From: Callorhinchus milii
Lineage: Eukaryota
Reading direction: 5' to 3'
DNA length: 64,000 nt
NCBI RefSeq assembly: GCF_018977255.1
Contig: NW_024704742.1
Coordinates: forward strand, 97,094,001-97,158,000
Positions 1 to 64,000 of the stretch are shown piece by piece. The position numbers and the translations under genes were made by a program. How positions within the stretch are numbered: the stretch's first letter is position 1; every line of letters begins with the position of its first letter. The notes beneath the pieces were generated by a model. It made no database searches and was not told the origin of the DNA. It saw only the letters and a program-made list of their open reading frames with translations.

Positions 1-2286
1 TGCTTCAAAAGACCCACTGCAATGTGCAATGTGCATTTTACACACCAATTTGTATATAGCAATGTCCCATAATCAGACATGCAGTGAATGACCGGTTTTA
101 TCTAGTGTCTGTAATAGGACACTCTTCTCAAATAGTGCCAAGGCAACCTCAGTTTAAAATCTAATCTAAAAGATGGCACCTCCTTTGGTTTGTTATCCTA
201 TCCTAGACTATATGAGTTCAAAGTCCTGATGTGAGTCTTGAAGCCTTGTGACTCATAGGTAAGAATGCTACCAATCGAGGCAAACTGACACTTACACAAT
301 GCACAAGTTTATAAATGCCACCTGTTCTTCCTCCCTTTTGTCATATAATAAACCATGGTAATCATAAATGTGGATACAAAATAGTGGCATAATAAAGATT
401 TTGTATTTCTTCGAAGGATGCATTACTATGAAGGTTGCACAAATTAAGGTCTTCCCAGGATACTGTTGGTCACAGCACCTTTTGAAATGATTTATTATAA
501 TAATAATAATAATCCTTGCATTTGATATAGTGCTTATCACATCTTCGAGATGTCTCAAAGAGCTTCACTGTAAAGTGAATTGACTGTATTTTGTGGGCGA
601 AACGCAAATTGTGCACAACAGTGTCCCACAAACATCCTACTTAAAGGCAAGAAATTATATCAAAACATCCTTCCATTGTATGGCTCTATGTTGCAACTAT
701 TCCAGTTGCCATAGAGTGTAATTTAATGATCGGTTTGTCCTGCTTTATGCAACAACCCAACATTTTTTTTCGGTGACAAAAACGTTATTGTAAATGTTCA
801 AAATGTTGCCTAAATACATTTACAGACTGTAGAGAGAATCAAAGTCAATTAGGGCAGGATAACTTTATGTCTTGCTGATCAAAAACCCAAACTCGCACAT
901 GAGGGCACATCACTAAAAAAGGGCAGAATAGGTAAGTCTATTACCTGCCCTCAATCCTGTGTTTTCACTCTAGATGTTTGTGCAATGTTGTCATTTTCGG
1001 CATAAGCTCAGAAAATGTGTGGTTGAGTTATGGAGCAAATATGATGAAATGTGGTTCACTTTGTTGATACAAGGCTGACTGTTAATCACAAGCAAAAAAG
1101 CAACCATTGAACGTCTAAAATACCAATCAACCTGTTGATTAAAATGAGCCCATTTGTGGTGTCACCACTCAGCTCAATGATGTTTCTGGTGTTTCTGGGA
1201 GAGAGATAATTTAATCAAGCAATTTGCCTGATTCATATTAAAGGATGATATTAAATCATTTCAGTAACTGATTGATGAGTTTAATATCTTGAAGCAGGAC
1301 CTTTTCAAAGATCTCTAAATAGGACGCTTCCTATTAACCTCCAATAACATTGCTAAAAATATCCTGACCAATTTCTTTGATAAATTCTTCTGTGCAGCAA
1401 TTCCTATCAAGTGTTCTGTTTAAATGCTCTGTGTTGTTATTGACTTGATTGAACAAACAACTATTAGCTCACACAATCTGTACAATCATTTTAAAAATGA
1501 TCCACAATAAGGTCATTATAAAAAGATAAAGTGTTTGCTCAGGAGAAGAACTTCTAAATTCAAGCTGCTTATTGAACCGTAGTGCCAAACAGGCAGAAAT
1601 GGGTTTAGACATATATAGCATACAACTTACATTTATATAGCGTCCTTCATGCTGGAGGGTGTCTCGGAATGTTTAACAGTGGTGGAGCCTGATGCCGAGC
1701 CAGTGGAGGTGGAAGGTGTGTCCGTAGGTATGGTTGGAGAGGAAGATCTTCAAATGCGACCTGAAAATGGAAAGGGGGCAAGGCAAAGGGATTGATGGAA
1801 ATCCTTCAACAGTTGATCTAACCCAATTTATAAACACAATAATAAATAAAATGAATTTAGGGCACCATTTAGCTGATGTATTAGTTGGTTATATTTGGAT
1901 TTTTTGCGCCTGACTGTTGTTTGCAAACATTATTCACCCCTCATTGCCAGAATACAGGCCAGCTCAAAGCATTAGTGAATCAAAAATGAATATGTACTGC
2001 AGATAAATTTTCATCCTAATAAACCACAGATTAATTTTGGTTATAAAAGGACTGTTACCTTTGACACTGACGATGTTAAAACGATAAACATTTTTTTAAA
2101 AAGAGTGACTCCTGTGCTTTTCCCTAACTCTGTCATCATACAGCGGAATGTTATATTTTAAGAGTGACCCGACAGAAAGTTCAAGATTATTGTCTGATTT
2201 CTGGGTTCAGATGACTTTTAACCTGACGACATGATGTGAATTCTCCTCAGTTAGATTATGGTTTTGCAGCTCACTCCCAGGACTTT

Positions 2287-2311
2287 TGTGTGTGTGTGTG
2301 TGTAATGTGTG
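2287..2311. repeat. (TG)n microsatellite
   Basis: direct reading. Confidence 0.9.
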
Positions 2312-4132
2312 TCTTTTTTCACACGTTTTGGATGAGCTAAATGTGAAGGAAGAAACTAAACATCTCTTAACCTTTGTATACAAAATGTGTTAGATCACGC
2401 TGAATTTCTTAAGATTGCAAACTGTACAATTTTTAATAATAATAATCCTTGCATTTGATATAGCACCTTATCACGTCTCAAGCGCTTCACAGAATATACT
2501 GTAAAGTGAATTGACTGCATATTTTGTGGCAATAAAGCAAATGAATAAGTAGAATGCAGCAAAGGAGCCAGTAGTTCAAATATACATGTCACTGTAGCCA
2601 CAATGTGCCTACCAGGCTATCATTTGGGGTTAATGCTGAGCTAAGTCTTTAAACTATTGTTTCCTTTTACATTTGGGAGGTGCTCGAAATGGCTGGCTGT
2701 ATTTCAGAATTATCCAAATTGTGGTCACCAAAGATATTTCTTTTGCATATCCAAACACCTTAACATAGTCAGGTGTTGTGAATATATTTAGTTATTGAAT
2801 CAAATGCAAATATGTCGAGTCGCAGTATAACTATTTTTTTTAGCTCAAATTGTAAGCGTTGATGTAGATGTTTTAGTAGGTGTGATACGGGGACTCGTGA
2901 GCTATATATACATGAAACATACCATTCTTGAATTATCATGGACCACATTTTTGATTCTTGTCGCTTTAACCACTACCTGAAATGATGACCTTTTGGGGCA
3001 CATTTAGTGAATCACATGGGAACTGTTGCTGCTGTTATTCCAGGGCTGGTGGGAACAGCTGCTTAGTTTACCTATGGTGCTAATGGAATGAAGACTCGGT
3101 TACCTCTGGAGAATGAGGAGCAAATGATTAAAAAACACCAAAATAATATATAATGTTTTAAAAGAGTGCATTCCACAGCACCTTTGATAATTATACATTT
3201 GCTGTTTTGTCTGTAAAGAAATACCACAAATTAAATTTCATTAATAGATCAAAACGGGCACAAATCTTGTACCTCAACCTGTAATAATAACAATCCTTAC
3301 ATTACATAGGACAGGTGGTAGGAGAGCTGTCCCATTACATACTGTTACTGAATCAGAATGGATATGTAAAAGAATATTGATAGAAATTTCCTTCTTTTAA
3401 CATGAAATACGTGTAGATTTGATTCCCAGTATGCTGAGACTGTTTTCATTTGCATTTATTTTGCAAGGCATTGACTATGAAGGATGGTGTAGCTGGACTA
3501 TGCTGATGGACAAATGTTGCAGTCAACAGAGTAAAATACTAACTAACTGATATGGCAGGGATTCTAGAGCCTCCTCCTCTCCTCCTGCATTGAAACTTAA
3601 CAGTGAATCGAAAGTCCCTAATGGATGCTAATAATCACTTAAATGATACACATAGTCTTGTTATTGTTTCCCTAAAGGCTGAGTGAAAGTCTATTCGTTT
3701 TTGGGGACCATTTGGCATCTGTATGCCTTGAAGTGTATACACCACTTGGACTTCAGTTCTCTTTTGTTTCAAGTATATAACTGCTGAAAATCCTCAGTGG
3801 AGTTACTAATCCACTGAGGCTTGCAGAAAGATAAAGGAATTAAAAGCTTGTTAAAGGGCTTTGCTATATCACAACCTCATTTCCGTTTGAAATTTTGCTT
3901 CCAAGTTCCACAGTTTATACACAGTGCACATTTACTCAACCAAACTCGCAGTGTATTCCTGAACCACCGCTCAATACTTCTAATGCTCAAAACCTGAGCT
4001 ATCCAACATACTTTTCAAAATCATTTTAATATGTTGACTTTAAAGTGACAAAAATTGCTCTCGTACATTGGAGACTAATCTTTGGGTTGGGTAAACCATT
4101 TGCACAGATCTTATATATTTAACAAATATATT

Positions 4133-4417
4133 GGAGTCCTGAGGCGAGAGACCTGGGTTCGATTCCCGGCAGGGTGAAACCTTGGGCAAGTTTCCTTACT
4201 CCACAACCCTAATAATAATCCCTCAAGAAAAAAAAAAATAAATAAATTGGTAATTTCAAACCATGACTGTTTGTGGTTCACTGCTGTGTGCAATTGGCTG
4301 CCGCATTTCGTCCACAAATATACGGTCAATTCACTTTACAGTATATTCTGTGAAGCACTTTGAGACATCTAGAAGACATGAAAAGCGCTATATCAAATGC
4401 AAGGATTATTATTATTA
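4133..4417 (+). mobile_element. Same SINE, short variant, with A box deleted
   Basis: ggagtcct joined directly to gaggcgagagacctgggttcgattccc; same body and tail. Confidence 0.85.
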
Positions 4418-5549
4418 ACAAGCAATGAAAAGAAATGGTTACAGTAATTCTGCATTCCTTGTCATTATTATACAGTAATTGAATCAAAATTCATAATTAG
4501 GAGATTGAATTATGGCTTGCTGTGTTACAATGGAATTGACAACAAGTGAGAGAAGATCAGTTTTAATCTATCGCGTCTTAAAGGAGAATAGAATACCCCA
4601 TATTTACCATTAGTGCCCATAATCCAACTAGCAAAGCAACCTTTGGCCACATAAGAACATGCTAGATTAAAAAAAGTCCAAGGTTCATCTAGTTCGCCTT
4701 CCAACCTCCTGGCAATCGCATGCACATGTCCTGAACTACCTATGTACTGTATCCCATAATGTTATTTCCTAAAAGGCTAGAAGTCAGAGTTCATACTGTT
4801 TACAGCAAGAATTTATTGGTGTGCCTTTGGAAACACGGTTTACCCTCTTCCATCCACAGAAATCATCATTTTCAATACAACCATCTTTCAGATAGGATCT
4901 CAAACCACACTTTTTCGGTGGCTAAATAACCAAGGATACTATTTGAAAAGAGAAGGGAGTTTCTCCCATTGTCCTCACTGACAATCCACCGGTTTATATT
5001 CGTCACTTAGTCCTAGCATTTTGTGGAAATTGGCTGCATATTTTGCCTACTTAATACAGTTCCTGCATTTTACAATTACTGTAACACTTTGAGAGGTTAC
5101 GACGTTATAGGCACTGTATCAAACACAAGGCTTATTATTATCATGCAGCACGTAACTTTCAATACATAATAATAATAATCCTTGCATTTGATATAGCGCT
5201 TTTCACGTCGGGAGGACGTCCCAAAGCGCTTCACAGAACACACTCGAAAGTGAATTGACTGTATATTTGTGGGCGAACGCGGCAGCCAATTGCGCACAGC
5301 ATAACCAGAACGAGCTGAAATTTAGGGAGGGGCACCTTTTTAAAATCTGTGCAGGCAGAGAAATGATTATAATGTGGCACTATTATTGACGACTTTGAGA
5401 TTTCTTGTGCAAATATTATCCACCCACCCAAGGATCTCACGGCTTGAGTAGTGTTCTATGTTAAGATGATACCATGACATGGGATGGTGGAACAACTGGT
5501 GGATCTACTAACCACAATAGATTCAACCCCTCATTGGGATGGTCTAGGC

Positions 5550-5826
5550 CAGTACATGCACTCTTTCCCCCCCTCTCTCCCAATCTCTCTCCCAAGCCCG
5601 AGTCACTATCTGCAGTGGCAGGAGTCGGTGGTTGGTTGCTATGGAGGCGGTTGTTAAGAGATGTGCTTGTCCTCCTGACCGACTACAGTAAAGTAGTCAA
5701 CCGCTGGCTCCTGCCGCTGCCCTGGGAGGACGTTCACCAGGTAGGGAGGGAGGTAGTGGAGGTTGGAATGTTGGAAATGGTCGTGGGCCACATAAAATCA
5801 CCTGCGCTACCTGTTGGACCATGCTG
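5550..5826. mobile_element. hAT (Charlie-like) non-autonomous element
   Basis: 8-bp TSD GTCTAGGC at 5542-5549 and 5827-5834, CAG...CTG ends, subterminal gggccacataaaatc. Confidence 0.65.
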
Positions 5827-6510
5827 GTCTAGGCTGACACTCCAGCGCAGAGATGGTGAACTGATGAATTGGTTGTTCAGATGAGAATTTGAATCCAGGT
5901 TTTCTCTCAGGTGTACGTTAAAGATCGTCTGGCACTATTCTAAGAGAAGGGAGTTTCTCCTGGTGTCCTGGCCAACAATCTTCCAGACAAATAAGTTATT
6001 AACTTTGTGGCTGTTTGTGGGTCTTTGCAGAGTACAACTTTGCGGCCATATTCGCCTATCAAATACACCATCTTTGGATTTTAATTGGCTCCCAACTGAC
6101 ATGCCTGACTATGGAATATCAGAATCTGGGAGTGCCTTGTTACTCTGTTGTCAGGTGGCTCCTCAGCTCTGAGACACTTGGAGGAAAAGCCCAGTCACTA
6201 GGGCTGGAATTCTTTCTACTTGGCTCCTGAGAACCATGCAGGTAGTCCCAGATTGCCAGTGCTTGAAGCAACAAACCTTGTGGTTTTAGCTGGTTACATT
6301 CCAAAGCACACTCTGGAGTCCCCAAGCCTTGGTTCTTGTCAGCCTGTGTCTACACTCTCTGGAATGAGCTAACCTGGGTTTGTGTCTCCAGGGCGAAAAT
6401 GTGCATTCCATTCCAAGCAAACATAGCCATAGTATGAGGAACTCTCAGCTGTTTAGTTTTGAGATTCTTAAGTAAGGTTGTGCGTTGAGTTTTACTTCAG
6501 TAGTCAGTAA

Positions 6511-6778
6511 TATAGTAGAACTCCGTTATATAAGGCAGAAGTAGTTGAGGTCTAGAAAATCCCAACTTTAATACTGGCCTGGTTTAAAGTCAGTGCTTCT
6601 ATATTCACTGTGCATGCACACAGAAAGCTGGCCAGCTTCCAGCGTTAAAACACTGCTGACTTCCTGGTTATCCGGTCAGCAATAACATCACCCTGATGAC
6701 CTGAAAATTGGCCATTATTTTAGGAAGCCACCACCAGTCGTCAAGACATTGTCCGCCTTATAACAGGATTCAACTATA
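6511..6778. mobile_element. Tc1/mariner (pogo/Tigger-like) MITE; partial relative at about 18365-18535
   Basis: TIRs tatagtagaactccgttatataaggc and gccttataacaggattcaactata with TA ends; shared internal attcac.gtgc.t.cacacagaaagctggc. Confidence 0.75.
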
Positions 6779-9074
6779 TGCTGTTGAAAAAAGCGTGATT
6801 TGCGAATAAGCAACAAACCTCTTCTTAAATATTTGATGGACATTTTAGATAATGCAGACTGTTGCAGACTGATTCAAGATACAGATTTGCCAGTTTTCTT
6901 CCAAACAAAAGATTACAGAGAGGCACTGGAAAGCTTGGCTATTGGCTTGTATAATCATCTTTGTAAGGAGACAGCAGAGAGTAAACACATTTTTATTCCA
7001 CTGTCTTGATTTTTCTCTGTTTATTTCTCAGCTTACAGGCTGTGTGGGAAGGAAAGGTTAAGTAAAGGGTAAAGACAGAGCTTCTGCTCTGTTCCTGACC
7101 CTTCCCCCCCACACCCACCCACAACTGGTTAGATTTCCAATTGTAAACATGTTATTGGCACAAGTTCTTATACAGATGATTTTAAAAAAATGCCACAATT
7201 TAGGCAGAATATTTTGATACTTTCTCCCCATTTTAACTAAAAATGGGAAATTCACATTTAAACTTTCATTGTTGAATGATGGGAAACAGGACATTCAGCA
7301 CCAATCAGACCCCCGTGCCGGTGTTTATACTTCACATAGCGTTCACTAACCCCTGACTCCCTCCCATACCCTTGTTTTTGGTTATCCAGTTGTCTTTACA
7401 CATGTGGGAACCCATCACCATGCTTAAGACTATCCAAACCAAACTGAGTTCCACAAATCCCATCTACACATGGAAATTCCACAGATGGTTGTTGGAATTG
7501 AATGCACAATCTATCCCTGGAGGAATGCATTCTGCTAATTCCCGAAAGTATTAGGTGCAGGTTGGCCAGAGCCAAGGTTGGGGAATCCAGAGTGTGCATA
7601 CCCTTCTATTCCCTTTTTTCTCATGTGAAAGTCTAGCTCCCACTTGAATGCATATATACAATCTCATTCAACCACAACTTCGGGGAGCGAGTTCCACATT
7701 CTCATCCTCTGCGTGAAGTAGTTCCCCCTAAATTCTCATTTGGATCTCTTTGTCTCTATTTTATACTTGTATCCAAAAATACTTGTTAATTATTTCACCC
7801 CCAATCCTCCATCTGGTATTATGGAAGCGTTAAGGCCAGTTATAGAGCTGCCACTGCCACCCCAGTCGGCTCAGCACAAAACCCCACATTTCCAAGATCT
7901 GATGGGAGAGGCCATTTTTTAAAAAGTAGATGTTGCGTTTATGATTTGGTCTGAATCCACTAAATGTAGAATTCTGTAATCTCAAGTTGGTAACTGATGT
8001 TCTTTTCAAAACGACTACGCTGCAATATAGTAATGGTCAAATATTTAGTATAATACAAAGTATAGTATATATACTATTATACATAGTATACTACTATGTT
8101 CTAATATAGTATTGCCTGTATTTTTCACCCACAAAATATGCAGTCAATTCACTTTACAGTATATTCTATGAAGTGCTTTGAGACGTCTCGACAAAGTGAC
8201 AAAGTTCTATATCAAAGTCACGAATTAGTAGTAATACAAAGAGCTCCGAAACGCTGCCCTGCGTGAGGGGCACTACATAAATGCAAGGTGTTGTATACAA
8301 ATTGTACTGTACGTGCAGGTTCTCATTCTCCCCTCATCAGCTGCTTCTTATCTTGATGGCAATTTAATGAGTGCAAAGGAAGTGCTGCTAGGGAAAAGCA
8401 CAATTACTTTTGCAGTTGACCATTACTAATCTATATATGTCAAAGGTTGGTGAAATCCTTGTTTTAATTAAATGTGAGCTCATAGTCAATATTTAATGCA
8501 TAATTTACAAATGTGGTTTTGGATTCTGACAGCCAGGAATACCATGCCGTACAGTGCAGCTTTTATAATATTATGTACTTTTTGTTATAAGTTGTGCCAA
8601 AACACTTAAACCTGGGGCACCATTGGCTCATTCTCCACGCATTTGTTACTTCTGGGTCCCTTTTCAAGTGTGCATGTCATCATAGTTCAGTATCATCATT
8701 TCAAATGAAAAACATTTTGTCCCAGTGAGCATACAAGTCAGAATCTCGATTTCACAGTTTTTAATCTTTCATGGATACATTTCTGTTCACTGTATAAAAC
8801 AACACATTGCATTGGCACATTTTGCCCTTAAAGGGATGGTTTTATTGTGCTTTTCAAATCTTAATTCCAAGGATACTGATCATGATTCTTTCAAATGGTC
8901 AGATTGATTTGAAGTCTTGTGTTTGGAGGTTGGTTTGTGTTGTCTACTTGGGTGGACAGAGCCCAGATCCAGTATATCATGTGACACAGGTACACTCTAG
9001 TCTCATCTTGTTGGCCGATCATGTTCAGCTGTGTACTGTACATGTGCTGTGGTTGTGTTCTTGCAGATATTTGT

Positions 9075-9393
9075 GGAGTCCTGTAGCTCAGTAGCTCAGT
9101 GGTTAGAGCATTTGCTTTGCATACGAGAGACCTGGGCTCAATTCCCAGCAGGGTGAAACCTTGGGCAAGTTTCCTTACTCCACACGCTTGATAATAATCC
9201 CTCAAGAAAAAAAAATTGGTCACTTCAAACCACGACTGTTTGTGGGACACTGCTGTGCGCAATTGGCTGCCGCATTTTGCCCACAAAAAATACAGTCAAT
9301 TCACTTTACAGTCTATTCTGTGAAGCGCTTTGAGACATATAGAAGGCATGAAAAGCACTATATCAAATACAAGGATTATTATTATTATTATTA
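9075..9393 (+). mobile_element. Full-length tRNA-derived CORE-like SINE (short variant) with L2 tail
   Basis: tRNA-Ala-like head (TAGCTCAGTGG A box, duplicated tagctcag; degenerate B box), CCTTGGGCAAGT core start, L2-like tail, (TTA)n. Confidence 0.88.
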
Positions 9394-11149
9394 TTTATTT
9401 GCTTTTAGTTACATTTTATTGTATTTCCTGGAATACTGCCTCCCAGCTGTCTGGGTACATCTAGATTCATAATCACTCTTAAATAACTCCTTCATTTACT
9501 GAAACTCTAGATTCTAATGAAAGTTTTTTGTATTTGTTTTCTTGGTTAAATCAAGCAACTTGGTGGTGCTTGGTACCTTGGCGGCAGGTCTGCTATATCA
9601 GTGTACCATGATGCAGGTATTGGTCATATTCTGATCCAGTTATAATACAGCAGCAGCTCTTAACTATTTACACTGTTCCATTTCAACACATGTTTATTTA
9701 ATTTGTCTCTTCTGCCCTGCTGTATTCTTCCCCTGATGTTTTTGGAGGATGTCCATTTAATCTTGACAGTTTTATCCTTCAGTCTGTCACTAATTTTATA
9801 GTCCAATGTATAGTGTTTATGTACTATATTTGGGACGTCCTCTCGACGTGAAAGGGGCTAGACAAATGTAATTTTGTATTGTATCTTGGCCCTCATAGCT
9901 CTGAATCTGCTTATCCAAAGTTGTATGGTAAATGTTGGTTATGTGCTTGTGCTTTTTTGGTTGTGTAAGGCGTCGCAAGGGAAACTTGAGGATTTTTAAC
10001 TCATGCTGTGGCCATGTAAAACAGGAGCAGTGGAAGGGTTCTCTGAATATGGCCAGCAAGGGAATACTTTGAACAAATGATATGCTCGAGAAGCAGCAGT
10101 AACCTAACATCCTGGGGTAAAAATCTCCTGGCAACTCCTGTCACATTCCAGCCTGAAGGATGGAATCCTCTAGAGTCTAGACAAGTTGTAGATAGAAAAA
10201 GTTAGGTTTTCGTGGTATTTTCTTAAAAACAATTCTTTTCAGAAGGGGAGCCAGAGGATACATGCTACACGGTTCAGAATTGAATAAGTATACATTGCAA
10301 TTTCCCAGATAAACTAAACAGACAGTTTACGTTTAAGGTACTTTTCTGTAAATTTATTACGGTCTAAAACTCATCAATTTCACAGAATTTCCTAATGAGG
10401 AAATCTGAGTAACATATGAGGATTAATTTGCTCCTCAGATTTTCCTCATTAAGAAGTAACCAGAAGTAGGTCACTCCCACACTATGTACTTTCTGGAGCA
10501 AAGTTCTTCCCTAGGAGATGGCTACTGGAAGGAATTGCCAATTACCACTTGCACCCCTTTTTAAGAATTCCTGTTTAAAAATTGTTGCATTTTAGATCAC
10601 ACTGTGTTTTACCAAGGAGAAATACGGAAATGAATCCTATTTCTATAATTAGTCAGTCTGTTTGATGACACGTGGCATAAAAGGTTACCATACTTTGGTT
10701 TTGTTGTTCTCTACTCTTTTCTTCATCAGCTGCTCTGCCTTTTAGGAGTTACATTGGTTCTTTTAGTTTGGTTTTGAATACGGTGTTAATTCATGGTGGA
10801 AGCCACATATTGAAGTTGCCATGTCATGAGTAGAATGGGCTTAGATTTCACTTGCAATTTCTTCAATCGTAAATAATCAAGGTCTATTACACAACTTCTT
10901 CGTGCAGTTGTACTCCCAACTATCTGCACATCTGCGTTTCAATTTGTGTCAAGGTGCAATGCCAGCAAAGTTTGTTTTTAGTTTTGCGGATCCACAGGAT
11001 GTTTTAAATCCAAAGTTTACGACAACAATTTGCATTTATACTTTGGCACACAAATGTAACCTGGCAGCATGAGTCATGTGGTTCATGAGCAATTTTTTAC
11101 AGGTAGAGTGCAGGGTTATAAGTGGAAAGGTAAAAGAGTGGTCAGCCGG

Positions 11150-12800
11150 GTGTCTGACATGTGGAAACCCATCACCATACTTAATTAAGAGTCTCCAAAC
11201 CAAGCTGAGATTTCAATGCATCCCACCTACACATGGAAATTCCAGAGATAGATTATTGGAATGTAATGCGCACTCTCTCCCTGGAGGGACGCTTCCTGCT
11301 TACCTAATTCCAGAAAGTTTTAGGTGCAGATTGGCAAGAGCCAAGTCTTGGGGACCTGAATGTGTGTTGGGGTACTGCTGGAGTTTAACCAGCTAAAACC
11401 ACATAGCTTGCCTTGAAAGTACTATCTACAACAACAACAACAACAAGATTCCATTTATAAAGCGCCTTTCACGTCAGGAGGACGTCCCAAGGCGCTGCAC
11501 AGTTGGGTCAGGACCCGAGCAGGGGGAAATGGTCAGGGTGAGGGGAGGGGAGGGAGCGAGGAGGGGGGAAATGGTCAGGGTGAGGGGAGGGATGGGAGGG
11601 AGCGAGAAGGGGGAAGAGAGTCGAGAGGGGAGCTGAAGGCTCGGTCAAAGAGAAAGGTTTTGAGACCGGCCTTGAAGGAGGAGAGGGAGGAAGTGGCGAA
11701 GGCACTGGGGGATGGAGTTCCAGAGCCTGGGGGCTGAGAGGCTGAAGGCCCGGCCACCGATAGTAGGGCGGTTGGGGCGGGGGACGTGGAGCAGACCAGA
11801 GCCGGAGGAACGGAGGGTACGGGCAGGTAGGTAGGGGGATAGTAGGTTGGAGAGGTAGGAGGGAGCAAGGCCGTGAATGGCCTTGTAGGTGAGGATGAGG
11901 ATCTTGAAATCAATCCTCTGGGGGATGGGGAGCCAGTGGAGGCGAGCGAGGGTGGGAGTGATGTGGTTGCGAAGCCTGGTGCGGGACAGTACACGAGCTG
12001 CAGAGTTCTGAATGACCTGCAGCTTGTGGAGGGAGGTGGCGGGAAGGCCGGCGAGGAGAGAGTTCCCATAGTCCAGCCTTGAGGTGACAAAGGCGTGGAC
12101 CAGGGTTTCAGCAGCGTGAGGGGTGAGGTAATGCCGTAGTCTGGCGATGTTCCGGAGGTGATGGAAGGCGGTGCCAGTTGTGGTGCGGATGTGAGGGAGA
12201 AAGGACAGCTCAGGGTCGAACAAAACGCCGAGGTTCCTGACTGGCTTTGCGAGGTGGAGAGTGCAGCCTTGGATGCTGATGGTGTCGGCGCCTGAGGTGC
12301 GGAGGCGCTGACGTGAGCCAATCAGGAGGGCCTCGGTTTTTCGCACGTTGAGCTGAAGAAAGTTGTCTCTCGTCCAGGACTCGATGTCGGACAGGCAGCT
12401 GTCAGGACATCGGTGGTCGTGGATGGAGTTGAGAGTAGAGGAGGAAAGGTAGAGTTGGGTGTCATCCGCATACATGTGGAAGTTAACTCCATGTCTGCGG
12501 ATGATGTCACCGAGGGGGAGCACATAGCTTGCCTTGAAAGTACTATCTAGCAAGCTTTCCTGCTAATTGTCCAGCTAGGACCACCCTACTCATTGGAGCA
12601 TTGCAGGGTTAACAGGAGCTGTGTGGGATGACTCTGCCCCCAGTGACTGATCTGCCCTTTCGATGAGTCTGTGCTGTCATCAGCAGTGCCCTGGAATACT
12701 ACGGACCTTACTTAGCTCAAAATCTGGACGAGCGAGACCACCACGGAGGGTGGCTTGATTCCGACATTCCGTCCCAGGCACGTCACTTTGAAGCCAGTTC
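11150..12800 (+). repeat. Unclassified dispersed repeat (split here by L2); other copies 6095-6420(-), 7398-7600(+), 15705-15885(+), 20640-20958(-), 62635-63070(-)
   Basis: shared blocks acatgtggaaacccatcaccat, ccctggaggga, ggggtactgctggagtttaaccagctaaaacc, ccagctaggac, cttgat..cgacattcc. Confidence 0.85.
11429..12520 (-). mobile_element. Young 5'-truncated L2 LINE with 29-bp TSD
   Basis: ORF 11645-12553 with RT motif [10 protein letters not shown] and L2-type SRLDYGN / LHWLPI motifs; (TTG)n tail; direct repeat at 11400-11428 and 12521-12549. Confidence 0.95.
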
Positions 12801-14091
12801 AGCACCAAGGAGATACCACTTAATCATAGAAAAACTGGGGGTGAGGTGGGGGACCAAGAGAGAGACAGAGGGGCTATCACAGTCTAATATCTTTGTGGCG
12901 ATATACCTCATAATGGAAGAAGTATTAATTTGTACTCCCAACTAATTATGAGATGATCTATTTTCCTCACTTTTTTCCCTATCTACAGTGGGGCTGGTCT
13001 CGGTTACCATTGTTAACAGGTCTCTCTCTACTGTACAGTATTAAGAAGTCAATTAAAAAGACTGACGTACATGACTCATAAGAATAGTATCGTTAAGTGT
13101 GTACATGGTTTAATAAGGATCAAAAAGTAGATTGAAGAAAAACTGCAACAACCAGAGATGATCCAAAGATCTAAATCAGCACTTTACTCTTGTATTCATA
13201 CCGTCATTATTTGTTATAGACTGCTATGTCTATTGAGCATCGATTTTATATATTTTATAAGCACAAAGCTGGATCCAGTTCCTTTTGTGCATGTGGGATC
13301 CGTAACCACACCAACCCCCCTAAACAAACACACACCACAAGCGGTTATATGTTCCGAGACACTGCCTCTTGTGAAGGGCGCTGTATAATTGCAAGTTGTT
13401 GTTCATCTTTTGCCCTTGGGCTTGAGTTCAGCCCTTCACTCACAGTCCTTTTCCTTTAAGGAGACAAGAATGATGTTTTCAATAAACACAGTTTCTGTGC
13501 AATGCTGCTGTAATTCTCTCGCAGAAGCAAATCAGTTGATGATGGTCTGGTGGCAATTATTTGTCAGTTTGTTGCTGCTGATCATGATTCCCAATGCTAC
13601 TGTTGAAAGTAGTTTAAAGACTGACTTATTGCGACTTATTGGAGCATAATCATAAGTGGAAAGCTATTAACAGACTCTAATGGTTACATTAGCTTCACAT
13701 TTCTAGTCTTATTTTAAAATATGCAAAAGTATCTATTATGTGCCTTACTTGAGTCTTTTCAGAATTACTGTCAATACAATGCAAATTAACATGTATTTAC
13801 CTTTCAAGATAACAGTACTGTAGTACATTTTTTAAAATAAGAATAATGAAGAACAATGGGCTACATTATGTGAGGTAGATCAGGATGATCTTTGGACCTA
13901 TATGTAGTACTGAAATGGCAATCAATATGTGTTGAAAGAAAGGGTGCTTAGCACCTAACTTGTTTCCCATGCGTTTTGAAATATTCACTTAAAAACATTG
14001 ATCAGATGAACAGAATGTTTTGTTCAGAGACGTTTACTGTATCAGCAATTTGCCTGTGTGATTTTGCGATACACAATTTTGTTTTTCACAG

Positions 14092-14246
14092 GAAAACGGT
14101 CATATGGTCCGAGAAGTGGAAGTGGACAAAGTGTGCTTGTTCGCTACAAAATATGTGGAAGCAGTAAAACAATTATGGAATGACCCTGGGATCCAGGAGT
14201 GCTACGACAGGCGAAGAGAATACCAGCTGTCTGATTCCGCCAAATA
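14092..14246 (+). CDS. GNA14: G-alpha-14 coding exon 3 (155 nt)
   Basis: tttttcacag|GAA...AAATA|gtaagt; [51 protein letters not shown](Y), Gq-family helical domain. Confidence 0.95.
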
Positions 14247-16654
14247 GTAAGTAGTAAATGTCTGCCTTAAACTATGGTTCGCATGGATTAGACAGGAAGA
14301 TGGGGATAAAATGTAAAAAGTATGGAAAGTTGATTGTGTAAATGTGCATTTAAGGCCTGAATATCGTAAAACACTTCATGTCCAATCCCCTGTACTAAAC
14401 TGGTGTTTGTGATCTAAGCAAACCACTTTTTAAGGGTCACCCACCCGTATGTAAAGTAGTCTTGCTAGCCTTTATATGCAGCTTCTGGGCAGCAACTAAA
14501 CATTCCTGGTTTCCACTTCTTTTCTATTTGGTTGCTCAATATACTTTCTAATGCAACACATCCATTGTTGAAATGTACTGTGAAACGATATTAAAACTGC
14601 AGGAAAAAGCTATAAGGTTATCTTTTTGATTTTCTATGTGTGAGTGAGGATGTTCTCTCCTGATTCTATTCACATTTCCTGTGTCAAAGGTCAGCCCGCT
14701 CCCAGAACATTACTGATATTAGGCTCTGTGGTGCGCAAAGTGACTCCCTTTTGTCAGTTTTTCACTCTGCCTTAATAGTTGCAAACATAAGAGAGGTAAT
14801 TGCTATACAGAGAATTAGAGACAGGGTTTTCTTATTTACCTCTGTATTGTTGTAGCACCACCATATTTGTGATAAGTGCTCTGCTCTTACGTATTTTGGC
14901 AATGGGAAGATTCATATGATGTACTGCCTGATTAATTTGGGATTCCAATATGTAAACAAATTTTATAAGATACTTCCTGCCAAAGGTGACGTAAGATCTT
15001 CTGAAGATTTCAACGAGTTGTAAATGTAACACTGTCATGATGTATTGGGGTACAAAGTGAGAATCCTAATATCTGAGAATAAATTGCACAGAATTTTGGG
15101 TTTTTCAATCTGTAACACAACAAAATACTTACTACTATGTGGATGCAGGAAGAGTGCAAAGGTTTGAAACCAAGATCAGGCGACAGCAAAAACAAGCATC
15201 TATTTATTCTATTACTATTTTGTAAAGAAAGTTCCTTGCTTGTGTGCAATGTACCCAACATTTGTAGAGTGGTAGTTACTCTGGGGTCAAGGTTATCTTT
15301 TGCATAATAAATGTTCTGGAAATCAATCTGATGGAACTTTGTTTTATTTACAAGGGAAATGCAATAATCTAATCGCTCCACGTTTTATTAATTGTGTGAT
15401 CCTGAATTTGTTCATCCTGGGTTTGTTTTGGGAGGGAGAGAAGGAAAGTAAAATTAGGCATCTCAGTTACAGATATGTGGAAATTAATAGAAATTTGCCA
15501 TACCAGCCAGATGAAGTATTTAGCGAAGGCAGTGAGCATTATTTTTCTATTGGACTATGATGGGTGTGGCATTTCCTATGATTTTCATACTGGATTATTT
15601 TTGATTAAAGTCTGACATCTGGTGGACCATTTAAGAACTGGAAAATAAACTGGAACAAGTATCTACCGAATCAACTGCAAATAATAATTTCTGGTCAACT
15701 GTATATCTGACACATGCGCAAACCTACACATGAAAATTCTTGTGTTTGGAACAGGCTCGATTGCTGGCTATCACATTCCGGAGAGTATTCGGTACAGGTT
15801 GGCAACAGACAAGTCTCGCGGACCCCAATGTGTCAGTTGGGTTACTGCTGGAGTCTAACCAACTAAAATCACGTAACTTGACAGTGAGAGCAAAGTCTGG
15901 CAAATACGAATCATCAATTTCCTTCCATACATTCACTGCTTTCCCAATTTCCTCATAATAAAAAATAAAATTGTGCTCTTTGTGGTGGTTAATGCAGAGA
16001 TGTCAGCATTTTATGAATTGCGTCTAACAATAAATGTTTGAGCCTTTTGTTCCTTTTTTTCCTTTATCATGTGCTTATTGGTTTTTTTGTTTAGGCTAAA
16101 CAATAATTGTACATTTGACCAAAATGCTTCCTGTAACTCCGGATGATGATCCTCAGTTGGTATCTTCAATACATTGAATGATCACTTAAATCAACATGAA
16201 ATATTGATTAACTGATTATTCAAATGGCTAGCTCCAGGTTTGGGCAAGTGAATGAGTATTAGACATGGTGTGACTGGTGAGCTCATGTGTCACACCATGC
16301 TTTTATTTTTTTTAAATTACAAGGAAGGTGCAAGGCCATCAAGCTATTATAGCTTCAAATACAAACATTTTCGCAACTTCTTGCAAGTTAAACTCTTGTA
16401 CACAGCTCACTCTGTATCATGCATGTTTTCCTGTTCTTGACTGCATTGTGGCAGGGCCTAGGTTTAGGGTCCTGGGTGAGGAAGCATCTGGCACTCTGAC
16501 CAATTAATCCAAATGGCTGAGAAATGCACATTAATCAAATGACACAACCTTTTCTCCTTCCTTTGAAACAGTAAGTGACAGCTTTAATTATTTTATAAAA
16601 TGAATGGCACAAAGCTGTATTCTGTTTGTATTAAGGATCTGTTTCCCTCTGCAG

Positions 16655-16783
16655 CTACCTTAGTGACTTAGAACGCATTAGTTTACCAACGTATATACCA
16701 ACCCAACAAGATGTACTGCGGGTCAGAGTTCCAACAACTGGAATCATCGAATATCCTTTCGATTTGGAGAACATAGTCTTCAG
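16655..16783 (+). CDS. GNA14: G-alpha-14 coding exon 4 (129 nt), switch I
   Basis: ccctctgcag|C...TTCAG|gtatgg; [42 protein letters not shown](R), catalytic Arg intact. Confidence 0.96.
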
Positions 16784-18866
16784 GTATGGGAACTGGCTGC
16801 TTGTATTTAGTCCACAAACTTTTGTAACAAAGAGGTTGCCTTGACAAAATAATCATACTGTCAAAAGTTGTGGCAGTATCTCATAGTGATGTGACATCTG
16901 ATGGGCATCATTGAGAAGCTGTGCAGCACTGTACAGAGGATATAGATAACTTGCATGTAAGACATATGCCAATTAATTTGACTGCTCTACATTTCTCATT
17001 TTCAACTTAATATCTTCGAACAGATGGCAATGAATATGGAGCAGAAGGAGATGACTCCAAGGTTACTCTGGACTTCAGAAGTTCAGTTCAAGGAGTGTTG
17101 ATTTGCATTGTATCTTGAGGTCCCTACAGGAATAATTTTTGTAGACTGTTAAAACTTGTCTGGCTGCTGAGAGGATCCTCATCTGGTCCTTGTGGAATAG
17201 CTTGCTTATCTCAGTGCTGTCTTACTCATGCCATGTCTTGCACCAGCTTGCAACGACTGTCCCTCCAGTGAAAGGGTTGATATGCCCAAGGTTCTCTTGA
17301 GTGGCGTGCTTTCTCCAGACTGCTAGTGCTAAGTGATAAAAAGCAGTTGTTTCATAAATGAAGCCGCTTGTAGCTAATAACAAGGCATAATGCCCTATTT
17401 AGTTCATGCCCAGAAAAAAATCTGCATAAAAGCCCATACCAAAATAAACAAACAATATTTTTGATACAAGACTAAAGAGATAATCACCTGGAGGTGAAAC
17501 GTCAGCATAACCCTGACCATAATCCAGTATCAGTAAAATTATCGAAGCAGCTTGTGTTTGCAAACAAATCATGTGCACTTTGAATTACTTGGCTTTGATT
17601 AGAATGGTGTCTAGGCTTGCAGCTCCAAAGCAAATTGTCCTGCGTTGAATGTAGTGTGAATGACACAGCCTTGATCCTTATCTTTCAAACCATAGTGCAT
17701 ATGAAATTGATTGGAGGTGGGGAGATTCAAGTGCAACAAAGGGAAATGCTTTTATATTTGGAAGGAGACCCATTGTTATGCAGTTAGTTTTCTCCACATT
17801 AATCAAATTCTGGCAATAAACGTTCATGCTCTGCACCTGCTGTTTATAAAGCACTGGGGTGAAAAATGTCATATGACTGTTATCATTCTGTAATAATAAT
17901 CCTAGCATATTTCATGTCAGGAGGATGTCCCAAAGCACTTACATGATTTACTATGAAGTAGAGTGACTATGTTTGTGGGCGAACACAACAGTCAATTTTG
18001 CGTACTGTAATTAGTCACCAACTTCAAAATTAGTCGCTGTTTGTGGGCCATTGCTGTCATAAATTGGCTGCCACATTTACTAATAAAATTCACAGTCAGA
18101 CCACTTTACAGTATATTTTGTGAAGGGCTTTGAGAGATCTCGATGATGTGATAAGGCGCTACATGAAATGCAAGGATTATTATTTAATTATTATAAGATC
18201 TCACTCAGAAGGAACAAACGGTATCAGGCGTACAAATGTAAAATATACTGTACAGTAGGAGATGCTCTTCTGAGCTTTTGGAAATAGAAGAGGAAGCTTA
18301 ACCCTTTATCTAATCCATGCTACACCTGATCTACAAGCACTTGATGCTGACACAGCATAATATAGTATAGTAGAGCTGTTACAACATGATAGTTGGGGGG
18401 GGTGGGGGGATGGTCTATAAATTCATTCAACGAACACTATAATGGGGATGAGTCTTCACTTTTACATTCACAGTGCGTACACACAGAAAGCTGGCTCACT
18501 TCAAAATGAAAGCCATTAGAACAGGTTTATAATGGACATGATATGTTCTGTATATGGTATTTCATTTCAGTGCTAATATCCCCCTGATTTTGATTACCAA
18601 AAGGGAGATAGCATCCACATTAGTTTTATTCATGCTTTCAGAAATGTGTGAGGGATGCTTATTAAAACCTGCAGTGTTGAAAGTGAAAGCAATATTTGAC
18701 TCAAAGGCTATCAAGAATTAACTTTAGCAGGATTCTATTTGTGCTTTATGTCATTCAATATATTGAACAATTTGATTTAATCAGTGAATAATTCATGCTG
18801 TGCTGATTGATTTTTTACCCTGTTTGGATAGTGGATCAGGAAATATTCATTTGGTTTACTTTGCAG

Positions 18867-18996
18867 AATGGTAGATGTTGGAGGTCAAAGGTCTGAAAGA
18901 AGAAAGTGGATTCACTGTTTCGAAAATGTCACCTCAATTATTTTCTTAGTTGCACTAAGTGAATATGACCAGGTCTTGGCTGAATCTGATAATGAG
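18867..18996 (+). CDS. GNA14: G-alpha-14 coding exon 5 (130 nt), switch II/III
   Basis: tttgcag|A...GAG|gtgagg; [48 protein letters not shown] motif. Confidence 0.97.
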
Positions 18997-19482
18997 GTGA
19001 GGATTTATTGGAATTGCTCTAATACAAACAATAGACTTTTTTTTACATAGAAGGGAGCCATTCACTGTTTTTCTAAGTTTTTCTAAAATTAATTCCTATT
19101 TCTAGTTCTTTTCCCATTGCCCTTAATGTTTTTCCGTCTCGAGTCCTTATCCAGTTCCATTTTGAATGATTCTGTTGGTGGGAATTACACACCCTAGCAA
19201 TCAAGCTTCTGAGTGAACAAATTCATTCAGCACCTTGGGATGTCCTCCCAACATAAAAGGCACTACATAAATGCAATTTGTTGTTCTAATTTCATCCCTA
19301 ATTTTCTGCTAAGAATCGTAAACCTTTGCCTCCATGCCATCATTTTTCCCAACTAAAGGAGTTGTTCCCATTTGTCTTGTCCTACCTCTTTACAATCCTT
19401 AACACCTCTATCACATCCCCACTCAATCCCCTTTATTGCAGTGGATAAAAAACCTAATTTAGTCAGTCTCTCTTCATATATG

Positions 19483-19532
19483 CACACACACACACACACA
19501 CACACATACATTCATTCATTCATTCATTCATT
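19483..19532. repeat. Compound microsatellite (CA)n(TTCA)n
   Basis: direct reading. Confidence 0.95.
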
Positions 19533-20041
19533 ACACTGGCTATTCTGAAGAGACTGCTTCTGGAGAGATTTTTGCTTTTAAATAAAGACATTTATAGCAA
19601 TTATGGCAAGATCAGGTCTTGGTCAGGACTTAATTAAAGTATTAATCCAAAGTGATAGTTTTTTTTGTATAAAAACAAAGTTTGCATTTAGATCTATTTT
19701 GTTTCCTCCAAGTAACCACAATCTCAATAAATATGCTGTCTAATATTCATAGAAAGATGTTAACTCTCAGTGTCTCTGCTCACCTCTTGATTGTATTGCT
19801 TCAGCTTGCCCTTGGTTTTACAGTATACCTCTGATGCTGATCCACCTGTATTTCGTTTTGTATTTGTATAGATATGATTTGCACATGTTGCTTAATACAT
19901 ATATTAGTGTACATGCTTGTACCACTTGCATAATAGATTACTGTTCTAATTCTGTCAATTATTGATCACATCTTAATCATTTTTAGTATAAACACTTTGT
20001 TCAAACCACTGAATGTTATGCTTGGTCAATGTTTCTTTTAG

Positions 20042-20227
<186 letters not shown>

Positions 20228-20949
20228 TAGAATAGCAAATGGGTAGAACATTCTTTGCACACATATTGGCATAGCACATTATGTGAGTTAAAGCTGAACA
20301 GTTTGTGGTGAATTATCCACTCTATTATAAAGTTGACGATTTAGCAAAATAGAAAGGTACGTTGATTGATTGATTTTTATCTTATCATACCTCTTACACA
20401 CCTTTATTATGTTACTATCAATTCTTGATCAGTGTCACCTCAATAATGTAAAATATTTAAATAAATTGTAACTATGGTATCCAGCAGTATGTCCTAACTT
20501 TGATATAATATTTTTGCTTGCTGAAATCTGCGTTCCAGTGTACTGTGCCTAATTCTTCGGAAACAGAAGTTTTGTTCTCATTCAATTTTCTGTCCTCTCG
20601 TGAAGACTTTCACGAGGGGGAAGGCAATAGAAGGGTATGCAAGCCAAAGCCCCTAATCAGTAGGATAGTCCTAGCTGGACAAGCAGCACGAAAGTTTGCC
20701 AGGCAGTATTAATGGCATACTTATATGGTTTTAGCTGGTTAAACTCCAGCAGTACCCCAACACACACTCTGGGGTGCCAAGCTTTGGATTTGCCAACATG
20801 CACCTAATAATTTCCAGAATTAGGTAAGCAGGGTGCATCCCTCCAGGGAGAGAGTGCAAATTCCATTAAATATCTGCGGAATCTCCACATGGAGGTGGGA
20901 TGCATGGAAGGCTGATTCGTTTGGGTATTGTGGAGCATGGTGCTGGGTT

Positions 20950-21973
20950 TCTACATGCTCGCTCTTGGTGACATCATCTGCAGAGATGGGGTAAATTTCC
21001 ACATGTATGCGGATAACACCAACCTCTACCTCTCTGCCTCCACCCTGAACTCCAGAATTACTGGGCCCTGACCGACTGCCTGTCCGACATCAAGTCCTGG
21101 CTAAGGGATAACTTTCTCCAACTCAGCATCAGCAAGACCGAGGCCCTCCTGATTGGTTCACGCTAGCGCCTCCGCACCTCGGTCGCTGACAGCATCAGCC
21201 TCCACGGCTGCACACTCAACCTCACTAAGCCAGTCAGGAACCTGGGTATCTTGTTTGACCCTAAACTGTTCTTTCTCCCCCACATCTGCGCCATGACCGG
21301 CACTGCCTACCACCACCTTCGCAACATTGCCAGACTCCGCCACTGCCTCACCCCTCAGGCTGCCAAAACCCTCACTCACGCATTCAATACCTCAAGGCTC
21401 AATTACGCGAACTCCTTCCTCATCGGCCTTCCCGACTCTTCCCAAGATGCTGATCATCCAAAACTCTGCAGCTCATGTACTCTCACACACCAGGCTCCGT
21501 GACCCCATCACTCCCACCCTCACCCGACTCCTGGCTCCCCATCCCCCAGAGGAACGAGTTCAAGATCCTCATCCTCACTTTTAAGGCCATCCATGGCCTT
21601 GCCCCTCCTACCTCTCTGACCTGCTGACTCCCTACCAATCTGCCCGCTCCCTCCGTTCAGCGGGCTCCGGCCTGCTCCATGTCTCCCACCCGACCCGCCC
21701 TACCATCGGTGGCCGGGCTTTCAGCCTCTCTGCCCCCACTCTGGAACTCCATCCCACGATCCGTTCACCTCACTTCCTCCCTTGTCTCCTTCAAGGCCGA
21801 TCTCAAGACCCTTCTCTTCGGCCATGCCTTTGGTCTCCCTTCCACCTCTCTGCCTTCCCTCACCCCTACACCACCCCTCCCCCATGCTCGGGCCCTGACA
21901 TCTGATTGTTCAGCGCTTTGGGACGTCCTCCCGACGTGAAAGGCACTCTATAAATGTAATTTTGTTGTTGTTG
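20950..21973 (+). mobile_element. 5'-truncated L2 LINE, frameshifted
   Basis: [21 protein letters not shown] peptides; 3' gcgctttgggacgtcctcccgacgtgaaaggc and (TTG)n tail. Confidence 0.92.
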
Positions 21974-22217
21974 CATGCCACCTGAAAAATGAGGAATTTC
22001 CAGTATGCAGCGTGTATTCATAATGTCTTGTACAGTATTTAGCAAAAACAGCACATCTTGTTTATACTGCATGTAAAGACATGCTGAGAAAAAAGTAATG
22101 AGTTCTGATCTTTTAAAGGCCTTACTTTGAAGACATAATTTGCTATGCTATGTCAGAAACTAAATGTTTAATCTAATGAGTTCATGTGTCTTTTGTGTGC
22201 AATTCCAATGACATTAG

Positions 22218-22408
22218 GGCCTAAACAAGATGCGAAAGCTGCACGGGATTTCATCTTGAAGACGTACCAAGATCAGAATCCAGATAAAGAAAAAGTCATT
22301 TACTCTCACTTCACTTGTGCCACTGATACAGAAAACATACGGTTTGTCTTTGCTGCTGTCAAGGATACTATCCTACAGTTAAACCTGAAAGAATTTAACC
22401 TGGTATAA
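22218..22408 (+). CDS. GNA14: G-alpha-14 last coding exon 7
   Basis: acattag|[65 protein letters not shown]. The [16 protein letters not shown] and EFNLV motifs plus adjacency to VPS13A favour GNA14 over GNAQ/GNA11. Confidence 0.95.
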
Positions 22409-25400
22409 AGAACACAGCAACAAACTCTTTTGCCAAGTTATATATATTTTAAAAAGAGCTATCCAATCCATTTTACCTGCCCAAAATCTAAATTTTGTGC
22501 TTTTGTAACATACATTTTGAAATTTACACTGAAATTATCACTTCTGCAGAGGACTCTGAGAAGAGATAGTGACTCACTTCTGCATTGAAAAATTAATTCA
22601 CGTAATTAGATTTATTACATTTGCAAAGAAAGAAACCTGCCCATGTTTCTGAAGTTCAATAGGGATGCTTTAGGTTTCTTAGCAATGTTAGAAGAAAATA
22701 AGCAGTGATTATTAGAGTCATGTTGAAAGATGCCTGAATGTGGCTTTGTAAAGGTTGTCTCAGTAGTCCATTGTTTTAGTTATTGCAAAAGGAAAATACA
22801 CCAAGAACTCCAGGTTTACAAATCACACAATATCAAAATCCTATCCTGGCTTTCCTGGAGTCCAGAGGTTTACTAAATGCAACTGATTAACTAAAATAAA
22901 AAGGTACACTTTTTATGGTTCCCATCACAATTACTGACTATTACTTTACTATCTGGTATTTGTATTTAATAGGAACTTATTTAAAGAACTCTCTGAACAC
23001 AACTGGTGTACAAAACAAATGCTAGTATTTGCATTTTTCAAGAGTTTTTAATTCAAATCGATAAATACTTACCATCAGAGGATACTCTTTTTATAATTGC
23101 TAGCACTAAGAATGCTAAATAATTAAAAATTCCGGATGCCATTAATGAAGGCAGCGTACAGTTAATATTTTGAGGATTGGGGGATGGATATTGCTAAATG
23201 CAATAATTTAGACAAAAATATGGAAGCGTCTTTTATTCTTAACAAATGGTTAAAAGGGTTCTTGCTGGAATAGTCTAAAATGTTTCAACCCTTTAAAACA
23301 CATTTTTTCTCTTTCATATTATTAATCACAAATGTACCAAATTATCTTGCAGAAGTTTTCAAATGTTTTTCCTCTTTTTAGACTGTCACTATTCCTTCGC
23401 ATACCAAAGAATTATAATAGATCAGGTAGAATGTGAGGAATTGTTTTATTCTGCCACAGAAATATAGAAATTGCACGTGGTTCCATTCTGTTAAAATGCC
23501 TGCAAACCACTGTAAATATTGCTCCCACATATTTTATATGTATATATATATTGCAGCATTGTTTTTCTGCTTTAATATTCATCCTTCTTGACCAAATGCA
23601 ATATTGTTATTTTCGAATAAGGAACTGTCATTGCAGCCAATAAAATATTTAGATGTACAGGCATTTCCTCTTATAGGACAAACAGGTAAAAATCATACTT
23701 TTGAAAAGCTAAATGTGATGATTTATAATGCACAGACCTCTTGTCACTAACCCCATGTTGAAACTGTGGGTTTTATATTTTTTCACTGCTGTAATGCATA
23801 GCTAAGGTTAGATATTTGATGTTTTCTGAAACAAAACTGTTCTATAACTTTTTTAAGTTGTATGCAACACGCCAAAGAAAATCTTTTATTTAGGTGGTTT
23901 TAAAATGTTACAATGCAATGTATGTGATTTTGCGCATCATTGTTCAGTGAGGTTTCTTTGCTTAATTTTATCCAAGTCATGAACGTGGCTGGTGAGATAT
24001 TAGTAGAGCAGATCTGCAGTACCAGTTTCTCCTATCACTGATATTTTTTGATTGTTGTTTGACTGCATAGATTAATGCTAAATTACACTAAAGTTGCAGA
24101 ATCCCTTCCGAGGTCAGCATTTTGAAAGTCCTGCTTACAGCTCAAAAGCAAGTATATGATCGTTCTTTTTGCTTGATTTTTCTTTTTACAAGATCTCCAA
24201 GAAAAATAAAAAATGTAAAAAAATTGTCATAGGCCCTCTTATAAAGAAAAGGCACGAGAGGATGGGGAGTGGAGAGCATGCATTTTATTTACTTTTTCCA
24301 AGTTGGCTTCTGGATCAGTAAACTAATAAATTCAAACCAGTTAACGAGAAATAATACAAATGAAAACATCTGCTTCAAGTTCATGTTTGTTTGGGTGAAG
24401 TTGAGGTGAATCAAGACCAGTTGGAAAATCCTTAATGTCATTAAACTGTGAAATATGGTCAAATATTAATTTATCACAAGTTCTATTTTTCTTGCAACAA
24501 ATGTTTATTGGGGGTGTTCTAGCAGATAGGAGCCAATCCCACTTTTACAGGGAAGCAGACAATAGTTAGAACATAAATTCTTGATCAGTAAAAAGCTGAA
24601 TAATTGTAGAAATTCATGTTTGTTAAAACATTGCTTTTTGATATATGTAATCATTTTAGTTTTGTAACCAGCTTCAGTTAGTGGGTAGTGGAATTTGCAA
24701 TCAACCCCTCAAAAATCTATTCACAATATATGTAAAGACCACAATGGTTATTTACACATGTACTTAAGGTTCTACTTGCAGATGTACTCAAAATACATAC
24801 TTTTACTGGCAAGAGCCCACAACATACTCAATTCTGTAAAAACCTGTGTGAAAGATGGTCTTTACTGTATAATTCAGATATGGCCCATTATTAGAAACTG
24901 TTGTGTACATACTGTGAGAAACTGCTTTCAACCCTGTGAGAAATTTACTTTCTATAGATTGATGTTAAGTTTCATGGAACATAGCATAAGCACAGAAATG
25001 GAACATTTGTCCCAACAATTCTGTGCTTTCTGCATAAGCCAATCTAATTTGAGCATAATAGTTAACCCTCCTTTTCAAGTATCTATCACATTCCTTTTAA
25101 AAATAATTAATGGATTATGCAACAAATAACATTTCTTGCAGGAATATCCAGTCCAACTATCCTCTGTGTAAAGGCATTTTTCAATCTTTTAATTTTTTTG
25201 TGTTTATCGTAAATTTCTCATTGGATTACATTTGGATACCTTCTGAATTTTTTTGGAATGCATATGACTATTGCAGGGGATACTACAACTTTATAAGTTG
25301 AGCAATAGCTGTAATTGAAGAAAACCAAGTTAATGTTGCCATAAACACCAGCTTGCCAATGTTCATAAAAGGTGCTAAATGCTAGAAAGATGAAACCTGA

Positions 25401-25594
25401 AATAAGTGCACTTTTAGGATCACAATTGTAGTTCTATAACACTCAATACTTTTTAAGTTCATATTTTTATGCCAGAATGTGTATTTCACTTTTAATTAAG
25501 ATTACAATTTTTTGTCATCTGACAGGCCAAAGCATTTTGCTAATAGCCTAATTTACGCTTATGTATGCTTGTATTATAAAGTGTTTTATTGGTC

Positions 25595-25600
25595 AATAAA
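25595..25600 (+). terminator. Candidate distal poly(A) signal of GNA14 (about 3.2-kb 3'UTR)
   Basis: AATAAA with upstream TGTA motifs (25562, 25570) and downstream T/GT-rich sequence; other AATAAA hexamers near 23638 and 24325 are alternatives. Confidence 0.45.
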
Positions 25601-25976
25601 TTGCTCTTTTCTGATCTGTACTTTGACACTCTAAAGGAGTTTTGTATTTGGTAATGCTGCTGTTTCAATCAAATTAAACATGAACATGGTTCTTACTTGC
25701 AGCTTATATTGTCTTTTGATAACACTACACAACTAATAATACTTTAATATTGCTGAACTATGAGCCAGTTGGGAAAAAACAGTGGAAAGAGCAAACACTA
25801 CTGTCAGTAACTTACAAGTCCTCTTTAGGTTTAGCTTTGCCTTGGATGTCCAATTTTGTAACACAAAAAGCTACTTTATTAAAGATAACCACTTTGAATA
25901 ACATACTTTCATTTGCTTAAAAAAATGAAGTTTTGCTCGTTTACAAATTTTGGAACTGGGTGTTCAGGAATATCAA

Positions 25977-26041
25977 CTGGAATTGAACTCAGGTCGCTCA
26001 CTTGCAAAGCGAGTGCTCTAACCACTGAGCTACAGGACTCC
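25977..26041 (-). mobile_element. Isolated tRNA-like SINE head
   Basis: reverse complement of ggagtcctgtagctcagtggttagagcactcgctttgcaagtgagcgacctgagttcaattcc; no body. Confidence 0.8.
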
Positions 26042-26373
26042 ACTTAGACGGTGAGGCAAGACCGTAGTGGGATTTAAAAGTTCTTGAACTCGATCATCTT
26101 GGGAATAGAGCCAGGTAAGATGCGACTCCTAATCACATTTAACCTGAGCTACCCCAGCAACAGCTGGATTTATTATTTCAAAAATATAGTTGTAATTCTG
26201 GACCTCAGACCCATGCCTGACAAGAGCTATCAAATCAAACTCTCAGAAACACCAAGCCAGAAGTACTTTGCAGGGAGCTTTGGATGATGATTGGTCAGAT
26301 AGACTATGGTAGGTGCAGACATGAAATTTTGCCATGGATGCTTAAGATTCACAAATAAAAACTTACACAGAAT

Positions 26374-26379
26374 TTTATT
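26374..26379 (-). terminator. Candidate poly(A) signal of full-length VPS13A (about 3.9-kb 3'UTR)
   Basis: TTTATT on +, followed on - by GT/T-rich ctgtgtaagtttttatttgtg. Confidence 0.45.
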
Positions 26380-29300
26380 TCAGTTACATTCAAAACAAGA
26401 TGTAAATGGCATGTTACAAGTTGTTCACACAGAAATTTACATTCAATCCAGAATGAAAATATTTTGGTAAGTATGCAAAATCAACATGAAGCAATCATTT
26501 ATGACTGACCTGAGAAAAAACTGTCCCTTACAGTTAACATATTTAATAGCTTAAGCAATATTAAGATGAATGCATGTGTAATGCATTTTTTTAATAGTTT
26601 ATACTACTGAAGGTTGCAACATTCCATCTTTGTACCATATCCATGCAGGCATGCAACGCGCTACTAGTGAGAAGCACAATATGATTACATCTCCAGTATA
26701 CTTCAAAGGTTCACATTTCAAAAAATGAATACTTAAAAGGCACCACTGGTGCAGTACAAAATAAGGTAAAGCAGCTACATTTTTACTAAAATATGAGAGA
26801 AGTGGTCATTTCTGATATTTACCCGACTGTCTTGAAATAGAATGAAGCATTTGTCCAACTCATAAATCTCCCATTATTATTAAACAACAGTGCTTCAACC
26901 TATCACTAAGTACAATTGTATATCAAGAATTCTGCCAGAATTCTCTTTAAATGTACCTTTTATTTTGTATTTTATACATCGGATCAGGTTAATTAATTTT
27001 GGCCTATTTATTATGATTTGTAATTTAGGTGAATCTCAATAGCAAATCATATTAATGTTACAGAAATTGCCTTATTTTGAAATCAAATTTAGTCTTCACC
27101 AAAACATTGTTTAAATTTGTAACAAAATTTTCACTGAAGTTGGATGTTTTTACTTGTATTATCATTTACCATGCAAATATTCTTTTCAAGTTATGCTTGT
27201 AAGATTCTACATAGGGGCAAACAGCAGCTAAATTCAAAGATAGGCATCCTCAATTTTCTTCAACCTACAGATAAAACTCAGTTTTACATCATTTTATTTT
27301 TCAGGGGGAAAATAAAGTTGGAGTAAAATTATGAAAAATCATGAACTATGTGGATTTATAGCTGGTTTGAGTATCTTACATAATAGTTACTTAATTTATA
27401 AATTATATGCTCGAAAAAAACCCTTAAACTTTGAAGCAAAAAATATTAAACCGTTACAATAAAGCCTTTAAAATATACAAATACAGATTGGTGTTCAAAA
27501 CACATTTTCATAAACAGTGACATCACAAAATATTTTATGGATCATGGTATGATTGTAATAAACAGGAGTAGACAATGCAATCAATTGCATGCTTTGACTT
27601 GGTGAAGAATACAAGTTACTTTTGTCTTTCCTTACGTCTTCTTCCGCATCCCCAAACTCGTGAACCACACTCAAGTCTTCAGTCGGCCATCTACTCTGAT
27701 GAACTTTGTAGGTATTTCATTATCTACTACCAGATGATTAACAGCAGGTGGAATTACCTTTCCTCCCTGTCTTCAAAGAACATTCCCCCCCACCCCCCCA
27801 TTCAAGATTAGGAATTCAAAATATGGAAAACTGCAGGTAGTTATTACATTATTACACAATGAAAAACGGTCAGACCATTTCCACTATCCAATTAAGAATG
27901 TAGCTACCATTTCATTGTTAACAACTGGAGCTTTACTCGTGGTCAGGACTTAACTGAATCCATAAATTCTCCTGTCCACACCAAAGTGACCACCCACAGG
28001 TAGTATGAATTGTATTCCAGCAAAATACGTGTTTTTAAATATGTTCCTATACTCTATTACAACTGGGGATCCAATTAAATGTTTCTTTACCTATCTCTGG
28101 GAGAACTTATACTGGATAATGGAGTATTCTTAGCAACAATACATCAATATTAAAGCTAGCCAGTTCAATTACCATGATGTCAATATATAAACAAAGGCTG
28201 AGCTGCACATCATTCTGGCACCAAGATCTATATTGCTTATCAATATGCTCAACTGTAATTCCATTTTTGAGGGTGAATTTGAATAAAGTGCTTTCCATGA
28301 AGCAGTAGTATTGGCAGATTCAGCAGAGATGAAATGCGTGCATTCAATACAGCACCTTATCACATCAAAACATCTCAAAGTGCTTTACATAGTACAATTT
28401 ACACAAAAAACTAACTGTATTTTGGTGACTGCTTAGGCTTATCAGGATTTTAAAACAAATTGTTCACAAGCCTGTGAAGGGCTATGGAAAGATGGAGTTG
28501 AGCAGTTTAAAAAAAATGGTGCTCGAAGACAGTTATTCTTTTGCTTTAATACTTTGAGCTGAAAGATGTTATTCAAAAATTGTCTACTGTTCTGAAATAT
28601 TACATAAATGAACGAGAAGGCATTTTTTTAAAGAATTAGCAATTAGTTCTGTAAAAATGAGAGCTTCTCGAAAATTGCCATTGTATTTAATGAGCCGCAC
28701 ATTTGGAGGCAAAAGAGCCTAGTTATTACAATCTTTGCATTTAATATAGCGTCCTATCAAGTTGCCAAGATATCTCAAAAAGTGCTTCATGGGATGTACT
28801 GTAAAGTGGTGCAACTGTGTGTTTTCTGGGTGAATGCCAATTAGTTACTACACAAGATTTAGGAGTTATCTGCAATGTATCTCAACCGAAAAGTACAATA
28901 TGAATTCTTATTTGCATACATAATCTAAACTTACATTATATTTTGATCAACATAATCATTGTGAATAAATTTGTGTTCCTGTAACACTATTAATGAACAA
29001 GAACACAAGAGATGGCTTTGTATTAATTAAAATTAATTAGTTGCATGTGTGGTTATTTATATAACAAAACAGGTAAGGCAAAGAAAGTGACACTTCATTG
29101 GCATTAATACGGTTATGGGCAAATGCAGATTGCATCAATTTGCTGAATGATAGAGAATGCTTACATTCACAACAGAATATACTTGCGATGGATTCTGCAA
29201 CAAGTGCACTTCACGACAGGACTTGACACAGTTTGAAATATCCAGCAGTTAAGTTTTTTCAAACTGAAGATATTGCACAAGCTACCACATGTACTAATTT

Positions 29301-30285
29301 AGTGCACTGAATACTCAGAGCAAAAATTGCTTTTAAGTATACCTGTATACATTGTTTTAGAAATAACTGGACCTTCACAGAAATTTGGTGCGATAAGTTT
29401 TCTTACTTAACTGCAGATAAAATTCTCAAACAAAGTGACATTTAGACATATTGGCATATAGAATAGATAAGATTTTAATTTACTTAGAACAATGATCAAG
29501 TACGTGTTGTGTCATGCATAAGCAAATCTAGTAATGCATGATCAGAAACAGAATCGTTCAATGCTAAAGAGATTTGTTTATTTGCCTGTATTAGGAAATC
29601 GCTGGACTAAGCTGAACGTTCAGGTCACTGATCAGAAACAAGAAAATCTTGCTTCTCAAAGAAAATATTTCAACTCTTAAATACATCGAAAGAAATCAAA
29701 AATAAACAAAAACAGAACAAAAATGTCCCTTTGAAAAAGTGAAACTTCTGAATGTCTCACGTTGCATCATTAGAGATAAGATAATGTAAAAAAAAGGTCA
29801 CTCATCATCACTTGATCAATGGTGAACATTGACACTTCAAAGATATTTATTTGCGTGGCACTTGGTAGAGTGGTACTTTCCATTGTGAAGGCTTTAAAGG
29901 TGGAACTGAAAAATTATTTTGCCGTGAGGAGTAAACACTGTCTATTATTATTATTATTCAAAGGAAGCAATTCAATACAAGATTTCATTTTACACCAAAT
30001 CTAATACAAAAACAGAAAGGACGTGTAATGATCATTCACATATTAAAAGTTGCACACATTGGTCAAAAATCATATATGAGACGCAACTTTCACATTTCTT
30101 TACTAATTCAATAATCAGTAGGTCTTACATTTTAATCAGAATTTGCAGGCAAAAACAGACCAGGGATTCTGAGACCATTGTGTATATTATTGTATGTACA
30201 AGTACAAACATCTATATTATCAAAGTCTAACGTGAGTTAGTGCACATGATAGTTCTATGGAATTTGTAATATTTTCCAATACCAT

Positions 30286-30336
30286 TTATATCTGTGGAAG
30301 GCAATTTCTCACTTCTTCCAGCTTGTCCAGAACCCA
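30286..30336 (-). CDS. VPS13A: VPS13A last coding exon (human exon 73 equivalent, 51 nt)
   Basis: ttacttcctag|TGG; WVLDKLEEVRNCLPQI*. Confidence 0.88.
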   Translation of the reverse strand, partial: WVLDKLEEVRNCLPQI

Positions 30337-30370
30337 CTAGGAAGTAAGAATATCAAGAATATTAATTGAA

Positions 30371-30800
30371 ATAATAATAATTATTATCGCATTTGATATG
30401 TCCCACCTTTCACATCAGGAGGATGTCTCAAAGCGTTTCATAGGATATACTGTAAAGTGTAGTGACTGTGTATTTTGTAGACAAACTCAGCAGCCATGTG
30501 ACAGAGAGCAATGTCCCACAAACAGCCGTGAAGTGAATGACCCAATTTTATCTGGGGGATTCTTGGCCAGGGCACTGGGAGAAACTCCCTTCTTTTCAAA
30601 TTGTGCCACAGGACCTTTAACTCCACCGGAATGGCAGATGGGACTTTGGTTTAACATCTCACCTGAAAGATGGCATCACCAATAATGCAGCTCTCCACCA
30701 GCACTCTATTAGAATGTCATTCTCGTCTGAGTTCAAAATGGGGCTTAAACCCAGAGCCTTCTCGCTCACAGGCAAGAGCATTACCAACTGAGCTAAACAA
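30371..30800 (-). mobile_element. Deu-domain (AmnSINE1/SacSINE1-like) tRNA SINE; further degraded copies at about 1-290(-), 4875-5140(+), 5870-6065(+), 55500-55880(-)
   Basis: on -: tRNA head, ATGCCATCTTTCAGGTGAGATGTTAAACC...GGCACAATTTGAAAAGAAGGGAGTTTCTCCCAGTGCCCTGGCCAA, L2-like tail; resembles the Deu domain as recalled. Confidence 0.75.
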
Positions 30801-31387
30801 GCATCAAGTTCAAACTTGTATCAGATAGTGTACACGCATTCAAGAGGCTAGACCTTCACATGATGGAGAGGGCAATAGAAGGGTATGGGAAAGAGTAAGG
30901 AATGAAGACTCATGTGGAGTATAAACACTGGTATGGATATGTTTCTGTGCTCTACATTCTTTGTAAATCTTTCTAACATTTTGAGTCTGCTCATGTATAC
31001 ATAAACTAATGTCTTTAATTTGTCATTGCATGCTTTCGACCTATATCCACTCCCCACCTCATCCCACTGGCACTTGTTGAAATTCCTACAAGTTTCTGCA
31101 TTGAGTTCCACTTCATCTTTGGCAATTAACAAACTTAACTCACCCAGTCTGGTCATCTCTGATTTCAATGTATTCCTTTCCTCCCTCAATCTGAGCCCCC
31201 ACACAAACTCCCTGAACCCAATTCCATAGTTAACCTCCTGATGTAACACCTTTATACCATGGTCCTGTCCTCTGGAACACTCCTCTAAAATTAATTTTCC
31301 TTGCTACCTCTCTTCCTCCTTTTAAAAGTTAATGTTAGTATCTCCTAGGTACCCACCTTCAACCATACATTCGGCCACTTTTAAATG

Positions 31388-31757
31388 ATAATAACCCTCG
31401 CATTTGATACAGCGCTTTATCATGTCTTTGAGACGTCTCAAAGCACGTCAGAGAATATAATGTAAAGTTAATTGACTGTATATATTGTGGGCGAAACATG
31501 GCTGCCAATTGCACACAGCAGCGTCCCACAACCAGTCGTGGTTTGAAGTGACCAATTTATTATTATTTTTTTGAAAGAATTATTACCCCCGAAAAAGTGA
31601 TCCGCCAATTGACTAACAACTGGGTTCCTACTTACTGCTAGGTAAACTGAGGCGTGTGGAGTAAGGAAACTTGCCCATCATTTTGCCCTGCCGGGAATCG
31701 AACCCAGGTATCTCACTTGCGAGGCGAGTGCTCTAGCCACTGAGCTACAGGACTTCA
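31388..31757 (-). mobile_element. Same SINE, long variant with complete CORE-like segment
   Basis: head, GGGCAAGTTTCCTTACTCCACACGCCTCAGTTTACCTAGCAGTAAG, then tail. Confidence 0.88.
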
Positions 31758-32014
31758 AAATCCTTTTGCTTCTTGTTCAGTGTCTACTGTTGCCATTGTT
31801 AATTGCTATTTTTTTTGTATCTGGCAGAGTCTTGGTTTTCTTATACTTAATTTGGGTGTGCAGAATTTATTTATGTGTCTGACTCACTTAAGAGAGAGAA
31901 AAAGCAGGTAATACTTCTAAAGAAAGTTAGAGACGAACCCTAACCTTATTTGTGTTCTTGGCTTCACCACTCATAAATAATTTTACACATTAAACTCAAT
32001 AATGCAGTATTTAC

Positions 32015-32089
32015 CTTTGCGTCACTTCCACATCTGAAATTGACTATTTTTCCACATTCTTTTGCGTGAAACACAGACTTGACACGCTC
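32015..32089 (-). CDS. VPS13A: VPS13A exon 72 equivalent (75 nt), PH-like domain
   Basis: ERVKSVFHAKECGKIVNFRCGSDAK; ag/gtaa boundaries. Confidence 0.95.
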
Positions 32090-32704
32090 CTTTAAGAAAT
32101 TATACAGAATGTTAGTTTAGAATCAGTTGAAAAATAATTTATTACATTCAATTTACCAACAGTGATAAATTAATCTGGGTAATATTTTTCCAAGTAAAAT
32201 TACTAGCAAAAATTGCTGTTGGAGCTTTTTACAAAAAATATAAAATAATAAAATCATAATGTAAAATAGTAGAGGTAAAATCTGTGACATAACAAATTGA
32301 AGTCAATTTACATAATCCTTGCTTTCTGATTATTTTAACTATGTATATTGCTAAAAATAAATACTTTATTCTATATTCTCGTCACTTACTTTGGCCTCAA
32401 TACCAAACCTTATAATAACTAAAGACAACCCAAGTTGCTGCTCATTGACAGATCAGTTAAGATATGCCTCTTAAATAACTCAAATAGATGAAAACAAATC
32501 ACAATTAGGAATAAAAAAAGGCAATGATTTAGGGTTATGTTTAGACTTATGCACAGGTTGGATATTGGAAGTTATTCTACCACATTCAACAAACAAAATG
32601 GACTTATATATAACTAGACAACAATTGTATTACATTTAGCAAATTGATCAGAATAACCTTCCCATGAACTGAAATAAAGTGGTTTTGTACTTATTCTATT
32701 GAAA

Positions 32705-33541
32705 TATGGAATTGGCAGATGGAATATAATGTGGGAAAGTGTGAAGTTATTCACCTAGGGAGTAAAAACAGAAAAGCAGATTATTTTCCAGAAGGGGAGA
32801 CTAGATAGTGTCAGTGTTCAGAGGGATTTGGGTGTCCTTGTACACCAGTCATAAAAAGTTAGTATGCAGGTACAGTAAGCAACTAGGAAGGCTGATGGCA
32901 TGTTGGCGCTTATTGCAAAAGGGTTAGAATACAAGAGTAGGGAAATCTTGCTGCAACTGCATAGGGCCTTGGTGAGACCGTATCTGGAATATTGTTTGCA
33001 GTTTTGGTCTCCTTACTTAAGAAAGGACATACTCGCCTTAGAGGGGTGCAGCGTAGATCCACTAGGTTGGTTCCTGGGATGAGGGGGTTGACCTATGAGG
33101 AAAAGTTGAGTAAACTAGGCCTATATTCTCTAGAATATAGAAGAATTAGGGGTGATTTTATAGAAGCATACAAGATTCTTTTGGGGCTTGACAGAGTAGA
33201 CAGTGCAAGACTATTTCCCCTGGTAGGAGAATCTAGAACTAGGGGTCACAGTCTTAAGATTAAGGGTCAACCCTTTCGAACAGAGTTGAGGAAACCCTTC
33301 TTCATTCAGAGGGTAGTGAATTTATGGAATTCTCTACCCCAGAAGGCTGTAGATGCTCAGTCCTTGAACATATTCAAGACTGAGATTGATAGGTTTCTAA
33401 AGGATAGAGGGATTAAGGGATATGGTGATAAGGTGGGCAGATGGAGTTAGGTTAGAAGATCAGCCATGATCTCATTGAATGGCAGGGCAGGCTTGAGGGG
33501 CTGAATGGCCTACTCCTGCTCCTAAATCCTATGTTCCTATA
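32705..33541 (+). mobile_element. CR1 LINE 3' portion
   Basis: LVRPYLEYCLQFWSP, LYSLEYRRIRGD and RVVNLWNSLP peptides; 3' end gaatggcctactcctgctcct followed by cctatgttcctat. Confidence 0.93.
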
Positions 33542-33761
33542 TCTTACAACTTTTATTTCAACATTTTCCATTCCTGAACCAATCACCAAAGACTATTCTG
33601 AAATTACTGTTAGAACTTTTTACTAAAAGCAAAATCTGTAATAAAACAAGTAGATTTATTCCAGTCAATTTACACCACATTTTCCTTTCTTGTTATTTTA
33701 ACTTTATATATTACTGAAAAGACATACGATTAGAAATAACTGCTTTATCTTTGTCAATTAC

Positions 33762-33885
33762 CTTGGCCTCAATACGCAATCTTCTTTCCAAAACAATGAA
33801 AGGCTTCTTAGTAAATTCCTCAAAGCTGTACTGCCACTCACAGGTTAACTGCCCAAATGTTCCTTTTGTTACAAAAAAGACACCA
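33762..33885 (-). CDS. VPS13A: VPS13A exon 71 equivalent (124 nt), PH-like domain
   Basis: (S)GVFFVTKGTFGQLTCEWQYSFEEFTKKPFIVLERRLRIEAK. Confidence 0.96.
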
Positions 33886-34054
33886 CTGGAAAAATAAACA
33901 GAATAAATACAAAACATTTAAGAGATGGGACAGAACTATTAAGCACAATTTTGTTTAATCTTTTCAGTAATTATAGATATTCAAATAATAGCCAATAACA
34001 TTTCATTACCAGGACATTTCTGTAATTTGCTTTCTAAATTCACTGAAATCTTAC

Positions 34055-34140
34055 CTTTTTGTAATCATGAACAAATCTGAATCATTAACCTTTTTATGGG
34101 CGAAGTACTTGTACTTGGCAAACCTGCCATTTTCAATTTT
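34055..34140 (-). CDS. VPS13A: VPS13A exon 70 equivalent (86 nt)
   Basis: ttgttttag|AAA; KIENGRFAKYKYFAHKKVNDSDLFMITK; gtaag donor. Confidence 0.95.
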
Positions 34141-36739
34141 CTAAAACAAAAGACAAAATGTTAAAATATATGTTGAAATAAACTATTTCCCCTTCAGCTG
34201 CATTTTAAAATTTTAACATTTTAAAAACACATATTGCATTAGAAACACAAGAAAGTTTACACCACACAAGTTAAAGTCTACTCCACACGACCAGTACAAA
34301 GTGATTAACAGATTTGTCTTTAAAACCTTAAACCTGCTTGGCTTAGATTTGTTTTACCACTTTGCCTCAACAAACAAATGAAGAATTGATGATACAGGTT
34401 CTGATAGTATTTTTGTTCTCATAGTGACGCAAAGCACTAGTGAAGTCTGCTTACTCAGGTGGAAGCAACTCTTGTTATATGATTACACAAAGCAAAAATG
34501 GAGCAAATCTCATATCTAGGAACAAATCGTGCCCCTAGGTGAAAGAGGCAATATGAAATTGAGTACCTCAATGGTTATATTGACCAGATTTCAGCCTTAA
34601 ATCATAAAAATTCTTTCTTCGGATGAAGAGAAAACAGTTACTTCTGTATGGAAGGTATGTTTAAAGCTGATACCAATGTAGAAACACCAATGATGGATCC
34701 TTGTTTCTTTGACCATCCTTTCTAAAGGAGGCACCATGCTCTAAAATCTACTAGAATAATGATTGAGCTTGTTAACATTCTTAAAAATAAGCAGATACAT
34801 ATTTGTAGAAAAAAAACTGCATTTTTCTTTAGCTGATCCTGGCAATGATACCAGGAAGGATTTTAGTACATTGGACAAATATTAAACCCCAAATTGCAAG
34901 AGATTTGTAATACTTAATGTAGCCCAAGTATTGGATAATTGAATCTGCTTTTGATATAATGTCAAAAAATGCACTAGATCCAGTTTGTTTAATACTGGAT
35001 TTTCTATATCACATTACACATCAGCTGAAAGAAGAAGCTCATTTTGCAGACTATGTTCAGTATGTATTTTCTATTATACAGCTTTCAACAAGCATGTATC
35101 TAACTCCTGTTTGATATTAAAAGAAAATTTCCTAAGAACAAAGAAGCTTTAGTTGTACTAAGGTTACGAGTAACACAAATAATTGCACCATACCAACATA
35201 CTATTTTCAGCAGATATGAGTACTGCAAAGCTAATCAACAGAAGTAACCCGAATGTTACCTGAAGTATTTCTATATATACATTTTTTTAAAACTTAAAAG
35301 CTCATATCTAGATATGTACTACTCTGATAACAAATGTTAACTTGTTGCATCTAGTTAACTGCAGAAGGCACATTATCACAGTGGAATACTTTTAGTGATA
35401 CACAATGTACTTTGATGTTTACCAAGGATTACTGGCAACAACTTATACTGCAACATATTTTTATTTCCTGAATTATGTACTCCTGAAGGTAAGGTACTTA
35501 TAATGGCACAAAATGAACACTCATTTTACACACCGATTATCATTATCAATCACTCCCAGATCAAGTACAGCACAGTAAAATAACCAATACTCTGCCCCTC
35601 TTTAATCTGCCCCAGAAATGTCCACCAGCCCCAATTTATTAAGAGCTACCACTACAGGAAAATGACAATTTTCAACAAATTATTCCAATCCATGCTAAAT
35701 TCAGGATAATTTTACACCGAGTCCATGCTCATTAAAAACAGGATTGATCTTGCCCAAGTTAACCTGCAATTCCAATAAGCTTTTCTCTGCTGAATTGCTT
35801 TTATACTGGTGGAACTCTGAGCCAAAATTGTAATTACATTAGAAAACAACCTAGATATGTCCCTAATGTTCTGGGAGTTGAGTAAATTTACCAATTTATC
35901 CAATAATACATTGGTTTTATTGTGAATCCCTCTATTTTGAATATGGGCCTACGGTGAATAGTTTAACTCAGGATGTAATCTACTTGATCCATGCCTCATT
36001 GATTTTAGGATTAACACAGAAAACTAATTCATTGGATACTTGGTGACATTACTGTAATGCGATGAAGCATTGGCATTATTGGGTGGATGATCCAACAGAG
36101 ACAAATCTGACACTTTTCACAAGGAGTATGAGGGCTAGTTCTCAAAAAAAGTGGTTAAGTTGTGGAAGGAGCACTATTATGCTTTAAACCAGTGTTTTGT
36201 TTTACTTTGAATGCAACATAAAGAATCACTCCTTATCACTTCTCCAATAAAATGAATGACTTTTCTCAAGATATCAGGTTTCTTTTAAATAAAAGGCAAA
36301 TCTCAATATTTCTAAGATTGAGGCATCTTTCTGGAGTAGCTCTTTCTCAATTCCACTCCTTGGTTCTATGACACTTAGAATTATTGTATGTATTTCATCC
36401 TAATTTATTTTGTGCCTGGAAGTTTCACTCTCTGGGAGTAATTTTTCTTAGCTGGCTTCCTAGAGTTGAATTTGTAACCAGTGATAAAGGGAAAATAAAT
36501 TTGATTGATGCTTGCAACATTTCACTCTATATTTAGCAAGCATATTACCTCCCATCATGATTGGCCACTAAATTCCTATTATCTTGCTACCAGGGAAACC
36601 CAATTTTGGGATTGAGATGGGTAACAATAATGTATCCAAGTCAATCAAGTACGATCATAGTCATGAGACTTTGTGTTCCGGTCAAAATTGAATTATTATA
36701 AAGCTATGCTTTGATTCCAAAAAAATTCATTGTCTGCAA

Positions 36740-37750
36740 CAAAATTACAGTTGTATAGCACCTTTCACGTTGGGAGGACATCCCAAGGCGCTGAACAGAC
36801 AAGAGTTTCGGACCGAGCCGGGGAGTGTGGAGGGCAGGGGGGGAAAAGCAGGGAGTTCGAAAGCAAGGTTGAAGAGGAGGGTCTTGAGATGGGTTGTGAA
36901 GGAGGCAAGGGAGGGGGTGAGGCGAGGGACTGTGGGATGGAGTTCCAGAGGGTGGGGGCAAAGTGGCAGAAGGCCCACCCGCCAATAGTGGGGTAGGCGA
37001 GGCGGGGGATGTGAAGCAGGCTGGAGCTCGTTGAGTATAGGGAGCGGGCAGGATGGTAGGGGGTAAGGAGGTCGCAGAGGTAGGGGGGAACAAGACCATG
37101 GAGGGCTTTGAAGGTGAGGACCAGGATCTTGGACTGTATCACCACTGTGTGGAGTCCTGTAGCTCAGTGGTTAGAACACTCGCTTTGCAAGCGAGAGACC
37201 TGAGCTCAATTCCAGGCAGGGCGAAACCTTGGGCAAGTTTCCTTACTCCATACGCCTAATAATTCTGTGCGCAATTGGCTGCCGCGTTCGCCCACAAATA
37301 TAGTCAATTCACTTTACAGTATATTCTGTGAAGCACTTTGGGACGTCTAGAAGACGTGAAAAGCGCTATATCAAATACAAGGATTATTATTATTATTAAT
37401 AATCCCTCCAAAACAAAATAATAAATGGGTCATTTTCAATCTGTTTGTGGGACATTGCTGGGCGCAATTGGCTGCTGCGTTCGCCCACAAATATACAGTC
37501 GATTCACTTTACAGTATATTCTATGAAGCGCTTTGAGACGTCTAGAAGATGTGAAAAGCACTATATCAAATGCAAGGATAATTATTATTATATCCTCTGT
37601 GTGATGGGAAGCCAGTGGAGTTGGGCAAGGCTGGGGGTGATAGGGTCGCGGAGCCTAGTACAGAGCTCTGAATGATCTGCAGCCTGTGGAGGGAGTTGGG
37701 AGGGCAACAAGCAATGAGTTTGCATAGTCGAGCCTTGATGCATACTGACG
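36740..37750 (-). mobile_element. L2 LINE 3' fragment interrupted by a SINE
   Basis: KILVLTFKALHGLVPPYL peptide; L2 sequence resumes at about 37590. Confidence 0.88.
37151..37590 (+). mobile_element. SINE with tandemly duplicated 3' half, inside L2
   Basis: one tRNA head and two consecutive body-plus-(TTA)n tails. Confidence 0.88.
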
Positions 37751-39734
37751 ACTGTAATTTTGTGAAGTGCTTTTCAACTGATTTGCTGAATTGCTGCCAA
37801 GACCAAATAACAAATTGGCGCTGTCGTCAGCAGCAATCTGAATTAAATGGTGTTCTTGTAAAAAGATCTATTCTCAGTCACATAGAAGTTAACCCAGATC
37901 GCATTTTTTGTGCAACAAGTTTTCTTCCCTTATAAAAGGTGGCAACTTGAGCTGGTATGGCCCCTTGGATTGGTTTCTGCCAGTGTTTCACACAACAGTG
38001 AGCATCAAGAGGCTCTTCTACCACAGTGCTGCTGGTGTATATAATAATAACCCTTGCATTTGATATGGCACCTATCACATCATTGAAACGTCTCAAAGAG
38101 CTTCACAGAATATATTATAAAGTGGATTGACTGTACTTTGTGGGCAAAATACGGCAGCCAATTGCACACAGCAGTGTCCCATAAACAATGGTTGATTAAG
38201 CGACTTTTCTTTAAAGGGATTATTACTCCCAGAAAGCGATCTGCCAATCGACTAACAATCGCGTTCGTACTACTGCTATACGTATTCACAAGTGTAGAGT
38301 TTTGCCTCATATTGGATAAACTAAGAGCACTATTTAAGTGAGGAAATATTTAAAATATTTTATTCAGGTCGTCTTTATACCTAAACATCAATGCACAACC
38401 CTGGATACTAGTACTCAATAGTTGAATGGCCCAAATATAACATATTGAAGCAAATACTGTAATGTGTGTGCATGAAATTTATGTGTGGAATTTATCATTA
38501 TCAGAGTAGAATTTCTTTCTATTGTGCTCTGTTTTCAGTTATTTAATGGCTTTGCATCTGGATGAGTTGATTTTATAATTTACAGTAAACAAACATTTCG
38601 AACTAAATTGAATTGCTGAGCCCTCTTCCTTATTCAAATTTTATGAGGTAATCAACCAGTGTAACATTTGGAACCATGACTATTTCTGAAGTAGAGGTCG
38701 CAGAGAGGCTATGTCCAGCCTTCAGAAAACCTGGATGTTGAAGACATCAAATATCGTAAGAAGTGGGTCACGTTGGATTTTAATGAATGGTGTGGACTCA
38801 TTATCTTTATCCTTCTCTCTGCCAGTCAGTTTCCAAACTACATCCTCTGTACCTGACTGATGTCAAAGAAGACATATGATACCAAATTTAAACTGTGCAA
38901 TATTGTTAGTGTTTCTGATAAATTAATAGCTGCAAAGGCCTGGATACTATTATCCCAGAAGAGATGAGGAGCTCTCTTTAGCGCTCTGGGACGCTACCCC
39001 GCATGAAGGGCGCTATATAAATGTAAGTAGTTATTGTTTAGCTGTATATCTGGGGTCGGCGAAAGTCTAAGATTAAGCAACATAAAGAAAAATTAATGCG
39101 GTGGGAAGGCAAAGAGAGACACACACACACTCTGTCTAAGACAAGGTGAATTAAAAGGGGAGGAAGCTACTCTTTAACCCCGCAGAATCTTGCCTGAAAT
39201 ACAAGGCTCAGTGGTAACCAAACTAATGGGTAAAAAGGTATCAAACGAGTGTCTGTGCCGAAACATGCAATATCCATAGACACAATTTGCTTAGAGTAGG
39301 TGTATTGGACCCTCAAGTTCTAAAGAAAGAGTGAGTCATCAATACTTGGCATTACAAAGGGATGACAATCATCAGTACCAACCTGCTTAAGTTAATTTAA
39401 ATCAGTTGATGTACTAGTAGGAGCTCCACTACTTTCAACTAAAATATAGTGATAGGTTCACAAAGGAATGACGACAATCAGACTCAGTAATTGTCATCAG
39501 ACTCAGTGATTGCTAAACAGTTACTTCTGGAACATGGTCCTCACTATTACTAGTTATCAAACTAGCCTTCTGTGCAACAGCCAGTGCTGACTCACCATGG
39601 AGCCATTTTTCAGGATCTGTTGTTGATTGGCCAGTGCCGTTTAAGATTTTGGTGATTGAAATGAGAATCATCAGTAAAACTTAATGGAATAAAATACATT
39701 ATTAACTCTGAAAAAGAGAGGTTAAAAATACCAC

Positions 39735-40230
39735 AATAATTTACATTGACATGGCACCTTTGTCAGGACATCTCAAAGCGTTTCACACAGGTTACTGCAG
39801 CCAGTTTGGTGGTGATGCTGGGTGAAGGCCCAGAGGAAAGCGTCTGAAAGTGCTGTTGGGTTTTAAAATGGGCTTAAAGGTGGGAGGAGAGGAGCAAAGG
39901 GGAGTAACTCTGTGATGGAGTTCCAAGGAGTGCTAAGAAATTTTTGGAGTTCCAAGAATGCTTGAAATTCCAATAAGCAGACGGCTGAAAGCTCATCCAC
40001 TGATTGGGGTATATTGGATGGAGACAAACCGGTGGCAGCTGAGCAGCCACATGCAGAGTTAGTATTGTGCAAGGCCATGGAGGGATTTGAACATGAGGAG
40101 AAGGATCTTTTGAGTTTGATTGGCTGGGGGATATGAAGCTAGTGAGGATGGCAGTGATAGATGTGGAGTCTAGTGCAAGAGAAGACATGGGCTACAGAGT
40201 TCTCGATAGTCTGCAGCCTGAGGAGAGAGG
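39735..40230 (-). mobile_element. Old L2 3' fragment
   Basis: degenerate L2 tail and residual similarity to the other copies. Confidence 0.6.
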
Positions 40231-41299
40231 ATATATATTAATAATCTTTGCGTTTGATATAGTGCCTTATCACATCTTTGAGATGTCTCAAAGGACTTTA
40301 CAGAATATACTGTAAAGTGAATTGACTGTATACTTTGTGGGTGAAATGCAGCAGCCGATTGCGCACAACAGTGTTCCACAAAAAAATTGTGGATTGAGTG
40401 ACCAAATTATTATTATTTTTTCTGAAGGGTTTATTGCCCCAGAAAAGCGATACCCCAATCGACTAAGAATCTATATACCCTCATGTTTAAAAGAAGAGTC
40501 CAAGTAACCTAGACAGAGCTTTTGATTTCAATAACTTTCCTTAGTTTAATATAATTTCCACAGCAACCGACGTTTCATTTAAACTCGATTTACAATTAAC
40601 ATTGCAGTGTCCCTTTAATTGTTATTATAGACACATTTATCAAAATAGCTATTTGTGATTAGTGGTTTGTAATTCAACTTTATATTCAAATACAACATTT
40701 AGAACACAACTGTCAATACTCACATGCACTTGAAGCATGATGTACAGGAAGCTGCTGCCAATGTTAATGCATGCATATTACCTTTTAGCTTTTTAGAAGG
40801 CGAGACAGACAGGGATGGAAAAATGGAAAAACATGCTTTTTATTCTTTACTGCAACATCTTCTATGATTATTTAGTTTGCTTTCCACAATACCCCCACCC
40901 TCCCCCACCCTGTTCGAGGTCAGAAAGGAAAGGCTAACTGCAAAATGCAAAATATACAATATATTATTACGTAAACCAAAATGATTAAATCATTAATCAC
41001 TGTTAGATGTATTCAATATTCAATGTTTTACACTGCAATTATATTTTAGACTTGATTTGCAGTGCAAAGATCCATATTTTAGATTGGCCTGAGTCCTTGT
41101 AGATTGCAGCCAGGAAGAGGGTGTATTGTCACACAATGGCTTAAGAATGCACAAGCTAAAATATTGAAAATTCTTGAAAAACAAAGGTGTCAATGCAGTA
41201 CTAGAAGAAAAAATAATTTTACAAAAGACATGGGATCAACCCCAACAAGTCATGCAATATTGAATGCAAAGAATTCTGCAAATTCTGTACCTTGGGATA

Positions 41300-42110
41300 T
41301 TTAAAATAGCACAAGATCTGTTTTGAATGAAGAATGCTTTTCAGCCCATTTGATCTCATCCTTCCAGAATACTTACACTAGCATCCTCCCATCACAGCAT
41401 CATGTTGTTTTTTCAATAAGTGAAGTGCACTGGAATACCTGACCTCATTTTTCCTTCTTGGTAAACTGTTTCAGTCATTAATTACCCTCTGGGTACAGAA
41501 ATACTTGGTGTCTGTCCTGAAACTGCCATTTCCTACCCTGAATCTGTGCCCATGTTTTGCTGCCATATCTTTGCATAACTGAAAGTATTGTTTGGGGTTT
41601 ATTTTCCCAAACCCATTTAACATCTTAAAATACCTCTATGAGTTTCCCTCTGAGACATCTGTTTTCAAGGCTGAAGAATCTTAACTTGTCTAATCATTGC
41701 TCATTCCTCTAACACTGATGATTATTCTTGCATCATCAGTTTGTGATGTCACATAGCTCCCTCAGCAATTTGGGATGTCAACTTGTTAAAAACATCTATG
41801 AAGTTGGTCAGAGATCTCCTCTTCTGTGGTTTAGACTTATTGCTTAGATTATTTTATTCTAATAATCTTCCATTTTCTTTCTGATGATTGAGTTCATCAG
41901 TTTTTAAAACTATTGAGGTCAGACTAATGGGTCTGTAGTTGACAGGTATGGCCCCTATCAACCTTTCGTGAACATGGGAACCACATTTACTTGCTTCCAA
42001 TTTGTTGGAACTTCACTAATTGTGATCAACTGCCTCATAATGTCTAACAGTGCTTCACAAATCACAATTTCAGCCTCTTGGGCCTATCTAGACACTCAGT
42101 TGCATTTATG
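41300..42110 (-). mobile_element. Old degraded CR1 fragments
   Basis: residual NYRPISLT on - at about 41915-41940 and CR1-like 3' sequence. Confidence 0.55.
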
Positions 42111-42125
42111 TAAAAAGTCCTGGAG

Positions 42126-42222
42126 TTTAAACAATGGGCAGCATTATGAATTTAAACATTATGGGCATTTAAACATTATGTTTAAATTAAACATTAAACA
42201 GCATTTAAACATTATGGGCAGC
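42126..42222. repeat. Degenerate minisatellite of tttaaacattatg(ggc) units
   Basis: about 5 imperfect copies. Confidence 0.8.
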
Positions 42223-43025
42223 AGCTTTTTAAGTGTCCTATCTGGTAGAAAAAAAACCTCCAGGAAGTAGTTATTTAATATCACGTGCTGCAAATTGTTC
42301 ATTTTCAGGCATTGAGTCTGCGGAAATGCAGTTATGTTTTAAGGTCCATTTTATATATAATGCACGCAGCAAGTAAAATTAAATCTAAAAGATCAGTTTG
42401 TAACATGTTAAAATAACAACTGGACCTACTAACAACAGTCTTCAAGAAGGATGAAATCTTTGTACTAAAAAACCAACTAAATAAATTACTGATCAGTAAT
42501 GAATTTTGAAAGATTGTACTCTTCCAAGAGCTAAAACCATCTAAATATTAAGGGGGGGAAAAGCAGTCACAACTTTGTTTGGTTTAATTAAACTAATATT
42601 TTAGTTTTAGGAGGGAAAGTAGCATTTCCTAAGGGTTCAAGTGGCTCCAAGGAGATGTCTGGGGAAGACAAGATGTGTAAATTGTTGAGATCAACCATTT
42701 TTTCTGACTCATCACTGAGTTTAGGAAATGGGTCCTCAACCCTGCAAACAAGTAGGGCATTCCAAGGTAGGCAAATAACATGACATTTACTAGCACATCA
42801 TGTTGGTAAAATTGACAATTACCTACCTTAGACAGTAAAAATACAGTTACTGAATCATACCTCAATATCTATCCAGGTATTTAAAATTATTTATAAAAGC
42901 CACATTGTGCAGGCTTTAATTTATCAATTATTATTATGAATAAAAAGCAACAATGCAGAAATGCAAAAGGGAAGATTGAAGCAGTCCAATGAGTGACATG
43001 AACAGAACAGAAATTAGACAAAGCT

Positions 43026-43031
43026 TTTATT
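43026..43031 (-). terminator. Intronic poly(A) signal for the putative VPS13A alternative terminal exon
   Basis: AATAAA on - with upstream TGTA and downstream ttgtctaatttctgttctgttcatgtc GT-rich element. Confidence 0.5.
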
Positions 43032-43417
43032 ACATAACCTTCACAATTGTACATTTACCTGGAGTTCCTTATGCAAAGCAGAGATGAAATACAAGTTTCA
43101 TGAGCAACACATAACACTGAATTCAAAACAGCAATGGAAGACACAAGAATGATCTAAATTAAAAATGCATAGATGGGAGTAAACAAAAACTAGCAAAACA
43201 AAATTAATAAGTTCTATTCCTGCACTAAAATTATTTTCTGCAATATTTTCTTCTTTTCCTACATGTGATTTGTGCAACTTTTTAAAATTGAAAATATTCA
43301 AGAAAACTGATACCTTGTCTGTTGCTCTTTCTATGCCTATATATTTCCCAGTTTGGAACCTTGCAACTGAACAAAATCACAGAATGGTAGGACACTGCTA
43401 GGCAGTTTTATCGATGG

Positions 43418-43540
43418 CTAAGGCGGCAGATAATAGGAGCTATCATGAATGCATGCATTGGTGATAAGCAGCAATTTCATCAGATTAATCATCATCAACA
43501 CTACTGTCAACATAATCCTTTCTTTGCAGGCACTTCCATT
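43418..43540 (-). CDS. VPS13A: Putative alternative terminal exon of VPS13A (exon 69 / isoform-B-like), coding part
   Basis: branch-like aactaac, pyrimidine tract and ttgcag acceptor; NGSACKERIMLTVVLMMINLMKLLLITNACIHDSSYYLPP*; a shifted frame reads DSSVDDD*. Confidence 0.55.
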   Translation of the reverse strand, partial: NGSACKERIMLTVVLMMINLMKLLLITNACIHDSSYYLPP

Positions 43541-43747
43541 CTGCAAGCATGGTAAAGAGGGAAAGAAGATAGCTGGTTAGTTTTATTGCACCTTTGTGTG
43601 CAACCTTTCTTGAAAAAAGCAAGAAAAAGAATGCTGGTATCAATTTATAGACATTAATGATTAATAAATAAACAGTAAGCAGAGGTGAAACTTGCATGCT
43701 CAAAATTAAAACAGTACACTTATAATTATCAACTATAAATGAATCAC

Positions 43748-43862
43748 CTGCAACATTTGACTGCCAACTCCTTCTCTCAACCTATATGGTCTAATGACTC
43801 CGTCTTCATGAATAAATCTAGGGGGTCGAAGGCTCTGAGCATCTTCAGATGTTTCTGTAGCT
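43748..43862 (-). CDS. VPS13A: VPS13A exon 68 equivalent (115 nt)
   Basis: (R)ATETSEDAQSLRPPRFIHEDGVIRPYRLREGVGSQMLQ, RPPR motif. Confidence 0.96.
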
Positions 43863-45194
43863 CTGTCAAAATAATATTTTTTTAGACAATTGATGCAATT
43901 TAATCATTTGCAACAATTACATTGAAAATAAGAAATAAGATGATTTATAAAGAGTTTCACTTCAAAATGCCATCCAGTTCAGCTGGTACTTTAGAAACAA
44001 ACACTGCCTTCTAAATGAATGTCAAACTCTAATCATTTAACTAACAAGTTCAGCTTTTTCATACAGATAAATATTTGAGAAGTTTGGTTATCGATTCTGA
44101 ACCCAACCAATCATTTTCTTTGCTTTTCAATGGATCTGGCAGAACTGAAGTCAATTGATTTTCCTCTCAGGAGGAAAAAGTAATGGGATAAATGACAGAT
44201 GTTTGAGTCAGAGGTCCAGGAGTACTTTACCTGCCTCACCTTCTCAATTGAATAGTGAGTAATTACAGGAGAAGTAACATGGTATAATATGCCTACAAGC
44301 AATATCTCTATGGTTTCTAATTTGATAAATGCTGTTATGATTTATGCGATAAATTTTGCTAATGGAAAATTTAGTAGTTTGTACACACATTTCGGTACAG
44401 AAAAAGTCTGATAGTAATCCAAACATTTTCATATTGCAAATATTTGTACTGCTACTACAGAGTGATGTCTATTGTTTTACTTGTTCACCCTTCATTTCAT
44501 TTAATTCATACAAATCCATGCAAATTCAATATTCCGCTCTTTCATGTAAATACATTTTCAGCCATACCCCTACACTGTATCAACAGATACATTTATCCTA
44601 TAACATAATAATTATTACTCATATCACTAATACATTAGACTTTACTTTAAATACATTATGTATTCAGGAATAAAATAATAAATTCAGAATCTTATTTTGT
44701 TTAGCCTACATGGTGGAAAATAGTCTAAAATGTTCTCCCAATATGGCAACAAATCCCTTCTTCACCCAACCTAAATGTCTCTGTCTGGACATCTTCTAAA
44801 ATATGCTTACTTTCCAATGCTAATAGCATTATATCTGTGTACAATTTTGGTCACTATATTTCAGAGACTGGAGGACTTTTTCTGCTGGAATAAAGAAGGT
44901 TGAGGGATGACCTGGCAGAGATCTTTAGAATTATGAGAGGGTTTTTGATAGACAATAGGGAGAATTCATATTTACTGGTCGGTGAATCAGTCAACAACAA
45001 CAACAACTTGCACTTATATAGCGCCCTCCACACGGGGTAGCGCCTCAGAGTACTAAACAATGGCAGAACCTGACTCCGGGGTGGGGGGAAGTGGCTGTAA
45101 GCATGGTCGAAGAGGAAGGTAGGAAATAGTACCAGAGTAACTTCTAAACAAAAATCTGTCAATTAATTTTCATTCGTTCTTGTTCATATTTTAC

Positions 45195-45318
45195 CTTTTT
45201 ATGCCTTGGAAAGTACTATTGGCCATGTCTATAATGCCACCAGTCGGTCTTGCTATGGCTCCAACCAAACCCTTACCCATCCCTTTGAAGAAACCGACTG
45301 CACCTTCCCTTTGAGCAC
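45195..45318 (-). CDS. VPS13A: VPS13A exon 67 equivalent (124 nt), ATG2_C region
   Basis: GAQREGAVGFFKGMGKGLVGAIARPTGGIIDMANSTFQGIK(R). Confidence 0.97.
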
Positions 45319-45522
45319 CTGCAGAATCCAAATAAAATAATTTAAATATTTACTTTTAACCTAACTTTAAAAAAAGCTTGCTGTCTGTGAATAAAAAATA
45401 TGCAATGTTAGAATTGCAGTAACGTTATCCTTCCCCACAAAAAACAGAAAATCTGCCTGCACCTTAGGTTCAGGGGTGCCTTATGTTCAAATGGATATAG
45501 TACATTCCAATATTTTGCCTAC

Positions 45523-45568
45523 CTTCAATAGGTTTTGTCACTATTCCAGTGATTCCACTTACAAAACC
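45523..45568 (-). CDS. VPS13A: VPS13A exon 66 equivalent (46 nt)
   Basis: GFVSGITGIVTKPIE. Confidence 0.95.
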
Positions 45569-45829
45569 CTACAAAGAGAAAAAAAAATCACAACCACATA
45601 TACATATCACCTGCCTTCAACATTATATACTGCTCAATACCCATCTCTGAAATAATCCATACTATTGCACTTTATTGTACAATAAAGTATTGTACTTGTA
45701 CTCAATTGTACTTTGAGAAGTAACTGGCAAAAAAAAGATTTAATTTCAACAAGTTAATATTTTACAGTTTCAACTTCAATGTATAGATGTACTAGAGACC
45801 ATAATATGGGAAGGAGTTTGTGAACACTT

Positions 45830-46060
45830 GGAAAGAGGGAGATTCATCATTGATTTGTAAAGAACTTGACTAATTTAATTAATTTATTTTCAGCAATTCA
45901 CTAAGTGAATAGATGATGTAAATCCTGCTGATTTAATTTATATGGATTTTGAGAAGGCATTTAATAAGGTGGCACAAAAGAGGCTAGTTTAAAAAATGAA
46001 ACCATGTAGAATTCAAAGCATTCCTGTGGCACACATACAAGGGTGACTGAGAGATGAGTT
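45830..46060 (+). mobile_element. CR1 RT fragment
   Basis: IYMDFEKAFNKVAQKRL peptide (CR1 DFxKAFDKV motif). Confidence 0.7.
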
Positions 46061-46387
46061 AAATTGATTTTCTCAGATTAGCTAGAACTAGTTATTTATG
46101 TTTTACAGGAATGTGAGGTACGACATGTAGTTTTCAAGAGTCAAATGCGAAGAATCAGGGTCTCCAGGAACACATCCACGTCTCAAGGACCCATTGGAAG
46201 TCAGGCAAGCTCGTCTATCATCAATGATTTGGAACAGTGCAGCAGTACATGGTTGTAATGGATTATTGATACAGAATGGAGTGGTGACCGTAGTGTCGCT
46301 TGTCAAAGCATATCTTCCTAATTACATATTCGCTTAACCTAGTTGATTGGACGAAAACTCGCAATTTACTAATTTAGCTAATCCTAC

Positions 46388-46551
46388 CGAGACCAAGCCT
46401 CTTCCTCCACGGGTAATGCCTTCTGTAAAGCCACTTGGCTGTTTGTTCATTGCCTCTCTACGCCTCTGTTGGTACTCCTCATCCATGGTTATTGCTGCAA
46501 CACCTTTTGCCATGGCACCAGTTATTCTGGATGCAGCACCTGCAAAACCTC
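46388..46551 (-). CDS. VPS13A: VPS13A exon 65 equivalent (164 nt)
   Basis: GGFAGAASRITGAMAKGVAAITMDEEYQQRRREAMNKQPSGFTEGITRGGRGLVS. Confidence 0.97.
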
Positions 46552-46740
46552 CTACAGAGAGAATTTAGAATGAATTTCACTAAAAATCATCACACAATAG
46601 AAGCAGTTTAGTTTTCTATTAGGCTCTTGGATATTCCTCACTTTTCATATCTACACTAAAATAATAACGGTAAAAGATACAATAACTTAAGCACTCAAGA
46701 AAAATCAAAAGCAGGGTTAATCATGAATTGCTGACTTGAA

Positions 46741-47040
46741 AATAATACTAATAATCCTTGCATTTGATATAGAGCTTATCCCGTTTTCTAGATGTCTCAA
46801 AGCGCTTCACAGAATATACTGTAAAGTGAATTGACGGTATATTTCTGGGCAAATTGCGCACAGCAGTGTCCCACAAACAGTTGTGGATTGAAGTGACCAA
46901 TTTATTATTTTTTTTCTTGAGGGATTATTATCAGGTGTGTGGAGTAAGGAAACGTGCCCAAGGTTTCGCCCTGCCGGGAATTGAACCTGGGTCTCTCGCT
47001 TGTGAGGCGAGTGCTCTAACCACTGAGCTACAGGTCTCCA
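46741..47040 (-). mobile_element. Same SINE, short variant, full length
   Basis: reverse-complement match to 9075-9393. Confidence 0.88.
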
Positions 47041-47237
47041 ATATGATTATTTTTTGAAAATTCAAAAAAACAGATCATTTGATCACCAAGGTGTCATTTA
47101 GCCAAGATAAATAGACAGTGCAGCATAAATAAGTAAATCAGGTAAGACAATATTTTGCTCAACATGGAACAAACCCTTACTTTAATAACATGAAGTATGG
47201 AACCCATCAAGCTGGCATCTTTCAAAATAATTTGTAT

Positions 47238-48098
47238 TGTTGATTGGTTCGCGTCAGCGCCTCCGCACCTCAGGCACTGACAGCATCAGCATCCAAGGCT
47301 GCACTCTTCACCTCTCAAAGCCAGTCAGGAACATCGGCGTTCTGTTCGACCCTGAGCTGTCCTTTCTTCCCCACATCCGTGCCACAACTGGCACCGCTTT
47401 CCACCACCTCCGGAACATCGCCAGACTATGGCACTACCTCACCCCTCACGCTGCTGAAACCCTGGTCCACGTCTTTATCACCTCAAGACTGGACTATGGG
47501 AACTCTCTCCTCGTCGGCCTTCCCGGCACCTCCCTCCACAAGCTGCAGGTCATTCAGAACTCTGCAGCTCGTGTACTGTCCCGCACCAGGCTTCGGGACC
47601 GCATCACTCCCATCCTCACTCCCACCCTCGCTCGCCTCCACTGGCTCCCCATCCCCCAGAGGATCGAATTCAAGATTCTCATCCTCACCAACAAGGCCAT
47701 TCACGGCCTTGCTCCCTCCTACCTCTCCGACCGACCATCCCCCTACCTACCTGCCCATACCATTCGTTCCTCTGGCTCCGGTCTGCTCCACATCCCCCGC
47801 CCCAACCGCCCTACCATCGGTGGCCGGGCCTTCAGCCTCTCAGCCCCTAGGCTCTGGATCTCCATCCCCCAGTGCCTTCGCCTTGCCTCCTCCCTTTCCT
47901 CCTTCAGGGACGGTTTCAAGACCTTTCTCTTCAACCGTGCCTTCACCTCCCCTCTCGACTCTCTACCCCCTCCTCCCTTCTCTCCCCTCACCCTGACCAT
48001 TTCCACCTGCTCGGGTCCCGACCCAACTGTCCAGCGCCTTGGGACGTCCTCCCGATGTGAAAGGCGCTCTATAAATGCAATCTTGTTGTTGTTGTTGT
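47238..48098 (+). mobile_element. Young 5'-truncated L2 LINE
   Basis: 289-aa open ORF closely matching the 11.4-12.5 kb copy; 12-bp internal duplication (ITPILTPTL); (TTG)n tail. Confidence 0.95.
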
Positions 48099-48415
48099 AT
48101 TTATGAATTTTCTACAATTATTTTACCTTCTAAGGTAGGTGAGAAACTGCATAAAAGGGACATCAGTTTAATATGATTTAACAAGACTGTTAGCACGTCA
48201 CATATGAGAATGCTATGGCACTAATATTGTTAGAACTACAATGTTCAATTGCTCTTTTATCATCTCTAAAGTTATTCCTGTTCTTAACTGGTATTCCCAT
48301 ATTTCCCTTTTAAGGAAAAATATAACAACAGTAATCCTTGCATTTGACATAGCGCCTTACCACATCTTTGAGACGCCTCAAAGCGCTTCATAGAATATAC
48401 TGTAAAGTGAATTGA

Positions 48416-49433
48416 CGATACTAAGCTGGAGGGAGGTGTGTAGGATGTCCCTCAGGAGTCGTTATTGGGACTACTGTTCTTTCTGATCTATGTTAATGAT
48501 CTGGACCTGGATATAGGGAGCATAATTTCCAAATTTGCAGACGACACTAAACTAGGAAAAGTAGTTAATGGTGAGGAAGATGGCACCAGACTCCAAGAGG
48601 ACTTAGACAAATCGGTAAAATGGGCAGAAACGTGGCAGATGAGATTTATTGTGGAGAAATGCAAAATGTTGCATTTTGGTAGGAAGAATGAAGAGAGGCA
48701 GTATAAGCTGATGGTACAATATTAAAGAGGGCAAATGAACAGACCTGGGGATCCACATAAGCAAATCTCTGAAGCTGGCAGGACAAGTAGATAAAGCTGT
48801 TAAAAAAGCATACGGGATACTAGGTTTTATAAATAGGGGCATATAATTCAAAAGTCAGGAGGTTATGTTGAATATTTATAAAGCACTGGTTAGGCCTCAG
48901 TTGGAATACTGCATTCAGTTCTGGGCACCGCACTTCAGGAAAGATGTTAGGGCATTGGAGAGTGTGCAAAGGAGGTTTACCAGGATGGTACCAGGAATGA
49001 AGGACATTAGTTATGAAGAGAGGTTAGCGAAACTAGGATTATTCTCCCTAGAACAGAGAAGATTAAGAGGGGATTTAATAGAGGTTTTCAAGATCATGAG
49101 AGGATTTGATAGGTTGAACCGGGAAAAACTGTTTCCACTGGCTGTGGGTCAGTAACCTGAGGACACCAATTTAAGATAGTTGTTAAAAGAAACAGAGGGG
49201 AGGTTAGGAATTTTTTTTAACCCAGCGAGTTGTTCGGATCTGGAATGCATTACCTGAAAGGTTAGTCGAAGCCGATTCAATAACAACTTTTAAGAGAGAA
49301 GTAGATGGATATTTGGGAAGGACAGGATTGCAGGGCTACGGGGAGAAAGTGGAATTGAGTTGGATTGCTCTTTTGGGAGCCGGTGCAAACGTGATGAGCT
49401 GAATGGATTCTTTCTGTGCTCTGTGATTCTATG
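48416..49433 (+). mobile_element. CR1 LINE 3' portion (second subfamily) nested in a SINE
   Basis: SKFADDTKLG and LVRPQLEYCIQFWAP peptides; gattctatga tail. Confidence 0.93.
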
Positions 49434-50105
49434 AATATTACCTCCGGAAAAGCGATCTGCCAATCGACTGATAACTGGGTTCTTACTTACTGCTAGGTAA
49501 ACAGAGGCACGTGGAGTAAGGAAACTTTCCCAACATTTTGCCCTGTTCGGGAATCGATCCCAGGTCCTTTCGCTTGCGAGATGAGTGCTCTAACCACTAA
49601 GTTACAGGACGCCAGGTTAGTATCTTCAGATAATTTGGTTTGCAAATTTTGAATTTCATTTCTCTTGTTTTGTGACCACAATTTTTTACAGATCTATTAG
49701 TCACACTTTTAGTTTTTGAAACACCTTGAACATAAATGTTTTTGAACTTTAAATGTTTTTGACTAAAACCACAATAAATTTGCAGAGTTACTCATCAAAA
49801 CCACTACCCTTATCTGAATTTATTCCAATAGAATAGCTAGACTGAAAAATAACTATCCAATTTGAAGTTTTTGTTTCCAATACTTCATTTCAAATTACAT
49901 TAAGAAAATTGCAGATCCTTTGAAGTGATCACTGCTCAAAGTATTGTAGACTGAGGAGAAATAAATATACTTTAAGGAGTAAGTGTAGAGAAGGCGATTA
50001 GAAAATAGTACTGTGAAGTCCATCTGATCTTTATCAGGGCAAAAAGCTATTCATGAAACTAACAAAAGATCTTAGTTTATTGTCAACAAGAACAGCAATA
50101 CATAC

Positions 50106-50181
50106 CAACAGCACCTCCAACCAATGCTTTTACACCCAATGCCATTCCTTCCACAAATTCTTCAGGACCTTGGATTGCTCC
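50106..50181 (-). CDS. VPS13A: VPS13A exon 64 equivalent (76 nt)
   Basis: GAIQGPEEFVEGMALGVKALVGGAV. Confidence 0.97.
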
Positions 50182-51226
50182 CTGGTGAGAGATTTATTTT
50201 TCAGTCATATAATTATCTGTTTTTTCGCATTAAATTGAACACTATCGCTTAGCTAACAGTATTTGCATGGTTTAAAAATGTGACCAGAAACACCCGAGGG
50301 ATTTGTTGTTTAGTTATTGTATTGTTAGCCAAGCAGTACATGTTGTAAATTCCTAGTCGCATGCAAGGATTTTAGTCGAAAACGCCTTACATACACTCAC
50401 AAAATACAGGTAAATATACTTCACATGTATGTTTACATATATATTTACTTAACAAACATCTACCACCATTCAATGCAAAACTTTGCATTCTTTTTTGTTT
50501 TTGTTTCGTGGGACACAGATGACCCGCCCCAATCTCCATGCAGAAAATGGTTAGATGCTGCTTGTCCTTTGCCATGACATGCCCTATTGGAGCTACTCAT
50601 TACTGCTGGACTTGCTTTCTTCTGCTGGCCTGGAGTGGTTATTCTGATATGGTCAAGCTGACCTTGATTGACAGCTGCCCTCTCCATACAATATTACTGG
50701 TGTTTCCATGGTGCTGAAATCCACGCTTTCACTCGTGTTACCCAACGTTTTAGCAGATAATCAATAAGCAGTAACCAAGGAAATAAAGCAACAATCAAAA
50801 AACACTTGCACACTCTGCTTATCATCTTATCATTTTACCAACAAACACACAAAAAGGTCAAAGTACACATGCAAACGCCGGGCGAATAAGTATTGAGATC
50901 ACATGTACCATGACTGGGTCTATTGCTCATTTTTATTTACTAATCAAAATGCAATTTTGCCACATCTAGATTCCCAAATCACACCTTGTGGTTAGTAGCT
51001 AATGTATTTGACAACCCTGCTATCTAACACTGTTCAAATGGTAAAGACTGAGAAAAACTGACAGCATTATCAAATTGGCATTAGTAGGGTGAACTTTAGG
51101 TGAGTTTCCATTGTAATTTATTGTTCAAATGAACATTCAGGAGAGCAATATATTTTGTAAATTTATTCTTCAGAATCACTTTAAAGCTTTAAGGCCTTCC
51201 TATTGTAATAAAAAAAACAATCTAAC

Positions 51227-51340
51227 CTGATAAGGTTCATAGAAGAAAGCTGTTACACCTTCTGATAAATCTCTGATTAATCCATAAGGATTGCCCAAGA
51301 CATCTAGTCCAAGAAATAGCACGTACAACTGCTTGATTGC
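51227..51340 (-). CDS. VPS13A: VPS13A exon 63 equivalent (114 nt)
   Basis: [42 protein letters not shown] motif. Confidence 0.97.
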
Positions 51341-52051
51341 CTAAGGAGAAAGAACAGTTAAAAACAGCCTTTGACATTTTAGCAGGAATGCTTAAGGTGA
51401 CCTGGTTGCTTCCATGGCAAACCAAATTAAACTAAAAGAAGGGATCTCCTTATTGTTCTTGGTTTAAAAAAATGCTTTATGCCATTTTAACCCAATTAAA
51501 TACTCATTTTAGCTATTTCATTAAATATGTGGTGTCTACTGTGATTGATGTAAATGATGGCATGGAGGAGGGAAGCAGAGAAAATAATACATGAGCTGTT
51601 GATATTCAGGGCCAGAATTTAGTCCAACAGTTCAAACAACAACAAATTACATTTGTACAGCGCCTTTCATGTCGGGAGGACGTCCCAAGGCGCTGAACAG
51701 CTCTGAGATGAAGATGCAAGAAGTAGATCTCTGCTGGTTCAACCAACTATTGTGAAGACAACACAAGAAATACCTCTGCATGTCTAGAAACAAACCTTAG
51801 CAATAGGAGTCCAGCAATCACAGCACCTGCAGGAGCTGAAGAGTTGTGGAAGAAGCAGGAAAGCAGAGCTTGAAGCCAAGAGGATACAGCTACCAGTGGA
51901 ATCTCATCACAGCAATGTTCCTGGAAATTGGTGGAATTCCAACCAACAGTACATGATTTTACCACAACTCTACGTCTGCAGGTGGATGCATCAACCACTG
52001 TCCAGCTCTTCTTACATCACAATTGCACGTCAAGTGTATTTTAGAACTAAC

Positions 52052-52133
52052 CTGTTTAGAATAATGTCGGACAACCTCCTGTTGAAGTTCTTGTGCTGTG
52101 TAAAATTGATTGTTGAGTTCAAAACAAGCAAGC
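52052..52133 (-). CDS. VPS13A: VPS13A exon 62 equivalent (82 nt)
   Basis: LACFELNNQFYTAQELQQEVVRHYSKQ. Confidence 0.96.
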
Positions 52134-52507
52134 CTGTAAAGAATAAATTCATAAATCAATGCATGCTTAATCGGTCTTAAATAAAGAAAATGTGTTTCTT
52201 GACCTATAGGTAACATTACTGATGGTAAAATACAAAGTTTCCTTTGCATGGTGGATCTCCACTAACAAAATACTGCAGTGGGGAAAAAAAACACATTCTA
52301 TAACACTGCTTTAGTTAGCACCTGCTCAGAAATGGATTTAACTAAAATTGTTATGACACAGAAAGTGTATCAGATTTAGGAGAGTTGCAAAGGATAAAAC
52401 ATTGAAACACAGAGTGGTGGACATTACAGCTCCTGATGCACAATTTTGTTTAGTTGGCACTGTAGTCAATTTCAACCTTTACAAAAATATATACGTAACA
52501 TACATAC

Positions 52508-52653
52508 CTGAAGACAAGATCTTGTGCATCAGTGAGAGTTGCTCCAATGCTTTTTAACAAAAGGTTCACAGACTGTAATGGCATCACTTCTGATTTTCCT
52601 TGCTCTTTGGAGGGATCTTCTCCTCCAGCACTGAGAGAAAAACTCAAATGCAA
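52508..52653 (-). CDS. VPS13A: VPS13A exon 61 equivalent (146 nt)
   Basis: LHLSFSLSAGGEDPSKEQGKSEVMPLQSVNLLLKSIGATLTDAQDLVF(R). Confidence 0.96.
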
Positions 52654-52774
52654 CTGCAAAAATGCACAAAACAGTGCAAATCAATTACATTCACACAAAA
52701 CATTTCATTTTGACATTTGATGACATTTTTTTTTACACAAAATATTTAAGTATATTGTGAACTGTTGTTAGTTT

Positions 52775-53465
52775 GATACAAAATTACATTTGTATGGTGC
52801 CTTTCACGTCGGGAGGAAGTACCAAGATACTGGACAGTCAGGGATTTGGACCCGAGCGGGGGTCAGGATCGAGGAGGGTGGATGGCAGGGAGGGTAGGAG
52901 TGGGCGAAGGCTCGATTGAAGAGGAGTGCTTGAGACATGCCTTGAAGGAGGCAAGGGAAAGAGCAAGGTGAAGGGAATGTGGGATGGAGTTCCATAGGGT
53001 GGGGGAAGAAAGGCTAAAGGCCTGGTCGCAGTTGGTGGGGCAGACCGAACGGGGAACGTACGTAGAGCTGGCCAGAGCCTGCTGAGTGAGCGCACAGGTT
53101 GATATGGGGTCAGCAGGTCACAGAGGTAGGGAAAGGCAAGGCTGTGGAGTGCCTTGAAGGTGGAGGACGAGGATTTTGAACTCTATCCTCTGGGGAAAAA
53201 AGAGCTAGTGGAGCCGGGCGAGGGTTTGGGTGATGGGTCACAGAGCCTGGTGCGGGAGAGGGCACGAGCTGCAGAGTTCTGGAAGATCTGCAGCTTGTGG
53301 AGGGAAGAGTTGGGAAGGTCAACAAGCAGGGAGTTGGCGTAGTCTCGCCTAGATGTGAAGAATGCGTAGATGAGGATTTCAGCAGCCTGAGGGATGAGGC
53401 CGTGGTGGAGCCGAGCGATGTTGCGGAGGTGGGGGAAGGCAGAGCGGGTCATAGCACGGATATGG
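52775..53465 (-). mobile_element. L2 LINE 3' fragment
   Basis: HLRNIARL and QNSAARALSRT peptides; L2 3' terminus. Confidence 0.88.
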
Positions 53466-53560
53466 GATTAAATCTTCAATTGAAATTTAAAGATCAATAT
53501 GAAGTAAAATAGAACATATTAGCCTCATGGTAACATAATTGTATTTAAGTGTGTACTTAC

Positions 53561-53674
53561 TTTGATGGGAGAAATGTGGAAATACTCATACAAACTGACT
53601 GGTGACGTGTCTGTGAAGGAATCATCCATTAGCTCCATCTGAATACATTCAAGGTCCTTTTGGAACAATTCCAC
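53561..53674 (-). CDS. VPS13A: VPS13A exon 60 equivalent (114 nt)
   Basis: VELFQKDLECIQMELMDDSFTDTSPVSLYEYFHISPIK. Confidence 0.96.
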
Positions 53675-53979
53675 CTTGGCAAACAAGGATTGAAACTCAT
53701 GAGATTGCAAAATCTGAATTGTTTATCAATCAAAATGGTTTCATTTTAAATTGGAAGAACAACTGTCACGCTCCAATTTTTGGTTACTTTTGCTTTCTAT
53801 GAAAATCTGGACAAAATGCTTTATTTTGTTCTAGTATGAATAGTGATGTACAAGAATTAGATATGTTTTATTGATTGCAAGTATGCATTTTATCGACATC
53901 TACATCAAGTAAAATACCAACAGGTTATAGTTGGAGACAACTATAATGACAACTAAAACTAACATGACTATTTTGTGGG

Positions 53980-55100
53980 TGACACTGTCGACCAATCTAT
54001 TCTTCTCAACAATCTTTCCTCAGCTCCAGCTTCAGTCTGTCCTTGCCTGATTTCATTCTTACCTATCCCAATGTCTCCAATTCATATCTAACAACAGCTT
54101 CTCCTCCAACCCACGCACTGTCACATGCAGAGTTCCTCAGCATTCTAACCTAAGCCCTCTCCCCTTTAACATCTACATGCTCCTGCTTGGCGATGTCACC
54201 TGTAGACTTGGGGTTAACTTCCACATGTATGTGGATAACACACAACTCTGTATGTCTGCCTCCAGCTTCAATTCCAGGACCACTGCTGTTCTGACTGATT
54301 GCCTATTGGACATCAAATCCTGGATGAGAGCTAACTTTCTCCAGTTGAATGTCGACAAGATAGAGGCCCTTCTGCTTGGCTCCCGTCAGTACCTTCTCAC
54401 CTGAGATGCTGACAGAATCATGTATCTGGATGAATATTCACCTCATAAAGCCAGTGTGGGACCTCAGTATCTTGGTCGACTGTCAACTGTCCTTTAAACT
54501 CTATTTTGTGCCTTGACCTGTTCAGATTTCTCCTACATCCGCCTCTGCCACTACCTCTCCCCTTGGACCACCACCACCAAAAACAAATTACACTTGGATA
54601 GTGCCCTTCACGTCGGATAGATGTCCCAGGCTGCTGGACAGCAAGGGGTTACCAAGAGCCTAAGCTATGCTCTTATCGTCCAGGCTTCACTACACAAACA
54701 ATCTTCTTCCTGGACATCCCAACTTTTCCCTCCACAAGCTGCAAACCATTCTGAGGCCCATGTCCTCTCCCGCACTAGGATCCACTCCCATCCTTACCCA
54801 GCTTCACTCGTTCTCTTCCCCCAGAGGATTGAGTTCAAGATCCTCGTCCTCAAATTTAAATCCCTCCACGGTCTTGTCCCACCCTACCTCTGTGACCTTC
54901 GAAAACCATAGCAAACCGCCTGCTCCTTTCGCTCAGCAGGATCTGGCCTGCTTCATGTCCGCCGCTCTGCCCGCCCTAAAAGCCTTCAGCCTTTCTGCCT
55001 CACTCTCTGGAATTTCATCCCGGAGTCCCTTCCCCTCACCCCATTCAAGGTCTATCTCAATACCTGTCCTCTTCCCATCCCATCCACTTTGGCCCCCACC
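53980..55100 (+). mobile_element. Degraded L2 LINE, with an antisense L2 3' tip inserted at about 54570-54650
   Basis: GVNFHMYVDNTQL and IEFKILVLKFKSLHGLVPPYL peptides. Confidence 0.85.
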
Positions 55101-55255
55101 CCCAGGGTGGTGCCTGAAACCACAATTTTCTGACTCAGAGTGAGAGTGCTACAAACTGAGCCATCCTGACAAAGAATGCAGATCATCCTAAGGTCACACA
55201 AGTGCCAAAATAAACAAACAGTCAGCATTAGTGTAGCTTTAAATTGTTTTTCTAC

Positions 55256-55367
55256 CTTTTGCTCTCCAGAAATATCATCTGTTGGCTGATTGATGAGCTC
55301 CATCAAAGCAAAAAGGAAACCCAGATCTACCTTCAGATCCATTTCTTGAATGAGAACCATGAAATAC
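55256..55367 (-). CDS. VPS13A: VPS13A exon 59 equivalent (112 nt)
   Basis: (K)YFMVLIQEMDLKVDLGFLFALMELINQPTDDISGEQK. Confidence 0.94.
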
Positions 55368-56232
55368 CTGTGATAAGTATAAATAATTAAAAAATCTTCA
55401 AGAGGGTAATTTAATTAAGAATTACTTTCCAAGTAACTCATGTATGTTTTTTAGAATTATTTGGAAAAAAATAATCCTTGTTTTGAGAATATAAAATATA
55501 ATGCACAAATGTCTTAAGAACTACAAAGATAATTGATGTCAAATGTAGTGACAGCATGCAGGCAATTTGCCCACACCAAGGTCCCACAAACAGCTGTAAA
55601 GTGAATGCGAAAAATATCTGGAGGATTATTAGTCAGGACACCAAGAAACATTTCCTATTTATTTTCAAATACTGGCTTGATATATTAAACATCAACACAA
55701 AAGCCGGGTGGACCTTGGTCTCATCCAAAGCATTGCATTTCAGAAATGCAGGGCACCCCAAGAACTGAACTGGAATGTATGTCCTCAGAGATGGCAAGCT
55801 CAAACTCCTGATGTAGGACATAAGATCCACAACCCTCTGATCCAGAGGTGAGAGTGCTACTAATAGACCCAAGCTGACAGATATAATTAGAGTTCAAATT
55901 AAAATATGCTACATTTGGGTTTTCTATTTTGTTTACATTTACTACAAATATGGGAGTTCTTTGCTTTTCTCATTCGATTTAATAACAATCATGTTTTAAA
56001 CAGTAGGATTTTACAAAATAATTAGGACCAAATAATAAATATATCCTAGAAACTAAAGATCTTGAGCTACCAATATTTCTAAAAACTATATTATTTTGCT
56101 TTTGACTACCGCTTTGTGCAGATATATAATTTTTTTTAAAAAATCACAAAAAGGTTGATATTCAACAAAATTTTAAATTAGATTTAATTATGTCAACTGA
56201 GAGGATTAACGTCATTCATATCTATGACTCAC

Positions 56233-56302
56233 TTGTAACGTGGTATTTTTGACTCTCCTGCAAACCTTGTGACAATACTGACATCGGCAAAAGGTTTTGG
56301 TG
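56233..56302 (-). CDS. VPS13A: VPS13A exon 58 equivalent (70 nt)
   Basis: APKPFADVSIVTRFAGESKIPRY(K). Confidence 0.94.
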
Positions 56303-56827
56303 CTGGTAACAAAAGGAAAAAAAGTACATAAAAATATATACTGAAATATACAACACTTATTTTTCCAAGCTAAATTTTAAGCCCATCAAAAAAAATTGTC
56401 CAACATTCATCAATCTTACTGCTTTGCCTTTTGTATGGAAAAAAAGTAGTCCAATTTTTGTAAAAGCTTTCAGGTATAGTGCTCTGAGATATTAGCCTAT
56501 TTGAAGAGTGCTATGTGTATGCAGGATGATGATGATTTAAGAATGCAATTCACACCTGTACCCAATATACGCAAGGTTAGAGATTCCCACTTCAATGCTG
56601 TAATATAATAAGTTAATGGTAAGGGAAAATATAATTTAACTTAGTTTCAATATATCAAAAGTAGAAATGGGTTCCATCGACTATACTGTAACTAGTTTAT
56701 TTTGAACTGCAACATGTCCGAATATTTATCTATTTAAAAAGTTCTGAATGCATCTGAAAATAAATGTTTCCATGCATATATTTGAGCAAATAAAAAAAAT
56801 TGTTAATACAAATCATATCAAACTAAC

Positions 56828-56909
56828 CTGAATCCATGTTGATAGATTTAGGAGGGATAATGGGGCAAAATGGAAAGGGAAAGATGGCTCCACCAAGCTG
56901 GTTTTGAAT
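56828..56909 (-). CDS. VPS13A: VPS13A exon 57 equivalent (82 nt)
   Basis: IQNQLGGAIFPFPFCPIIPPKSINMDS. Confidence 0.94.
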
Positions 56910-57264
56910 CTGACAAAGAAACAGTACAGTAGTGCTTTTAGAGAGGACAATATGCTTTATTCATCGCATATTCATTAAATCTCTATTTAATCCTATTTCA
57001 TGCTGGTTTTGTATTGGTTATCCTGAGAGTCTGAAAACAGCAAAAGACCCTTGCCTCCAATTCTAAAAGTTGTTCGGAATTTGATTAAAATTTTCCAATC
57101 TCATTTCATTCAGCAATCTTACAAGATTCTCAGGAACAATACAGCTTACTTTTTTTGCCAAGAACTCTGCAGTTTCCATTGGCACTCACTATTCCACCGG
57201 CATTTCATTATTTGGATTCAGACCATGAGCTCCCAGCTCAAGAGTACACGCTATGAAACTCAAT

Positions 57265-58010
57265 GTACAACAACAAAACTACATTTATAGAGCGCCTTTC
57301 AGGTCGGGAGGACGTCCCAAGGTGCTGGAAAGTCAGGGGTCAGGACCTGAGCATAGGGGAGGGGTGGGGTAGGGGTGAGGGAAGGCAGAGAGGTGGGAGG
57401 ACGACCGAAGGCACGATCGAAAGACAGTCTTGAGACAGGTCTTGAAGGAGGAAAGGGAGGAAGCGAGGCGAGGGACTGTGGGATGGAGCTCCAGAGTGTG
57501 GAGACAGAGAGGCTGAACGCTCGGCCACCGATGGTAGAGCGGGTTGGGCGGGAGACATGGAGCAGACCGGAGCCCGCTGAACGTAGGGAGCGGGCAGGTT
57601 GGTAGGGAGTCAGCAGGTCAGAGAGATAGGAGGGGGCAAGGCCATGGGTGGCCTTAAAGGTGAGGACGAGGATCTTGAACTCAATCCTCTGGGGGATGGG
57701 GAGCCAGTGGAGTCAGGCGAGGGTGGGAGTGATGGGATCACGGAGCCTGGTGCGTGAGAGTACATGAGCTACAGAATTTTGGATGATCTGCAGCTTGTGA
57801 AGGGAAGAGCTGGGAAGGCTGATGAGGAGGGAATGTCCATAATCGAGCCCTGATGTGATGAATGGGTGGCTAAGGGTTTCGGCAGCCTGAGGGGTGAGGT
57901 AGTGGTGGTGTTTGGCAATGTTGCGGAGATAGTGGTAGGCAGTGCTGGTCATGGTGTGGAAGTGGGGGAGAAAGGACAGTTCAGAGTCAAACAAGACACC
58001 CAGGTTCCTG
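57265..58010 (-). mobile_element. L2 LINE 3' fragment (similar to the 20950 copy)
   Basis: FDSELSFLPH and [21 protein letters not shown] peptides; L2 tail. Confidence 0.9.
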
Positions 58011-58278
58011 ATGTAAATAGTTGCTTACGACTTTGTACTACCAGCTGTGCCAGCTACAAAATATAGAGAACCACAATATTATTTTGGTAACATCTGTACT
58101 CTAGAAATTGAATTGTATTTGTTACTGCTCAATTATTTCTAATAGTATTGTTACAGAACTTTGATTAATATTTCTAGGCTATTCAGTACAGATCTGTGGG
58201 AATTTTTATAAGCAATTCATGGTTTACTGTTTTCTTTGCCAAAATAACATTATTTATTTTTACCAGCTTTTAACATAC

Positions 58279-58425
58279 CTGTATCCTGTAAATCTGAAAC
58301 CTCAGAGATTTCTGGTGAGCTGAGACTGCATATTCTACTTTTATAGCTGGTAAATAACTTCTTCTCAGTGCTGCTTCATAAGGTTTTAATAATCTCATTT
58401 CCAAACCGGTCGGAGTCAGAAGAGC
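58279..58425 (-). CDS. VPS13A: VPS13A exon 56 equivalent (147 nt)
   Basis: ALLTPTGLEMRLLKPYEAALRRSYLPAIKVEYAVSAHQKSLRFQIYRIQ. Confidence 0.94.
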
Positions 58426-58669
58426 CTTTGCACAAGATTAATTTTTATATTTATAAACCAGTATTAAATGCTACAATTAACTTGAAATACATCAATTTCA
58501 ATTTGGTAATGCAATTATTAGGTTATCATGCATGCAATAAAATACGCAGTTACTGGATCTTAAATCAACAATAAAAAGAAATTATAATATAATACGCAGT
58601 CTGTTAAATGATTTCAAGATTTTATTCTGCAGAATGAAATGACTTTGGTGCTAGATTTGACTTCCTTAT

Positions 58670-59620
58670 CCTTCTTCATTCTTTTCCTCATCTATATGCT
58701 TCCTCTTGGCAACGCAGACACAGGATAAATTTCCACAAGTATGCGGATGACACAAAAATCTGCTTTGCCTCCTCTAGCTGCGCCTCCAGGTCCGCCGATG
58801 TTCTATCAGCTTGTCTGGCAGACATCAGGGCCTGGATGAGTGCAAATTTCCTGCAGCTGAATGTGGACAAGACAGAAGCCATAATCCTTGGCTCCTGTCA
58901 ACGTCTTCACTCCTCAAACTCCCTGGGCTCTCCCTCACTCATCGAACCAGTGCGTAATCTAGGCGTCCTTCCTCCCCCACATCCGGTCCCTGACCAGGAC
59001 CGCCTTCCTCCACCTCTGCTACTTTGCCCCCCTCCGTCTGTACCTTACCCCAAATGCAGCCGAAACCCTCGTGCATGCGTTTGTCACCTCTCGCCTGGAT
59101 TACTCAAACGCACTCCTCGCCATCTCCCCAGTTCCACTATTCAAAAGATCAAGCACATTCAGAACTCTGCTGCCCACATACTGACCTGGACCAAACTCCG
59201 TACCCACATTTCACCAGTTCTGGCCAGGCTCCACTGGCTCCCCATCACCGAACGGATTGACTTCAAGATCCTCACACTCGTGCTCAAATCCCTTCACTCC
59301 CTTGTACCACCCTACCTCTCGGGCCTCCTTACCCTCCAATCGACCACCCGGCACCTCCACTTGACTGGCATCGGCCTCCTGCTTGTCCCTCGTGCTCTCC
59401 ACTCCATCATTGGAGGTTGCATTTTCAGCCACGACCCCCCAAAACTCTCCCTCAGTTCCTCCACCTTGCTACCTCTCCCCTTTTTCAAGTCCCACCTGAA
59501 AACTTTTCGACCGTGCTTACGGTAACCTCCCACCACAACTTGCAGTCAGGCTCCGCCACTATTAAGCGCTCTGAGACGCTACGCTGTGTGGAGTGTGCTA
59601 TATAAGTTGCTGTTGTTGTT
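58670..59620 (+). mobile_element. L2 LINE, divergent subfamily
   Basis: YADDT, NFLQLNVDKTEA and LHWLPITERIDFKIL peptides; different 3' tail. Confidence 0.88.
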
Positions 59621-59862
59621 AAAGCCTATGGAATTATTTTATTCCTTTCTCCTGTTGCAGACAATTTAACAATACATTCCCTGAGCTAAGAAAATCTAGG
59701 TCATGCATCACTTTCTCAAGCTGTAAAAGTGCTAACTTCACTTCTATTTATAATCTGGTGAATAACTCAATAAAATTGGACTTAAGCAAGTTAAGCAACA
59801 AGCATTTCTAAGACATGGACTTATTATTGGGCAGGATCATGAGCATAGTTTTCAAAACTGAC

Positions 59863-60016
59863 CTGAAAATCATGACATGATTCAACAATCTGGTTGTTTT
59901 GGGGGCCAGAATCCTTATAATCCTTAAAAACCTTCTCCAATTCTCTTGTCTGTTTTATGCTTGTTGGTTTCCAGCGGGATTTAGCTTTGATTTTGGTCTC
60001 CCAAACAATGTCAGAA
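59863..60016 (-). CDS. VPS13A: VPS13A exon 55 equivalent (154 nt), WWE-like segment
   Basis: (S)SDIVWETKIKAKSRWKPTSIKQTRELEKVFKDYKDSGPQNNQIVESCHDFQ. Confidence 0.94.
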
Positions 60017-60171
60017 CTGGATTGCACATAAAACAAAATTGTATTTGAAAATCTTCATATTGTAGATTCAAAAATGTACGACTAATTAATTTTCTATACT
60101 ATTGTGCGTTGTTTGAAATTAAACATTTTTATAACCAAAAATACCGATTTGTGACTAAAACACAGCAGCTA

Positions 60172-61820
60172 ATGCAGCAACAACAACCACCACCTTACAG
60201 TTGTATAGCTCCTTTCACGTCAGGAGGACGTCCCAAAGCACTGGACAATCAGTGTTTCGGACCCAAGCTGGGGGTCAGGACCGGGGAGGGTAGAGGGTAG
60301 GGGGGGGGGAAGGAGGGTGACCGAAGGCACAGTCGAAGAGGAGGGTCTTGAGATGGGTTTTGAAAGAGGCAAGGGAGGGGGCGAGGCAGAGGGCCTGTGC
60401 GATGGAGTTCCACAGGGTAGGGGCAGAATGGCAGAAGGCTCGCCTGCCAATGGTGAAGCGGGCGAGGCGGGGATGTGAAGCAGGCCGACGGACCCTGCTG
60501 AGTGGAGGGAGCGGGCAGTTTAGAAGGCTGCAGAGGTAGGGGGGGAATCAAGACCATGAAGGGCTTTGAAGGTGAGGACCAGGATCTTGAACTGTGTGAT
60601 GGGGTGCCAGTGGAGTCGGGCGAGGATGGGGGTGATAGGGTCGCGGAGCCTGGTCCCCGAGAGCACATGTGGTGCAGAGTTCTGGATGATCTGCAGCCTA
60701 TAGAGGGAGGAGTTAGTGAGACCGACAAGCAGGGAGTTTGCATAGTTGAGCCTGTATGTTATGAATATGTGTATGAGGGACTGGCTTAGTAAGGTGGAGT
60801 GTGCATCCTTGGATGGTGATGCTGTCAGTTCTGACGGGAGCCAAGCAGGAGAGCCTCAGTCTTGTTGATGTTCAACTGTAGAAGGTTAGCTCTCATCCAG
60901 GACTTGATGTCTGCCAAACATTCTGTCAGGACAGCAGTGGTCTTGGAGTCAAGGGTGGAGGCAGAGAGTTGGGTGTCATCCGCAAACATGTGGAAATTGA
61001 CCCCATGTCTGCTGAAGATGTCACCAAGAGGGAGTATATCGATATTGAAGAGGAGGGGACTAAGGACAGAGCCCTGGGTACCCCGCACAAGACGGTGCGG
61101 GGGCTAGGGGAGAAGCTGTTTGTGGAAATTAAGTGGAGACGGTGTGAGAGGTAGGAGCTGAACCAGTCAAGGACAGAACTACAGAGGTTGAGGTGAGAGG
61201 AGAGGTGGTGGATGAGGATAGAGTGGTCAAGGTTATCGAAGGCAGCAGAGAGGTCAAAGAGGACGAGGAGGCAGAGGGAGCCCTGGTCGCAGACAGACAA
61301 AATGTCATTTATCACTTTGACCGAAGCTGTTTCTGTGCTGGGGACGGCACGGAAACCCGATTGGTGGTGTTTGTGAAGGGAGTAGTGGGAGAGGAAGAAG
61401 CGAAGCAATGACATTTTCCAGGACCTTGGAAAGGGAGGTTGGAAATGGAGTGGTAGTTTGAAAGCAGAGATGGGTCCAGGGAGGATTTTTTTTAGGATAG
61501 GAGTGATGACGGCTGTTTTTAAAGGTGTGGGAACCGTGTCAGTGGACAGGGAGAGGTTTATGATGTTTGTGAGTAGAGGGGCAAGGAAATGGAGCTGAGG
61601 GGTAAAGTGGCAATGAGAGAGGAGGGGGAGGTTTGAAGTTTGAAGTTGTGGAGGGAGGGATGGGGAGGGGTGTGAGAGGGAGATGGTAGTGGTCAGAAGG
61701 GCAGAGGCAGCTAAGTGGAACGCCTCAACTTTGGTTTTGAGGAAGACCAGCTTCTCCTCGCAGTTGGAGTTGGAGGAGAGGATGGGGTGAGGCGTGAGAG
61801 GGTGGGTGGAGGAGCCGGTT
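60172..61820 (-). mobile_element. Longest L2 LINE copy, covering most of the RT domain, degraded
   Basis: [28 protein letters not shown] and MFADDTQL peptides. Confidence 0.92.
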
Positions 61821-61894
61821 GATGATGCAGCAAGAATTATAAAGTATTATAAAGATTCAGTAAAGAATCTGAAATAAAGCATGCATATACTCAC

Positions 61895-62127
61895 CTTGTT
61901 ATGCCAATATAGACCACTTCCTGTCTTATTGAATTATTGACCAGTGAGAGACCTAGATTCTGCAATGAGAGATTGATTTCCTGTGCTGCAAGCTCTGCTT
62001 TCTCATTTTCCTTTGTAACTTTAAATATTTTCTCGTCTTTCGTAAACACAACAACTCGCTGAGTACCCTCGAAAATTGATGTCAAATAAATGTTCCCATT
62101 ACTGCTGTCAAACACTGAGAATTTATC
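61895..62127 (-). CDS. VPS13A: VPS13A exon 54 equivalent (233 nt)
   Basis: DKFSVFDSSNGNIYLTSIFEGTQRVVVFTKDEKIFKVTKENEKAELAAQEINLSLQNLGLSLVNNSIRQEVVYIGIT(S). Confidence 0.95.
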
Positions 62128-63852
62128 CTAAGAGAAAAAATACATTTGAGTATTGAATATTTTTGTCACTTCCAAAGGTACTTTTTTATTGCAGAATGTC
62201 AAAAATTTGATTTCAGACATATCGAATTCTCGCAAATGGACCTTATCATATCAAACATTTTCAAAACACTTTACAAGTATTTTCCTTTCAAGTTTAGTAG
62301 CTGTTTTGTAGGCAAATGGGTAATCATTCACACCACCAAGACCCAGAAAGAATAATTAGATAATAATAATCCTTGCATTTAATGTTGAAATGTCTCAAGA
62401 ATTCAATGGGTAGGAAAACATACTGATCTGTCGACAGGAAAATGGTGGCAAAGCTCTCACAAATTTTATGCTGAGCTGTGCTGCTAGGCAGGAAGTTTGC
62501 AAATAGCTCCCAATACTGCTTTCCATCAAGTGAGGACTCAAATCAGCATTTATTAGATATCAAATACTATTATTATTAGATAGTTACTATCCTAAGTGGG
62601 GATGAGTTTGGGGGGGAAGACAAACAGGGTGTTCTTGAGGCTGACAATGTCGGCAATGGAATGTCGTGATCAAGTCATTTCTCTGTGGCGGTTGCGGAAG
62701 TCCATTTCCTGAGACAGTTGGATCTGCAGTTCTTAAAACTCTGCTGATTCCAGCCTGGCCTGTGAGCAGGACCTGGAGGGACATCTCATTGGGGGCAGTA
62801 ATTTCCCACACTTGGCTGCTTTTAACCCTGCTCACCAAAGAGGTTTGGTAGTCCTAGCTGGAGAAGCAGCAGGAAACTTGCAAACAGTACTCTTAATGGC
62901 AAACTATGCTATTTCAGTTGGTTAATCTCCAGCAGTACCTCAATGCCCATTCTGCATTGGGATACCCAAGCCCTGGTTCATGCCAACCTCTACCTCCTAA
63001 TAATCTCTGGCATTAGGTAAGAGGTTGTGTCCCTCGAGGAGTAAGTGTACAATCCATTCCAGACCCAGATAAATATTCAAATGTAAGTAGCATACATATG
63101 CAGTAAAACTTGCATAAGTCATGTCAGTCAGGACCATGATATCCAATACAACTTTCGTGGAGTCTGAGTTACAGACAAACTTGTACAAGTTAGATTTTAT
63201 ATGACTAACACATAACAATAAACAAGTACCTCTTTTTCCGCACTTGTTTCAACCAAGTACGCTTTACTGTACTGCACATGCGGTAAGTGCACCTGTGGCT
63301 GTGGGTCAAGCCTCTGTTTCCCTTGTTTGCTTCAAACGGAACACTGCTTGTGCAGTATTTCAATGCAGCCGGTAAGTGTAGTATCGGCGTCATGCGTTAG
63401 GAGATGATTGGCGTTACGAGTTAGGAGATGTATTTGAGACTAAGAAGCTATTAACGATTTAACCGTTTATCCAATTTATAATAAAATATGACTAGTGCAA
63501 AGAAATTTAAGTGTCTTTTGGTAGCAAACTGAATGGAACTTGGATGCATGTTAAGCAATTATACGATTTATAAAGAGAAGACTTATGCGATTTTTACTGC
63601 ATGTGAAACTCTCAGTCAGGTTTGGATAGTTTTAAACAGGGTGATTGTTTTCTGCACCACATTAACCAAAAGTCTCAAATCGCATATAATTACTGAGTAT
63701 TTGGAGGCAAAAGCACAAATTAATTTGAGCACAGCAGTGTCCCATAAACAGCCATGAATGTTGTACTTTAGTTTAATGCCTCTTTTGAAAAATGGGACCT
63801 GAGTAAATTGTACATTTGAAAATGTTACTCCAAGTGATTTCTGGATACGTAC

Positions 63853-63982
63853 CTCTACGGCACTCAGCTGTTCTGTAGAATTTCCAAATTTGCAGATCAG
63901 TGTTCTGCATCCTGTTAGATCTTCCCAAGTGTAATACATTGCTTTACCTGGTGGCAGTTCAGTTGCTTTCTCTGTTGAACAA
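63853..63982 (-). CDS. VPS13A: VPS13A exon 53 equivalent (130 nt), end of VAB domain; gene continues beyond window
   Basis: ttttcttttag|T; CSTEKATELPPGKAMYYTWEDLTGCRTLICKFGNSTEQLSAVE; gtacgt donor. Confidence 0.93.
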
Positions 63983-64000
63983 CTAAAAGAAAATTGTGAT

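Follow-up and report, generated by a model that had tools for sequence, protein, structure and literature searches.

An ancient VPS13A isoform-B exon with a frameshifted, predicted hydrophobic tail in Callorhinchus milii and sharks

The VPS13A gene of Callorhinchus milii contains an ancient alternative exon which sequence comparison identifies as real and as a variant of the known isoform-B exon. Isoform B itself and a set of unnamed RefSeq shark predictions were known already; what is new is the shifted hydrophobic tail that is common to the chimaera and the sharks. Our proposed explanation, to which we give slightly better than an even chance, is that this is the isoform-B exon of cartilaginous fish with its tail shifted into a hydrophobic frame and that, if spliced, it would give a VPS13A devoid of the PH domain and carrying a helix on or in a membrane. 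Loss of VPS13A leads to chorea-acanthocytosis. The matches listed by our literature search, which lay mostly outside subscription papers, included no paper on the evolution of exon 69 or on a hydrophobic VPS13A tail.

The locus and the alternative exon

The window (the whole stretch of DNA analysed, 64,000 nucleotides) holds the 3′ end of C. milii VPS13A on the minus strand, with 100% identity to the C. milii protein. The RefSeq protein P0252 (C. milii VPS13A) maps onto the minus strand in 20 pieces from 63996 to 30289 by tblastn and a junction check, in which 14 acceptors were resolved and five junctions were not. The following features, all on the minus strand, surround the exon.

43862-43748, minus strand: VPS13A common exon ending QMLQ (tblastn, junction check with P0252; spliced on both sides in X4 and X7)
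43632-43604, minus strand: upstream pyrimidine tract and tandem AGs that would start the exon at 43608 (19 pyrimidines of 20) or at 43604 (15 of 20), possible minor acceptors
43581-43576, minus strand: branch-point-like ACTAAC, putative from sequence
43563-43541, minus strand: pyrimidine tract and CAG acceptor of the alternative exon (16 pyrimidines of 20 at positions -23 to -4)
43540-43418, minus strand: alternative exon, coding part (exon-69 homologue), 40 codons plus TAG (43420-43418)
43457-43452, minus strand: TGCATG beneath the invariant NACIH, one of six copies in the intron
43314-43053, minus strand: candidate donors at 43314 (AAG/GTATCA, 6/9 consensus) and 43059 (8/9)
43031-42995, minus strand: candidate poly(A) site, AATAAA (43031-43026) then a GT-rich stretch; hexamer unchanged in organism B
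34140-34055, 33885-33762, 32089-32015 and from 30336 (to 30289), minus strand: four exons of the PH-bearing end of isoform A (43748-to-34140 junction in X4 and X7)

The common exon, which we take to be exon 68 in human numbering, ends at 43748 and the PH-coding exon that follows starts at 34140, so that the intron between them is 9,607 nt long. The alternative exon is located in this intron, after the last common exon, with its acceptor 207 nt in, and joins QMLQ in phase 0. An earlier note, made from the letters alone, had placed an acceptor about 200 nt into a 9.6-kb intron and described the branch-like motif, the pyrimidine tract, the CAG at 43540 and the AATAAA at 43031-43026 with its GT-rich stretch; all of these are present, as are the two frames that it read, 40 residues in phase 0 after QMLQ and an acidic peptide in the shifted frame. 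The stop at 43418 comes before the PH exons, so the PH domain is removed from the predicted product, and the four PH exons are the part replaced if the alternative exon is used. The pyrimidine count of acceptor 43540 (16) falls within the 9–17 range of the 14 true VPS13A acceptors in the window. From the sequence we infer that this acceptor and the poly(A) signal at 43031 are used in C. milii. The UniRef model P0002 (C. milii) takes an AG at 43521 (7 pyrimidines of 20) and ends in KGLC, which is probably a modelling artefact.

TGCATG, presumably an Rbfox binding motif, is not rare here, since 19 copies lie on the minus strand of 27000-64000. Immediately ahead of the branch-like motif lies a second AATAAA (43587-43582, minus strand), where transcripts that used the upstream acceptors, or that ran on past the common exon, could terminate. 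Many short interspersed repeats (up to 17 copies in the window) and reverse-transcriptase-like fragments, presumably of CR1/L2 type, are found in introns, at 30361-40471, 32965-33447, 41917-42267 and 48847-49152, and 40500-44990 holds no sequence repeated within the window. Exons of a Gq-family G-alpha gene, by sequence and human synteny probably GNA14 as we take it, lie on the plus strand at 14062-14244 and 18832-19047, tail to tail with VPS13A.

Short VPS13A isoforms of sharks

The homology of this exon with the isoform-B terminal exon, which the earlier note had suggested, is settled at the sequence level by the shark isoforms. Eight of the 12 shark species retrieved (seven genera) have a RefSeq-predicted PH-less isoform that carries the shifted tail right after the common exon: Chiloscyllium punctatum, C. 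plagiosum, Hemiscyllium ocellatum, Heptranchias perlo, Carcharodon carcharias, Cetorhinus maximus, Mustelus asterias and Scyliorhinus torazame (examples are XP_067839211.1, XP_041042660.1, XP_060693957.1 and XP_072372729.1). The isoform is absent from the retrieved records of the other four, S. canicula, Pristiophorus, Heterodontus and Rhincodon. We take the eight species to span galeomorphs and squalomorphs. RefSeq alternative models normally rest on transcript alignments. The chondrichthyans retrieved were C. milii and sharks, and the records included no ray, skate, lamprey, hagfish or VPS13C isoform.

The shark tails are 41–46 residues long, and all eight share the register of acceptor 43540; their register and shifted frame are those of the C. 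milii exon, and the frame is open for 40–46 codons in the nine species. The C. milii frame is identical to the tail of Heptranchias isoform X3 at 21 of 33 residues (E 4e-12), and an alignment of seven sequences contains 19 invariant columns. Between the chimaera and four sharks the tail identity is 59–66% over 34 residues (65–70% for residues 15–34), compared with 69–71% for the whole protein and 77–79% for the PH region in the same pairs. In conservation the tail is roughly level with the protein as a whole, which, as far as sequences go, shows constraint on the protein or on the RNA. Sharks are not uniform in the last ∼10 residues or in where the stop falls, and C. milii differs from them there. 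The Pfam VPS13_C profile is matched over positions 1–29 of 114 in a shark short isoform versus 1–112 in isoform A.

While the shark short isoforms are annotated as predicted models, the C. milii tail is unannotated, is more hydrophobic and has another end. It also lacks the Trp that is kept by sharks and most bony tails (W8R, accompanied by N9I and R10M), which may be read as a sign of relaxed constraint on the head. Scored with the bony-vertebrate profile introduced below, the ten-residue shark heads (e.g. KGKACKEWNR) come out above every one of the 8,066 AG-started frames in the window, and they are near gar KRMACTQWIR and mormyrid KRRDCTEWNR. With their Trp kept and their top scores against the bony profile, they bridge C. 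milii to the bony vertebrates.

The one-base shift

Two further features define the shift.

43510-43509, minus strand: 1-nt shift relative to bony vertebrates (codon 11); a free-shift scan picks codon 11, -1
43508-43485, minus strand: acidic frame DSSVDDD plus TAA, out of phase with the acceptor

The first ten residues encoded by the exon are in register with the acidic isoform-B tails, from bichir to primate, and the reading is shifted from codon 11. After the ATG (43513-43511) and 'tt' (43510-43509) the other frame reads DSSVDDD-stop-SD. The predicted product is thus hydrophobic and not a short acidic disordered tail, the acidic codons being present but out of phase, and on this account the exon is placed as a variant of the isoform-B exon and not as a plain member.

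The shift is present in the genome itself, and chimaera and sharks share it. An assembly error as its cause was rejected: the contigs of X4 and X7 cross 43509-43510 without a gap, all 65 of 65 sampled words are present in three more runs, X1–X3 (same species label; one of these may be the window's own source) and sharks share the frame. The earlier note had raised the chance of a missing base at about 43510; the shift into a hydrophobic tail is real, and it is older and wider than that note thought, being common to sharks.

Organism B, a relative, aligns across 43151-43799, where it shows 51 substitutions and 41 gap letters, every gap being a deletion; of the substitutions, those outside 43409-43799 were read. 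Binned depth gives no deletion in 43498-43581 or 43414-43455, with full depth at 43498-43581. Inside the frame the sole indel removes 3 nt from the GAT repeat and keeps the phase. All three in-frame indels sit in the triplet repeat, where slippage yields triplets anyway. Outside the frame, nine bases are deleted at 43605-43619 and the GT of donor 43314 is changed, and the substitutions listed include none at 43059.

The acidic frame is quite probably the older one, and the change a 1-nt deletion in the chondrichthyan stem. Four observations argue for this order: an Asp-codon repeat displaced by one base yields the M/T/V/L pattern of the tail; residues 11–22 of sharks require Asp in the acidic frame (at two places, or one in the shorter bamboo-shark form) and permit a stop at the position of the C. 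milii TAA; that TAA still closes the Asp run; and the tail of P0097, an Old World monkey record used in place of the human tail, runs on through ESD where the window has stop-S-D.

Splicing in C. milii

Contigs came from four of the 24 listed runs, of which X12 (organism C) gave only two short pieces. A search by sampled words listed no RNA run, a blank that is no evidence on expression. The contigs of X4 and X7 include spliced VPS13A in which 34140 directly follows the common exon (68-to-70 junctions only), and these contigs, which drop rare variants, show no joint or loose end at 43540, 43521, 43604/43608, 43314 or 43059. Nothing is drawn from them about use of the exon, because rare variants are dropped, depth cannot rank the parts and the tissue is unrecorded. 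X4 has one unspliced contig over the whole exon (42984-43777), from pre-mRNA or DNA, and X7 has two short contigs there.

We consider it rather unlikely that chimaeras seldom use the exon and are losing it while sharks keep it alive. Such decay would agree with three radical head changes in a row relative to sharks, with the absence of the 40-residue tail from the seven C. milii records retrieved (in RefSeq, P0252 is isoform A only) and with the lack of a junction into 43540 in X4 and X7. The acceptor, the branch-like motif and the frame are intact, however, residues 15–34 retain their identity to sharks and organism B stays in phase; moreover, contigs show presence and not absence.

An upstream acceptor at 43604 would restore the acidic frame, so that C. 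milii would still make an acidic tail. It follows a strong pyrimidine tract, its frame is open to DSSVDDD-stop and one X7 contig stops at 43605 with no loose end there. We nevertheless regard this as highly improbable: a stronger AG at 43608 precedes it in another frame, the nine-base loss in organism B falls here, and no acidic tail is present among the retrieved chondrichthyan records, just as no shifted tail is present among the retrieved bony ones. The upstream acceptor at about 43605, which the earlier note had mentioned, is thus not supported as the main route: the site is changed in organism B and the shark register matches 43540.

Nor is there support for the donor at 43314, which that note had offered for a cassette exon and at whose GT organism B differs. 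A cassette (poison) exon with a stop, joined to the PH exon that follows and subject to NMD, could still use donor 43059, which is good (8/9), has no change listed in organism B and has the stop at 43418 lying 359 nt ahead. The contigs have no loose end at 43314 or 43059, although absence is not provable there, an AATAAA with a GT-rich stretch follows, and human exon 69 is described as an alternative last exon (PMC9436381); a cassette exon is accordingly very unlikely.

Comparison with bony vertebrates

The C. milii exon occupies the same intron position as exon 69 of human and mouse VPS13A variant B, in phase 0, and likewise replaces the PH exons. The products differ: the C. milii and shark tails have 40–46 residues and are hydrophobic and predicted helical, while the variant B tail is short, disordered and acidic.

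Searches extending past the common exon gave 444 proteins, a sample of the best 120 of 403 and of 880 matches with at most 15 members per cluster. A rule-based sort gave 297 PH-type, 49 acidic and eight shifted ends, 51 intron read-throughs, 19 others and 20 that stop short of the junction. The rule missed four acidic tails seen by eye (P0050, P0094, P0121 and P0132) and included at least one doubtful case (P0141). The C. milii head is in register with the acidic tails of ∼50 bony-vertebrate records, which come from bichir, reedfish, sturgeon, paddlefish, gar, bowfin, teleosts, newts, tortoise, tuatara, echidna, marsupials and placentals. A B-type tail was not found in coelacanth (five records), frogs or the listed bird records, where annotation gaps are likely.

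With a profile of 34 distinct bony acidic tails and a 1-nt shift at codon 11, site 43540 ranks first among 8,066 AG sites (17.9 versus 12.0), which together with the shark match bears out the homology. With the place and size of the shift left free it ranks first among 8,069 sites by a thinner margin (17.9 versus 15.6). The first ten codons alone rank 64th of 8,066 and the unshifted 18 codons 1,493rd, so that the link of the exon to bony vertebrates needs the shift. As the rank test was designed after seeing the site, has a thin margin when free and places the head alone 64th, it is only moderately strong. A second B-like match at 42366 was rejected since no AG precedes it. A profile search with the tail alignment in 1.84 billion representatives returned one match, an unrelated repeat protein, and no Pfam family matches the tail.

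PMC6238376 gives the dates used here, ∼450 and ∼420 My for the jawed-vertebrate and chimaera–shark splits. Combined with the shared tails, they indicate that the exon predates the former and the shifted frame the latter. With bony-vertebrate and shark tails in register, the jawed-vertebrate ancestor most likely had the PH-less isoform already, as the earlier note had conjectured. The shifted tail has most likely been common to chimaeras and sharks for ∼420 My. Having been kept since that ancestor, the exon is unlikely to be noise.

The hydrophobic tail

43516-43460, minus strand: 19-residue hydrophobic run I9–T27, predicted helix (Kyte–Doolittle mean 2.29)

The best 19-residue Kyte–Doolittle windows reach 2.29 in C. 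milii, 1.83–1.93 in four sharks (bamboo, epaulette and sevengill) and 1.56 in four others, and soluble VPS13A reaches 1.73–1.81. Among 406 open AG-started frames on the minus strand of 30400-63800, two reach 2.29 and 37 reach 1.56. Hessa sums, calculated without the position term, are -0.3 for C. milii, +2.0 to +3.6 for sharks and 5.0–5.2 for the best windows of four full-length VPS13A proteins; on this scale the tails are more hydrophobic than every 19-residue window of those four proteins. AlphaFold2 predicts a single helix 2–37 for the 40 residues (seven sequences, pLDDT 82), a weak indication given that isolated hydrophobic peptides are often predicted so. The hydrophobic moment is 0.33 in C. 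milii and 0.41–0.53 in sharks, and with this low value the C. milii tail is not a clean amphipathic helix.

A tail-anchor segment has ∼17–22 residues and lies within ∼30 of the C-terminus. On simple scales the C. milii run fits this description, with 13 residues following to the C-terminus, and sharks are marginal or below. A true C-terminal transmembrane anchor is nevertheless unlikely in our estimation. It draws on the length of the C. milii run, its rarely matched Kyte–Doolittle score and its negative Hessa sum, on the three higher-scoring kinds of shark and on a salmonid run with a Kyte–Doolittle value of 1.97, a Hessa sum of -0.2 and eight residues after it; the four shark tails at 1.56, with sums up to +3.6, and the invariant Asn19 and Lys22 inside the run weigh against it. 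Being transmembrane-like in C. milii and marginal in sharks, the tail is more readily seen as a membrane-binding helix. That it binds a membrane we put a little below an even chance; a helix resting on the surface or inserted in part is then likelier than an anchor that spans the membrane.

The exon might also have been kept as RNA, for its splicing and 3′ UTR elements and solely to remove the PH domain, with the peptide a passenger or a BAG6/proteasome degron and inclusion lowering the amount of XK-binding VPS13A. The letters of the tail look dispensable, as tails are acidic in bony vertebrates, 6–9 residues long in other isoforms or hydrophobic; the invariant MINL lies across the old D-D-stop-S-D, as NACIH does across TGCATG. 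According to 10.1101/2022.07.20.500724, noncoding-derived tails are often hydrophobic by nucleotide bias and BAG6 captures them for degradation or membrane targeting. But the frame has stayed open for 40–46 codons in nine species over ∼420 My at protein-average identity, TGCATG is common in the window and the RNA fold of the exon is not unusual (z 0.86), so that we hold this explanation to be doubtful, though a serious competitor.

Pike and one salmonid copy have a PH-less isoform in which a hydrophobic run follows a kept acidic stretch and the head Trp is lost (P0437 Esox X6, P0375 Oncorhynchus kisutch X5 and P0084 Salmo trutta); other salmonid records have a plain acidic tail. In P0437, P0443 (Esox), P0375 and P0084 the run is rich in Leu, Met and Trp, lies 8–9 residues from the end and has Kyte–Doolittle values of 1.49–1.97. 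Because the acidic stretch is kept and the letters of the run are by eye unlike those of the chondrichthyan run, this tail probably has a separate origin. It fits either a repeated gain of an anchor or a default hydrophobicity of read-through sequence.

Proposed mechanism and related systems

Brain-specific 3′ variants of mouse VPS13A and VPS13C were reportedly described by Mizuno et al. in 2007. PMC9436381 describes human isoform B as lacking the PH domain and XK binding but remaining at ER–mitochondria contacts; it also reports that human ATG2-C suffices for mitochondrial binding and that isoform B is the main brain form in mouse and the lesser one in human caudate. By analogy, we infer neural expression of the C. 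milii isoform, loss of XK binding and retained ER–mitochondria targeting. Under the proposed explanation, splicing of the common exon to 43540, likely in nervous tissue, would yield a PH-less VPS13A; the one-base shift would swap the acidic end for a hydrophobic predicted helix, which would likely lie on or in a membrane beside the ATG2-C helices.

A bolder version, that the frameshift in the chondrichthyan stem turned the neural PH-less isoform into a tail-anchored lipid bridge, kept for 420 My and arrived at separately in the pike–salmon lineage, we think improbable. If true, the bridge would be fixed in the acceptor membrane without an XK or PH adaptor, as a VPS13 with a C-terminal membrane anchor, and a functional membrane anchor would have been born by frameshift of an acidic triplet repeat. 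The part of PMC7613979 accessible to us names no VPS13 with a C-terminal anchor. The bridge-like lipid transfer proteins that it lists with a transmembrane anchor, Hobbit and Tweek (BLTP2 and BLTP1), have theirs at the N-terminus, in contrast to the C-terminal run of chondrichthyan VPS13A. Closer is plant VPS13X, in which, by the same partial text, amphipathic helices replace the PH domain; the likeness lies in having helices instead of that domain and the difference in VPS13X being a separate gene and not a splice form. The acidic-to-hydrophobic switch means either that removal of the PH domain is what counts or that some lineages rewired membrane targeting via the tail, and it offers a dated natural case of new coding sequence from a frameshift.

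Other alternative ends in the same intron

Across vertebrates, as judged from the sequences, the intron after the common exon is host to several alternative ends. In pikeperch and climbing perch (P0088, P0099 and P0105) an extra piece of ∼16 codons lies between the common and acidic exons; its Trp/Glu pattern resembles the head of the acidic exon, and it is perhaps a duplicated exon. Very short PH-less tails of 4–6 residues follow the same junction in mammals (P0075, P0354, P0356 and P0363) and in Hucho (P0032). A second short shark isoform ends in a nine-residue tail (P0258, P0262, P0264 and P0286). An upstream acceptor as its homologue was rejected, the best match in the C. milii intron being at 35088, within 35103-35058 on the minus strand. 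There the match at 35088-35089 has four mismatches in 30 nt, against six at the next best site, and the AG at 35103 opens a nine-residue frame with a stop and comes top of 560 AG sites. The 35103 region may be a further terminal exon that leaves out the PH domain, ∼950 nt ahead of the PH exons.
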